A stretch of 64,000 nucleotides of DNA, from the NCBI GenBank assembly GCA_951406725.2, contig OX597816.1, forward strand, positions 80,414,001-80,478,000. The letters run 5' to 3'. The DNA is from Octopus vulgaris (taxonomy: Eukaryota). Both the position numbers and the translations under genes were made by a program. The notes under the pieces are model-generated. The model searched no databases. It worked only from the letters and a program-made list of their open reading frames with translations, and had not been told where the DNA came from. This document shows positions 1-64,000 of the stretch, one piece after another (position 1 is the first letter of the stretch; every line of letters begins with the position of its first letter).

Positions 1-681
1 CTTTTCACTGTTTATGTAATTCATTTATTCAATTATTTGTTCAGTTATTTGCTGATTTCTTACCTTCTGAATTATTTTTCGTCCTTGATGCCATATATGT
101 CGTTATCAGGGGGCCTTCGAACCCCCCGTCGGCCCCCGAGTTCTCGTGAAGGTGTATCCCAGCCAGAGTAGCGAACTGCAAGAAGGGAAGTAAGCCACTG
201 GTTACTGGGTGGGGTTGAATCGGTGGCAGCCCGACGAGGCAAACATCTTCTGCTTGCAGACGTCAGACACTCATGTTCAATTCATACAGTGCCGACTACA
301 TGTTGAAATTGCATATATATATTCTACTAAGCGTATGTGCACACCGAAGAACGTTAGAGATTGTTAAGTGACACACACATACACAGCTATAAACATGCAT
401 ATAGCATTTTTTATTATGATTTTTTGTTAAGCTTTCTATTTACGATTCATGCTTGTAAACGTTTAAAGCAGAATTAGTATGATTAATAAAAGCATTAGCT
501 AATACGATTGACATATTGAAGACGCCATAAAGACACAATAAACAGAAGCAACTAATATCAGTGATATTTTCAGTAACATGGGCGTACGAAGAGCGTACAA
601 GACAATACAGCATATATTAAATCTTTAGTGTGAAAACTTCTATAGTTATATATTTTCTCTGCTATTGTTGTCATCTATTTA

Positions 682-720
<39 letters not shown>

Positions 721-1501
721 ACACACAAGACTTACCATATATATATATTATTTATGTATTTCATAAATACTTGAAAGCCACAATATATAATGAGTAGACA
801 ACAAACTATCAAGAAGGTAAGCCAAAGCATATTTGTTTTATATCTACCACATTTATGTGCTAATACATAGACAAAACACAAAGGTAAGAGAAATATAAAA
901 TCCATTGACTCAACTTCGATATATTACTGTTACTTATTTTGTCAAAAATAGTAGGGTGAAAGGCAAAATGAATCGGGTTAGTAGATGAAAGGAGAGTCAC
1001 AATACTCCGCTGGTAATTGGCTTTTTTTTTGTTCTTGTGGGACGAAAGGCAATGGAAAATGCGCTGGTGTAAAAAATAATAGATATCGGAAAGTTCAATC
1101 GATAGAAATCTGGACAAAATGCCTTACACAATTTTAGCTACTTTCCCTTTACTATCTGAGTTCAATTCCCCGCGGGAGGAAATTTAGCTTTCGTATTCTA
1201 GGATCTATACACTATAATGTTCGGGATCAATTTAATTGATCGTTCACACTGCTAGAAGTTGAGTAAGTAATAGTCGGGGCAGTATAATCGATTGAACTGA
1301 CTATAATAAATGGATGATACTTATGCTATTTTTTGATTGGTTATTGATTGCAGAATCATTTGAACGCAGAACAGTTCTTTGTGTAACTAAACACATAACA
1401 ACATTTAGATTGGATGCTTATTGTTAATGCTACTTAAGTGCCTTAATAACGATTAATGAAAAATTATCATCATCATCATCATTATTATTATCATTATTAT
1501 T

Positions 1502-1537
<36 letters not shown>

Positions 1538-1739
1538 CATATACCTATTTAGGGAAAGGTGTTTAGATAATTCTTCGACAGCTAATTTGATAACTGAAGT
1601 GGGCTAACCAGGGATGATACACAATTCAGTACGTGATGTAAATCCAGCCTACACTAGATTTGTGATGATGATGATGATGATCATCATCGTCATCGTCATC
1701 ATCATCTTAATAACAAGAAGAAGAAGAAGAAGAAAGTAT

Positions 1740-1940
1740 AAGCAGCAACTAGGAAATGAGAGTGAAAATAGTGCATTAACTATAATAAAAAACGTAAACA
1801 GAAATATATTTAAAAAAAACATACCAGGACTTAAAATATCGTTTTATACAGTCCAATATATACCCATATTTGACATAATCCACATTCTACGCAAGAATAT
1901 CGATCCGCAGACCCAGCTCAAACACAGATTTTCAACATAA
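1740..1940 (+). pseudogene. Highly decayed 3' tip of an R4/Dong-like RLE retrotransposon ORF
   Basis: IIK..KNIPGL..HILRK resembles the C-terminal IPIIVGALG..PGL..QK..AHILRR of the better preserved copies in this window. Confidence 0.35.
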
Positions 1941-2338
1941 ACTGTTAACTAATAAAATAGCACAACTGATAGAGCGCATGTGTTCACACAACAAACAAAC
2001 GAAATGCTGAAGTAATACAAGAAACTAAACATACCCCAAAGAAAAAAAGTGAGAGAGAGAGAACAGACGTAACATACAAACATCACCCCGAAAGACAAAT
2101 AATGCGAACAAACTAACGGGAAAATATCTTACATAGTTGCTCACGCAACTAGAAATAGCTGCCCAACACATTATACCATACAATCTTAGAAGTGAATCGC
2201 TTTCGTAACGTGGTTCTGGGATCTTTGCATATAGGGAGAAAGATGGGATACTCATGATAGGAATAATTTTGATAACAGGCTTCATTGAGTTCAACCACAA
2301 CAACAACATGGTGATTCAATAAAATATTGCATGAAGCT

Positions 2339-2375
<37 letters not shown>

Positions 2376-2384
2376 TAATCATTT

Positions 2385-2515
2385 CTAGTAAAGGCACAAG
2401 ACCTGAAATTTGGGGGAAGAGGACTAGTCGATCATATCGACCCGAGTGTTTCACTGGTACTTAATTTATCGACACGAAAGGATAAACGGCAAAGTCGACC
2501 TCGGTGGAATTTCAA
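2385..2515 (-). mobile_element. SINE family A, 3' portion
   Basis: Reverse complement of the GTCGACTTTGCCTTTCATCCTTTCGGGGTCGAT...AAGTACCAG core seen many times in the window; abuts (TAA)n at 2341-2380. Confidence 0.8.
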
Positions 2516-2539
2516 CACAAACACCAACAATAATAATTC

Positions 2540-3200
2540 ACAGAGACAAATGATCATCTTGTTTCTAGGTGCCCAGCCTTCGCTGAAAAGGAGTACCTCA
2601 TAAGATATGACAGACTAGGGTAGTGCATCCACTGGAATGCTTGTAAATACTACAAAATTAAATCCCATGATAAGTGGTGCAGACACGATCCAGAGGAAGT
2701 AGTAAATGGCGAGGGCATCACCACCCTTTGGAACTTCCCAATACAAACAGACAGAAACATTGACTCCAATCGGCCAAACATTGTGATCAAGGGCTACAAC
2801 AAGGGAACTTGTCTCTTAATAGCTATGTATGTCCCACAAGATCAAAATGTCTCGAGAAAGCAATACGAAAAGTTTTCTCACAATAAAGGTCTCCAAATTG
2901 AAATCACAAAAATGTGGAAGCTTAGTACTACGATTATACCAGTAGTAATTCTTGCGTTGGGAATGATAAAGGAGGGAGCTGAGAAGAATATTAAGCAACT
3001 CCCTGGTAACTCCAATTTCCGTGAACTGCAAAAGATAACCTTGAAAGGTACAACACAGCCCATGTACTACGGAAAGTACTCTCCATTTAAAATAGAATAA
3101 ATGTGGCGATAATTATTTTAGCATGCATAGCAAAACAAAAATGCCTTTGCTACTCTTGGCTTCAGGAGGATGCCCGGTACTAAGGCAGCTGAAATAAATA
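2540..3200 (+). mobile_element. R4/Dong-clade non-LTR retrotransposon, 5'-truncated 3' fragment (CCHC remnant plus restriction-like endonuclease)
   Basis: ETNDHLVSRCPAFAEKEYLIRYD, LWNFPIQTDRNIDSNRPNIVI, TCLLIAMYVPQD, IPVVILALG; contains stops. Confidence 0.85.
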
Positions 3201-3217
3201 ATGAAAGGAAACCATAA

Positions 3218-3745
3218 ATGTGCGAAAAGTGGGGGGTGGTAGAGAGAGCCATGACGTGGTATGAGAACAAACCACAGAGAGCGGTAGAGTCGGAGACCAG
3301 CAAAAACGTCAGGGATTTCCCAATCCAAACAGGTCAGGTGCTAGAGCATAACAGACTGGACCTAGTGGTGGTGGACAAGATGCACCATATATACTGTATA
3401 GTTCAAGTTGAATGCTCCTTTAACCCACGAATAGTCAAGGAGAAAGACGGAAAGATAGATAAATACAACCATCTTAAGTGTGGAATAGCCCGGCTATGGA
3501 AAATGAAGAAGGTGAAGTTAGTGCCAATTATTGTTGGGTCATTGGAAACAGTATCAGAAGACATCAAGGGAAATATAAAGGAAATTGGAATAGATGCCCA
3601 GGACATCTGTTAGAAAAGGTTTGCCTCATTAGCACGACCAGAATAATCAGGAAAGTATTAGATAGCAGAAAATAATGGATAGCATGGTACCGTAGGCTGC
3701 AGGTAGCAAGCTCGCTACGCATGTAAGACTCCATGAAAAAGAGAA
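3218..3745 (+). mobile_element. R4/Dong-clade RLE-domain fragment with 3' UTR, ending at (TAA)n
   Basis: WYENKP..DFPIQT..HNRLDLVVVDK..KIDKY..LKCGIARLWKMKKVKLVPIIVGSLET; followed by (TAA)n at 3746-3787. Confidence 0.85.
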
Positions 3746-3787
3746 ATAATAATAATAATAATAATAATAACAACAATAATAATAATT

Positions 3788-4365
3788 GACATAGAAAAGT
3801 TATCGAAGGTGGTAGAGACTTTATAGAGCTAGAAAACTATTACAAAATAACCACCATATGACTACAGAAATACCTACTTCAGAAGCAAGGAAAGCCGATA
3901 TAGATAGCCATAAAAACTGTTTTCAGTCTTTAAGGAAGCTGTCAAATACAAAAAAGAAGTCATAGTACCTAACAACAACGAAGAAAAAGAAGAAACAACA
4001 GAAGCTGTAAAAAAAACTGAAATCCAAACTAAAACTGGTACAGCAACGCATTATCATATAACAATAGCAAGAAAACCCCGTAGATGGCAAATATTGAGTT
4101 AAGCTAAGCAGAAAAGAAATAGACAAAGCAAAATCCTAACAATGGCTGTGAAGCTCAGGACTGACAGCAGAGACTGAAGCATTTTTAATTGCAGTACAAG
4201 ATCGAAACCTTCCGACCAGAAATCACCAAAACCACGTAATCACCAAAACCAAGTAACTGCAGAATATGTGGTGATGGAGAAGAAACAAAAAATCATATTG
4301 TCTCTGGCTGCCCAATGCTGGCTAAGAAGGAACATATTTACAAACACGACAGTGTTGGGACACTG
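3788..4365 (+). mobile_element. R4/Dong-clade fragment (post-RT region plus CCHC knuckle), same family as the 50268-51152 copy
   Basis: WL*SSGLTAETEAFLIAVQDRNLPTRN..CRICGDGEETKNHIVSGCPMLAKKEHIYKHDSVGT; bounded by (TAA)n on both sides. Confidence 0.85.
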
Positions 4366-4389
4366 CTCTCTCACTCATTAATAATAATA

Positions 4390-4427
<38 letters not shown>

Positions 4428-4916
4428 GATTTCAAATTTTGGCACAAGGCCAGCAATTTCGGGGGCAGGGAGTCCACTTCGTGGATCACACTACTCGAAA
4501 CTGGTACTTATTTTATCGACCTCGAAATCATTCAAATCGAAAGTATGTGGCATCTCGGAGCGATTACAATACCAGTGATGGTAGGAGCAGTAGTAATAAG
4601 GAAAAAAAGGGAACTGGAAACTATATGAAAATGGTCCCTGGCTTGCCATCCATGCAAGATGTGCACAAAGATTCTTTTAACAGGTGCATCGTATGTATTC
4701 AGGTGTGCATTGTTGCTCTGAAAACGATAACCTTCCATGTAATTTTTTTTATATATAACGTTGATTTTATAAATGAACAATCGGGTGTGCTTATTTTAAT
4801 GGTGAATTACTTTGCATTAGATACCGTGAATGCATTTGGCAAGAAATGGAAACAAAATTGAAGGAAATAGAAAAAGGCTAATAATAATAATAATAATAAT
4901 AATTAATATTATTATA

Positions 4917-4957
<41 letters not shown>

Positions 4958-4958
<1 letters not shown>

Positions 4959-7900
4959 AGAGACCACCACACACGGCGTAGATGGAACAAGCAAATTAAT
5001 GCTGTGGTCATGAAGTGTTACTACCTGAGCAACCCGGTAGATGAAAATGATGCTCAAATTAGGGGTTACCGACAACGTATGTATGATCATTGGAGGAAAT
5101 GGATTGTTTCAACTCACCGAACAGAGACTATGTGATCAAGCTAGGGCAATAAGGAAAGATCGTTGGGTCACAGAAGTAGAGCTCGAAGCTATCAAAAGAC
5201 GGGTCTTGGAAAATTGCAGCTGAGATAACATTAAAAATACAGTTCTTACTAATACAAGTAGTCTCATAGCATAGGAAAGGAGCAGTGGTAGTTTACTTGA
5301 TGAGAGACATGTAGAAGATCTAAAAGAAGACAATAAAGCTAATGGCGATATGACAGATGAACAAAAAGCAATCTATGACAGAATAAAGGCAAGACTACTG
5401 GAGAACGATAGCGACATTATTTGAAACCTTAAAAAGGTTGATCGGTGGAAATTGAACCAAGAAACGAAAAATGTCAATAAAATTCTGAGATACATCAGAA
5501 CAAACAACATCACAGAAACAAATCATTTGATCAAGGCAGCAAGAATTATTGTAGCAGGAAACGTGGGTGTTGATGCCAAGAAAAAGAAATATGATAGAAG
5601 TGACAAAAGGAAAGAGCCATGGTGGAAAAGAAGAATACCGGCAGGGTTAGATATGCTCTCGAAGGAAATTTCTGTGTTAGACCGAAAAGAGAAAGGGGAG
5701 CTAAAAGCGAACAAAAATACAGGGCACTGAAAAAGAAGTAAACTATTGAAAGAAAAGGCCTGAAAGTGGTAATGGAGGAACTGATATAGCGCCTTGTTGC
5801 AAAGAAAGCAGAGATGGTAAGATACGACCAAAGAATGAAGGGTTACCACCAGACTAAGTTTTTCAGAGTAGATCTATAAGGAAATAAATGGAGAGTGTAG
5901 AAATGAAAAGCTGATACCAGATAACAATGAAAGTCAGAGGTTTTGGAGAGACATGTGGAGCAAGGACAAGGAGCACATAAAGAATGCCGAATGGTTGCAA
6001 GAACTGAAACAAACAGTAGCCTGCCCCAAACAGGCAGAACTACTAATTCCAGCTAGGGAAGTGAAGGAAATCAGAAAAAATGAGAAACTGGAAGGCTCCG
6101 GGACCAGTTGTATTTGAAGGCTACTGGATCAAAAGATTTGATGAATGTCATGCACGAATAACTGCGCAACTCAACACCTTGTTAAATACCGACCAAGTAA
6201 CACCAGGGTGGTTGACATTGGGTACAACAGTACTGTGCTTGAAAGACATCGAAAAAGGCAATACGGTAGACAATTACAGGCCGATATCCTGTTTGCCACT
6301 TATGAGGAAATTATTGAGTCCTGCCACATGAGCAGAAGGGTTGCAAGCGTAAGTGCAGGGGTACCAAGATTAACTCCTGATAGACAAAACTGTACTTAGA
6401 GACTGAAAGAGGAGGAAAAGTAACTATCGTAAGGTGTACGTTATGATCATATACTCTTGGATTATGGGGTGTATAAACCTATTTGGTATTGTATCGAAGT
6501 TGAGTGATTGCTTAGAAAAAGTATGGTGAATTGGAGGACGGACCTGACAGCATACGGAATAAGTATAGGGACAGTAGAAATAAGGAGGGACATCTTCCAA
6601 GGCACTGCTTTTCCCTACTGATCTTTGTACTGTGCTTGATACCACTAACGCTAATTCTAAGGAAAGCAAAAGCTGGGTATGTATTCAAAAGCCACCAACA
6701 AAAAATCAACCATTTGTTATCCATGGGTGACATCAACCTTTATGGAAAAGATGAAGCCCAAGTCAGTTTCTTCGTTGACACGGTGTATACTTCCAGTGCT
6801 GATATCAGAATAGAGTTTGGATTAAGAATGAGTGGTGTGTTAGTCTTGAAGAGAGGCAAAATCAAATGTATGGACGGGCTATCGATACCGTCGGGGAGGT
6901 TATGCAGCAGATAGAAGAGATGGGCTATAAGTACTTGGGGATTTTGGAAATGGATAAATTGATGGGGAAAGAAATGACAGAAAACTTTAAGGTGGAGTAC
7001 TTACGCAGATTGAGACTGATACTTAAGTTGAAATTAAGCGGACGGAATAATATTGAAGCTGTCAACACATAGGCGGTTTCACTCATTAGATATGGAGCAG
7101 GAGTAATTGCATGGACAGTAGATGAACTAAACAACTTAGACAGAAAGACAAGGAAGTTGCTAACTAGATATGGGACACTCCACTCAAAAAGTGACACAGA
7201 CAGACTGTATGTACCAAGAAAAAGGGGGATGCGAACACAGCATTAGAGTAGAAGAAAGCAACATAGCATGGAATGTGAAAAATGCCACAGAACCGCTTTT
7301 ATTAGAAGGTCAGGCCTGTGTAGGATGAAAGATTGCAATGATAAAGCACTGTCCAATCAATTGAAAACGATTGAAACAGAAATTAGGTGGGTAAAAATGC
7401 ATGGCCAATTTAATATGGATGTTGAAGATAAGACAGGCAGAGAAAAAAGATGGCTGTGGATGACTAGAAATGATTTAAAACAGGAAACGGAGGCTCTAAT
7501 ATGTGCTGCCTAAGAGCAAGCACTAACAACTAAATACATAAAATATAGAATAGACATCACACCAGTAAGTGATAAGCCATGTACGCCACTAGCCCAGAAG
7601 GAATATAAGAGACTCCACGAAATTGGACACTTTACAACAAGTATGGATTTGACAGAGCAAAAAATTGGTACGAACACAAACCCGAAGGCATCATCGAAAA
7701 TGATAATGCAAAGATCCTCTGGGATTTTATGATTTAGTGCGTGGATGAGATAGAGAATAGGAAGCCATACATAGTCTTAATTGAGAAAGAAAGCAAACTA
7801 TGCTGGCGCATAGATATAGCATGCCCAGCTGGCAACAAGTTATGCAATAAGGAAGAAAGAAAAGTCGAGAGATATGACAGGTTAGCTTGGGAGGTTAAGC

Positions 7901-8147
7901 AGTTGTGGTCGATGAAAAAGATGGTAGTAGTACCAATAATAGTCGGAACCCTGGAAACATGAGTAAAATCTTGAGAAGTACATGGAACAAATAGGGGCTG
8001 CAATAAGAGTAGAGAATTTGCAGAAAACAGCACTGCTTGGAACTGCTCGAATACTCCGGAAAGTGCTCGAAAAGTAAGAAGTGTTACCTTAGTAGTGAAC
8101 AGCTGATACCGTAGTACATCTCCAGCGTTAGAAGCTGTGCAAAGGCA
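4958..8147 (+). mobile_element. Nearly ORF-length but disrupted R4/Dong-clade non-LTR retrotransposon (N-terminal domain, RT, RLE)
   Basis: N-terminal [23 protein letters not shown]; RT motifs NWKAPGP, NYRPISCLP, GHLPRHCFSLLIFVLCLIPL (decayed GIFQGDxLSP), INHLLSMGDINLY (decayed YMDD), YKYLGILE; C-terminal RKPYIVLI..IDIACP..VPIIVGTL; many stops and frameshifts; ends at AATAATAA. Confidence 0.92.
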
Positions 8148-8199
8148 ATAATAACTTTATACAATTACATAAAAATAAAGCTATAGGCATCAAATGCGC

Positions 8200-9540
8200 A
8201 GCTGTCCCAGAAATAATTATTTAGTTATATTCTCAACTACTGAATTAGCAAAAGATATACAAGAAAATAGAAAAATATGATTTATATCAGCCACAATACG
8301 AAGAGATTATATTTACGACATATACCGGGTAAAATTGATGATGAGGCTTCTGAAACTAGACAATTAATAAAAAAATATCTACTGTAGCACTAGAAAAGGC
8401 GCCCAGTAAAGAATGATTAATATAAATATCTAAGGAGTATGAAGAAAAGAAAAAAAAACACCTTAAGGAAGATGAAAATATAGACTGATGAAGTAGACAT
8501 TTGTGATGTGAAACAAAATAAATTGTTAGAAAAAACAAATAACTATGGTGAAAGTAGAGCAATAGAATGCCATGCTAACATGATGAAAAGCGCTCCTATA
8601 TGACCAATATCTAGGAGGGGGTGGCTGTATAAAATTTAAGTAGAGAAATATTTCAGAATCGGCTGAGTAGCGCAACGCTCAAAATGAATGACCAAATCAT
8701 TTGCACTAGAGACAACTAAAAGTATTTAATGAAACAGAATGCAATAAACAGGAAATAATAAAGTAGATATCAACATACTTAATATAGTAAGCTATGAAAT
8801 TTTAATTAAGTCCACTTCAACTGTCGTGATGAGAAGAAGACACTATATTAATAATCAAATCCAGACACCCGGATTTTGAATTAAGATTAAATTGAAATAA
8901 TCAACATTGGAGAGTGAAATAACTCTGGACATGTTCTGACATTATTAGACTTAGTAACAGTCTATGTTTGCTAAATCTTAGACTACTTATGAAATATAGA
9001 GGATTAGAATTAATTGAAAATAGAATGCGGGGGGGGGGATTTTTATCAATGTCTGAACATATGGAAGTTGAAAGAAAGAATTAACGCATTGTTTGTAGTT
9101 CTCTTATAATTAGCAAACGAGAATACTCTGCTGGAATTATCACAGCTGGGAACTTCATCCATGAAAATCACACCAGCATTATAAAATTCTGACAGTCTGT
9201 TCATCGTATAAACAAATAATAGAAAGATGATCATACTCTGGGATATGGCAATCAATAGATATGGAGATTAAAGAAAACCCGTTGAATATTATCAAGAACT
9301 ACTGGGAAAAGAAATACATCCTCATCGGATCTTTCTCAATAGACAATAGTATATTACAGACAGTAATAGAGAAATTAGCCAGATGCAAAGATTTAGAAAC
9401 AGAGATAACCAGAATGTTTGGATTTTATACAAAAACATACCTTATCATAGTATTTGGTTAGAAGATTTGGAAATGATTTAAAGAAGGCGCAGAAATATAT
9501 TTGCCTTTACATTCCAGAAACCTAACATTCCGGGAAAGGA
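8200..9540 (+). mobile_element. Old, heavily decayed R4/Dong-like remnant
   Basis: ORF 9261-9461 EKLARCKDLETEITRMF..IIVFG matches EKLSKYKDLEIEVTRMW of the younger copy; upstream boundary uncertain. Confidence 0.55.
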
Positions 9541-9552
9541 AGATACCGAACT

Positions 9553-9745
9553 TAAAACTACAGTAAGAGTCGATTTGGATGATCATAACCTTAAGACTGT
9601 GCCACAGCATGGTAACTGTTAGATGACACCAAAATTAAAACTACAGTAAGAGTCGAATTGGATGATTAAAACCTTAAGACTGTGCTACAGCATGGCCACT
9701 GTTAGATGACTGAAACACCTAAAAAGGTTAAAGAATAAAAAAAGA
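9553..9745 (+). repeat. Tandem duplication (about 83 bp unit) of a SINE family B 3' tail
   Basis: TTAAAACTACAGTAAGAGTCGA..CCTTAAGACTGTG..CAGCATGG..GTTAGATGAC occurs twice; the tail resembles 41310-41380. Confidence 0.7.
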
Positions 9746-10776
9746 TAAGTTTTACACAGTCTCTGCTACATATAATGTAACTCAAACAACAGACAATCGT
9801 CACCAACAACACTAAGTAAAACATGTACGCAAATTACTCACCAATCAATATAACTGACACTTTTGTAGTACTGCAATCCAATTAAACATAAAAATATAAC
9901 TTTAAGAAACACCACAATGTCCACAACAAAGTAGAGTTGGTGTAACATTAATATGACCCCAAAGCAAGTGATTTAATCTACCTCGGTGGTATTCGACATC
10001 CAGATTAACTTCGCGAAATTAACTTCACGAAATGTAAGACATAAGCTCCGGACTAGCTGAGAAGAAAGTATTGATTATAGAATTGGAAAATTGAGTCGAA
10101 GCCATTTCATTTCACCTAATATTTCCAAATCGGAGATGATTTCAATACACCCCTTTACAGAAATTAATTTTTGCTTTTGCTACAACAGATCTATTGATAT
10201 TGGGAGTGACTTATATATCACATCAAAATTTCCAACAGGGTATAACTAGAATCCTTTCAGAACCTAAATTGGGTAGGGACACGTTTTGATTTATTCCTAC
10301 TGAGTCTTAATTCACAAATACCATTGAAGAATTTATGAAACCAATAGAGTCTCATTTCCTATTCAATATAAAAATTGACACCTTTTGGCAAAGAAATAAA
10401 ACAAAATTTCATATAAATATATCACAAATAGGAAAAGAATAAAACATTGTTATAAAAGGAAAAATTGTGTATCTTTCTAACAATGTCTCAGATTCACAAT
10501 TATTGTAATTCCAAGATGGTAATTACATGACAAATAATACCCAGTTATTAGTGATTGAGAGAATAGTAATAATCGAAACAGTGTTACACTCAAATTGAGA
10601 GAAATTGAATAATTAGTTCGTATTGTTAAAAACAGTAGGAATTGTTCCGATTTGGGTATAATTCATTTCGTTACATATTGTTATTTACGAAACGAACAGA
10701 AAACGAAAAGAGGAAGAAAGAAAAGAACTGATACTGCCAGAAGTTAGACTCGCATCTTTTCCTACGCACACATCTA

Positions 10777-10782
<6 letters not shown>

Positions 10783-10832
<50 letters not shown>

Positions 10833-10972
10833 GTGCATGTGTGTGAGACGTGCGTGTGTGCACGCGCATGTGGGTGAGTACATATTTATAATACGTGTGT
10901 TTATATATATATGTGTGTGTATTTATATGTATATACGTATATATGTATGTATATTTGTATGAATATATATGT

Positions 10973-11015
<43 letters not shown>

Positions 11016-11037
11016 TCTCTCTATATATAATGTGTAG

Positions 11038-11082
<45 letters not shown>

Positions 11083-11160
11083 TATACACATCTCTCTATA
11101 TATATTTATATGTATTTTTATATATTCATATATATGTATATATATATATATTATGTATAT
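10783..11160. repeat. Compound (TA)n/(TG)n microsatellite field
   Basis: Direct inspection. Confidence 0.95.
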
Positions 11161-12754
11161 GATTTTTTTCAATGTACATATGTCTGAGGATACATGTCTT
11201 TACTTGCCAATTTTTGTGGTGTGTTTCTTTATATGTATATGAGGTGTGTTTGTGTGTGTGTGAGTGTTTGCGAATGTATATGTCTACGAAATATTGCGTG
11301 ATACCGTTATTTAAGTAGTATGAATCAGTCATGTTTAGCAACCTTATTGAATTATTCAACGAAATATCTTACTCTTTTTGAAAAAAATACAACAAAAATA
11401 GCAGGAATAATTGAATGTTGCTGGCGATTCTAGATCTTCTAGATCTTTCTTCTGATAGGTATGGAATTTAGTTTATGGATTAGCTATCTGATATTGTCTG
11501 ATAAATGATTAATGACCCTCTTCCCGACATTTTTTATCGTTTGTGGAATCGGAGAGTTCTTGATAGTGGAATCGGGAAAAAATTGTCAGAATAATGTCTG
11601 CATAGTGAATGCTTCTCATCAAGTCTCTGGTCATGGTGCTCACTCTTTAGCTAAATCTGAATAGCTGTAAAGAGGTCCTAAGAATTCATACATGCAGAAA
11701 CTTTTCATCGTGAATAACAGTCTTAACGCATTGCAAATCGTACCCTTTCATGAGTCCGAAGACCATGATTTATAGGAAATTTTATAGAGAGGTATAGTGG
11801 AAGTAAAGTATCACTGTTTACTGTTCCCTTGTTTCCACAACGACTAATCAAAAAGCTAATTCAAACTGGGTGGGATTTAAAATGTAATTAAAGACGACTG
11901 CCAGCAAACACATTCCAAGATACAATCGGCATTGTACAATCTCTACCAGTTCAGTAACATCTGATAGTATTATATGAGGACACGTGTGTGGGCAGCTCAG
12001 AGTAATAAGACACCCATTTGTGTCATAGCGTTAGAAAAAGAAGAAATCTAAGCTGTGTGTGTATACGTGTGTTTATAGATAGTCCTCAGTAGTTACAAAC
12101 ACTACACGAACGCACATACATTCACGTATATACAAACATTCTCTTCTTTTACTTGATTTAGTAGATTACAGCTATAGGCTTCATCAGCATATGTTTACAC
12201 ATTATTATACATATATACCTCGATACATGCATACATATATACAAAAATATAGATACAAGCCATCGATGGAAATGGCACAATACCTAAAGCTTTCAAAAAG
12301 TTTAACATATAAGCATTTATGCACATGTCTAGACTTGAAAATTTATGTATGAATATACATACTTACGACAAAAGATATAGATTTGCACATATATTAAGAC
12401 CCAATGCTTGCACACATCACACAACCACGCATAAGTACCCTGCTGCTGTTGAATTCCAGTGACGGAGCCTGGGATCTAAGTTACAAACCGGCATTTTCTC
12501 CATTGGCAAGAATTCTAGAAATTGAGCTTAACACAAACACGCATGCTAGCTGACAAGGCGTTTGTGAGATAATGTTTTAAGGGTTTGCAGCTAGGCACGA
12601 AATATTTAAACAATTTTATTAGAATATTATAATTATACATGTAACGGGTACTTTACACCAAAGACAAAATTACGTACGAGATAGTACACGCATAGAAAAA
12701 CACATAAAGGCAATAATAATAATTATTATTATTATTATTATATTACTATCATCG

Positions 12755-13300
12755 AATGAGGGAGGACTGCATGCCATGAAAGTGACACTGGGGTAAAATA
12801 TACGAAGCCTAGTATACCCATCATGACTACCAGTCTGATAAGGGAATGCCAGGCCGATGCATCACAACCATATGTGCGCGACATGGTAATCTCATATCAA
12901 GATAAACAGCGCATGATCTTGCAGGTAGAGCTCAATTAGAATTTTCTTCAGGTCGAATAGCCCATCTCACTCAAAAGGTCCCTGAATAAGGATTGTTTAA
13001 GAATGCTCAACGAAACACCCATGTTTCCAGAGGGGAATTATTCAAACCTCAAAGAATTACTCTCAACACATGGCTATGATGCTCCCACACTACTTCTGCT
13101 TGTGATCAGAGATGCACATATCGTCAGCCACTAAGGGACATGCTCAACTGGTTATGGTCAAGCCAGTGACAAATAAATCTGTAGTATTGAGTACAATATT
13201 TGATGTAGCACATTTTTTTTTTATACCAAGACAAAACATATACATGATAACACTTCCAATCAGTTGAAGTCAGAATCTATGAGAACCATTGCTTGGTACG

Positions 13301-13301
<1 letters not shown>
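12755..13301. mobile_element. Unclassified ~550 bp insertion within an (ATT)n tract
   Basis: Higher-complexity block flanked by (ATT)n at 12722-12750 and 13302-13364; no long ORF. Confidence 0.45.
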
Positions 13302-13364
<63 letters not shown>

Positions 13365-13867
13365 GCAGTGAACTGGCAGAAACATTAGCACGCCGGATGA
13401 AATGATTTGCGGTATTTCGTCTACCGCTACGTTCTGAGTTCAAATTCCGCTGAGGTCGACTTTGCCTTTCATCCTTTCGGGGTCGATTAAATAAGTACCA
13501 GTTACATACTGGGGTCGATATAATCGACTTAATCCAGGTGTCTGTCCTTGTTGGTCCCCTCTGTGCTTAGCCCCTTGTGGGTAGTAAAGAAATAGGTATT
13601 TGGTCTGCCGCTACATTCTGAGTTCAAATTCCGCTGAGGTCGACTTTGCCTTTCATCCTTTCGGGATCGATTAAATAAGTACCAGTTACGCACTGGAGTC
13701 GATATAATCGAGTTAATCCGTTTGTCTGTCATTGTTTGTCCTCTCTTTATTTAGCCCATTGTGGGTAGTAAAGAAATAGGTGTTTCGCCTTTCTGTACGT
13801 TCTGAGTTCAAATTCCGCCGAGGTCGACTTTGCCTTTCATCCTCTCGGTGTCGATAAAAAGTACCAA
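13365..13867 (+). mobile_element. SINE family A, tandem multimer (head plus repeated ~180 bp body)
   Basis: tRNA-like head (CTGGCAGAA..., B-box-like GAGTTCAAATTCC); the core GTCGACTTTGCCTTTCATCC occurs three times. Confidence 0.9.
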
Positions 13868-15219
13868 AATCACAGGCTTTGTGTCTATATTGTTATTATT
13901 GGTGGTGGTTTTGTTGATATTATTGTTGTAGCTGTTGGGTTTTTTTTTGCGATAAACAGACACCTTTAAGGAAAATCCCGACCAGTGAAATAGTACCAAT
14001 TCACTTGGGATTATTTTCTCAGCAAATGATTTTAAGACATTTCAGCGCCTATTGCATTTCCTAAGGATGAAACGTAATTGTCTCCCTCGAGTATCTTTTC
14101 TATTTCATAATATTGTAATTATTATTTACTCATGATTAAGTATGAAGGCTTTTCCCAGTGGGTTGGGAAGTGGTACAAACCACTAATGTAGTAGCAAAGG
14201 ATACTACCCGCAAATTCTTTGTAAAAGATTTCAAAGACTAGTTAAGAATAGAGCTTTAAAAGAGAACAAGAGGGAAAATGTATTACCATTGAAAAAGCAA
14301 AGTAGTGAACTCCGACATTTAGACTAACAATTAGAAATGAAAAATCGTAGCCATGGGTTTTTATACTTTTAAATAGCAAAAATGCAAACAACAGATTAGC
14401 AAATAAAGTAATATCAGAAAAAATGTTAAGTTTGGTTCTATAACAAGGCGGTAAATTTGAATATAGGTGGTGGCGGTATATCTTCAATGCCTTAGTTATG
14501 AAAGGAAAAGTCGACCCGGAGAAGAATGGTAAATACCAGAAACAACAAGATAGTGTTTCATTAATCTCTTTGTACCATTAGATATTGACACTTTCGTTCC
14601 AAAAATTGCTTCTTATCTTACTGAGTTCGATAAAATAACTACTATAAAGTACTTCTGACAGTTTCCCTATACTCCTAACACTCAAAGTGTTAGTTCTGTG
14701 TCAGAATATAACTGCGGGAAATAACTTTCAGGTAAAATTAAATTTCACTTCTTCGATTTCTCTTTGTAATTATTTCACTATTCTTGAATCGTTAATAACG
14801 CTGTATCAATACTGAACAACATGTAACTTCATTAATTTTTTTTTCTTTACAGTCTGAAGCCATGAGAATATGCTCATAATTATGCACTAGCATCGACCTC
14901 GCTTTTGAAGATAAACTTTCAAAGAAGAGATATATTGGTGCTACTTGAATCGAATATGCTTTTAATCCGTAATTATCTCTCTATATATTGTCCTATATGA
15001 AAGTAATCCATTATCTCTGTTTAAGAAATCAAAGTTTCTTTCTAGTTAAACTCAGACCATGACACAGTCCAAGCTGGTATTTGGAATCATTTTGTTTACA
15101 ATAATTGATGCCTTTGGGAAAGGTAGAAATTTTCTATTCTCTCCCTAGTGAAGACTATCAAAGAAATTCGTTTCTGAATTTCACCTAAAATTGGTGGTTT
15201 TGAGTTAAAATTCGTGACA

Positions 15220-15280
15220 ATCATCATTATCGTCATCACTTTCATCATCATCTTCATCACCACCACCATCGTCGTTATCG

Positions 15281-15330
<50 letters not shown>

Positions 15331-15333
15331 TCC

Positions 15334-15365
<32 letters not shown>
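15220..15365. repeat. (CAT)n/(CAC)n microsatellite
   Basis: Direct inspection; source of the poly-M/poly-D/poly-I ORFs. Confidence 0.95.
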
Positions 15366-15382
15366 GGTTATTATTAGATCGT

Positions 15383-15772
15383 CTGTCTTTACGTTCTGAG
15401 ATTGAATTCTGCCGAGTTCGATTTTGCATTTTGTCCTCTCAGGTCGACAAAATAAACGCAGTTTGATCACTAGGATCGATGTAATCGACTTACTTCCGCC
15501 GCATGAACTTGCTGGCCGTGTACCAAAAGTTGAAACCATCATTATTATTTATTAAGGCGGCAAGCTGACAGACTCGTCAGCACGCCGGGCAAAATACTTA
15601 GCGGCATTTCGTCCGTCGTGTTTCCGTTCTGGGATCAAATTCCGCAGCGGTCAAATTTGCCTTTCATCCTTTCGGGTTCGATAAATTAAGTACCAGTGAA
15701 ACACTGGGGTTGATGGAATCGTTTAGTCTCCTCCCGCGAAATTTTAGGCCTTGTGCCTTAATAGAAGGAATT
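15383..15772 (+). mobile_element. Two adjacent SINE family A copies (15383-15540 partial; 15555-15772 near full length)
   Basis: AAGGCGGCAAGCTGACAGA head, CCTTTCATCCTTTCGGG core, GGCCTTGTGCC tail. Confidence 0.85.
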
Positions 15773-16417
15773 ATTTTTATTTGATGAAAACTCTTAGCTT
15801 ATTTTGCTGGGTATGATGGAAAATGAAAAATGGTACGATGGAAAATGTTAGCTGTCCACAGCCAGCAGACTAAGGTGACACTTGTTTACTGGTCACGCTT
15901 CAAGAACCCTGCGAAAAATTATTGCAGTTCCAAGCAAATATGATTTTTGCAGGTGTTCTATTATTATTATTATTATTATTAACATGGTGATTGGTATCAT
16001 CAGTAATGCATCAATCTGAAAACAGCCTCACTGTTACTCTACACTGATCGGTAGAATCATTACATATGAGTCGGTTTAGTCAACTTCAATTCAAAGAAAT
16101 TGTTTGTCCTCATACTAAAGTTAGATATAGCAGGAATCATTATTCATTATCATGACTATGGTTTTAGTTGTTCTCCTGATAATATGAATACTGATATGAC
16201 CGATCTTATAAATGTGTGACTACAATACAAGGCTACAAACATTTATTACTACCATCATCGCCAGCAACACTACAAGGTCTCACACCAACACCTGAATCGC
16301 TAAATTATTAAAAACACCACCTACATCATTGCACTAACAACCCCATCTCTTTTCAATAAAGGGAGACGCAACCCCAAGTATCCACCACTACCACCTCCTC
16401 GTCATCATTATCATGGT

Positions 16418-16448
<31 letters not shown>

Positions 16449-16908
16449 AGCAGTAGCAGCATCATTATGATCAGGAAAATGGCAATAATAGATCAAACTA
16501 ACTATATCCAGCTATTTGTCTCCCTGGAAAAGTATTCAGTATTTAACACTCATAAGTTTATTAAATGTGACAGCTGGTGTTCCTACCCTTACTCTTGTTG
16601 TTGTTATATTTGAATTTTTGTAGCTGAAATTGTCAATGATGTGGTGGTTATGGTGTTTCTTTCCTTAATCTTGTTCTAAGCATCCTACTCATCGATCATA
16701 ACAAACCAGAGAGATAGATACAAACAACATCGCCAATACAAATAAACAGTCAGATAATGACAGGTGTAACATCACATTCTACTAGACTTAGGTGTCTACG
16801 TGTGTGAGTGTTTGTGCGTCTATATTGCATGTGTGCTGTGTTTGGTTGTGTCAGTGTGTGGGAATACACACGCTCATATCTATATCTGTATATTTATATA
16901 TAAACATA

Positions 16909-17762
16909 CGTAATCTGATCAATAAGTATCCGGAATGTTGCAATAGTAACGAAGCTAAAGCGTACAGAGTGAAGCCCCTGGGCACATATTGAGCGCACTA
17001 AGTTTTAATGTTCCAGCTCACTTCTGCTGTTTACAGCAGTAAATGAAAGGAAGGTGTGTAGCGTGTATTCGTTGCATTGACTATGACTGAGAAAGTTGAG
17101 CAGAGAATCTGCATCAAATTTTACCCAAATTTTGGCGATACCTGCTCAGAGGCTCACGCAAAGTTTTCATCGTTCTCGACACAATGAAGGAGATTTTGGG
17201 CATCTGAAACCCGAGTGTTTTTTTTTTTTTTTTTTTTTTTGGTCAGCTGAAAAAAGTTTTGGCAGACACGCGTCTCATACCCAAATTTTCAGTGATAATG
17301 GACTGAACTGAACCGTAACTAATCTGCACATCCTCTAATAACTCATGGGTGGTGATTCAACGATTTCCCCTCACAAATTAACCTACATCTGCATTTTTTC
17401 TCAGTTCTATTGGTTGCAGGTCTCCCAGAACGTTCATCACTATCGACACTTTCTCGGCCAACTTGGAAACGTCTGAACCACTCGTACAGTTGAGTGCAGC
17501 TCACACACTTCCTGCTACTTTGCGTAGGCCTCTGAGCAGGTATCGCCAGGACAACTTATTCTGTCATGGTCAATGCGACAATTACACGCAACACATCTTC
17601 CTTCTAAGCACTACTGTAAACAACGGGAGTGAGCTAGGACGTTAAAACTTACTGTGCATGCACAACAGAGTTCAAGGTCAATCTTTGTTCTAGCGACTTC
17701 ACTCTGCGTGCTTTAGCTCCGTTACTATGGCAACAATCCGGATACTTATTAATTAGACCTCG
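16909..17762. mobile_element. Non-autonomous mariner (Tc1/mariner) foldback built from two transposase 5' ends
   Basis: TA at 16907-8 and 17763-4; inverted arms of about 190 bp or more; + strand MTEKVEQRICIKF, - strand LYEWFRRFQVGRESVDSDERSGRP..ISYGSVQSIITENLGMRRVSAK. Confidence 0.9.
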
Positions 17763-17842
17763 TACATGTGTGGAAACATATACTACACACACATTCACAA
17801 AAGTGTACGAGCATATCTATCTGCCTTTTCGTCTATCTCCCT

Positions 17843-17882
<40 letters not shown>

Positions 17883-18658
17883 ATATATATATAATTACAG
17901 ACGTCGCTCGCGATCGCACGTCTTTTCGCTAATTGCTGTTAGTGCCCATCCAGTCGGTCATACCTATGTTGACCCAACAGAACCTCCAGAAAATAACAGT
18001 TAAATTTAGAGAGGTTTTAGTGACTAGCTGGTTTATTTGTGGTTCATTTATAAGTAAAAATAATATACAGAAGTGTTATATGAACTTAACAGTACAAATG
18101 CATATAGTGACTGCTGCAACTTCACAGATAATTGCCGTCTTCTTAAGGTTCCTCATTGTCAAAGGCATCTCTGACACTGTATGGCCTGAAGCTTAGGTAA
18201 CTGACAAAAGCTGTGACTTATTGTGCGCTTCCAACTGATTAGATCTGAACATGTGGCCACTCTCCTATTGCTGTAGATGTTCAGATGGAATGACAAATGA
18301 AGTCATGATAAAGAGACACATGAACGTCATTGAATTATAGTAATACAAGCTTGAACAACACGAATATCCGTGATTAGTACCTAGTGACTGGTCGAAACTA
18401 AATGATTAGTAGTCACGGGAAACCGCACTTTTCATCTTGTAGAGAGGCTCTTGTTCGGGAGTTTCAGGACTTTGAGTAAATCAAAAGCGCCTTTAGCCAT
18501 TATTAGCAACTATCAGAGACCTTTAGCTCTTTTCGCATACATACATACATACATACATACATACATACATACATACATACATACATACATACATACATAC
18601 ATACATACATACGTGTGTGCGTGAGTGTGTGAGTGTATGTGTGTGTGTGTGTGTATGT

Positions 18659-18960
18659 GAAGGCGCATGGCTTAGAGGTTAGGGTATTGCACTCACGATC
18701 GCAAGATCGTGGGTTCGATTCCCAAACCGGGCGTTGCATTGTATTCTTGAGCAAAGCACTTCATTTCACGTTGCTCTGCTATCATTTCTACATCTGTCAT
18801 GTGACACCCGTTGCACCAGTACAGGTCATATCGATCTGATAGAGGGAGTCAGCTTATGTCTAAACAAACATTTGATCACTATAAACAAATCATCTGTGTG
18901 GATGTTCGCTAAGAATTCGTCGAACCCTCATACGTCGTCTAACGACGGGAGAGTCCATCG
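18659..18960 (+). mobile_element. tRNA-derived SINE with CORE-like segment
   Basis: A box TGGCTTAGAGG, B box GGTTCGATTCC, then TTGTATTCTTGAGCAAAGCACTT; embedded in microsatellites. Confidence 0.8.
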
Positions 18961-18996
18961 TATGTATGTATGTATGTCTGTATGTATGTATGTATG

Positions 18997-19037
<41 letters not shown>

Positions 19038-19073
19038 GAAAGAATGGAGTCGAACGAAGATGTTAACAAAATT

Positions 19074-19165
19074 CCTTTACTCCCGATACGTTTCGAAGAC
19101 AGCATATTTTCATTTTCAAAGGAATAAAGGGTGCATTATGCAATCTTCTCATCAGGAAAGAAAGG
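19074..19165 (-). ncRNA. Type I hammerhead ribozyme motif (left arm)
   Basis: CCUUUCUUUC-CUGAUGA-GAAGA..UCUUC-GAAA-CGU-AUC-GGGAG-U-AAAGG; core intact, stem III weak. Confidence 0.65.
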
Positions 19166-19286
19166 GAGCCTCTCTCGACAACAAGACAAACAAAAATTTC
19201 GATGATTGCCTACATGGCATTATTGCTTTGTTTACCATGTAGGCAATCATCGACATTTTTGTTTGTTTTGTTGTCGAGAGAGGCTC

Positions 19287-19379
19287 CCTTTCTTTCCTGA
19301 TGAGAAGATTGCATAATGCACCCTTTATTCCTTTGGAATGAAAATGTGCTGTCTTCGAAACATGTGTCGAGAGTAAAGG
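19287..19379 (+). ncRNA. Type I hammerhead ribozyme motif (right arm)
   Basis: Stem I CCUUU-CUUUC / GAGAG-U-AAAGG; CUGAUGA at 19297-19303; stem II GAAGA/UCUUC with long extension; GAAA at 19357-60; C-AUGU-GUC with predicted cleavage after 19368. Confidence 0.8.
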
Positions 19380-19576
19380 AATTTTGTTAACATCTTCGTT
19401 CGACTCCATTCTTTCATTTATTCATATACAACACACAAATTTCTACACATGAACCCGGAGTTTCTACCCTTGACAGGTCACTTCAACTGTGTTTTCTGAC
19501 GTGATTTGCTACCCAGGTTTCGGTTAAACGAATTTTCCATGCTAACCATAAACATAGGATAATTCATTCACCTACT

Positions 19577-19650
<74 letters not shown>

Positions 19651-19838
19651 ATTCTGATGAATTAGGTACTTAAGTTGAGGCACCAAGTCAGTCCTGTATT
19701 ATCCGCACAGCTCGAGGTAAGGAGAATAAAATCAAAATAAGCAACATGATACCGTCGTACTGCATCATTTCTTTATATCTTTATATGCTTATTTTGAATA
19801 CACACACTCACACAAATATATATATATATATACATACA

Positions 19839-19914
<76 letters not shown>

Positions 19915-20367
19915 ACAGAGAGAGAGAGAAAGAGAGATGAGACAGACAGACAGACAGACAGACAGAGAGGAGAGTCAAGAGGTGAGATCCTGAGATTTTC
20001 GATATAGAAAACACGTAGTAGTTCTAAAATGATTTGAACTTACACTCCGAATCTTGAGCGAGGACTAAGCATGCAGGGTCGAGAGCGGTTATAAGAGAAG
20101 GCCTGATGAACTGATAAGGAGATAGTGATGTAAATATACACGCTTGGGCTTCATATATAAAATATGCATACATATACTCATGTAAGAATATATATATGGA
20201 TATATGGAGAAACAAAAACTGGAAATATTCAAATGACCACTCGTGTGTGTAGGCATTTAGGTATTTATATATTTACAGAAGAAATTTACATAGAGTACAA
20301 AAATAAATTTGTTCTGTAAATATATAAAGATATAAAATATAAATATAAATATCTTCAGTTTTAGTTT

Positions 20368-20401
<34 letters not shown>

Positions 20402-20434
20402 TTATATATATATATTTACGTGTGTAAATTTATG

Positions 20435-20476
<42 letters not shown>

Positions 20477-20503
20477 CAAGCCCGAACGTGTTTATCTACA
20501 CCA

Positions 20504-20607
<104 letters not shown>

Positions 20608-20688
20608 ATGCATGTATGTACGTATGTCTGAGGAGATTGCCATGCTTTGAGTCCCCAAAACTAATGCAACGTGGTAATGTGTATGTGT

Positions 20689-20746
<58 letters not shown>

Positions 20747-21413
20747 AGAAAGAAAAAAGAAAGAGAGAGATATACACGCACACACACACACACACATATA
20801 AAAATTACAGAGACGCACCAGTGTAGAACACGAACAGACGCACCCAAACACAGATACACATGTACACTCACGCACAAAACAAATCGCCCACACTAATACA
20901 TAGGGAGATAAATATATCGATCGTTAGATAAACAAACTAACAGAAAGATAGGTATATGTCTGTCTGACGGTCTTTTAGTATAGTTATCTGTATGCAGAAG
21001 AGTGACTATTCCTAATATACTTACATCTTACATTTATACAACCAGCTTTCAGTGAGTTTTTGCGCAGATGTATGTACGTTTATATTCACATATATACTTG
21101 TTTGGTCACTTAATGATAGCACTTTCTGGGCAATCAATCATTCAACCATATAAACGTAGGTTTAACATTTATAGATGTTTGATATACATATAACTACTGA
21201 AAGTGATCGATCATGACGTATTAATAAGGTTCGTGGTGATCGAGAGACAAAAAACTCAGCATGTCAACAGCGATCAACTAAATATATTCTGCTAAGGACT
21301 TTCAGACTGCTATGGACAACTTCTTCAAACATCTGGTCTAGCAGGGCTACTGATAGGAATGGAGATATTAAGTTCGGATTTAATTGTTGAGATACGGTAG
21401 TATCGTATCTCAA

Positions 21414-21494
21414 CAAGCTTGTCTAATGAGCTTGTCAACAAGTTTGTCTAATGAGCTTGTCACCGAGCTTGTCTAATAAGCTTGTCTAATGAGC
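21414..21494. repeat. Minisatellite, 12-13 bp unit (AGCTTGTCTAATG / AGCTTGTCAACA)
   Basis: About 6 units by direct inspection. Confidence 0.85.
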
Positions 21495-21619
21495 AGGCAT
21501 CCTTCCAATGTCAACTGTTGTCATATGAATGACGAGTTCTGCTACTAGCGTAGTCCACTGCGGCCAAGGAGAAAATGTGAACAAAGTGATAAGAGCTGAT
21601 TATGAACACTTTATTATTA

Positions 21620-22220
21620 GGGCGGCAAGCTGGCAGAATCATCAGCACTCCGGGCGAAATGCTTTGCGTCTGCCGCTACGTTCTGAGTTCAAATTCCGCC
21701 GAGGTCGACTTTGCCTTTCATCCTTTCGGGGTCGATTAAATAAGTACCAGTTACGCACTGGAGTCGATATAATCGACTTAATCCGTTTGTCTGTCCTTGT
21801 TTGTCCTCTCTCTGTGTTTAGCCCCTTGTGGGTAGTAAAGAAATAGGTATTTCGCCTGTCTTTACGCCCGAGTTCAAATTCCGCCGAGGTCGACTTTGCC
21901 TTTCATCCTTTCGGGGGTCGATTAAATAAGTACCAGTTACGCACTGGGGTCGATGTAATCGACTTAATCCGTTTGTCTGTCTTTGTTTTTCGTCTCTGTG
22001 TTTAGCCCCTTGTGGGTAGTAAAGAAATAGGTATTTCGTCTGCCTTGAAGGTGGCGAGCTGGCAGAATCTTTAGCCCGCCGGGCGAAATGCTTTGTGGTA
22101 TTTCGTCGCCGCTGCGTTCAAAATCCGCCGAGGTCGACTTTGCCTTTCATCCTTTCGGGGTCGATTAAATAAGTACCAGTTACGCACTGGGATCGATGTA
22201 ATCGACTTAATCCCCTCTCT
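21620..22220 (+). mobile_element. SINE family A tandem multimer followed by a further headed copy (from about 22048)
   Basis: Three cores; same AAAGAAATAG/GTATTTCG junction as at 13365-13867. Confidence 0.9.
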
Positions 22221-22247
22221 CAAGCTAATTTTGTGGTAAAAATTACT

Positions 22248-22383
<136 letters not shown>

Positions 22384-22479
22384 ACATGATGCTTTCAAAA
22401 GTTTCGTGAAAATTTATTTGCAGTATCATCATGTGTGCTTCCTATATTCATGAAGTGATTCTAGCATTGCCTTCCTGGA

Positions 22480-24480
22480 AATTTAGAATTGAATTTGTAT
22501 ATTACTTCACATTTGGTTTTTCTGTAAGAATCTTTCTGTATTTTTTTTCTTAATATTTTTCGTGCTTTTGTAGTGTTTCGTACTCTGTTTAGAACATGTG
22601 CGATGTGAGTCGTGTTGTTTTCTAAGATAGTGTTTGTATTTCCTATGCGCTGTGTCATTAGAGGTGTGTGTTTTAATGTGGAACGGAAATTAATATAGCA
22701 CTACTCACACATCAGAGAATGTGCTGTGTCAGCAGAGTAATATTAATGGGAGCTACTGTGCAGAAAGCGAGTGAGTTGCGTAACCTGTTGATATAATAGT
22801 ACGAGGCATCAATTATGTCACAGTCTGCGTTATGTTATTTGATTGCATGATGGTTGTAAGTATTGTACATGTATATAAGGTATGTTATATTATCCGGAGT
22901 TTGCTTTGGTTGTGTACTGTGCAGAGAATTTAAAAGTGTCTTGTGTAGCCATGACTACCACAGAAAAGATAGGCCTGCCTAACAGGACTGACTGTCATTT
23001 GTGAGTCATGATGGTATTGTTTGTACTATTTTATTCATATATCTTATCACACATTGTATTCTAATTAGTATTGCTTTTCTTTATATTTCTGGCATCCGTT
23101 TTACTTATCAGTTTCGGGATCCATGTACTTTGACAGGTTCTTCGGCACCCTTCGGGTAATCTTTTCATCAGAAGGGATCAAGATGTCTATCAAAACACTT
23201 TTGTTATTGCTTTTGGTACTTATATTTGGTCAGTTTGTTGGGATCTTACCAGTTTGGACAGGTGGCCATTTTCATATATAGTGGTGTTTGATGCATATTT
23301 ATACAACTTATACACTTTCCTGTCGATAAACTGACCGATGGGCATAGCTACCGACACAATAATTACAGAATATGCTTGATTTTCCCCCACACAGAGAAAA
23401 CTGGAAACAATGTAATCCTTTGCACTGAGAGCTCGTCGTTTTGTACTGATTGTTCAGTCGTTTTACATTATTAAATATTAGTAATCTTCTGTGGCTTGGA
23501 ATTTGATCTGACCTGCTAGAATCAACTTTTCTGATTTTATGCTTAACTCAGAACTTCTGAGCTGTGTTTAGCTATAACTTTTGATAACTTCCATCTTGAC
23601 GAAACTTTGAGTTCTTGGTTTAAATTGGTTTTCCTTTCCATATTTTCTTCGGTATATTTTGCAGATCTTTTTCTGATTTTCTCATCTGGTTTTTAAACTT
23701 CTAGGTTGTGTTTCAATATATAAATCTTTATTCTTCTGTGTTGTTTTTTAATTAGTTCTTTCATATAGAGAGACACGTTTCTTTTTGTTTTACACATTTC
23801 TCCTCCTTACACACCTATTTCTTTTATCTCGCTTTTAAGTGTTTCAAAATGTGTTATTTTGTAGGAGTCTCTATTAGTATCAGACCCTGTTACCCTGTAT
23901 GCAGGGCTGATACACTTTAGCTTTGTTGGCAGTGGTGTGGTGGCCTCCGAGCGCTGTTAGGAGCTTGGCTTTCTGCTTTTATACCTGCCTTTCAATTTAT
24001 TGAAGCAGTATTTTATAACTAAGATCGTTAATGTAATTATACAGATTAACTTACTTTAAGGATTTAGTTCAATTTTTAATGATAATCTAACATCTCCTTT
24101 TCTGAAGTATTCTTTACTAATTTTTCTTTTTCATTTCACTGTGAAGCATCTTATCAATTCGATCTATTCCTAGACATTAGTATTGATGTTTCTGAAGTAA
24201 TTTCGGAGTTTGATTTCCATATCTAATTGAATGCTTTCAATTTTAGTAAATTTGCATCTTATTGTAGCTTTGGCACATCTGCCGCTTCATTTTATAAACT
24301 GACTGAATTTTAAAACAATCTTTAGCAGGTTTTCCAACAAGGTATTATAAGAGAACATTAAATTTTAACTGTAGCTTCTAAATCCAGTTTGCTACACGTG
24401 TCAGAATTAGGCAAAACCGTAGAAGTGATACATGTCGTACTGGAAGATTTCATTTTTTATGAGCATATGGCCTGTTTTGA
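22480..24480 (-). mobile_element. Old decayed R4/Dong-like remnant(s)
   Basis: Minus strand VLIDILIPSDEKIT..NLSKYMDPET near 23120-23200, CGG zinc-knuckle remnant near 23390, IAHVLNR near 22590; boundaries approximate. Confidence 0.5.
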
Positions 24481-24516
24481 TTATCTGCACTAGTAGTAAT
24501 TAGATTCTTATTGCTG

Positions 24517-24587
<71 letters not shown>

Positions 24588-24850
24588 TCATATACGAATA
24601 ACAGATGAAACTGTTGGAAAAGAAAAAATTCCTAACATCGGGCTACAAGTAACCTTAGATGCCAAGAACGTTCCTAAGTATCATAGTTGTTCCTAATAAC
24701 ATTGTTTATGGAGTTACACTAAACTAGGTTTCATGCTTATTTCCTCTATCCCCCTTTCAAATCTTTAAAGATATTTCCTAATGCACCTAGAACAACTGGT
24801 ATACATTTTACTCGCACTTTCCATGACCTCTGTAAGCCAATGTTTCGGGA
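24588..24850 (-). mobile_element. R4/Dong-like 3' tip ending at (TAA)n
   Basis: WKVRVKCIPVVLGALGNI..LLGTTMILRNVLGI*, then a short UTR, then the (TAA)n tract at 24520-24586. Confidence 0.75.
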
Positions 24851-27800
24851 TGCCTGCCGAAGATTTTCATTGCTCCGTAAGTTTTGGCACAAATTGTTCA
24901 TTTCCCTCTTCAGATTTCATTGTCGTGGATTTTTGTTATGACTTTTGCTGTAGAAACGGTCTCGACTGCAAGGGACAGCTCGTTCCTGCGTTTTGACCTG
25001 TAAGATATTGGAATATTGTGTGGGAAGTGTATATCTTTATTCCAAGATATATGGGCCAGCGAGGGAATCGGTGAGGGTGATGGACATGTCGTCAGAATTA
25101 GTAGTTAGTCGTGGCTGTTTTGTGTTAAGAAGAAGTAGACATATTAATCGCTCCTGGAATTGAGAAAACTATGCAAGAATACTGGTTCCTGATAGCTATC
25201 GAATCCTCGATCAAAACCGAATCAGAACATCTGGAAAGCATTCCTGATTTGATTTAGCTACAAAATCATACAGTTATTTGTGTTAATGGAAGGACAGGCG
25301 TCTAGGTGCCAACCTGTACAGAATAGTCGTTAAATCAGGGAAGATATGGTCTGCAACCAATCACACAACTCCAGCAGTAGAAACTACAAAAGCAAAAGGA
25401 AGGATGAGCCGAAATATGACACTACCACTATTTCACCAATATTTCATGCAAAGATCGTGAGGCTGCTGAAGGTGATGGAACCTTTGTGACTACAACTTTT
25501 ATTCACACTACGATTTATCTGTCGAGTAACATCAATTCCGGTGCCACGAAAGAGGAACACTTTACACACTTCACCTACAACATAAATTACAACCGCCGGC
25601 AACATAAATTAGTAGAGGGAACTACCCTGGAAACATCATAAACATCGTACATACAAACAACATAGGCATTTTCATATACATTCTTTTACCCTTCTTCTGA
25701 CTCTTCTCTCTCCGGCTCTGTCAAACAATAACAATGAGAATAATGGAGTATGGCAATACCTCCTTAGGGTGGAAATGGAATAAGAAGCAACAAGCGCGAA
25801 AACATGAGAGGTGATGTGCGTCGATACATCAAATCCCTACATAACAGTAATTGACAAAAATAACAATTAAACCTGAAAAGTACACAATAATGATAATTAT
25901 AATAATAAATTCTCAAGCACTAAAAGAGCCGCAGCAAAATGAAAAGAAAGAAAGACATACTGTAAAACCTCAGCTACAATGAAAATATCAATAAAAGTAA
26001 AAGTGAGGAACAAAGGCATCCCAAGAATCATAGCAAAAACTAAGACGTAATAAATAATATTAAATCTGCAACCAAAACAGCAGCATGCAACAATATAAAT
26101 TCAAAGAAAAAGAAAACTCAAACAAGAACAAGAATAAATAGCAGTGTATACAGAGAGAAAATTTTTAACCGCATTTCTGCAAGACAGAAGAAAGCTGAGG
26201 TGCTGTGGGACGTGGGGGAAAAATCCAAGTATAAAACACAAAGGAAAAGAGTGGAACGTCTTCTAAAAGTCTCGATAAGTATCTTTAAAACGCAACAACC
26301 GACAGTCTCCTGGCAAGAGCAGCGTCGGATTTCTAAAACCATTCACCGAACTCGTTCGCAAGTAGGCTATGGAAACTTCCAGAAAGTATGTTAGTGCATA
26401 TTTGCGTATGCCTATGAGTACCTATGAGGGGTTCCTTTGAGATTTATTTAAGTTCTACTTAATGAAGTTTAAGCTGCTTTGATTTAGTGTGTGCTTATAT
26501 GCACCTGCACGTATGTTCTATGTTCTGGTCTCTTTAGTAGACTTTTGTGCGTACGCGCATGCGCATAATTACTTTTAATATATGTGTGTATGTATTCATT
26601 GGAAGAATCTTAAAAGGAAGATTCTTTTGAACGTCATACAAATATTTATTGAGTCGTTAGATAAAGTGAATATTGAAGTCGTGTATTAGATTCCTTGGGT
26701 CTTTCTTAGAAAACCTTAGCATTTCTGGGTTTTTGTACAAATTTGTAGTTAAATAACAAAATAACCTGTATTGATAGATACAAATGAAAATCGGTAACCA
26801 GGCACAAGAGCTGTAAGTTCAGCTTTAGCTGACCAAAAATGTTCCCTGAAATGTTCATGGTGCGTTCAGAATTGGGTGGTTGACCACTATAACGATGCGC
26901 AACTTTTGTTCTCTGTCCCACAGAACAATATCAAACCTGCTTTTATTAAAATATTCCAACAATATTCTTTGTTTTTAAAGGTTTACACACATTCTAGTTT
27001 TGACATGCTTTTGATGCATCCCTAAGGGCAGTCTTTTCTGCGGTTAGAATTGTAAGTAGATTTTGCCAATATATCGTGTTGAACAGGTAGGTAAATGGAT
27101 ATATGTACACGCACGCGCGCGCGCGCACACTCACACACACACACACACATTCACTAACGTATTAACTGAATGGAAAATTAAGTTTTACTCCACTGCTTTC
27201 CCAAATTGAACGGTTGACTTTTTCATAAACACTATACTTATTGCTAAATGCGGAAATCGGAGTAGCGATAAAACGACGCTTCGACTTGCAGTTAATGGAT
27301 AAATTTAATTCTACCTGTATTAAGCACGCTCAAGACACACCTTACACACCTCTACCCAGAGAGACAGACTGATCGGAAGATAGACACACACACACACACG
27401 TATATATATAAGCGTAAATATTTGCGTCTCTGTAAATATACATTTGAATGTGTCTGCGTGCGTGTACATCTATGTATGTATATGTATGTAAACCTGTTCA
27501 TTCGGACATTTCGCAACACACAACGTACATATTTATACATAGCATCTATACAGCATATGGTTTATTTATACGTACAATAAAACTATTAAAAAAATAACCT
27601 TTCGATACATATGCATACTCCTACATATACAACTTAAATGCATTCATGACTATACATATTCACACACATTCATTTAGTCAGAGATAGAAATGTAAACTAC
27701 AAGAAGAAATACTAAGAGATAGCCTCACCAAGAATCCACTCAGTATAATATGATTAACTTTGAATGCAACATTCCTATATTAAATGGAAGTAATAAGCTC

Positions 27801-27984
27801 ACCATACATTATAACTGGCACTGATGATAATAAAAATAGGACGTTATCAAACATTGCATCGTTATTTTCAAAGAGTGAGCTGGTACCGCAACTTAGGTTT
27901 CTGACTGATTGTTTTCGTGTGGTCATTGATTTTTGGTTCTAAACAAAAACACTTTCCTAATAACTATTTATCTCTCTCTTTTTC

Positions 27985-28028
<44 letters not shown>

Positions 28029-29059
28029 CTCTTTCTCTCTTATTGTTGCCACACTTTAGATCTAATTACTCTTAAAGGTTTCTCGTTCAAAGAATCCGAT
28101 ATGTTTTTATGTAATTTCATCTAAAATGTTTAGCCACAGAGCAGGAAATGAGAATTTGTTTTTTCCTCATATATTGTAATCATGACAATATAAAAAAGGT
28201 GCACACACATACACACACATATATATGTATACTTCACACATATATATGTAACTTCATTTATATATATATATACGTTTTGCTTTATTATTATTGTGTTTTT
28301 TATTTCTTTTGATATGTTTATTAATATATACAATATTGTACTGCAGTTCATAATGGGGTTAGAGTAATTGGTAGTTGATAGCTGTTGTTTAATATGATCG
28401 CTATAAACAACTGGAAGGAGAGCAAAGAAATCATTATAGTCATTATTAAGGAGTGTTGCAGATTACAAGAGGGAAGAACAATGACCAAAATACCTTATAT
28501 TATTTAGTAACGTCCCTCTACTCATGAATTGAGGTGGGTGATGTTTGACTTTCAACTTTCCAGGGCTGATAAAATAATTGCTTAAGTACTGGTGTCGATA
28601 TTATCGACTTCCCCATTACCTCATATCTGTAACCTTGTGCCTGCCTTAGAAATCATAAGTAGTATTGAATGGATAGGTACATATCAATCGAGGGCAGATT
28701 GATAAAGCCTTGGACAGAATGCTTTCTGAAATATCATTGCATACAATTCTCATTTCAGTTGAAATAAAATAGCTTTTCTGTCCTCTAGACTTTGTGTGCT
28801 GCAACTAATATGATCCACAATGTGAATCCATTTGAACCATTTGAACGTCAACGAGCCATTTGAACGTCAGAAAAATTGGTCTGTGGTACTTATTCCAGCC
28901 ATTTACGTTTTGAGTTCAAATCTGAGGTCAACAGATTTCTAACACGACATATTCGTAATCATTCAAAGATCGGCAAGAGAAACTCAGAGTAACGTTTTAT
29001 GAAGAATCAGCTTCCAACAGATTGTTTCTCTCTTGTTAATATATGTATCCAATCCATAC

Positions 29060-29115
<56 letters not shown>

Positions 29116-29770
29116 TTCTTTATACACATACACACACACACTCCACATTCACATCTACGTAAATATGTGTGTACGCACGGGTGTGTGTGTGTGTGTATGT
29201 GACAGACAGAGAGGGTGGAGTGTGTGAAAACATCTTTCTTTGAACAAAACGAACACTATACAGTTGTTGCAAAAGAAATATCAGTTGTGCAGTGTTTAAA
29301 CGGCATTTTAAGATAACAACAGCAGACGAAACAAGTGAGAATGTCTAAAATATTAAGATAAACCGAATGAAAGACTTCAGTTCTTCGATATATCAATACG
29401 GCAAAGATGTTTCTGTACAGACTTCATACCAATTGCAAGTATTTATTGAACATTAAGCTGGTATTATCTGAAGATTAAGTAGATTTTATGTAGAGATTAG
29501 AGCGTTGTAGCGTGATACTCATCATGAAATATAATATTTTCTTAATGTCCTTTGGGAAATTTTCCTAAAGGATTCTGCCATGTCCTTTTATATAAAGGAA
29601 TAAGACGCATCTACGTTGCGCGTGTAATATCAATATATTGCATAGATTAACTTTGAACCTTATAACTATCGCATGGCGAATGTTTAAAGGGTTTATCTAG
29701 AGATACAAACAGTGAACTCTAAATTGGGATTTCAGCAAAGCAAGTAAAGATATTGATCAATCTAACAGAA

Positions 29771-29837
<67 letters not shown>

Positions 29838-29840
29838 TAT

Positions 29841-29887
<47 letters not shown>

Positions 29888-30769
29888 AATAGGAAACCTT
29901 TTTGTTTGTTTTTTTACTTTTTTCTACTTTGCTTTGCATCCAAGCAATGCCATCGATCAATATAATCAATATCATTGATTGTTAAGTGTACTTATTTGAA
30001 ATGAGGGAAAATGATGTCTTTGTACCCAGAGAAATTGACGTCTTCCCACTTGGTACTAATATCCTATATAATTTAAGGGCCGAGAGACTGCTTTTATGAA
30101 AGCAAATACATTTTTGAGGTGCATTAGGAATGTAGCTCAAATGAAATACTATTAACCGGCTATTGAAAACTGCTTTCAAAATACTTTTTCTTTTGTTTAC
30201 ATCATTCATTCATATCTATTAATATTAAGATATTTAAGCCTAACTTAGAACACTTATATCAGACATCACATAAAATGCAAAGCTGAGCGTTAGTAGGAAA
30301 ACGGTATATCTGCTGGAGGAGAAGACACGTTAGAGCGTTCCTTATATTTATATTATTGTATTTTCCATAAGAGGAAGAATTTACGATCGGTAGATTAAAT
30401 GGCTGACAATTCATTTCGCACTGATGTCAAATTTTCTTTTTTTTCCCCCTTCTGGGATCGATAAAATAACTAACGCGCATGTGCAGAAATCTTTTTAATC
30501 GACTAGTTCTTTATAGCTATCTGACTATGATGATAGAATTCATCTCTAAGAAGAGTCACACGAGATATAAACGATCAAAATAGATTATGATAGTTATGAT
30601 TCCCCGAAATGCGTCGCCCTTCTTCACTATTTCCAATATTTCGATAATTTAGAAATCGTTCTTCCCATTAACATATTCTTTTTTTATTGTTGTTTATTAT
30701 AAATATATAAAGCTCAAATTTATACTGCCATTAAAACGCGTGGCATTCTTCTCCACCATCATCACCACC

Positions 30770-30955
30770 TCCTCTTCTTCTTCTTCTTCTCCTTCATATT
30801 CTTCTTCTTCTTCATCTTGTTGTTGTTGTTGTTCTTCTTCTTCTTCTTCTTCTTCTTTTTCTTCTTCTTCATCTTGTTGTTGTTGTTGTTGTTGTTGTTC
30901 TTCTTCTTCTTCTTCTTCTTCTTCGTCTTCTTCTTCTTCTTCTTCTTCTTCTTCT
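30770..30955. repeat. Compound (TCT)n/(TGT)n microsatellite, internally duplicated
   Basis: Direct inspection. Confidence 0.95.
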
Positions 30956-31815
30956 CGTTCTTTCTTTTTGAATTATTACTTAACACAATATCAATGGCCT
31001 TACGGAAATACTATAGACCGGACTTCATACATATTGTAGTTAGGTATTTTAGCTGCTATGTTCGAATGCTTTGAAATGAATGTGCTTTCATGTCATCGAT
31101 ATTCATAAAATTAAGTAGCCAGCAAATATGACAATTCTACGGCAATGTAAAAATATATCCTAAACCCCCTTCGTTGTCATCATCATCATCGTCATCATCA
31201 TTCATTTACTGCTAATCCTCCACATCATCATATTCTTCACCTATTTTCCATTCTCCTAACTTACCCTCGTCAACATCATCGCCGCCACAACCCTCACTAA
31301 CGCCACTACCACCAACATAGCTACTGCCACCATCACCACTTCTTTCTCCCCCTTCTCCTCTTGTTCATCATCATCACCGTCATCATGAACATTTAATGTG
31401 TTATTGAATCTCACCTAAATATATTAAATATTAATGATATCAGTTATATATTAATGATATCTAATCTTTACAATAGACGTACGTTACACATAGTGTATAT
31501 TTAAAGCTACTTGGACTCGGGTCCTGAAAGTCAAGTCCCATTCTTGATTAATACCACGCTCCATTGGGGGCTTGAAATTATATATATATAATTATATATA
31601 CGCTTCTTATTGTTTTCCCCCATTTATCTATTCTTGTTTCTGGCAGTGTGTATATATAAAAAAAAGTACTTTATTCAAAGAGTAGAGTTTCTTTTCAATA
31701 GGTCAGCATGTCATTTCAAGGAACTTGACTACTATTTCTAGTACGATTATTGAGCCCTTGTTAGGTGTGTTCAATTTATACAAGTGTTGTTTTATTTTTA
31801 TCCCCATCTCAAAAA

Positions 31816-32063
31816 TCATCTTGCGGATCTATGATCAAAAATGATCCGATTTATTTGCTGTATGTTTGTTGGGTGCCTAGAACTTATATTGCCCAACATT
31901 TCATTTTTAAGACACACAGTGTGATCTAAAGGAAATGTGTCGGCAACTTCAAACAGTACAATGGACCATTCTGGAAATCCTTGATGTTCTCTAAATTGTG
32001 GCAAGTTGTTTCTGATGTTAATCACTGAATAAATGGCTGTATAGTTGACATCTTTTCTTTTAG
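31816..32063 (-). CDS. Candidate terminal coding exon of an unidentified host gene
   Basis: Long polypyrimidine tract plus TATCAG acceptor, followed by about 82 non-repetitive open codons (KRKDVNYTAIYSVINIRNNLPQFREHQGFPEW..) to TGA; no recognised homology. Confidence 0.3.
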
Positions 32064-32113
32064 CTGATAATTGACAGTGAAAACAAAACAAAAACAAAAA
32101 AAAAGAAGAAAAT

Positions 32114-32148
<35 letters not shown>

Positions 32149-32287
32149 AAGAGAGAGAGAAAACAACTAAGCAGATGTTTATGAGGGCCAATAGATCAGT
32201 TCCGTTGAATCAAACACACACACATTGTGTGCGCGCGTGTGTGCGCGCGCAAGCCAGTGTATGGATGTATGTGTAGTTATATATATA

Positions 32288-33358
32288 GGTGAGCAAAAAG
32301 TGTATGTACGCCGCTATATGTAGATATAAATTTAAAAAAATGGAATAAGAACGTAACGGACGTCAATAAAAACATACGGACAGGAAAAGACAAGGACGGA
32401 TCATTTGCGGCCTTCTATTCAATCAATTTTCCAAATTATCATTACACTTGAGACTGTACAAAATCGGTAGGCGCTGGAGAGTTTGAATACTGCAAAATCA
32501 GTTCATTTGCATAAATGTCCATTACGTAATGCCTACAATCGTTTCAATATCTACCTTCGTTTATTTTACAATTAACAATTTGCATTATGAACTCAGAAAG
32601 CAGAAATCTCTTCAAGGCCACAATCGGCATATTTATTTTTACATCCTAATAGATTGAGTGATCCTTAATGACTAAGATAACAGCATGCGTTTTTTTCTCT
32701 TTTGTGAGTGTGTGAGCATTTTCGCCTTTAAGCTTAATTGTCGTATGTCTTCTTTGTGTGTGTGTGTGTGTGTGTGTGTGTGGAGTTCTGCTCTAAAAAT
32801 AGCCCAAATTTGAAGCAGGGCACTGGCTAGCTGATGTCTTGGAGAATTTAGGTTAAATACTACCATACCCTAAAGTAATTTATATTGGTTTTTAGAGTCG
32901 GGATATTGTTTTACTCTCTACCTACTTGTCGAAGAAAAAACTATATAATATATATATCTATATATTTATTTATTTCTAGTATCCAAATCTAATTATTTTA
33001 TTTCAATTTATATTTATAATTACGCTTGGAGAATTTTCATTTAATTTCATAATTTAATATGTTTTATTTTCTAGGTTTATTAATTTTCTTAGTTTAGAGT
33101 TAATATATATTTTTTTTACTAATTGTATATATTTCAATAGGAGTTTGATTTTTCATGCATCACGTGTACAGGGCTAGATTTTAACAAGTGGTTTTCTTAC
33201 CATTGGTGAGCAAAAAGTGAAAGTACGCTGCTATATGTATATATGAATCCAAATAATGGAATAAAAACGTAACGGAGGTCAATAAAAACATACGGGCAGA
33301 TAGACGATAGAAAGACAGACAGGAAAAACAAGGACGATAATTCGCAGGCTTCTATTCA
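32288..33358. mobile_element. Element with diverged ~135-155 bp direct terminal repeats (32288-32421, 33205-33358)
   Basis: GGTGAGCAAAAAGTG..ATGGAATAA.AACGTAACGGA.GTCAATAAAAACATACGG..CAAGGACG..CTTCTATTCA is present twice. Confidence 0.65.
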
Positions 33359-33399
33359 CTATAATATTTGTTTCACTTTAAGATTTGTCCCTTCACATC

Positions 33400-34005
33400 T
33401 TTTATCTTACATCTTTTAGTGGTTTCAGCCCAGGGCTGAGGTCATCTAGTGCACCACCTGTAGTTACTCAGTGTTGTTTCCGGTATTGTTTTTAGTGAAG
33501 TAGTGAGTTGGACGGAGCTGCTCTTCTTTGCGTCTGCTGCCGCGATGTGGGTTCATCTGGTATCTCAAATAGAAACCTGTCCAGACGTTCCTTGAAGACA
33601 TCCACATCAACACTATGTTGATCTCTAAGATTGCCTGGAAGGATGTTGAACAATTGCGGGCCATTCAAACCCAGACGATTGCAGTATTGTGTCCTTATTG
33701 TAAATAGGGAAGACGGGATTTTGGTATGATGCAGTGCCGTCCGGTTCGAGGATTGGTATAGCTGTCACTTCCAAAATTAGGCGCTAAAACCTCGAAGATC
33801 ATCCAGATATATATCACTGCATATCTCTCACGTCTTCTCTCCGGGGAATAGAGATTCAGCTCCTTTAGCCTCTCCCAGTAGCCCATCTTTTGCATCGAAT
33901 CAATCTTCTTAGTGCATTGGCGCTGGATTGCTTCGAGTTACACAGTTTGTTTCACACTCTCTGGAGACCATAGTTGGGAGTAGTAATACAGGGGGCTGAG
34001 AACAT
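33400..34005 (-). mobile_element. CR1-clade LINE 3' fragment
   Basis: MGYWERLKELNLYSPERRRERYAVIYIW..NPRTGRHC, the typical post-RT C-terminus of CR1-group ORF2. Confidence 0.85.
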
Positions 34006-35164
34006 GAATTGAATTAAATTTAAATGTTGAAGTGAGAAACTAACTGTTATTTTTGTGTTCTTGAGAATGGCTTATAAACGTCTTCCATGCAACAATTGTG
34101 TTTGTTTCAGCATACGATCTTAGAACAAGTCACTTGCTATGCAAGTACATCTCCGTAATTTTTTTAAATCACTGTGGATAAATGCCAGCAGTGACCTTCT
34201 CAGACTCTCCAATATTTTCAATATTTTAATTTCGAAACAGAAACAATCGGGTGCAGGGAGTGGGGTTGCAAAAAATTCATAATTTCTCAAATTTTCTTTT
34301 TTATAGCATAAAAATGTATTTATACGGGAAAATATTGAAAAACATCAATACATGCGAGAGAAACGACGAGGGTTGTCTTTGGATGTGCTAGAAACAACAG
34401 CCAAATCGCCCTTAAATCACCCACTTTCTCCTCTGAAAATATTGGTATTTTCTGGGGGTTTTTTTTTTTTTTACCGAAAATGCTTTTCCCGTGGTTTTGA
34501 AGTGCAAAAAAAGAAAATTGGCCAACATAGGTCCGGAGTGGGATGCTGAGGGAGAGGGCGTTGTAAAAGAACAGAGTTTTCAAAACTCTTTTCAGACTAA
34601 GATGCCCCACCCAACGAAAGTTCACAGAATTCTTTATAATCGTAGTCCATGCCGTTTGGGATTTGCATAGATTTTCATTAAAAGGTACCCATTTTCCTGA
34701 ATGTTATGAGGGAAAAAGCCTGATCGTGTGAATTTTCTAAATCTCCTCTCTCCATCCCCTCGGAAAAAGTCTTTCTCACAAATCCCTAAATCTCTGAACC
34801 CACAACATCTAAGCGGTATTTGTAGAAAATTTTGTTAAAAAGTATCCATTTTTCTGGATGTTATGAGGTAACAAATATCGGGAGTGTATACATCTGTAGT
34901 AATGCTTTTTATTTATACGATTTTTCATTTCATGTTTATTTCATTCATTGTTTTCAGTGGCCTCTCCGCCACCCCTCTCTCTCTCACACACACTGCAAAG
35001 CTTAGAGATGGGAAGCTGAATTGAAATCTGAATGTTGTTTTGAGGGGAAGGTAAAATTTGTCGAATTGCTTTCTCTCTCTATTGTTGGACTATCGTGATG
35101 TTTGCTTAAAAGAGATTATGACTGTGATAAATTGATGAAAGCAATATTTACTCAGCAAGTGAGC

Positions 35165-35288
35165 ACTATTGTACAAGGAAATAATTAGACGTAAAATATA
35201 AAAATTGTTATTAGAATTGGGCATCAAAAGCGAAAATATTATCAAGGGGCTAGTAGAAAACCGCCCAGAGGGCGATCTTTCTGCTAGT
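35165..35288 (+). mobile_element. Helitron 3' terminus
   Basis: GC hairpin CGCCC-AGA-GGGCG (35262-74), then CTAG (35284-87) and T; upstream ATTGTACAAGGAAATA resembles the IVYKEI tail of RepHel helicases. Confidence 0.6.
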
Positions 35289-35308
35289 AAACAGACAGAC
35301 AGACAAAC

Positions 35309-35403
<95 letters not shown>

Positions 35404-35858
35404 TTATTATATTTATGTATATATACATATAAGTACACATTCATGTATGCACGCACATACATACACTCGCTCACAAATTTTTAAAAGTATTTATTTAGGG
35501 GATCGATATACATACACGCACAAATACGCACATCATTTATTTAGAAAAAGAGTGATATTTTACTTTGCTGTTTAGCATTCATAATTGAGGCCGTAATTGA
35601 AGACAAAGTGTATCCAGACATAAGTTAGTTTTAAAGTAATTTATAATTCATAGAGTTTGAAATAACTGGTGGGGAAATTACAACAAATTATAGCTGATTA
35701 TTTTGTCAACATTAAGTCTATATGATAATGTCATAAACGATGCCGGTAACTGTCTGTCTGTCAGGGCAGTAAACAGTCATTAGCCTGATTAAAATTGTCT
35801 CTTTATTGCCGTGTGCTATTTTAATCATAACCTAGAGCTGTTATGAGAGATTTCGATC

Positions 35859-35905
<47 letters not shown>

Positions 35906-36699
35906 TCTTGTAATTCTTATTTATCTATTAGCATTATTATTAGTGTTACTATTTGTGTTGTAGTTGGTTGTGTTAGTTGAACATATTTCGTCTAGTTCGC
36001 CTATGTATTGTAAGTTTTGTATCTGAAATTACGTGAAAAACGGGTTTTAAATCGGAACATCCAAAGAAAAGCATAGATATTTTAAGTTTCGCCTCCTTTT
36101 AAAGAAATATTTTCTTTTCTAATAGTCCTCACTAAACAAAATAGCTACACCATTTATATATCCTACTAATAAAATCAACTCTAAGAAAATCGCACAAAAA
36201 CACACACTTTTTACGACAATAAACAAAAAATAAATACAAAGAAAATATTTCCAATTCATCAGCAGAATACATTTTTTTTCTTAACAGACAGAAAGAATTG
36301 ATAATTGTCAGACAGAATATAACATCATTTTAAACAATGTAAACATCATAAGGATAATAGCAACAATAATGATCACTCACACACTATCACGCACACACAT
36401 ACGGTCACGAACATACAAATACTAACAGGCACATGCTTTAAGCACAGCACATAAATGAATGGAGAATGCTGAATTAAGAAACAGGTAAAGCGTTTGCAGT
36501 CTTCTTTGTTTTGCTGGGGTTACCTAAAACAGACGACTCCTATATATCTATGATCAAGCAGAGTAAAACGTCTGCCGAAAAGAACTGTTGGATAAATAGA
36601 TGTGCATCCAAAGAAACTGGCATTACAGACATTTGATAACAGCATCTGCAACATTCTCACATACACATATTGTTCACCAAAACAGTTTCGAATGCAGAT

Positions 36700-37480
36700 C
36701 AGACCCTATTGTTCATAACTGTACTATCAAGTAAACAAAGTATTTCGTGGAACATTGTATTACGAAAACAAGCGCCAAGTGTTCTTGTGTCAGAGCTATT
36801 AGCGAGAAACGAAGAAAAGGAAAAATAATTCCCACATGCTTTGTCAAATCTACAAGCGATTTTCTTGCGCAACCAAAGGAACAATTGGAAGCAGACCTAG
36901 CAATTATATAGGATCTAATTGCTTTCATTGGGAGAAGCAGGTCATATAGAACGATATCCTTTCCTTTACAGTCAAGTTTAGATAGGAATGGCAGAGTGGA
37001 GAGGTGTGGACAACCTCACCCTTATATATTTGGAAAAAGGTGGGCGAATGTAGTGAGAATGACCAGAAGAGAGCGAATTACTTGCCACGATACTCCAGGT
37101 GAGTAGGGTAACTTAGGATCTATTGTATTCCTTGGTCGCTCATGGGTAGTTTTCTAGCCTGTTGGTGAATTTTGTGGTTATAATTTGTTAGCTGTTATCC
37201 TTTTATTATTTACAGGTATTTATGTAAATACCCATTGACTTTGTAGTGACCTAAATGGTTATTTTGCGCATGGCTTGGAAATAAATGGAGGTGGGAGAGG
37301 GAAATGCTGCTGGCCAATAAATTTGTAAAAAGGTGGCTGACAGGGTAAATGAACATACTTTAAGCAAGCAGCGGTAGATTGGAGAATAACAGTTTGGCGA
37401 GGGACTGTGACACTTGTGGTCAAGGTGAACCTGGACCTGTAGGCTTTCTTCAATGACCCTAATTGGAAATTTTCGGTATT
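36700..37480 (-). mobile_element. Possible very old Penelope-like remnant
   Basis: Weak, correctly ordered resemblances (KPT..LDH..P, IRSLLV, GCP..PFL, RKIACRF); heavily frameshifted. Confidence 0.3.
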
Positions 37481-37794
37481 AGAAGTACTGCATCAGTTAT
37501 ATGTTCTCACTCATTTCACCTTTCACCTTGCTTCCTCTCTATCATTTATGTAAAACCACAAACAATTTGTAAACATTCCTTCTAATGTCCCTCATACCTG
37601 ACGCCCCTGTGGAAAATAAAAGTTGGATGTTGAATGTATCCCACGATAATTAACAGCCAAGTATCAAAGCTTAAAATGTGCAGAAATAGACTCTCTGAGA
37701 CCTCTGAGAACAGGCTACTGTCCGCTCTCTCAGAATCTACATGAGCAAACAAGACCGAGCGCTCGGAGAAGTAAAACGATACTAATAATCTTTT

Positions 37795-38185
37795 CTGCTA
37801 AAGGCACAAGGCCGGAAATTTGGTGGGGGGGAAGCAGTGAATTACATCAACCCCAGTGTTTCACTGGTACGTAATTTATTGACCATGAAAGGATGAAAGC
37901 AAAGTCGACCTCGATGTAATTTGAACTCAGAACGTAGCGACGGACGAAATACCTATTTCTTTACTACCCACAAGGGGCTAAAGACAGAGAGGACAAACAA
38001 GGACAGACAAACGGATTAACTCGATTATATCGACGCCAGTGCGTAACTGGTACTTATTTAATCGACCCCGAAAGGATGAAAGGCAAAGTCGACCTCGGCG
38101 GAATTTGAACTCAGAACGTAGCGACAGACGAAATACAGGTAATCATTTCGCTCGGCGCGCTAACGTTTCTGCCAGCTCGCCGCCT
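37795..38185 (-). mobile_element. SINE family A dimer, with extra 3' tails at 38200-38260 and 38320-38372
   Basis: Reverse complement of head GGCGGCGAGCTGGCAGAAACGTTAGC and two cores. Confidence 0.9.
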
Positions 38186-38819
38186 AAATAATAATAATAA
38201 ACCTTTCCGCTAAAGGCACAAGGCTTGAAACTTTGAGGGAGGGGACTAGTCGATTACTAGTGTTTCAATAATAATAACAACAATAATAATAGTAATAATA
38301 ATAATAATTTTTTTCTCTTGTAGCTACAAGGCTTGAAATTTTTGGGGAGGGTGTTAGCTAATTACATCGATCCTTAGTCCTTCCGATATCGATGTACTAA
38401 AGTTCCAATCAAGTTGTAAAGTTGACGCATTTAAATATACTCATCTTATTTTGAGGCTTTGTGTCAAGGTACAATTTATTATTATTATCATCTTTATTTT
38501 AATTTTTCATAATGGCAAGGTTTTACGTAACCAAACGATTTCATTTGCATCTTCCTAACCAAGACTAAGGATCATAATGTTGTCAATACCTTTTTTAAAA
38601 TGATTATCAATATTGCCATATGGAATTACTAATACAAAAATTGACTTAACAAAGATATATACCAGTTTGTGTAATTCAATCTTGTTTTAAACAGGCAACA
38701 ATAAATTTGGCGGAGCCCCAACGATGCCACAGCCTGTAGACTACAACGCGCAAGAGTAATAGGATATATGTAATATTAAATATTCTGTGTATCTAACATA
38801 GTTTCACACACACCACACA

Positions 38820-38870
<51 letters not shown>

Positions 38871-40734
38871 CATACATGTATAACTTTAAATGATACTGAT
38901 GTGTGTGTGAGTGCGTGCGTCCGTTTGTTTGTATGTATGTATGGGTGAAGAGAGGTACATATATATATAAGCATATATATGTCCATAAATAGTGAGAGTG
39001 GAGCATATTCTACGAATATGTAAATAATCTGTTCATCATGCCATTAATCTCAACTAATATCCAAAGTGCTGTTGCTAATCTCAACTCTACAATCTGAGCA
39101 GGATTCAATGAAACAACGTTACTTCTGATCAAATGTATATTAGACACCATAACGATGATTGTTACCGACAATTTTAGCAGATGTCAGTTGTACATTTAAC
39201 AAACAAAATATTTATTATGCAAAAGTTACACATGTAGTGATAATTACAATTTTTGCAACTATTCTCCAATTAGCGGCAGCATTTTAGGAAGAATTCATGG
39301 AAAAAAAAAACAATACACTAATCGATAAGTTACTAAGTATAATATAACTATGGTTACGGAAAAAAACCTCACTAAAATATTTATTGTCGCCTATTACTTC
39401 GTGGTAAATTAGCTGACGATCTTGATTCTACCTAAACTTTAAGTTGCGTCTGCAATATTCATAGAAATAAGAAAAATTATATAAAGTTCGCTTCAAATTC
39501 TATAAGAAAATGTGATCCGATTAAGAAGCAATAAAGAAGGTTAAAAAAATAAGTGTGGAACTGTATAATGTGTGGAATACAAAGCTTAGACATGAGTGAC
39601 ATCAGATCTTCAGAATCAAGTATAGTTTATGACGTTTACCTGGGTTTTATATAGGCTACCTCTAATTATGGTCTATATTAACAATACGCTCCTCTCGTTC
39701 CCAGTACTCTAAAATGAAAGTGACATCAACATACTTGTTAAATGTCTAAAGAATTAACTAATGTATATTTTATAAAAGCATAATTATCAATCTAGCCAGT
39801 ATATACAACTATCAGTGCCACAGTCAGAGCTCACATTCCTCTGAGCAACAGGCACAAAAAAATCAATGCCCTTGATCATTAAAACAAGAAACAAATATTG
39901 CTTAATTTACTCAAACTTGTTACTGTTGATATCACAACCTAATAATTTATCATAAATATTCCAAATATTAAAAAGAGCTCAGTAAAATAATAATTTGGGA
40001 AGCGTACAGATAGACGATATAATTTTAATCAGTTCGACCATAGTTAATAAAATCATCACAGCTCTAGAATAATGCAAAAATCCCTGTAAAAGCACAAATA
40101 ATTTTTTCCTCGCTCTAATACTACACCTAAATTTTGGTATACTAGTAATTGAAAATGCAAACAAATCGACTAAAGTTCACCAAAAACTATAGAAAATGGC
40201 AATAAGTATGGCATTCAAAAGTAGTCACTTTGAAATACTTATAAACAAATTTGACATTTTAACTAAAAGTGATTTTTTTAAGTGTCTATACCATTTTATT
40301 TATATATGACTTCAAAGGGAATAAGTTACCAAAATTCTGAAATTTTACTACCTGTTTACTTCATATTTTAGATGAAAGGGAAATATATATGAAACAATAA
40401 TGAAAGGCAAATATATATTTAAACATTTTAAAATGATTTTCACAAATATTAGGTAAATATTCCCGAAATATTACATATTTTATTAACAACCATCTGAAAT
40501 TGCATTTATCATCCTAAGTCTATTTTGTAATTAAAACTTAACAGCATTTTTGGAAGCGCAAACCACATTTTACTTGACAGGTCAAAACAAAATTTCAGTG
40601 CCCTTATTCACTTCTAGTATGGCATCTCTAGACAGTTACACTGTAAATGGTTTACCCAGAGCCATTCCGCATTCGTATTTTATAAGTTGTTTCATCTTTT
40701 GTGTGATGATGTTAAAACAGAAATCGAGATTTTA

Positions 40735-40895
40735 AGGCGACACATTTAGAAGCTGACAGTATCTACCAGTTCTTGCATTAAAACTTTCTCTGATGTCGAA
40801 GTCTGGAACAAGATCCACCATACATAAATAACAATATCTCTCTCTGCGTCTTTCAAGTAAGTACAGATAATGTGCTTTGAGACGTTCCCAGTATA
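40735..40895 (-). mobile_element. Short CR1-clade 3' fragment, same family as 33400-34005
   Basis: YWERLK..LYLLERRRERY..NARTGRYC. Confidence 0.75.
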
Positions 40896-40925
40896 TAATA
40901 TAAATCTCTGTTTGTCTGTCCAGTC

Positions 40926-40957
<32 letters not shown>

Positions 40958-40978
40958 TATATATATATATACATATAT

Positions 40979-41121
40979 AGGCGTAGGAGTGGCTGTGTGG
41001 TAAGTAGTTTGCTTACGAACCACATGGTTCCGGGTTCAGTCCCACTGCTTGGCACCTTGGGTAAGTGCCTTCTACTATAGCCTGGGGCCGACCAAGCCCT
41101 GAAAGAAGCCCGTCGTATATA

Positions 41122-41170
<49 letters not shown>

Positions 41171-41382
41171 GCGTGTTTGTGTCTGTGTTTGTCCCCCTAA
41201 CATCGCTTGACAACCGATGCTGGTGTATTTACGTCCCCGTAACTTAGCGGTTCGGCAAAAAGAGACCGATAAAATAAGTACTAGGCTTACAAAGAATAAG
41301 TCCTGGGGCCGATTTGATCGACTAAAGGCAGTGCTCCAGCATGGCCACAGTCACATGACTGAAACAAGTAAAAGATTAAAGA

Positions 41383-41383
<1 letters not shown>
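40979..41383 (+). mobile_element. SINE family B (tRNA-like head, CORE-like segment, internal microsatellite, tail)
   Basis: GTGGCTGTGTGGTAAG A-box region, GGTTCAGTCCC B box, ACCTTGGGTAAGTG; a second copy lies at 51553-51870. Confidence 0.85.
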
Positions 41384-41421
<38 letters not shown>

Positions 41422-41424
41422 TAT

Positions 41425-41456
<32 letters not shown>

Positions 41457-41689
41457 CGACATACACAGAGACAGAGAGAAAGAAAGAGAGAAGGAAGGAG
41501 AGAGAGAGGGGGTGAGAAATATATATATACAGAGAAGTGTATGTATGTTATGTATTAATCAATCAAATTCCAACATATCTTATTTTCAATCTTATACAAA
41601 TTTAAAAGTACCGTGGATGTTTATATTGTGGCATTAGTAAACAGCTAAATAATTTTAGTGTACTGACTGGATTGTCCCTTTAGATAAAC

Positions 41690-41790
41690 GCACCGCAACC
41701 GGTGTGCCACGAGACGATGACAGATGTGCCGCAGTGTAACCGGAATATAATAATCTTCTCCCCTGTGAAATAAGGTTACAGAGCACTGCA
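41690..41790. mobile_element. Probable hAT-type MITE fragment
   Basis: CAACCGGTGTGCC..GTGCCGC..AAGGTTACAGAGCACTG resembles hAT-Charlie subterminal and terminal motifs. Confidence 0.35.
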
Positions 41791-42099
41791 TTAGACACCT
41801 TCCGATACGTTCTAGCTGGCTGAAATTTATCCGTCAGCGTGCAGCTGTGACGCTACGGTTTGAATAACGTGGAAACGTAGTCGATACTGAAAACGCCTAT
41901 TCATAGAAGTGTTTTATCCAATCAAAGTCACCGATAGAGAATTCGACTACACTCAGATTTTGAGAAAAATCTGATGCTACAAACAGAAGTTCCACCTTAA
42001 GTACCCTTAAGTATAACTGAATATAAATTAACATTATTGTCGATATCATTACAGTGTTTGAATAACATATTCAAATCAATACTAATATTATTACACATT

Positions 42100-43570
42100 A
42101 TACTATTGTCCATTCCGAACAGGTATACAATTTTCAATAAAATCATTCTCCCTCACTCTTCTTCTAACTTCACATGAGGCGTAATGTTTGTAAAATGGAA
42201 ATATTAAAAACGTTTCGTTACTGCATAATTTTTAATGATTTCGTAATGGAGTTCTATCGGATATCAAGGTCACTAAGTTCTTGCTGTGTAGTTGCGTGCG
42301 TTCTGAAAATGAATTATCTGACGAGCCAATAAATTTTTGTTCACAATTCGGACACGTTGTGCTACAGATCAGTTTTCTGCTTTTACAGTTCAAATTTACA
42401 TTTCGGATTATGATTCTTCTGGTTTTTCTTTTGATATACTGACTGGCTTGTACAGTATTGTAATACAATGTTCGACTTTCCATTTGGATACCATGAATGT
42501 TTTATCATTGTTATGTAGGACAAACCTTACCTTTGTAAACAAATGCTTAATGATTTTCTGTTGTCTTTTACTTTGAAAGACTGTTCTAGCAGTTACAAAA
42601 TGTTTTAGCTCATTATTTTGTCTGATGAAATGCATGTTTGATTTGGTGACGTTAAAAATGTTCTGGTAAGATTGCATGATATTTTTCTGGTCTTGTCTTT
42701 TCCTTGTCTTTCTGTGAGTTATTCTATAGATATTTGATTTGCACGTTGTATACTCTCTTGCATATGTAGAGGTGAATATTCTAGTTTGAGAAGAAACACC
42801 TCGAGGTTGTCTTTGGTATATACATCATGAACAACAGCACAAATCTTCTCGGCTAAACAGTATGGGTGTTACATTAAGTAAGCACTGGATATCATGGATT
42901 CAAGTATAGTCACTGATGTTTATTTGGCTCATTAGAATACATATCCTCTATGATGTTGATTTTTAATATTTAATTATCATTATAACGAAAAATATTAATT
43001 TTCTATTGCTCAATTCCTTTGCAAATTTCAGAGTTGAAAGTAGAGTGTTCAGACGAATGTTGAAGTCTTCTAAAATGACTACGTCTAAATTAGTAAACAA
43101 TCATCAGGATAAATTTCCCATGCACTCAATATCTTCTAAAATCAGAGCTTTAGCTTTCTTCAACTGTTTGATACAAGTTTTTGTTCAAAGCATCGCATTA
43201 CTAAGTTTGTAAAACTGGAGCAAAAGTGGTTCCCATGTTGATCCCTCTAATTTGAAGATGATATTTTCAAATATGAAAATTGAATGCATTGTTTTCTGGT
43301 GTAAGGCTGACTACTCTATGGTGAATCTGCAGGGAATCGCCTCTCTGTGTTTTGACTCAATATTTGATTGTCCATATTCCTAAATTGTGTGAAATACATC
43401 AAACCTAGCAAAGAATACATTTGATTCTGCTTTTGAGGGTTTGACAAGTCGGGGCATCAATACCACCCGAATAAAACTCGATATAAGGGTGCATGGTAAT
43501 TTCAAAATGTCAATAAAATGCTTATGCAATGACTAGAATATTCCGGACTAGTTATGATATAGGAATTTAG
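42100..43570 (-). mobile_element. Decayed Penelope-like element (RT plus GIY-YIG endonuclease)
   Basis: QIRGINMGTTFAP (RT motif) near 43220-43255; NLNCKSRKLICSTTCPNCEQKFIGSSDNSFSERTQLH (Penelope-type GIY-YIG) at 42285-42395; many stops. Confidence 0.8.
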
Positions 43571-43623
43571 AAAGGGTGTGAAAGCACTTTACAAATATGT
43601 GTATGTGTGTATGTATGTATGTA

Positions 43624-43655
<32 letters not shown>

Positions 43656-43802
43656 CATAAATACATACATACATACATGCATGCATATGCGTTGAATCCA
43701 CTCCTGTTAGCAAGTAATACAAATAAATATACAACAATATATACACTCACACTGTGAATAATCTAACTATGTACTGATGCACACACACATACACACACAC
43801 AC

Positions 43803-43852
<50 letters not shown>

Positions 43853-44703
43853 ATATACATACATACATGCATACAGATATACGTACGTACATACATATAC
43901 GTGTGCGTGCACGCGTGTGTGTGTCCGCGTGCGTCATTTAACGCAGCATGAAATGGAAATCGCATTTGTTCAGGTGTATTATAGATAATGAATCAGTAAG
44001 CACCTATCTGCGTATCTTCCAAGTATTTTCACCTCTCTCTGTCTTTCGTAATCTATCTTTCTTATCCACTATCATGTATTAGCACCATCACCACCGCCAT
44101 CATCACCACCACCAACAACAACAACAGACACGTTTCTCGTTGTAGATCACATTTGTTTTTATACGAAAAGTTGACTGCTTGATTGAAACCATATTTTGAA
44201 CTTATTTTTCCGATTCACAAAAGAAACCAGAATAAGCTAAAAACCTGAAAAGATCAACAAACAACAAATATAAGCATAAACAAATTATAAAATATTTCCT
44301 AAGTGAGTTAGCATTCTTATATTTTTACCTACATTTCTATTTTGTTTGTGTTGTTTTGAACATATGATATTGTAATAATGAACTTCAACGCAATTATCAC
44401 TTCAAAAAAAAAAGGCAATACAAAATAAGTTACTTTTATCAGAGCAGCCAAGTCGATAATTATCTACCATTTTCTGTTTCATCTATGAATCATCACAACT
44501 CTATCAGTTAACCTAAATGTCGAGATTACAACTGCTGATTATACACGTATGCCCTATATCAATGTATATGTCTATCACTATTATATGTCTATATGTCTAT
44601 CACTATTAGCTTTGTTTTCTGTTTGGTTTTGATTTCTTTCTCACTTATCTCCTATATATATACAAACATATAATATATGACACACACACACACACACACA
44701 CAA

Positions 44704-44740
<37 letters not shown>

Positions 44741-46274
44741 TAGATAAATTGATACATACATATATATATGTGTGTGTATGTATGTTATCAGTATACAATG
44801 TATAATTATAGGTGAATATGTCTATATATATATATACACATGTGTGTGCGTGTATTTATATATGTGCATGTATATACATATTGTACAATTATTGGCGACC
44901 ATCTTTATATATGTATATAAAAGACAATTTAAGATCATCAAAGAGAAGAACTTAACTGCAGCTCTTGGTGGTCCAAAGCAGATATGCAATTTATGTGGGT
45001 GCCTCTTCAAAACGTTGCCTAGTTTATAAAGCCACATCAGGCGCCATGATAGATTTAAGGTGTAAGTACGAGAGGTGGCCAGACTCTGCATAAGAAGTAG
45101 ACAACAACCACCATACATATACATAAGTATAATTTCAGAGTGATCCACCTGCTACTTCTATTAAATCTGATCCTCATGTGGAATCTCAATCGTTCGCCCA
45201 TGTATATCACCTTAAACACAATGTGTACAAGTGTGCTTAATTACTACCTAAATACCTTCAAATACAAAAGCAAAATAGCTGACTTGGTCTGACAATCAGG
45301 ATTTTAATCTCGATTACTACCCACGTCAAACTGTGTTCTCTTTCTATGATTTAATAATGCCACACTTACACCTTATTTCCCTGGATCTTTCAATAACTGT
45401 ACGCTCTCCAAGCCTCAGCAGGTCATATTCCTCCTCACTGCGACTAAAACTGCATAAAACCCGTATTATTATCTTTCATGAGCTCGAGATGAAATTTTAA
45501 TTTCTCTTCAGTTCACACAGTTATGTCTTTTCTCACAAGTCTGCGAAGGATCGTGAATTTCCATGTAGCAATATATGATAAAATGCACGTCCTAAAATCG
45601 CCTTCCCAGTACTATTAGCCACATAACGACTTTCTTGATAGTGAACTGGCAGAATTGTAAGAGCGCCTTAAACATGTATTGCAATATTTGAACGATCTTT
45701 TTCAATTTTGAGTTCTAATCCGATCGAGGTCAACTTTAGTTTTCAACCTACCGGGATCGAAAAAGTAAGGAAATCGGCGATGCACACTAACCTCCACCCA
45801 TCAGAAATGCTAGCCATTTTTTTTTTATTTCAAAGCCAGTATATTTTATAATAGAAAATTCTATTCAGTGGCAGTTAAACCAAAATTATGCATATGTGAT
45901 AATAAATGTTTCATTACTAATATAAATATAAGACTTTTAATCTACATAGTGTTGTGAAAGTTTTGTGAGATTGTTGAGTTTCCTACTGTCTTTAGGTTAG
46001 ATCTAAAGACAGTAAGAAACTCAACAATGAAAGGCCTTTAATTCACCCTATTTACATATGTGCGAAGTTACAACCCTAACATATTGATATCTTCTATAAG
46101 GGAAAGTTTATTTAGTGCTTCAGCAATAGTGGTAGGAAAATAATGCATTTATGTATATTATCTAATTTGCTGATCGATTTGGAAAAGGTTAAGCTTTTAA
46201 GTACGAAAAGTACGAAACCTGCTGTTTCAATTTCTGATTGAATCTAAGCTATTCTATTTTCAATATTGTTCTTT

Positions 46275-46655
46275 AATTTTGGCATAAGGTCAGGAACTTC
46301 GGGGGAGGGGTTATTCGATTACATCGACATCAACATTTTAACCTTAAGTAACTACCAGTTGAGCGTTTGGTCGATGCAATCAACTCCCACCCTTCCCCGA
46401 ACTTGCTAGTCCTCTGCCAAAATTTGAAACCAATATTAATATACTATATTATATAAGGAGGTAAGATGGCAATCGCTGTGGACAAAATGCTTAGCGGCAT
46501 TTCTTCCGACTCTATATTCTGAGTTCAAATGACAAGTCGACTCTGCCTTTCACTTTTTAGGTCGATGAAATAAGTACCAGTTGAGGGATCGATGTAATCG
46601 ACCTACCCACTCTCCCCAAATTTGCTGGCCTTGTGCATAAAAATTTGAAACCAAT
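46275..46655. mobile_element. Cluster of diverged SINE family A fragments in both orientations
   Basis: TTCTGAGTTCAAAT..GTCGACTCTGCCTTTCA..AAGTACCAG..GCTGGCCTTGTGC; inverted tail at 46275-46330. Confidence 0.7.
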
Positions 46656-46916
46656 TTTGTTATAAATTAATATATTACTGAATTACTAAATGATTTATTG
46701 TAAAACTAATGAAGCCAATAGCAGCACAGTTTTAGTCCTCTTCAAATACTGGACTTTGAAAGAAAGTATATAATATCTATGAATAATATGCTTCAACCAA
46801 AACTCATTAGAGATACAATGGTGTCAATGAGAGTGAAGAGGCAATTCTTAAGGTTCAGTATCTTTTCAAGGCATTAATAAAGTAACAGAATAAGTACGGT
46901 GTATAGAGTGTAAACT

Positions 46917-47160
46917 GTGGAGGCGCGTAGCTTAGTGTCAGAACCATGATCGTAAGATTGTGGTTTCGATTCCTGGATGGGCGACGCGTTGTGTTCTTGG
47001 GCAAAACACTTTCACGTTGCTCCAGTCCACTCATCTGGCTAAATGAGTAACGCAGCGATGGACTGGCGTCCCGTCCAGCTGGGGAACACATACGCCATAA
47101 AAACCGGGAAAACGGTCCCATGAGCCTGGCTAGGCTTTAAAAGGGCGCATTTATTTATTT
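46917..47160 (+). mobile_element. tRNA-derived SINE with V-domain-like segment and 15 bp target-site duplication
   Basis: TATAGAGTGTAAACT at 46902-46916 and 47161-47175; B box TTCGATTCC; GCGATGGACTGGCGTCCCGTCCAG; (TTTA)n tail. Confidence 0.85.
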
Positions 47161-48388
47161 TATAGAGTGTAAACTAGATTTAAGTGTTTTTTGTTTAAGA
47201 AACATTTTTATTCTTTTAATCAAACGCATTCAGTCAAAATATGTTATTAAATACGTGTTTAGCAACATGCATATCATACGTTAGTAGGATACGGGAAAAT
47301 ATACATGTTCTTAAAGTATTTTCAAGAACTTTGACTTCAAACTAAAGTTTTAGTATAGTCATACTTTCCAAACCAAATGTTAGCATTACTGCAAACAGAG
47401 CTGTTACGACTAAATACAGGAACTGTTATGTGGCATCCGGATACCGAGCACCGGTTAACATTAACATGCTTCATACAAAAACAACCACAATTAAAACAAA
47501 TATGTTCGGATAATTTCATGAAAACACCCGCTTTATTCTAAAAGCTTTTAGTCTTGAGATTGAGGTAACCTTAAGAATATTTGCTTGCTTTCTACCAGAA
47601 TTAAACACATACACACATATATATATATATATAAACCGTGCTGTGTATCTATAAGTGTGTATGAGCTGATACGGATACATACATACATACATACATACAT
47701 ACATACATACATACATACATACATACATAATACTCCAAGAGAACTAAATGTTAACTTATAATATGGTGATTACTCTCCAATATGTCTTGAGTTGGATAAT
47801 AGCATTCTTCGTGGCATTTACATACATTTACAGCATTTCACACAGAATGTGACGGTTTTCCAATTTATATCTTGAAAATGGCAAACCACAGCCGAAGCAC
47901 ATTTATATAAATGACTTCTTAATCCGGCCTAAAGCCCCCCACTTGTGTAGGAAGGTTTATATTTGATAGAGTCAATGTCCAGTATATGACCGGTATATTT
48001 TGTTTGAAGATGATTTATAACATTTTCTTTCTAAAAATATTCCAAAGATATTAAATACTTAACTTATGCAATATATGTTGGCAAGACACTTACATCATGA
48101 CAATTTTGTACAGTTTCTATAAAGAGAGACATAACCAAATATTGGAACTGGCAAAACACGACAGTTTTATTAATTGTCTCTTATTAATGATCACTGAAAA
48201 TTATTCATGATCATTGAAGTTAAAGAAAAAACTTCTTCAGTCTATACAGAAAAGTAGTGTTGAGTGAAACGGCTTCAAATAATTCTCACAATAAAAAAAA
48301 GAAAAAAAAACACGATCTTATTTATTGCTTCCTGTAATAAATTATGCATCAATGAAACTACTTTATACACCTTTTAATATTCTCTCTT

Positions 48389-48776
<388 letters not shown>

Positions 48777-50140
48777 CTTCGGAATGTAAATTAAATTCAT
48801 ACTAAATCGTTATAATATTGTTTTGGTGAAATATATTTTTACTTTTATGGTAGTTGTCAACAATTATTGACAATAAAGTTACTTCATATTTCAAAGTATT
48901 AATAACGAGAGGCACTTTAGCGAAACCACAAGACTGAAGATTATTATTATTATTGTTGTTGTCGTTGTTGTTATTATTATTATCATCGTTATTATTATGA
49001 TATTTGTTGTTATTGCTGTTCTTCTTCTTCCTCTCTTCCTCCTACTCCTCCTTATCATCATCATCATCATCATTCTTATTGTTGTTACTGTTAAGTTTTA
49101 ACATGATTGTAGAAGGCTGAAAGTGTACGGGGTCAAATGAAATGTCTGCCATTCGATCAGGTTCAAATGCCGTTTGGAAGGGAAACCAAGATATATATAT
49201 GCAGCAATAAAATTATATAATAAGAACTAGTCGTATAGGGAAACTGGTTCATTACCTAAACCCTCACTGCACAGAGTAATCAGTGATGAGGATTTACAAC
49301 GCTTGCATGCACACACACACAGAGAGACACACGAACACGCATACATACATAAACGTGCTCGCGTGCATTCGTGTGTGCGCGCGTATTAGGTCTGTTTGCG
49401 TTTGATAAGTCTAAACAAATCTTTTATTTAAACTTGGAATTATTTAAAGAACCTTTGATTTTAATTTCTGGTTGTTGTATCTCCTAACCAATGAATCCTG
49501 ATCTGGTCCGTCACAAACAAGCGAAGTTCTTTCTGTTTTTGTCCTACCGATAAATGAGAATTTCATATGTCAATATATCATAAGGTCGATGACAGACGTA
49601 TCACGTCGGTTTTAATTAAATTCTCTTCACTTAACCACTAGCGTGTAATGGATTTCAGTCTACAGTAAATATAGATTTTGAACTCCTAGTGGCATTTACA
49701 AGATTGCCTTCATGAAGTCTTGCACATGACTTTTAGAGAACCCGTAGGTGTGTATCTATAAAGATTGCAGGGTAAAATAATTCCGCTCAAGTGGTTTGTT
49801 GTTCCGTATTCTAGTCTCATTGAGGGTTTTAACTCCGTAATGCAGGGAACGTATGTTAGTGTTCTTGGTGCATAAAATTTAGAGCTGTGAGAAATAATTA
49901 ACCATATGTTTTTATGTTGAGAAGCGACGATAATCATATTTAAACCATGGGGCTTTATTTCAGAGCAACGATAAGATTTAAATATATTTGAATACTTTCA
50001 CATTGGATACGTGTCGAATGTTTTGTTCAAATATAAAACGTTATAATACAGTTCTATATATTAAGAGATGAGGAATTATGAACATTACTTATATTAATTA
50101 CATTTGACGGCGGATATTTGTCCTCATCTTGTTTGTTGTT

Positions 50141-50186
50141 AACACAACGTTTCGGTTGATATACCTTCCAGCCTTTATCAGGTGTC
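50141..50186 (-). ncRNA. Minimal type I hammerhead motif, one core substitution
   Basis: GACAC-CUGAUAA-A-GGCUG..CAACC-GAAA-CGUU-GUGUU; G8>A relative to CUGAUGA. Confidence 0.65.
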
Positions 50187-50267
50187 TTGGGGAATTTTCG
50201 AACCTGAGTTCTCATTCCGAGGGTATTTTTCGATGTTGTTACTATTATTGCTATTATTATTATTATT

Positions 50268-51150
50268 CAGTAGTTTTATTTTTATAGCGTGCTTTCACCT
50301 CGCTACCGAGCGCAGCTCTGTGTGCCTTGGGTATGTGCTGTGATTTGTTGTGATGCTCTGATGGTTATTGAATGGAAAGTGTTCTGTGTAGGATGTGTGC
50401 AGTGCCTATTAGTGCAATTTTCTGTATGTTATATGTGTTTGTAAGTCCTGATGTTTTTGTTATGTATTTGTCTGAATATTTTTTTATCATGCCTAATGCA
50501 CCTACTATGATAGGAATTGTTTCTGTTTTCAGATTCCACATTCTAGTTACCTCTATTTCTAGGTCTTTGTATTTTGAGAGTTTCTCCATTTCTTTTAGAG
50601 ACACGTTGTCATCTGCCGGTATTGATACATCAATTAGAAAGCATTTTTTTTCTTCATGATCTCTGACAACTATATCTGGTCTGTTGGCCTTAATTTCTCT
50701 ATCTGTGTGTATCGGCATATCCCAGAGTATGGTTGCTTTCTCGTTTTCTGTGACCTTTTCTGGTGTGTGCCTATACCATCTTTTTTCTGTTGTTATTCAA
50801 TAATGTTGGCATAGCTTCCAATGTATGTAGGTTCCAACTCTGTCATGTCTGTGAATATATTTCTTCTTAGCCAGGACTGGGCAGCTAGAGATAATATGAT
50901 TTATTGTTTCTTGTCCATCTCCACATATTCTGCAGTTACTTGTAATATTTCTTTTCATTACATGTTTTTGGTAATTTCTGGTGGGGAGGCATTGGTCTTG
51001 TGCTGCAATTAAAAATCCCTCTGTTTCTGCTTTAAGTCCTGAGCTTCTCAACCATTTCTGGGATTTTTCTTTGTCTATTTCTTTTGCGTTTAGTTTAGAC
51101 CAGTATTAGTTAGTCCAGTATTAGTTTAGTCCAGTATTAGTCCAGTATTA

Positions 51151-51152
<2 letters not shown>
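50268..51152 (-). mobile_element. Young 5'-truncated R4/Dong-clade copy (CCHC plus RLE plus 3' UTR) inserted in (TAA)n
   Basis: ORFs 50797-51051 and 50365-50718 share one frame, broken by a single TGA: CRICGDGQETINHIISSCP..RHD..ANRPDIVV..LIDVSIP..EKLSKYKDL. Confidence 0.93.
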
Positions 51153-51198
<46 letters not shown>

Positions 51199-51211
51199 TT
51201 AAATATTATTA

Positions 51212-51337
51212 TTCAGGTCACTGCCTGGAATCGAACTCGAAATCTTGGGGTTGGTAGCCCGCGCTCTTAACCACCACGGCATATGCCCACGGGCATATGG
51301 CGTAGTGGTTAAGAGCGCGTTCGATTCCAGGCAGTGA

Positions 51338-51343
<6 letters not shown>
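51212..51343. promoter_or_regulatory. Divergent pair of tRNA-derived Pol III type-2 promoter heads
   Basis: A box TGGCGTAGTGG / TGCCGTGGTGG and B box GTTCGATTCC on opposite strands around CCC-AC-GGG. Confidence 0.75.
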
Positions 51344-51399
<56 letters not shown>

Positions 51400-51464
51400 G
51401 CAATAATAGTAACAACATCGAAAAATACTCTCGGAATGAGAACTCAGGTTCGAAATTACCCCAA

Positions 51465-51510
51465 GACACCTGATGAAGGCTGGAGGATATATCAGCCAAA
51501 ACGTTGTGTT
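51465..51510 (+). ncRNA. Minimal type I hammerhead motif, one core substitution
   Basis: GACAC-CUGAUGA-A-GGCUG-loop-CAGCC-AAAA-CGUU-GUGUU; G12>A relative to GAAA. Confidence 0.65.
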
Positions 51511-51552
51511 AACAACAAACAAGATGAGGACAAATATCCGTCAATTGTAAAT

Positions 51553-51870
51553 TAGCTTGCTAACCAACCACAAGTGTCTTCTGCTATAGCCCCGGGCCGA
51601 CCAATGCCTTGTAAGTAGATTTGGTAGACGGAAACTGAAAGAAGCCTGTCGTATATATGTATATATATGTATGTGTGTGTTTGTGTGTCTGTGTTTGTCC
51701 CCCTAGCATTGCTTGACAACCGTCACTTAGCGGTTCGGCAAAAGAAACCAATAGAATAAGTACTAGGCTTACAAAGGATAAGTCCCGGGGTCGATTTGCT
51801 CGACTAAAGGCGGTGCTCCAGCATGGCCGCAGTCAAATTACTGAAACAAGTAACAGTTTAAAAGATTAAT
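51553..51870 (+). mobile_element. SINE family B, truncated copy
   Basis: Collinear with 41005-41383. Confidence 0.85.
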
Positions 51871-52159
51871 GTAAATAATAAAACGTTATCATTTTAACCG
51901 TCTGTACACCTTTATATATTTCATTAGTCATTCAGTAGTCATCTGACATGTCTAGTGGTTTTGATATTCAATAGTCATTTGACATGTCTAGTGCTTTCCA
52001 CTGACTTTTAATTTAGTTCAGTATTACACAGTCACGCTTCCCTTAGTTACACAGTTCTTGGTGTCACAGTTTCGAAACCGGCGTTGGCTTACAGTGACGA
52101 CAGTTTGAACTACCAGTACTGTAAGCCATCGATGCTACCGTATAAAGGTCTGTACTTAC

Positions 52160-52891
52160 CTAAACTAAATAAACTGAAATGTTTAGCAGTAAGTGCACAG
52201 ACCAAAGACAGTGTGTATTGTCGGTGATACAATAGGGCTTGCCTAATTTTACCAACATCAGAAAGATAAAAGAAAAGTAAAAATCCGGTCGGAATATAGT
52301 TAATATTTTGCCTCTTCGAGGTAAATAGAATATGTACCAGTAAATCACTGAAATCATTTTTGTCAACAATAAACGTCCTCAAGCCAATGACATTATGTCT
52401 GTGTAATAAAACATTATTACTAGTACTATAAAACGTCTGTGTTGATATCAACGATGTGATTACTGGAATTATATTCATAAATCTCTCAAGCGCTTTCCAA
52501 AAGATACATGTAGAAAACAATACGACGGTTTTCCACATTTTCGCATTCAAGGTCTCAATAGTAGTATTTATTAGTTCCAAAAGCTCTTATTGAGAATGCT
52601 TATTTTAATACCATTGAACAGATATGAAAACCATAGAGGATAGGGAAAATAATGTAGAAAAGAATAAACATTTTGATATACAGTATAATAGCCCCAGCCA
52701 ACTCGACAGAAAAGGTAAAATAGGTAATTGGATTTCACTAGAAGATTGACAAACACCAGTGTCATAATATTGAATGATATTCCTATTGTCGTTGGGGGTA
52801 TATGGACGCATGAATAAAAACGAAAGTAATGGTTCGAAAAGAATTCAACAGGAGTTAAAATATTCTCAGCATGCCGAGAGATTGAACACAA
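52160..52891 (-). pseudogene. Possible host exon or decayed membrane-protein (GPCR-like) sequence
   Basis: Non-repetitive hydrophobic ORFs (IPPTTIGISFNIMTLVFV; VLFSTCIFWKALERF; YIFYLPR; LLLNISVYL) in shifting frames; consensus donor AG/GTAAGT at 52160/52159. Confidence 0.3.
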
Positions 52892-55873
52892 TAAATCAAC
52901 TTGCGTTGAAAACTAGAGGTGACATTGAGAAATCTGTGAAAGAGTATAAGTGGACGGTATCATGAAAACATTTGCAACAACAGCACCGTCCAACCCACAT
53001 AATTGATACCCAATTATGCATATTAGTTCTAGTATTAGTTGCAGTGTTTTATCAGTATCTACACTAATTCTTTCGACTGAATATACATGTACAGATAACA
53101 TGTGCGTGCGCGCGCATGTGTGTATGTGTGTTTGCATGTGTGCAAGACTACATCGAGTTGGTGTGCATGCATTATTTTAAAGATCTGGATATGTGAAATG
53201 CGCCCAGTCTTCTCAGTAAAATCAGAAGAGACTGCTTCAGCTAAATATAACCAGTAATAATCATTGATTTTCATTCTAATTGATGCTTCACCAGTCTCCC
53301 ATGAAATCCTATCCTAAACACAATACAATCAGAATCTCCCATTACCCAATACACCCAACACCATTGAAATATATCAACATCCTCAAGCATTACCGCTACC
53401 AATAACCACAAAAATAAAAACAGTACCACTATTTCCATCGTAAACAACTTCGCTAAAATTCCTTTATCATCATTCCTTACAATAAAAAGCAGACAATACT
53501 GTTTTCTAATGCATTTTATATCTTCAACGTATTAAAAACAGTTCTATTATTGAATACAATTCTGTTTGAGAGTCAGTTTTATAAAGGAATTTAACTGGAG
53601 CTAACATGAACACTCTAGAATGAACCGTATATCATATTGTCTGTCCTACTGAGCTTTAGCGAATTTTTTTTCGTCCCCTATTTTTCAGAGTATTCAAGTA
53701 AGAGAAATTAATTTTTTTTTCATATCATTTCACATATTTCTCTTCCATACTGCACCTTTCTATTTTAATAGAAAAGATGTGAACAATACCACGAGTATAA
53801 TATAAGGGAAAAGAACTGATATTATTTTCTCATTCACTCACATGTCGTTATTGAATATAATTTTCCCCTAAATAGAATTTATATCCTCCATATTCTATTA
53901 CTAATAATTCCAACGTGGTGATTATATTTACATTTTCTGTAAAGCTAAACCAGTCAATGAAGAGAGCCTGCTTCAGGCAAAGCAACTGCTATACTGTTAT
54001 TGGTTAAGTGATATCAGACCACATTTAGTTACTACTTCAATCCATCATCGTAAAATAGAACAAGCGAAAACATTAATAACGGACATTTGTGTCACCATAG
54101 TATTTTACAAAAGAACTTATGTCACGGCAATCAACTTCGAATTCGGAGAGACTAAGTAAAGTTTCAAATGAAACCACGTTCTATATTATTCAATGGAAAT
54201 CGCATTCCTTTAATGCATTACACTTTATTTCCTCTTTGGAAACCCTTTTTAGTTTTCTCACACGAACTTGCCATTTGAACTTGGTTCTCTTTTCAAAAGC
54301 GTTAATATAATATTGTTGCAATGGAGGTTGTATAATGCTTTCCTTATATAACGTTCGTGAATAGCGACAGACATGTTTACAAAGACACACTGCTACTATT
54401 CAAAGTAAATTACACACGCTGATTACCTTTATTATGAATTGGCATGAACATTAAAAAAAGAAAAGTAAAATAAGCAGAAAGAAAACGGTAAATTAATAGA
54501 AGGTATTTTGTAAATTCCATCGTGGTACTAATAGTCATACTACATACACAAAGTCTTTTATAGTTATATATGGGTAGCCATTTTGTTACAGCTATTCTAA
54601 CACCCAATGACTATGTTTCAAAGCAGTGCCTATACATATTCTTACTGTTTTCTTATCGGTATTAACACAATCGATATTGAATATAAATGAATAAGCAAAG
54701 TGAAATTAATATGGATCTATCTAATGGCAAAATAGTAGTTCTTTTTCATCTGCAATACTCTACGGTAATACATGCCAGTTGTGTTGATGTTTGACTAATT
54801 CCATGAGAAAAATACGATCGGAGCACGAATAGGTAATATAGAGATTTAAAGACCTTCGATCAGCTGAGACTAACCAAATAATTAGAAGATAAATCAACCT
54901 CTAGAGGTGTTTATAATTACAAATCACCAAAAAAGGGACATAACTTCAATAAAATTAGTTGATCGAATAAAAACGATAGCAATAGTAGTATAAACGGTCT
55001 TTAAAACCAACTGATGAAAGCACTAGTATATGTATTGTAATTTTGGTCAACTGATCTTATTTCATTATTCTCACTATTTATTGAGTTTAAATCCCCACTG
55101 GGAGATTTTATCTACTAATTGCACAGCTAATCGAGGTTTTCAGGTCACTATGTTGCAATATACGGGAGCTTACCGTATCTGTACTTAATGTTTAGAACAC
55201 TTCCCATAAGGTATTTTGCATTTGCAATATTCATTTCCAATTACATCAATAATATTGGTGAAAACTATATGACGGTTTCGATTTTCTTCTGTATCTATTT
55301 TACTTGAGGTACCTTTTGCTCTATCATTTTCTTCTTTTTTACGTTAAAGTTGTATGCATTTTCATAAAATATTTGAAAATAGATGATATACAAAAGAACT
55401 ATATATCAAGGAAGAAAGCTAAAGATTTCAAGATCCTATTTGCTCCAAGTTTTCATTCTGTAAGTAAACGAAAGCCAGTAGAATCAGCCAACTAGGTATA
55501 ACCTCATCCAGGTTTCCACTTACTATGTACTCGTGATCTTACAACCTATTTGTGATAATTGATTTCTTTTGACTAAGCACAAAAGCTGGTGACTAAAAGA
55601 AGGAAACCTTTTATGCATGTTTTTAAAAATCTATTATGGAGTGAAACGGTTTAAAGCAGATTGTGACTTTTGACAATTTGAACAAAAGTTCGCAGACTGC
55701 CCTTTTAGTTAATACTTGTCAATGTATCTTTTTTTATATGAAAAAAATTATTTATTTCCTGTGTATATTTGTCTTCTGAAGGATATTTTTCTTATCGATT
55801 TATCTTTAGAGAGAATATGACATCGAATTCTTTTATCAAAAGAGTATATTATATAGCTCTCTCTCTCTCTCTG

Positions 55874-55923
<50 letters not shown>

Positions 55924-58814
55924 GGTGTGTGTGTGTGTGTGTATACATAAATATACATGCATATATAGACATATGCACGCACATGTATACATATATTCAC
56001 CCGTGAGCGTGCAGACACATATACTCATATATATAATTCTTGAGACTAGAACTAGTCTAATTTGTTGCAGTTTCACTGTCCTTATCCAAAAGATAGAGCT
56101 TTTTAAGAATCTCCCGTCGCCATCATGTTTTCGTAATGCTACAATCGTTTATTACAGCCAAATAAGTTTTTATACAATGTGAAGGCTGAATAGATATCCA
56201 CAGTTGATAAACGGAGCGTTTATTTTTCAATAATCAAACAACCTGGATCTTTATATTCTGTCAAAATTATTTATCATTTCAGAAATAACATATCACATAA
56301 TATGTTTTGATGAAGCATTGCCCTCTACTTTACAATTATAGTGCTGAATTTTACAATATTTCCTTGTTATTGCCGTACGATGCAATATTTTTCATAGGGA
56401 ATCTTAGAACAATACCAATTGAATGACTGTGTTGTATCGTACTAAACTAAGCTCACACGTCAAAGTAATATGTTATAGTGGTTCTGAATTTACCTAACAA
56501 ATTAGTAAAGAAATCGAAAGCAGAATTACTCTAATTAGTGATGACAGCTGAATCGTGTCACAAGTCTTATCATAAACGAGTATTTAGGGAGCATTATTAA
56601 CAATATTATGCATGAAATGTAATGAGTAATTTCTTATCTAAACAAAGTGCTGTAATGTTGGAGATAAACATTCTAGAAATTAAATCATCACAGATTATTT
56701 GCTCTATCTAGCAAATTTCCTTAGGAAGGCACGAACATTGCTGCTCTCGTTATCCATGAAACCAAAATAACTTTTAATCCTTACGTGATCACGAAAAGCC
56801 AAGGATTTTATTCTCTTCATAACAATAATGAAGTGGGATAAATATTCATTATGCATTATGTTTATCTATTTAGAAAATAAACAAAATAGACTGTTTTCTA
56901 TATCTGATCAGACAGAAAATATCTGAAAATATTTCCTGTCTTGATAGAGACTATTGCAATCTAATTATGTTTCACAATGTCAGGTCAGTGCTAAAATGAA
57001 ACAGCGCATAGAATAAAAATTTCTACTTGACGACAAAGTGAAGACATTGAATTCAAATTAGAAGCATCCTTCATTAGGATTTCTTGTCAGCAAATATCTC
57101 TCATCAGTTTTGAATCATACGCATAGTTAATATGATTATACTGCAATACAATTACAATGTTTCGATTGGAACATTTATTTATAGTCTTAAAGGTCTAATG
57201 TTACAAAATGTATGAGTTCCATTAAAAATAATAAGTAAATATATTTTTGTTTTAATGGAACTGGGCTATGGCAGGAATGTGAGGTATCATACAAATCAGG
57301 AATTTGAGCTATATGCTATTTTTTCAACGAATTACGTGTATACAATACTTTTTCCTGGTAGATAGTTATAACAAATCAACAGGAGTGAAAGAAAATTATC
57401 AAAACAATTTCAAAATATTTCTTGTCATTCTTTAAAAGTACTTTTTAATACATATATTGTTATATTTCGTACTCAACAGGAGACACGTGGGGTGGAGAGT
57501 TGCTGAAGAGGTCACAGGATGTGTGGCGAAACATTTTCAGACAAAGGGCATAAAATAAGAACAATAATAAACCAGTGAAGAAAGAATATCTTATATGTGT
57601 GTTTATTTGTGAAGAACTAGAAATGATCATCCCGAAATATAACAATATCTATTTCAACACGCGATTTCACATTCGGAATCTTGCAAAGCAAATAAATACA
57701 CGTAACTTTTTAATACAATTTTATTCATATTTGCAGTGGAGTTGGTGAATCCAAGTATATTGCTGAATGCTTCCCTTACTAATCCTAGATTTATGTAAGG
57801 TAAAGACTATTCTGAAAGAATTTTAAGACGGAAGAACGTTTTGAGAGCAAGTGAAATATTTTAAACACAACACAAATGTTCTAAACAAAGAAAGTCTTGT
57901 GACGGTAAAACATTCTAAAAATAACAGTTGAATAACCTTTAAATTGCATTGTACTATTATAAAATAGGATGAATGGTACACTAGGATATGCCTGAATATA
58001 ATGCATGATCCTAACAGAAGCATCTTTTCTATTATGTCTACTGAATGAAAACTAACCAAAGGCTAAACATCAACAGTAACCATTGAGATTTTAATTACAA
58101 ATTATTAAGAACGTAGCGATGTCTCTATCATTTATTAGTAATTCATAATTAGAAAGTGAAACGTAAGTCAGTCTGTTTCTATCTTTGGAGAATATAGAAA
58201 TTTATATTACTTATACAGCTTATAGCTGTTAGAAAACACGAAAATGCCAGCTTCATAATCTTCCTTTTACGAAACTTTAATATTAAATTCATCATAAACT
58301 TTGAAGTATTGGTTTGTCTGTCTTGTATTTTGGCTTCGTTAGAATTGATGTTCTGGGCAACAGTAAATTTTATATTTTATACTCAGTTTATGAGAATGAC
58401 ATCCAATTTAGATGTATAGCTTTAAACTACTACATATGTTGTTTTGTCCCTTGCATATCAATAGTCATGTGTCATTACATTATCGCAAGTTTACACGAAT
58501 ATGTAAGGGAGAACTACAACATGGAATCAAAACCAAAATGTATGCTATACATCCCTTTAAGATATGTACTGAAGATATTAACGGTTAAGAGTGATCCCTT
58601 CATATTCCATTAAAAAGTATATACAAAGAATTAATAATACAAAGAATAGATTGAAAACTAATATAACATATAAATTGTTGTACATGAAGTCTCTCAAGAC
58701 TTGTAGCGTACTTTTGTTATCTGTCCCATAGAAGTGAAGGTAAAAGAAGCTCGGCATGATGTGAATTCGGAGACTTTTGGGATGGAATCTATATTCTGTG
58801 TCTGAGTGCATATA

Positions 58815-59653
58815 TGTGGTTCTTGTGTCGTCTCTGTGGTGTTTCATGTTCTTGTCCATGTCTAATTATTTTTACTGTTTACCTATATAATCGGCGGCTA
58901 CGTATCCACAATTGTCCTTATATGATAAATATATTTTTTCTCTAACATTGATACGACTCTTAATCTGTCTCTTTCTCTCTCTCTCTCCTCCCTTATTCCC
59001 CTTCCTTTCTTTCCCTCTCCATCCGTCTTCCCCCTCCTTCTACGTTTCTCCATCTCTCTCACCTCCAGCCCCCTCGATCTGTCTCTTTCTTCTCCTCCCT
59101 CGTCCACCTTCTCTCTCTTTTCATCTGTCCCTTTCTCCTGTCTTTTGTTCTCACGTGACTGCTAGCCGCTGTTGAGCGCTCTTTTCGTTTCAGCAGTCGC
59201 AGAAGCAACACGTACTTGTTCGTCTCCCCGCGGCCATTAGGCACAACTTCACAAGCCAGCCCCATACTTAACTCGTCCTGTCGAAAGACCCTTGTCCTAC
59301 GTCCTGGTTTTGTTTTGTTGTTTATTTTTTATTTTTACCGTTATTGTTTTTACGTTTTTGTATTCATATTGGTGTCACGTATTCTGTATTTTTGTTCGTG
59401 TACTTCGTTCGTTTTCCGTCCTCGTGTTGTATACATTCGAAGCTTTCTTCCAGGGGATCTAATGCGCTTGGCTTAGATTTCCCTTGGCTGGCTGGCCATA
59501 TCGGAGCAATCTCAAGATTAATCAGCCGAAATTGCTAAGATGATCTGGTTCTTGACTGATGACTGAGGGCTTCGAATGTCCCGTCCTGTGGTTCTTGTGT
59601 CGTCTCTGTGGTGTTTCATGTTCTTGTCCATGTCTAATTATTTTTACTGTTTA

Positions 59654-59661
<8 letters not shown>
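58815..59661. mobile_element. Non-coding element with identical 75 bp direct terminal repeats, ending in (TA)n
   Basis: 58815-58889 is identical to 59587-59661. Confidence 0.75.
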
Positions 59662-59744
<83 letters not shown>

Positions 59745-59811
59745 GTACATTTAATCATGTTAAACCGTTAATTCCGGCACGTTTTTTCTCCCCCACCCAT
59801 TTTTCTCCGTC

Positions 59812-59855
59812 ATCCCTTTCTGTCGATTAGCGTAGGCTCGAAACGTCAATGACTT
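59812..59855 (+). ncRNA. Degenerate minimal hammerhead-like motif
   Basis: CUGUCGA-UU-AGC-GUAG-GCU-C-GAAAC-GUC; A6 substituted and stem I poor. Confidence 0.3.
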
Positions 59856-60099
59856 TTCAATTTTTCATGAGCGTCAAGCTAACAGACCTGCAAACATGCA
59901 AGGCTTTTTACACAAATATGCAAGGCTTTTTTCTTCAAGTTTAAAATGAGGCATTACTGGCATAATTTCGTTATATCTATATTCCACAACACATAAATAC
60001 ATTAAAACAGAATATGCACACACACACACATAGACAAGAACAAGTGAACAAGCACACACGCACGTACAGCCCATTAGCTTTCTTCTCCTTCTCCTCCCA

Positions 60100-62245
60100 T
60101 TTCGTGAACTGGATTTTGTCGAGTCATATCGAAAGAATACCATACTGTCCTATCCACTGAATATGGCCAATAATATTCTAAAACGCCACAGATCGTTTCA
60201 TACTTTACACACACACAGATGGTAAAGCTAGAAGCCATTGTCAATGGACGTAGCATACCAACTAACCTAATGCCAACAAGTCAGGGTCACTTCAAACAAA
60301 CAACATCCTCATTGATATAGCTATCTGACCTAATTCCAACCTACAGGACTCACAAGCCAGGACTCACAATCGCACCAACAACAGCCTGCTACTGATACTA
60401 CATTGGAAGCACTTGTTTGGCACCACTACTTGTCCTGATTCCACCCAGCCCTACTGTTGCAAGTCAAGTTTCACTGCCACTACGGCAACAACAACAACAA
60501 AAACCTGCTACTGCTGCTACAATAGGACCACTAACCAATGAACCTGCCAATATAGAAAAACCACTACTATGCCCACGTCAAAAACCCTGTCGTTATCATT
60601 CTAAAGGCAACTGAAGATTTGGCCCCAGCGGCACCAACAACAAGGGACGCTGTACTTTTTTCCATGTTACCTTATGCCGTAGACTTGTTAAGGGCACCTG
60701 TTCATATGGTATAATGAGAAAAACTGCCCTCACCTCCACCCCAAATACTGTCCTAAATATAAAGTCCATGGCCCTGGTCCTAAATATGGATGCACAAAAG
60801 GCAATGGATGCACCTTCTTCCATCCTAAACTGTGCCAAACTTCTGTGTCACTAAAGATGTGCTTGAACCCAGAATTCAACCACCACCATCTGAAGGGCAT
60901 AAAACGATCGAAAAATAAATATAAACAGCAACAGAGGAGACCTGTGACAACAACAAAACAAAATACAGCCATATTTCACCTCCTACAAACCGAACAACGA
61001 AGACAGAACTATGGAAAAGCCATAACACCAAATAACATAAACATGAACTATGTATCATCTGACCAAGTATCAAACCAAAGAGGCAACTCTTTTTTACTAA
61101 CTTATCTAGAAAATATGAAGGCCGACCTAAGCCAGGAGATCCCACGAGCTATCAGCAACCATTCAAGTAAAACACAAGGAACACCCCCACCACCAACTAG
61201 AAAATCACACACACACAGCTCCATACAAAAACTACCCTTATTGCTACCTCTGAACAACATAAAACATGACAGAGATATTAGAACAATGCAAATATCAAAC
61301 TACCCTTACCTCTACATTCCTGTTAATTGTACGTGAACCAACCCATCACTCACTCAAAAATGGAAGATCCCATACATAGAGAGTTGGCTTACCTAAACGG
61401 CACATTGCTTCCTTTTCTTTACCCTTACTGAAACTCACCTAAACAGCACACATATGAATGCCGAGGTAAAAATAATATAAATTTCACAATCATCCGTGCA
61501 GATCACACAGACCAAAATAAAGTGCGGACAGCCATCATTCTCCATGACTCCTTTTTAGTTGATGCCAAGGATATATTTTCCAATGGTCATTGTAAATATA
61601 TATCACTATTCAACAAGGCCAAATACATAATCATTGTTGGTCTTTACAGGCCTCCCGAAGCACATCTAAAGTGTTTTGAAGTGTGCCTCAACAAAATCAA
61701 GCCCTTTCCTCAAAAATACAACTCCGGAAACATACTAGTGATGGGTGATTTTAACCTCCCTCATATAAACTGGCTCACAAATACTCTGATGTTAGGCAAA
61801 TGCTCTACATCAGATAAAGCTGCAGAAGAATTACTCTTTAATCTAAGGGATAAATTCTTCCTGACTCAGCTCGTGCTCGAACCAACAAGACAGAATAAAA
61901 CGATCTTGGATCTAATATTAACCAACCACTCTAGCTCCTTTCACAGTATTTCAGTCGATAAAACTCTTCTCTCAGACCACGACATGATACTCTGCAATTT
62001 TAATTTCCGGCATATCAAAACCAAACCAGCCAATCCCACTCCACTGCACTTATTTGCCAACATGAACTACCACAAAGCGGACTGGGGAGTAATCAGAAAG
62101 GATCTGTCCTTCATCGACTGGTCCTTCACTCTCAGTTCCACTGACACTGAGATCGCATGGCAACACTTTGAGGACATTGTCACATATACATGCTCAAAAC
62201 ACGCTCCTACGAAATCCACTAACACAAACAGAAATCGGCTCCCTA
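60100..62245 (+). mobile_element. CR1-group LINE 5' portion: decayed ORF1 with tandem CCCH fingers plus ORF2 AP-endonuclease, 3'-truncated
   Basis: LTETHL, GLYRPP, MGDFNLPHINW, EPTR..LDLILTN, SDHDMI, NYHKADW; ORF1 Cys/His arrays at 60585-60895. Confidence 0.9.
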
Positions 62246-62269
62246 GTATATTCGAAGGTATATATATTG

Positions 62270-62384
62270 CTGTAAGTTCTCAGATTCACACACTTATTGC
62301 AGCTGTCCTACATCTTTTCTAAGCCCTCGGAAGGTTGAGCCTTTCTCGAGACCCTTAAAGCCAGGAACTTTTTAGCACCTTCTC
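62270..62384. mobile_element. Mariner-type terminal fragment truncating the LINE
   Basis: TTAAAGCCAGGAACTTTTTAGCACC resembles the inner part of a mariner TIR. Confidence 0.5.
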
Positions 62385-62412
62385 TCTCTCTCTCTCACAT
62401 ACACAAATATAT

Positions 62413-62453
<41 letters not shown>

Positions 62454-62479
62454 CATATATATATACATACATACATACA

Positions 62480-62512
<33 letters not shown>

Positions 62513-62535
62513 GCATGCATACATACATACATACA

Positions 62536-62569
<34 letters not shown>

Positions 62570-62582
62570 CATACATACATAT

Positions 62583-62635
<53 letters not shown>

Positions 62636-62638
62636 TAC
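62382..62638. repeat. (CT)n/(TA)n/(CATA)n microsatellite field
   Basis: Direct inspection. Confidence 0.95.
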
Positions 62639-63090
62639 CCATGTCCCACTTAGTTCAATCAGGTTTCGTCTCTTGCTGTCAGTCGTGCGTAAATCCCGCC
62701 ATTGCGTATTCATACGTGGGCCTGTGCAGACAGATGAGGGATAATGAGAGAAAAAGGAAACATCGGCTTGAAAGTGGTACTCCCTTATTTCATCTGTTAC
62801 ATATATTTCAGAATTCTTTTTCTTCTTTTTTTTTTTGTCTTTGTTTACGAAGTGCATCGATGAACGACGGATTGCATCTATAGTGTGACAGCAATGTGTT
62901 ACGGAATGCTGAAATGTGTGCAACAGATGAAATAAGAAACCACCAAATTGAAGCCCGTATTGTGTTATCTCTCATTTCATACATATATATTATATGTATA
63001 TGTTTGTGAGGTTACATATGTGTATGCATCTGTATATATATATATATACACATACATACATACATTCACATGTTTCTGAGAATATATGTG

Positions 63091-63192
<102 letters not shown>

Positions 63193-64000
63193 CGTATACA
63201 CACATATATTAGTCCAGTATTCTACTGTTTTTAATAAATGGCTGTTTTAATTGCAGTATAAATTATTTATATATGCAAAATAAAATTATAATCTCTCCAT
63301 TTTCCAATCTGATTGTGAATCTCATTATCATTGATGCTTTATATTGAAAGATATTTGTCAATATAATTTAATGAATAGAATAGCTTTTACAACAAAGCAA
63401 CCAAATGTGTATTGGTGATGTTTATTGATTAGGTTATCGATTATTTTACTGATAGGCAAGAATGAAATTGAAAGTGGATTCCTGGAGGTTCAGAGGAGGG
63501 ATTTGAACCTGTAGCATGAAGAATTGACGCTAAATATGCATAGAGATACGATTCAAAATTCTAGTGTTTTAGATCCCATACTCTTTCTTTTAAAAATGAA
63601 GTAAAGAGCTGGGAGACACGAAGAAATACCACTCTCTAAATGAATTAAATACGAGATCTAGTTTTTAATCGCAAATGCCACAGTTGCCTTTGGAAAAGAC
63701 ATGGCTACTACACAAACTAATTTTTATTCCCTAAAATTAATAGCCTACTGCATCTGAGAAACACTAGCCCTTGAATTTACACATTATGTCAGAGAAAAAC
63801 AATTTATTTCAAGAGATATCTAATTACGAGTGTTATATCATTTACGGGCCATTTACTTTGGCAGACATATTTTAGTTGATTGTCTTGTAAAATCCTGACC
63901 ATTATCATTGTAATATATTAATTATCATGACTGAACGCTGTCTATCCGCCAACAATAAAGTCGATCTAATTCGTTTATGGTGTTTTACTTTTTGTCTGTT

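Follow-up and report, generated by a model that had tools for sequence, protein, structure and literature searches.

Results

The analysed window comprises 64,000 nt of Octopus vulgaris contig OX597816.1 and contains a palindromic insertion extending from ca. 19033 to 19579, with (TA)n sequence at both ends. From left to right, we could distinguish a (TA)n tract forming the left target site (19002..19034, no strand, boundary within a few nt as judged from the sequence), an inverted and 5'-truncated pseudo-LTR-like copy (left arm, 19032..19217, minus strand), 17 nt between the arms (19218..19234, plus strand), a direct pseudo-LTR-like copy with a U-rich 5' flank (right arm, 19235..19421, plus strand), a one-sided extension of 158 nt that may represent a tail or a 5' leader of the element (19422..19579, plus strand) and the right (TA)n target site followed by (GA)n (19580..19618, no strand). 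Both arms were delimited by comparison with each other, and the right copy, the 17 nt in front of it and the extension by alignment of family contigs. The foldback with inverted arms of ca. 186 bp and 17 nt between them, as described in the original prediction, is real: the arms are 186 and 187 nt long and agree in 179 of 188 columns, differing by six substitutions and two indels. They are joined head to head at 19217/19218, with the hammerhead-sense strand pointing outward from the centre on either side. The outward-facing 3' end of the left arm meets (TA)n ca. 50 nt past the cleavage position. No second copy of the element was found in the 64-kb window using blastn and nhmmer. Two Rfam matches were rejected, namely a MIR2599 match below the gathering threshold over the palindrome centre, which only reflects the hairpin, and a SECIS match (E 8.2).

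The window contains further repeats. Another foldback at ca. 16900-17770 has diverged inverted ends (72% over 206 nt) and shares no DNA similarity with the hammerhead palindrome, to which it is unrelated as first proposed; one frame within it resembles the N-terminus of a mariner transposase. Fragments at 2624-6914 and 50365-51105 presumably belong to restriction-endonuclease-like non-LTR retrotransposons while 61432-62322 encodes a frame that we assume to be an APE-type endonuclease. One interspersed repeat with internal tandem duplications was seen at 13370-13866, 15541-15779, 21611-22213, 37841-38194 and 46346-46675, and we assume it to be a SINE family.

The element belongs to a high-copy repeat family. 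Twenty of the 24 sequencing runs listed (four organisms) contained 29-47% of the sampled words. Contigs from four runs were aligned to 19180-19579 (400 nt) at 80% likeness, yielding 2065, 1838 and 1248 aligned contigs for three DNA-type runs from three organisms and 166 for the fourth run. Summed contig depth, which is a sign of a high-copy family and not a copy number, reached 10^5-10^6 in two runs, in which single junction contigs had depths of 35-61. In run X7, depth was 32 over the left-arm part and ca. 70,000 over the hammerhead.

Based on these alignments, the extent of the element had to be revised. Family coverage was unbroken through 19422-19579 and, among the 32 pieces listed (with 5322 further pieces), three bridged position 19421, extending 31 nt or more to either side, with 9-18 differing letters each. 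The apparent right flank is therefore element sequence, and the original interval of 19032..19421 missed the 158-nt extension up to ca. 19579, which is found on the right side alone. Similarly, the length given for the 17-nt spacer was correct but its letters are family sequence. Four of the 32 pieces listed aligned across it and stopped exactly at 19218, with leftovers of 5, 18, 57 and 509 nt, and the inverted arm of another copy reached 12 nt into it. Thus, the 17 nt are no true spacer but belong to the right copy, which they extend on its 5' side.

Family copies end and join at various positions. Among the 24 of 382 loose-end entries listed, ends running into (TA)n were seen at 19428 (23 in X7 and 11 in X6), which corresponds to the place where the left arm meets (TA)n, and at 19570 (3 in X6). 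Six of seven joints were of the inversion type (19225/19392, 19227/19293, 19217/19281, 19217/19531, 19204/19398 and 19204/19548) with contig depths of 35-61. In three of the six, the shorter side measured 30 nt or more; joints with less can, at 80% likeness, stem from other repeats. The locus's own junction at 19217/19218 was spanned by no piece among those listed. Inverted head-to-head joins of 5'-truncated copies at variable breakpoints, as known from EN+ Penelope-like elements (PLEs), are thereby seen at this locus and in six joints. The palindrome is built anew at each insertion and is not a fixed unit.

The right arm carries an intact-looking type I hammerhead (19287..19379, plus strand), characterized by descriptor search, Rfam scan and folding. 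CUGAUGA is located at 19297-19303 and GAAA at 19357-19360, with G10.1-C11.1 formed by 19304/19356. Stem I consists of 5+5 bp with a bulged U19374, the stem II region (19304-19356) places 53 nt between the core boxes, and helix III consists of one A-U and one C-G pair around the loop AUGU. C17 is found at 19368 and cleavage is predicted after C19368. All features of the type I class (CUGANGA, GAAA, NUH core and three closing helices) are present, with helix III being only 2 bp long and unpopulated in the monomer. Using a strict hammerhead descriptor, this site was the sole match in 64 kb while none of 200 dinucleotide shuffles matched. Pair probabilities for the isolated 95-nt right-arm piece were 0.93-1.0 for stem I, 0.71-0.96 for stem II and 0.01-0.02 for helix III. 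Scanning 191 nt with the Rfam model RF00163 (Hammerhead_1) gave 18.1 bits (E 0.06), short of the gathering score of 34, with 49 nt of stem II being skipped; the whole-window Rfam scan returned no Hammerhead_1 match. Descriptor and folding thus bear out the proposed type I hammerhead with a bulged stem I and a long stem II. One detail had to be corrected, as the palindrome to be considered for dimerization is AC[AUGU]GU, an 8-nt register, and not ACAUGU. Position 19364 is A in 67-71% of family depth across four runs (G19364A), which makes all 8 nt of this register palindromic, as needed for dimerization. With its 2-bp helix III, the family hammerhead is expected to cleave solely in dimeric form or when assisted by protein. 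A further candidate at 13127 (minus strand, CUGACGA...GAAA) combines an 8-bp stem I with a stem II of only 2 bp; it fails the strict descriptor and is probably due to chance.

Contrary to the initial description of intact cores on both arms, only the right core is intact. The left arm contains a damaged type I hammerhead (19074..19165, minus strand) with CUGAUGA at 19155-19149, GAAA at 19094-19091 and C17 at 19085. It reads GAAAC-GU-AUC, which places C15.2 opposite A16.2 and shortens the loop by 2 nt. The 15.2-16.2 pair that closes helix III in type I hammerheads is therefore missing and the site fails the strict descriptor.

Folding of transcripts from the two strands was dominated by the duplex (predicted energies of -312.6 and -306.6 kcal/mol). 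Each transcript contains one sense hammerhead, intact on the plus and damaged on the minus strand, with its own antisense ahead of it, which precludes dimer formation within a single RNA. Functionally, the two strands do not give essentially the same RNA as had been assumed. The suggested competition between duplex and ribozyme folding is predicted to be one-sided: in the read-through RNA, each of the five hammerhead pairs tested had a probability of 0.0. Further, stem I formation was not predicted for the 362-nt right copy folded alone. Given the location of the motifs on opposite strands, the damage to the left motif and the duplex of ca. 186 bp predicted for a read-through RNA, the copy analysed here probably lacks ribozyme activity. 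Any RNA transcribed from the locus would act as dsRNA.

Within the 93-nt hammerhead region, the variants listed affect 16 positions, all of which lie outside the 17 core positions (P = 0.028, based on 40 of 62 variant entries). Of ten variants listed at paired positions, six keep and four break the pair, two of the latter at the outermost stem II pair; the number of pairs kept is weak evidence as a C-to-T change leaves G-C as G-U by default. The two arms have the same allele as each other at 21 of 25 variable positions listed within the arm. At three of the remaining positions, the left arm has the family-majority base and the right arm does not. Both arms descend from one source and have decayed independently since. 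In run X6, A>G was seen at 10 places compared with 3, 4 and 4 in the DNA-type runs while other change types differed by 0-3. This excess is a weak hint at possible A-to-I editing, X6 being RNA by guess only and from another individual than the DNA-type runs.

For comparison with bona fide PLEs, control loci were collected. A decayed, 5'-truncated Penelope-like reverse transcriptase (RT) with a C-terminal GIY-YIG remnant and many stops and frameshifts lies at ca. 42100-43350 (minus strand) of the window. Its endonuclease piece had 96 RT+GIY-YIG protein matches (HMMER, E up to 0.001), with Pfam being run on six. Pfam and a word-indexed search missed pieces of the remnant that were recognised by a full HMMER search. 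Its CxxC linker presumably indicates the Neptune clade. PLE proteins were found starting from this remnant and an alignment of 27 retrieved 17 PLE loci from genome bins. These Penelope-like RT loci (L024-L040) are located within prokaryotic genome bins, apparently as co-assembled host DNA, and several carry clear hammerheads. The strict descriptor matched 9 of 17 loci, which are not independent since several share a bin or contig (L032, L037 and L040 one genome bin, L033-L035 one contig). The match in L026 lies within the ORF and was treated as chance; palindromes in L039 and L028 are not hammerhead pseudo-LTRs and were left out of the controls. The RT locus L032 carries a hammerhead on its 3' side and, upstream of the ORF, an inverted end of ca. 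350 bp that also bears a hammerhead. In L031, the 3' repeat stops ca. 30 nt past C17 in (TA)n and the 5' repeat runs into leader and ORF, mirroring the difference between left and right arm at 19033-19579.

No RT-GIY-YIG ORF adjoining or matching it was found within the window and the 17 control PLE loci, nhmmer detected no DNA similarity to these loci, and the best tblastn score among 220 PLE-related proteins was 21.9 bits. The PLE remnant of the window was rejected as parent, showing no DNA similarity to the element. Naiad_Ovul, Naiad_Obim and Hydra-1_Obim were likewise rejected because 0 of 9 element-derived words occurred in the Craig 2021 supplement, where line breaks or copy-specific changes could mask a match. 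In the 158-nt extension, a frame on the plus strand (19449-19562) opens at an ATG and is interrupted by one TGA. Neither the short frame from ATG 19449 in protein comparisons nor a 61-codon read-through returned relatives, leaving a coding role of the tail without support. Over this frame, family contigs contain a 1-nt insertion close to 19503 together with a shortened T run and a deletion of 12 nt, indels that give a hint of frame keeping. Scanning with the hammerhead pattern yielded 0 matches in metagenomes, 0 in prokaryote genomes and four in viral contigs, the latter without cleavage-site context and judged to be chance. Relaxing the pattern yielded 19 loci in which stem I and stem II never occurred together and which were also judged to be chance. 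PLE relatives were absent from viral contigs.

Discussion

Based on our analysis, the locus very probably consists of two Penelope-type 3' ends that were joined head to head in a TA tract and have a tail on one side only. The inverted Penelope-type pseudo-LTR pair named first in the original prediction is supported by the family anatomy, the control PLE loci and published descriptions. As the parent ORF was not found, PLE membership is inferred. As described for PLEs, insertions can show an inverted 5'-truncated copy, a one-sided tail of 30-40 bp and a bias for (TA)n (PMC8557442), with the inverted pseudo-LTR being shorter than the direct one and mostly arranged head to head (PMC3846280). The element shares the head-to-head join, shorter inverted copy, one-sided tail and (TA)n target with EN+ PLE ends (Penelope/Poseidon, Neptune, Hydra and Naiad), as well as the short distance of a few tens of nt between hammerhead and 3' end (PMC3846280, PMC8557442). 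The (TA)n preference of Neptune, Hydra and Naiad is seen at both ends here, where any target-site duplication would be masked by the repeat. Besides the missing link to an RT-GIY-YIG ORF and the lack of DNA similarity to the control loci and the remnant, further observations speak against PLE membership: the tail measures 158 nt instead of the published 30-40 bp, the hammerhead does not have the additional nucleotide that typically follows A9 in minimal hammerheads of metazoan PLEs, and stem II is much longer than in the control loci. In contrast to the EN+ PLE ends in the same sources, no ORF is located between the repeats.

The hammerhead itself also resembles those of PLE pseudo-LTRs (PMC4209133). 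It is type I with a CUGANGA/GAAA core, G10.1-C11.1 and a U-rich 5' flank, and its short palindromic helix III implies dimer cleavage. For PLE hammerheads, cleavage was reported to be low and dependent on dimers, and Schistosoma mansoni PLE pseudo-LTRs contain hammerhead pairs on opposite strands 100-700 bp apart (same source), comparable with the opposite-strand pair found here at ca. 140 bp. Penelope-13_HM is likewise listed with hammerheads on both strands (PMC8557442). Unlike the hammerheads in PMC4209133, ours lacks an additional nucleotide behind A9, separates the core boxes by 53 nt and has a bulged 10-bp stem I. Among PLE motifs examined in the PMC8557442 supplement table, only two spike-moss motifs have loops of ca. 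30-35 nt. Naiad 'HHR_half_core' entries including Naiad_Ovul and Naiad_Esco (same source) have core halves 35-50 nt apart, (TA)n and cephalopod hosts in common with the element. However, the element has all three stems, and the supplement contains none of its nine words. The Naiad_Obim 3' end is a different sequence.

The insertion most likely formed as follows. After the (TA)n tract had been cut by a GIY-YIG/RT protein of a PLE, the 3' pseudo-LTR with its hammerhead would be copied twice from the same source element. The left-arm copy would start at the pseudo-LTR end and the right copy ca. 158 nt further on, within the tail or leader. Both copies would stop early, 17 nt apart, and would then be joined head to head, which would result in outward-facing 3' ends and a tail on one side only. 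The anatomy, the high-copy family, the varying junctions, the TA target and the hammerhead motif were observed directly, while the enzyme and the succession of steps are inferred. We slightly favor a route with priming from both cut strands, while snap-back self-priming, as proposed for inverted PLE ends (PMC3846280), is a plausible but less probable route. The PLE protein of the anole cuts and extends both strands at AT-rich DNA and reverse transcribes from two internal sites that delimit a tail; hammerhead cleavage is not needed by the protein while the hammerhead cuts only with the protein (all PMC11167929). This Anolis carolinensis element, PAc/Poseidon, resembles the family analysed here in having two 3' ends downstream of an uncut hammerhead and an AT-rich target, and offers a mechanism for the tail. 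The two differ in that the PAc ORF starts in stem II and the PAc tail is coding, whereas here only the possible short ATG 19449 frame without relatives is present. No sign of a junction overlap was seen, as the alignment of other copies stops exactly at 19218 and the family continuation of the left arm differs there at the first base. This leans slightly towards two primings, though alignment clipping could mask a short overlap.

Other readings were weighed against the head-to-head pair of Penelope-type ends. According to a further-reaching joint claim, the family would be a short non-autonomous element mobilised by PLEs and not debris of full-length PLEs; it would carry an active hammerhead variant with a stem II of ca. 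50 nt missed by Rfam thresholds and published short-loop descriptors, the 158-nt tail would perhaps serve as a cis signal for the PLE protein, and foldbacks at very many TA tracts would seed hairpins that are A-to-I edited when transcribed. Taken as a whole, we consider this unlikely.

It is quite improbable that the family is a non-LTR retrozyme, i.e. a tandem hammerhead repeat of 150-450 nt producing circular RNA, with the locus being a rearranged inverted monomer pair. The canonical-like core with G10.1 straight after A9, the 2-bp helix III and the palindromic 4-nt loop would fit animal retrozymes (PMC7229834), as would the high copy number and the lack of any ORF found; the non-coding, high-copy nature and canonical-like type I core are shared with the animal non-LTR retrozymes in PMC7229834 and bioRxiv 10.64898/2026.07.22.740005, the latter proposing that retrozymes derive from PLE pseudo-LTRs. 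However, copies terminate in (TA)n and join inverted, and neither the locus nor the joints within the 400 nt examined contain head-to-tail tandem monomers, the only indication being one back-jump in a single contig. The retrozyme-like alternative of the original prediction is thus unsupported within these 400 nt; a monomer could exceed this length, and tandem arrays may occur elsewhere in the genome. Retrozymes are defined by head-to-tail monomers and circular RNA, neither of which was observed for our element in the DNA and contigs analysed.

Even less probable is a Tc1/mariner-type MITE with long terminal inverted repeats, a TA duplication and a hammerhead-like sequence arising by chance. 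Both arm ends read ...CATT|TA, resembling a TA duplication, and a mariner-like foldback lies 2 kb away, although the two have no DNA similarity. Fixed terminal inverted repeats that bound the insertion around a shared interior were not observed: the right arm end is no insertion boundary, being crossed by the three bridging pieces among the 32 listed, junction centres vary among copies, and depth in X7 collapses over the left-arm part relative to the hammerhead. The MITE reading is already largely refuted. We give still less weight to a regulatory switch maintained by the host, in which duplex formation would control ribozyme cleavage of a host transcript. It would be compatible with the intact right core and the occurrence of family sequence in X6, the presumed RNA run, but the arm differences, also from the family majority, are scattered as in neutral decay, left helix III is damaged, and the duplex dominates predicted folding completely. 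Finally, a false palindrome due to misassembly can practically be dismissed: no listed piece spans the junction, but the arms disagree in 9 of 188 columns, three of which show the family-majority base in the left arm and not in the right.

In conclusion, the insertion pattern described here is already known and the locus is ordinary retroelement debris. Only the long stem II, with its 53 nt between the boxes, and the 158-nt tail are mildly unusual. Our literature search found no paper on the element family or on a cephalopod hammerhead with a long stem II; the family may be listed in Repbase or Dfam. Because the long-stem-II hammerhead is missed both at the Rfam threshold and by the short-loop descriptors in print, PLE hammerheads may have been undercounted, and the Naiad 'half cores' merit a second look. 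Further, a family with two 3' ends ca. 150 nt apart and many head-to-head junctions is well suited for deciding between both-strand priming and snap-back in PLEs.

What the first reader, a model, noticed from the sequence alone, without database searches (positions are those of the whole stretch)
50098..51550. Palindromic SINE-hammerhead element: divergent tRNA heads, (AAT)n spacers and a ribozyme on each arm
Seen: removing the nested R4 insertion leaves an inverted dimer with a 2 nt centre. Each arm reads outward as tRNA-like A/B-box head, (AAT)n, ~150 nt body containing GACAC-CUGAUGA-A-GGCUG..CAGCC-GAAA-CGUU-GUGUU. The two arms carry different single core mutations (G8>A left, G12>A right), so their consensus is an intact hammerhead. 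No T4 Pol III terminator lies between head and ribozyme in the element's own sequence. Known: minimal type I hammerheads with palindromic stem III (here AACGUU) are typical of Penelope-like elements and retrozymes and cleave as dimers. Inference: a Pol III-driven, ribozyme-processed non-autonomous retroelement, possibly mobilised by Penelope RT, whose two identical outward transcripts could supply each other's dimer partner. I do not know of a described family with this architecture. This copy is probably inactive (24 nt deletion between the A and B boxes on the right, LINE insertion on the left).
Basis: partly seen in the sequence, partly recalled or inferred. Interest (0 to 1): 0.9.

Follow-up and report, generated by a model that had tools for sequence, protein, structure and literature searches.

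The report
Penelope terminal repeat with tRNA head
This is a damaged back-to-back pair of the end repeats of an abundant protein-coding jumping gene (a Penelope-type retrotransposon), not a separate small element; the unusual part is that the repeat begins with a captured tRNA sequence that likely serves as the element's promoter.

Summary
The palindrome, tRNA-like heads, (AAT)n spacers and hammerheads are real. The insertion is larger than reported: 50045-51877, inside a 12-bp target duplication. It is not a stand-alone SINE family. The unit is the terminal repeat (pLTR) of an autonomous Penelope/Poseidon-type retrotransposon: 29 of 30 loci picked by the ORF's C-terminus carry the head about 40 nt after the stop, and the "body" is the ORF's start. 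Head-start and ORF-joined copies share one majority sequence. Head-to-head pLTRs, junction palindromes, tails and minimal hammerheads are known Penelope features. What I did not find described is a tRNA-derived (Arg-like) module at the start of an autonomous element's pLTR. Copies end sharply there (19 of 29, about 10 times background), and the 2.66-kb majority sequence has no T4 terminator (suggestive only). I infer a transcription start at the hairpin, probably by Pol III, with cDNA fold-back making the fixed centre. RNA-seq was uninformative. This scan found the same family before on other DNA of this genome, with both readings.

The parts
50033..50044 (+). Left target-site duplication ATAAAACGTTAT (12 bp)
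   Evidence: the word occurs only here and at 51878 in the window
50045..50100 (-). Long Penelope 'tail' of the left arm; in full elements it continues into the ORF
50101..50250 (-). Left pLTR body = first codons of the ORF (ATG at 50215)
   Evidence: tblastn to P0003, 40% over 70 aa, E 1e-4
50141..50186 (-). Left minimal type I hammerhead; G8>A (50176) and stem II mismatch (50156); predicted inactive
50268..51152 (-). Nested, 5'-truncated REL-endonuclease LINE (R4/Dong-like, name recalled) inside the left (AAT)n spacer
   Evidence: R2 proteins, E 0.008; the same 3' end abuts (AAT)n in L027 and L235
51153..51213 (-). Left (AAT)n spacer, inner part (outer part 50251-50267)
51216..51288 (-). Left tRNA-derived head, 73 nt, A-box with two changes, B-box intact; inverted copy
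   Evidence: 42 of 73 ungapped identity to the genome's tRNA-Arg(TCG), L252
51284..51295 (.). Fold-back centre TGCCC-AC-GGGCA; the hairpin is also present in ORF-joined pLTRs; inferred transcription start at 51284-51285 (+)
51291..51339 (+). Right tRNA-derived head, A-box 51298-51308, B-box 51319-51327, 24-nt internal deletion
51342..51412 (+). Right (AAT)n spacer
51414..51545 (+). Right pLTR body = first codons of the ORF (ATG at 51436)
   Evidence: 59% over 27 aa to P0003, E 3e-4
51465..51510 (+). Right minimal type I hammerhead; G12>A (51498); predicted cut site 51505/51506; predicted inactive
51553..51868 (+). Unrelated abundant repeat (SINE-like, internally deleted) nested in the right short tail; ends approximate
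51869..51877 (+). Remainder of the right short tail; element end
51878..51889 (+). Right target-site duplication

Best explanation
This is one TSD-bounded insertion of two head-to-head terminal repeats (pLTRs) of an autonomous Penelope/Poseidon-type retrotransposon whose pLTR starts with a tRNA-derived module that likely acts as its internal promoter, probably for RNA polymerase III. Shown: full elements read pLTR (hairpin, 73-nt tRNA-like head, (AAT)n, ATG, hammerhead overlapping the first codons, tail), ORF of about 850 codons with RT and a C-terminal endonuclease domain, ~36-nt spacer, second pLTR. Inferred steps: (1) RNA starts at the G or T of TGCCCAC, 13-14 nt before the A-box, from any pLTR, so short pLTR-only RNAs are made as well as full-length RNA; (2) the element's protein nicks AT-rich DNA and starts reverse transcription in the tail, as shown in vitro for the anole element PAc; (3) cDNA running off the RNA 5' end ends in GCCC-GT-GGGC, folds back and copies itself for a few to many bases, then joins the other target end, often through a second tail-primed cDNA, giving a fixed 2-nt centre and variable second arms; (4) the minimal hammerhead would cut 70 nt after the ATG only as a dimer or with protein help. 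This copy then decayed and took two nested insertions.
For: ORF-anchored loci: head at a fixed place in 29 of 30, body within 200 nt in 27 of 30, inverted body upstream in 15 of 30. L152 reads body, tail, N-terminus, RT, EN, pLTR. Tail-to-ORF continuity in the 30 loci; L228 matches P0003 residues 18-140 at 46%, E 9e-32. RVT_1 E 2e-9 and 5.5e-10; best solved-structure match telomerase RT. Exact centres: 101 palindromic, 141 ORF-joined. 5' ends in a 3'-anchored sample: 19 of 29 copies that reach the head start stop within 25 nt of it (2.6% per nt against about 0.2% elsewhere, binomial p 3e-17). 80 of the first 100 of 310 non-ORF-joined GCCCAC copies show the fold-back bases TAT (hand count). Direct tandem junctions begin at GCCCAC (L227, L229, L232). 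TSD-like matches of 8 nt or more in 39 of 60 head-to-head loci against 30 of 2000 shuffled pairs. Facing arms share rare variants in 24 of 73 pairs against 7.6% of 5000 random pairs. No T4 in the 2663-nt majority; relatives of like T content average 2.95 per kb, P(0) about 0.017.
Against: No direct transcript evidence. One T4 variant about 110 nt past the tail is in 9 of 33 copies, some of which run on into the RT. G4 runs are also absent; 4 of 55 relatives without a tRNA head also lack T4 over the RT-EN match; shuffle tests on the first, incomplete majority gave only P 0.03-0.23. A Pol II start at the same place would give the same 5' boundary. In the window the arm that should be the primary cDNA (AC centre, + strand) has the deletion and the short tail, so the left arm is not a plain self-copy of it as it stands. 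Hammerhead core columns are no better conserved than others in dead copies (96.0 vs 95.4%). Pfam GIY-YIG hits only 2 of 26 alignment members.
Confidence: 0.78

Rival explanations
1. The tRNA sequence is a passenger: a tRNA or SINE head with an (AAT)n tail landed in an ancestral pLTR and hitchhiked. The element is read by Pol II, from a start at or near the same hairpin, or RT stalls and switches template at the hairpin on long RNA.
For: Penelope pLTRs hold Pol II promoters and often have palindromes at their 5' end (PMC3846280 passages; PMC8557442). L071 shows a 20-nt fold-back followed by a return to ORF sequence, so fold-back can occur with long templates present. T4 variant in 9 of 33 copies. 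T4-free RT regions occur in head-less relatives.
Against: The boundary lies 13-14 nt before the A-box, the usual Pol III spacing (recalled). No strong structure to stall RT (head fold z = +0.57). The T-rich stretch upstream of the hammerhead seen in most relatives is missing here. Relatives' pLTRs are full of T4; this one has none.
Confidence: 0.33
2. A distinct non-autonomous SINE lineage (tRNA head plus Penelope tail) propagates from its own master copies and borrows Penelope enzymes; ORF-joined heads are recombinants.
For: Short copies outnumber ORF-bearing ones (9 of 70 3'-anchored copies run more than 160 nt upstream of the head) and start at the head. Sm-alpha shows that Pol III-plus-hammerhead SINE-like repeats exist.
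Against: 29 of 30 ORF ends carry the head. 54 ORF-joined and 94 head-start copies have the same majority base at every column; they differ only in CpG decay. Heads without a body are mostly (AAT)n followed by other repeats (16 copies read).
Confidence: 0.1
3. One reading: the replicating unit is the palindrome itself, with two outward Pol III transcripts that supply each other's ribozyme partner.
For: Fixed AC/GT centre in 101 exact copies; arms share variants more than chance.
Against: The centre is already present as a hairpin in the single ORF-joined pLTR (141 exact copies). In 13 of 15 palindromes the second arm leaves the head within about 25 nt, each at a different point. An outward transcript carries one arm only and cannot copy the dimer.
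Confidence: 0.03

Closest known systems
Penelope/Poseidon-clade PLEs (anole Poseidon PAc, PMC11167929; Adineta Pen2a, PMC3846280)
   Same: RT plus C-terminal endonuclease ORF of about 850 aa; pLTR containing the first codons; hammerhead overlapping the ORF start; optional 30-40 nt tail; inverted 5'-truncated pLTR; palindromes at head-to-head junctions; 8-12 bp TSDs.
   Different: The pLTR begins with a full-length tRNA-derived module and (AAT)n; a TATA/Inr promoter and intron are what is described for other pLTRs. No A/B-box pair in 55 related loci.
Minimal hammerheads of metazoan PLEs (Cervera and de la Pena 2014, PMC4209133)
   Same: CUGANGA, one unpaired base before stem II, G10.1-C11.1, palindromic 15.2-16.2, 5-bp stem I; pairs on opposite strands 100-700 bp apart are reported there.
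   Different: Nothing in the ribozyme itself; activity not tested here.
Sm-alpha / Sj-alpha of Schistosoma (PMC6765202, PMC2770079 passages)
   Same: tRNA-related Pol III promoter followed by a hammerhead in an abundant animal repeat.
   Different: Non-coding tandem SINE-like repeats; here the module is the terminal repeat of a coding element and the ribozyme is the minimal PLE type.
TRIMp3 elements Cassandra, Helenus, Ajax (PMC10886601 passages)
   Same: Small-RNA-derived Pol III promoter inside a terminal repeat.
   Different: Those are non-autonomous LTR elements of 0.3-1.3 kb; that paper argues their autonomous partners must use Pol II and should not share the repeat. Here the autonomous element carries it.
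Animal non-LTR retrozymes (bioRxiv 10.64898/2026.07.22.740005, part 1 of 5)
   Same: Hammerhead-bearing non-coding units derived from pLTRs.
   Different: Retrozymes are direct tandem arrays; these are dispersed single or inverted insertions with TSDs.

Membership tests
EN+ Penelope-like element | Telomerase-related RT ORF | tested here: met
   RVT_1; best PDB match telomerase RT, E 1.2e-5; 2989 homologs
EN+ Penelope-like element | C-terminal GIY-YIG endonuclease with CCHH motif | tested here: inconclusive
   Motif VYSIPCSC..LYKGET..R..EH..DH..E present by eye; Pfam GIY-YIG hits 2 of 26 members, best E 0.0013; no fold obtained
EN+ Penelope-like element | pLTR that repeats the ORF start at the 3' end | tested here: met
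EN+ Penelope-like element | Inverted 5'-truncated copy, optional 30-40 nt tail, short TSD | tested here: met
   (long tail in 32 of 70)
EN+ Penelope-like element | Minimal type I hammerhead in the pLTR | tested here: met
   column counts on 300 copies; same layout with other stems in 11 of 12 relatives examined
EN+ Penelope-like element | Spliceosomal intron / Pol II promoter in the pLTR | tested here: inconclusive
   no T-rich acceptor-like stretch before the hammerhead; no clear spliced joint among those listed
Penelope/Poseidon clade | No CX2-5CxxC zinc-finger linker between RT and EN | tested here: met
   L148 translation read by eye; criterion from PMC8557442
Penelope/Poseidon clade | RT phylogeny with reference elements | not tested
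   no named reference sequences on hand
tRNA-derived SINE | tRNA-related head with A and B boxes | tested here: met
   43 of 73 ungapped to tRNA-Arg(TCG), best of 25 genes of 8 anticodons sampled
tRNA-derived SINE | Non-autonomous lineage separate from its partner | tested here: not met
tRNA-derived SINE | Transcribed by Pol III | not testable with these tools
   only indirect: 5' boundary and T4 counts
Non-LTR retrozyme | Direct tandem array of hammerhead units | tested here: not met
   window copy is an inverted pair; sampled loci are mostly single or inverted
Active hammerhead ribozyme | Self-cleavage after the NUH triplet | not testable with these tools
   both window copies have a core mutation; 69 of 251 copies keep core and both stems

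The most novel reading that the evidence does not exclude
An autonomous, protein-coding animal retrotransposon captured a tRNA-Arg gene as its internal promoter and is transcribed over its whole ~3-kb length by RNA polymerase III, with a sense strand purged of T4 terminators; every 3' pLTR then works as a built-in SINE, and the 5' hairpin of the RNA self-primes the cDNA to make the palindromes.
Probability: 0.27. Interest if true: 0.82.

Novelty: new variant of a known kind. Interest (0 to 1): 0.5.

Why it matters
How Penelope-like elements make their inverted ends is an open question; PMC3846280 argued that head-to-head palindromes need an antisense template. This family offers a simple alternative on a sense RNA (cDNA fold-back at a 5'-terminal hairpin) with one fixed junction that can be tested in the published in vitro system. 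If the head is a working Pol III promoter, an autonomous element and its SINE-like passenger are one sequence, showing a direct route from pLTR to SINE or Sm-alpha-like repeat. Full-length Pol III transcription would challenge the assumption that coding retrotransposons need Pol II. For annotation: thousands of copies (3403 exact 31-mer ends) that look like SINEs are Penelope ends.

Tried and rejected
ARAGORN on the window: no gene. Rfam: no tRNA or hammerhead match on 45000-56000 or on L053. Energy folding does not return the hammerhead core, and the head folds no better than shuffles. Sequencing runs: no RNA holder listed. Raw RNA-seq of three same-label runs laid on L154 and two of them on L229 gave similar depth in both directions, no start or end peaks and mostly under 95% identity; strandedness is unknown, so this is neither for nor against. 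For T4 counts I used 55 of the 79 loci, chosen for long matches. L001-L030 were left out because they were picked for likeness to the window arm. In one search two copies (L198, L202) fell just under the ORF-side threshold: 11 of 70 scored, 13 by eye. In one search L352 (-14) was moved to the head-start class as a fold-back. L363 and L364 are one locus counted twice. Sampled loci from pattern searches come from contig C1 (C1-C2) and favour less decayed copies. Rejected: palindromic master element; tRNA-Ser origin (anticodon reads ACT, but Arg(TCG) aligns best; Ser genes were not in the sample); special conservation of the ribozyme core in dead copies. Literature searches without a description of a tRNA-headed pLTR. 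Repbase and Dfam were not available, and I did not open the supplements of PMC13282606, whose repeat library may hold this family.

Full report
Observation. The described features are in the sequence. Two inverted matches (157 nt and 84 nt, both 95%) flank a centre TGCCC-AC-GGGCA at 51284-51295. Each arm has a tRNA-like head, (AAT)n and a body with a minimal hammerhead; the left has G8>A plus a stem II mismatch, the right G12>A. The insertion is longer than reported: 50045-51877, bounded by a 12-bp duplication found nowhere else in the window. It holds two nested repeats: a REL-endonuclease LINE 3' end in the left spacer and another repeat in the right tail. ARAGORN and Rfam see neither tRNA nor ribozyme. 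The host is a 2.8-Gb, 227-contig genome, probably an octopus (inference).

Family. The body gives 2872 first-look candidates, 40 scored. Exact patterns count 1757 heads and 3403 3' ends; at about 92% mean identity to the majority the real number is likely tens of thousands (estimate).

The unit is a pLTR. Locus L011 had coding sequence just upstream of the head. Searching with that 64-aa piece gave 3350 candidates. Of the 30 best loci, 29 have the head about 40 nt after the stop, 27 have the body within 200 nt, and 15 have an inverted body upstream. Walking upstream gave RT (RVT_1), open frames of up to 569 aa, 2989 homologs and telomerase RT as best solved match. L152 reads body, tail, N-terminus, RT, endonuclease region, pLTR, and the tail runs into the ORF in the loci. 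The body encodes MRTQVRNFPKTPDEGWRVYQPKRCV, homologous to the N-terminus of the 847-aa relative P0003 (46% over 125 aa for L228; both window arms match). The endonuclease has the expected motif by eye and no zinc-finger linker before it, which points to Penelope/Poseidon by the criteria in PMC8557442 (passages); Pfam support for GIY-YIG is weak (2 of 26) and no tree or fold was made.

No separate SINE lineage. 54 ORF-joined and 94 head-start copies have the same majority base at every column; they differ only in CpG decay. Of 70 head-anchored copies 55 have the body within 480 nt; 16 read by eye mostly show other repeats after the (AAT)n.

The palindrome is made at insertion. There are 101 exact palindromic centres and 141 exact ORF-joined junctions; both contain the same hairpin. 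In 15 palindromes one has two full heads, one has a short deletion, and 13 leave the head within about 25 nt, each differently. Head-to-head loci carry TSD-like matches (39 of 60 at 8 nt or more; 30 of 2000 controls). Facing arms share rare variants in 24 of 73 pairs against 7.6% of controls; the window arms share three in the body. These are known Penelope traits: inverted 5' pLTR, 31-bp tail, 8-10 bp TSD and junction palindromes (PMC3846280 passages; PMC8557442 passages), internal RT start at the tail and a protein-assisted hammerhead overlapping the ORF start (PMC11167929 parts 1-2 of 4), minimal hammerheads including opposite-strand pairs (PMC4209133 parts 1-2 of 4).

Ribozyme. Across 300 body copies the majority core is intact, with N7 variable (T 77%, A 17%); 128 of 251 keep the core and 69 keep core and both stems. 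Eleven of 12 relatives examined show the same layout with different stems, seven with the same CGUU end. Both window copies are predicted dead.

What is unusual. The head aligns without gaps to the genome's tRNA-Arg(TCG) (43 of 73), best of 25 tRNA genes of 8 anticodons. No A/B-box pair was found in 55 related loci. In 70 copies anchored at the 3' end, 15 stop in the body, 19 in the spacer, 7 inside the head, 19 at the head start and 10 further upstream (one reassigned); the head-start rate is about ten times background. Tandem junctions begin at GCCCAC, L215, a 5' pLTR that runs into the ORF, begins at the head, and 80 of 100 listed non-ORF-joined copies show fold-back bases. A transcript 5' end 13-14 nt before the A-box is the simplest cause. 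The 2663-nt majority (minimum coverage 15, 801-codon open frame) has no T4 and 32 A4; relatives of like T content give P(0) about 0.017. Against: G4 is also absent, a T4 variant is in 9 of 33 copies, 4 of 55 relatives lack T4 in the RT region, and shuffle tests are weak. RNA-seq did not help. My odds: pLTR identity 0.95; start at the hairpin 0.75; Pol III 0.55; full-length Pol III RNA 0.27.

Known and new. Pol III promoter plus hammerhead is known in Sm-alpha (passages); Pol III promoters in terminal repeats are known in non-autonomous TRIMp3 (passages); retrozymes derive from pLTRs (bioRxiv part 1 of 5). Eight searches and two cephalopod repeat papers (PMC13282606 part 1 of 3 and passages; PMC8967140 passages) showed no tRNA-headed pLTR of an autonomous element; Repbase, Dfam and supplements were not seen. 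Earlier scan notes, read after my reading was fixed, describe this family on other DNA: some as a Penelope-mobilised SINE, some as a tRNA-headed pLTR. My tests favour the second.

Verdict. Real, and mostly explained as an ordinary Penelope inverted insertion. The tRNA-headed pLTR with a sharp 5' boundary is a new variant worth a promoter test. Interest 0.5.

Noticed in passing
L027, L235, L126, L133, L181, L024, L054; window 50268-51152: The (AAT)n spacer of the pLTR is repeatedly hit by other repeats, including the same REL-LINE 3' end as in the window; it acts as a landing site that splits copies.
   Followed up: partly
L063:1000-2000: Both arms of this palindrome continue past the tail into about 100 nt or more of shared non-element sequence, suggesting a 3' transduction copied into both arms or a larger inverted duplication.
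   Followed up: no
L071:1100-1520: A 20-nt fold-back is followed by a return to ORF sequence in the sense of the main arm, i.e. template switches in both directions.
   Followed up: partly
L212, L225, L227, L229, L232, L233, L237: Internally deleted direct tandems: pLTR, 100-300 nt of ORF start, then a second pLTR; L229 and L232 share one junction, and L233/L237 form an array. These could be non-autonomous derivatives or retrozyme precursors with two hammerheads in cis.
   Followed up: partly
L310:2845-4680, L271:2610-4740, L282:600-2440: Distant Penelope relatives with no T4 across about 1.8-2.1 kb of ORF (7.4 expected in L310) although their flanks are T4-rich.
   Followed up: partly
L083 (reading, oriented 1466-2235): Fragment of a different RT family (YSRYVDD motif) upstream of a copy; perhaps another Penelope-like lineage.
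   Followed up: no
window 4100-4361, 9232-9452, 2542-2637: Further diverged fragments related to the nested REL-LINE (68-81% identity).
   Followed up: no
window 13411-13866: A 184-nt SINE-like unit in 2.5 tandem copies.
   Followed up: no
L296:6662-7429: Array of 135-nt repeats downstream of a Penelope relative, each weakly called tRNA-Cys at a relaxed ARAGORN threshold.
   Followed up: no
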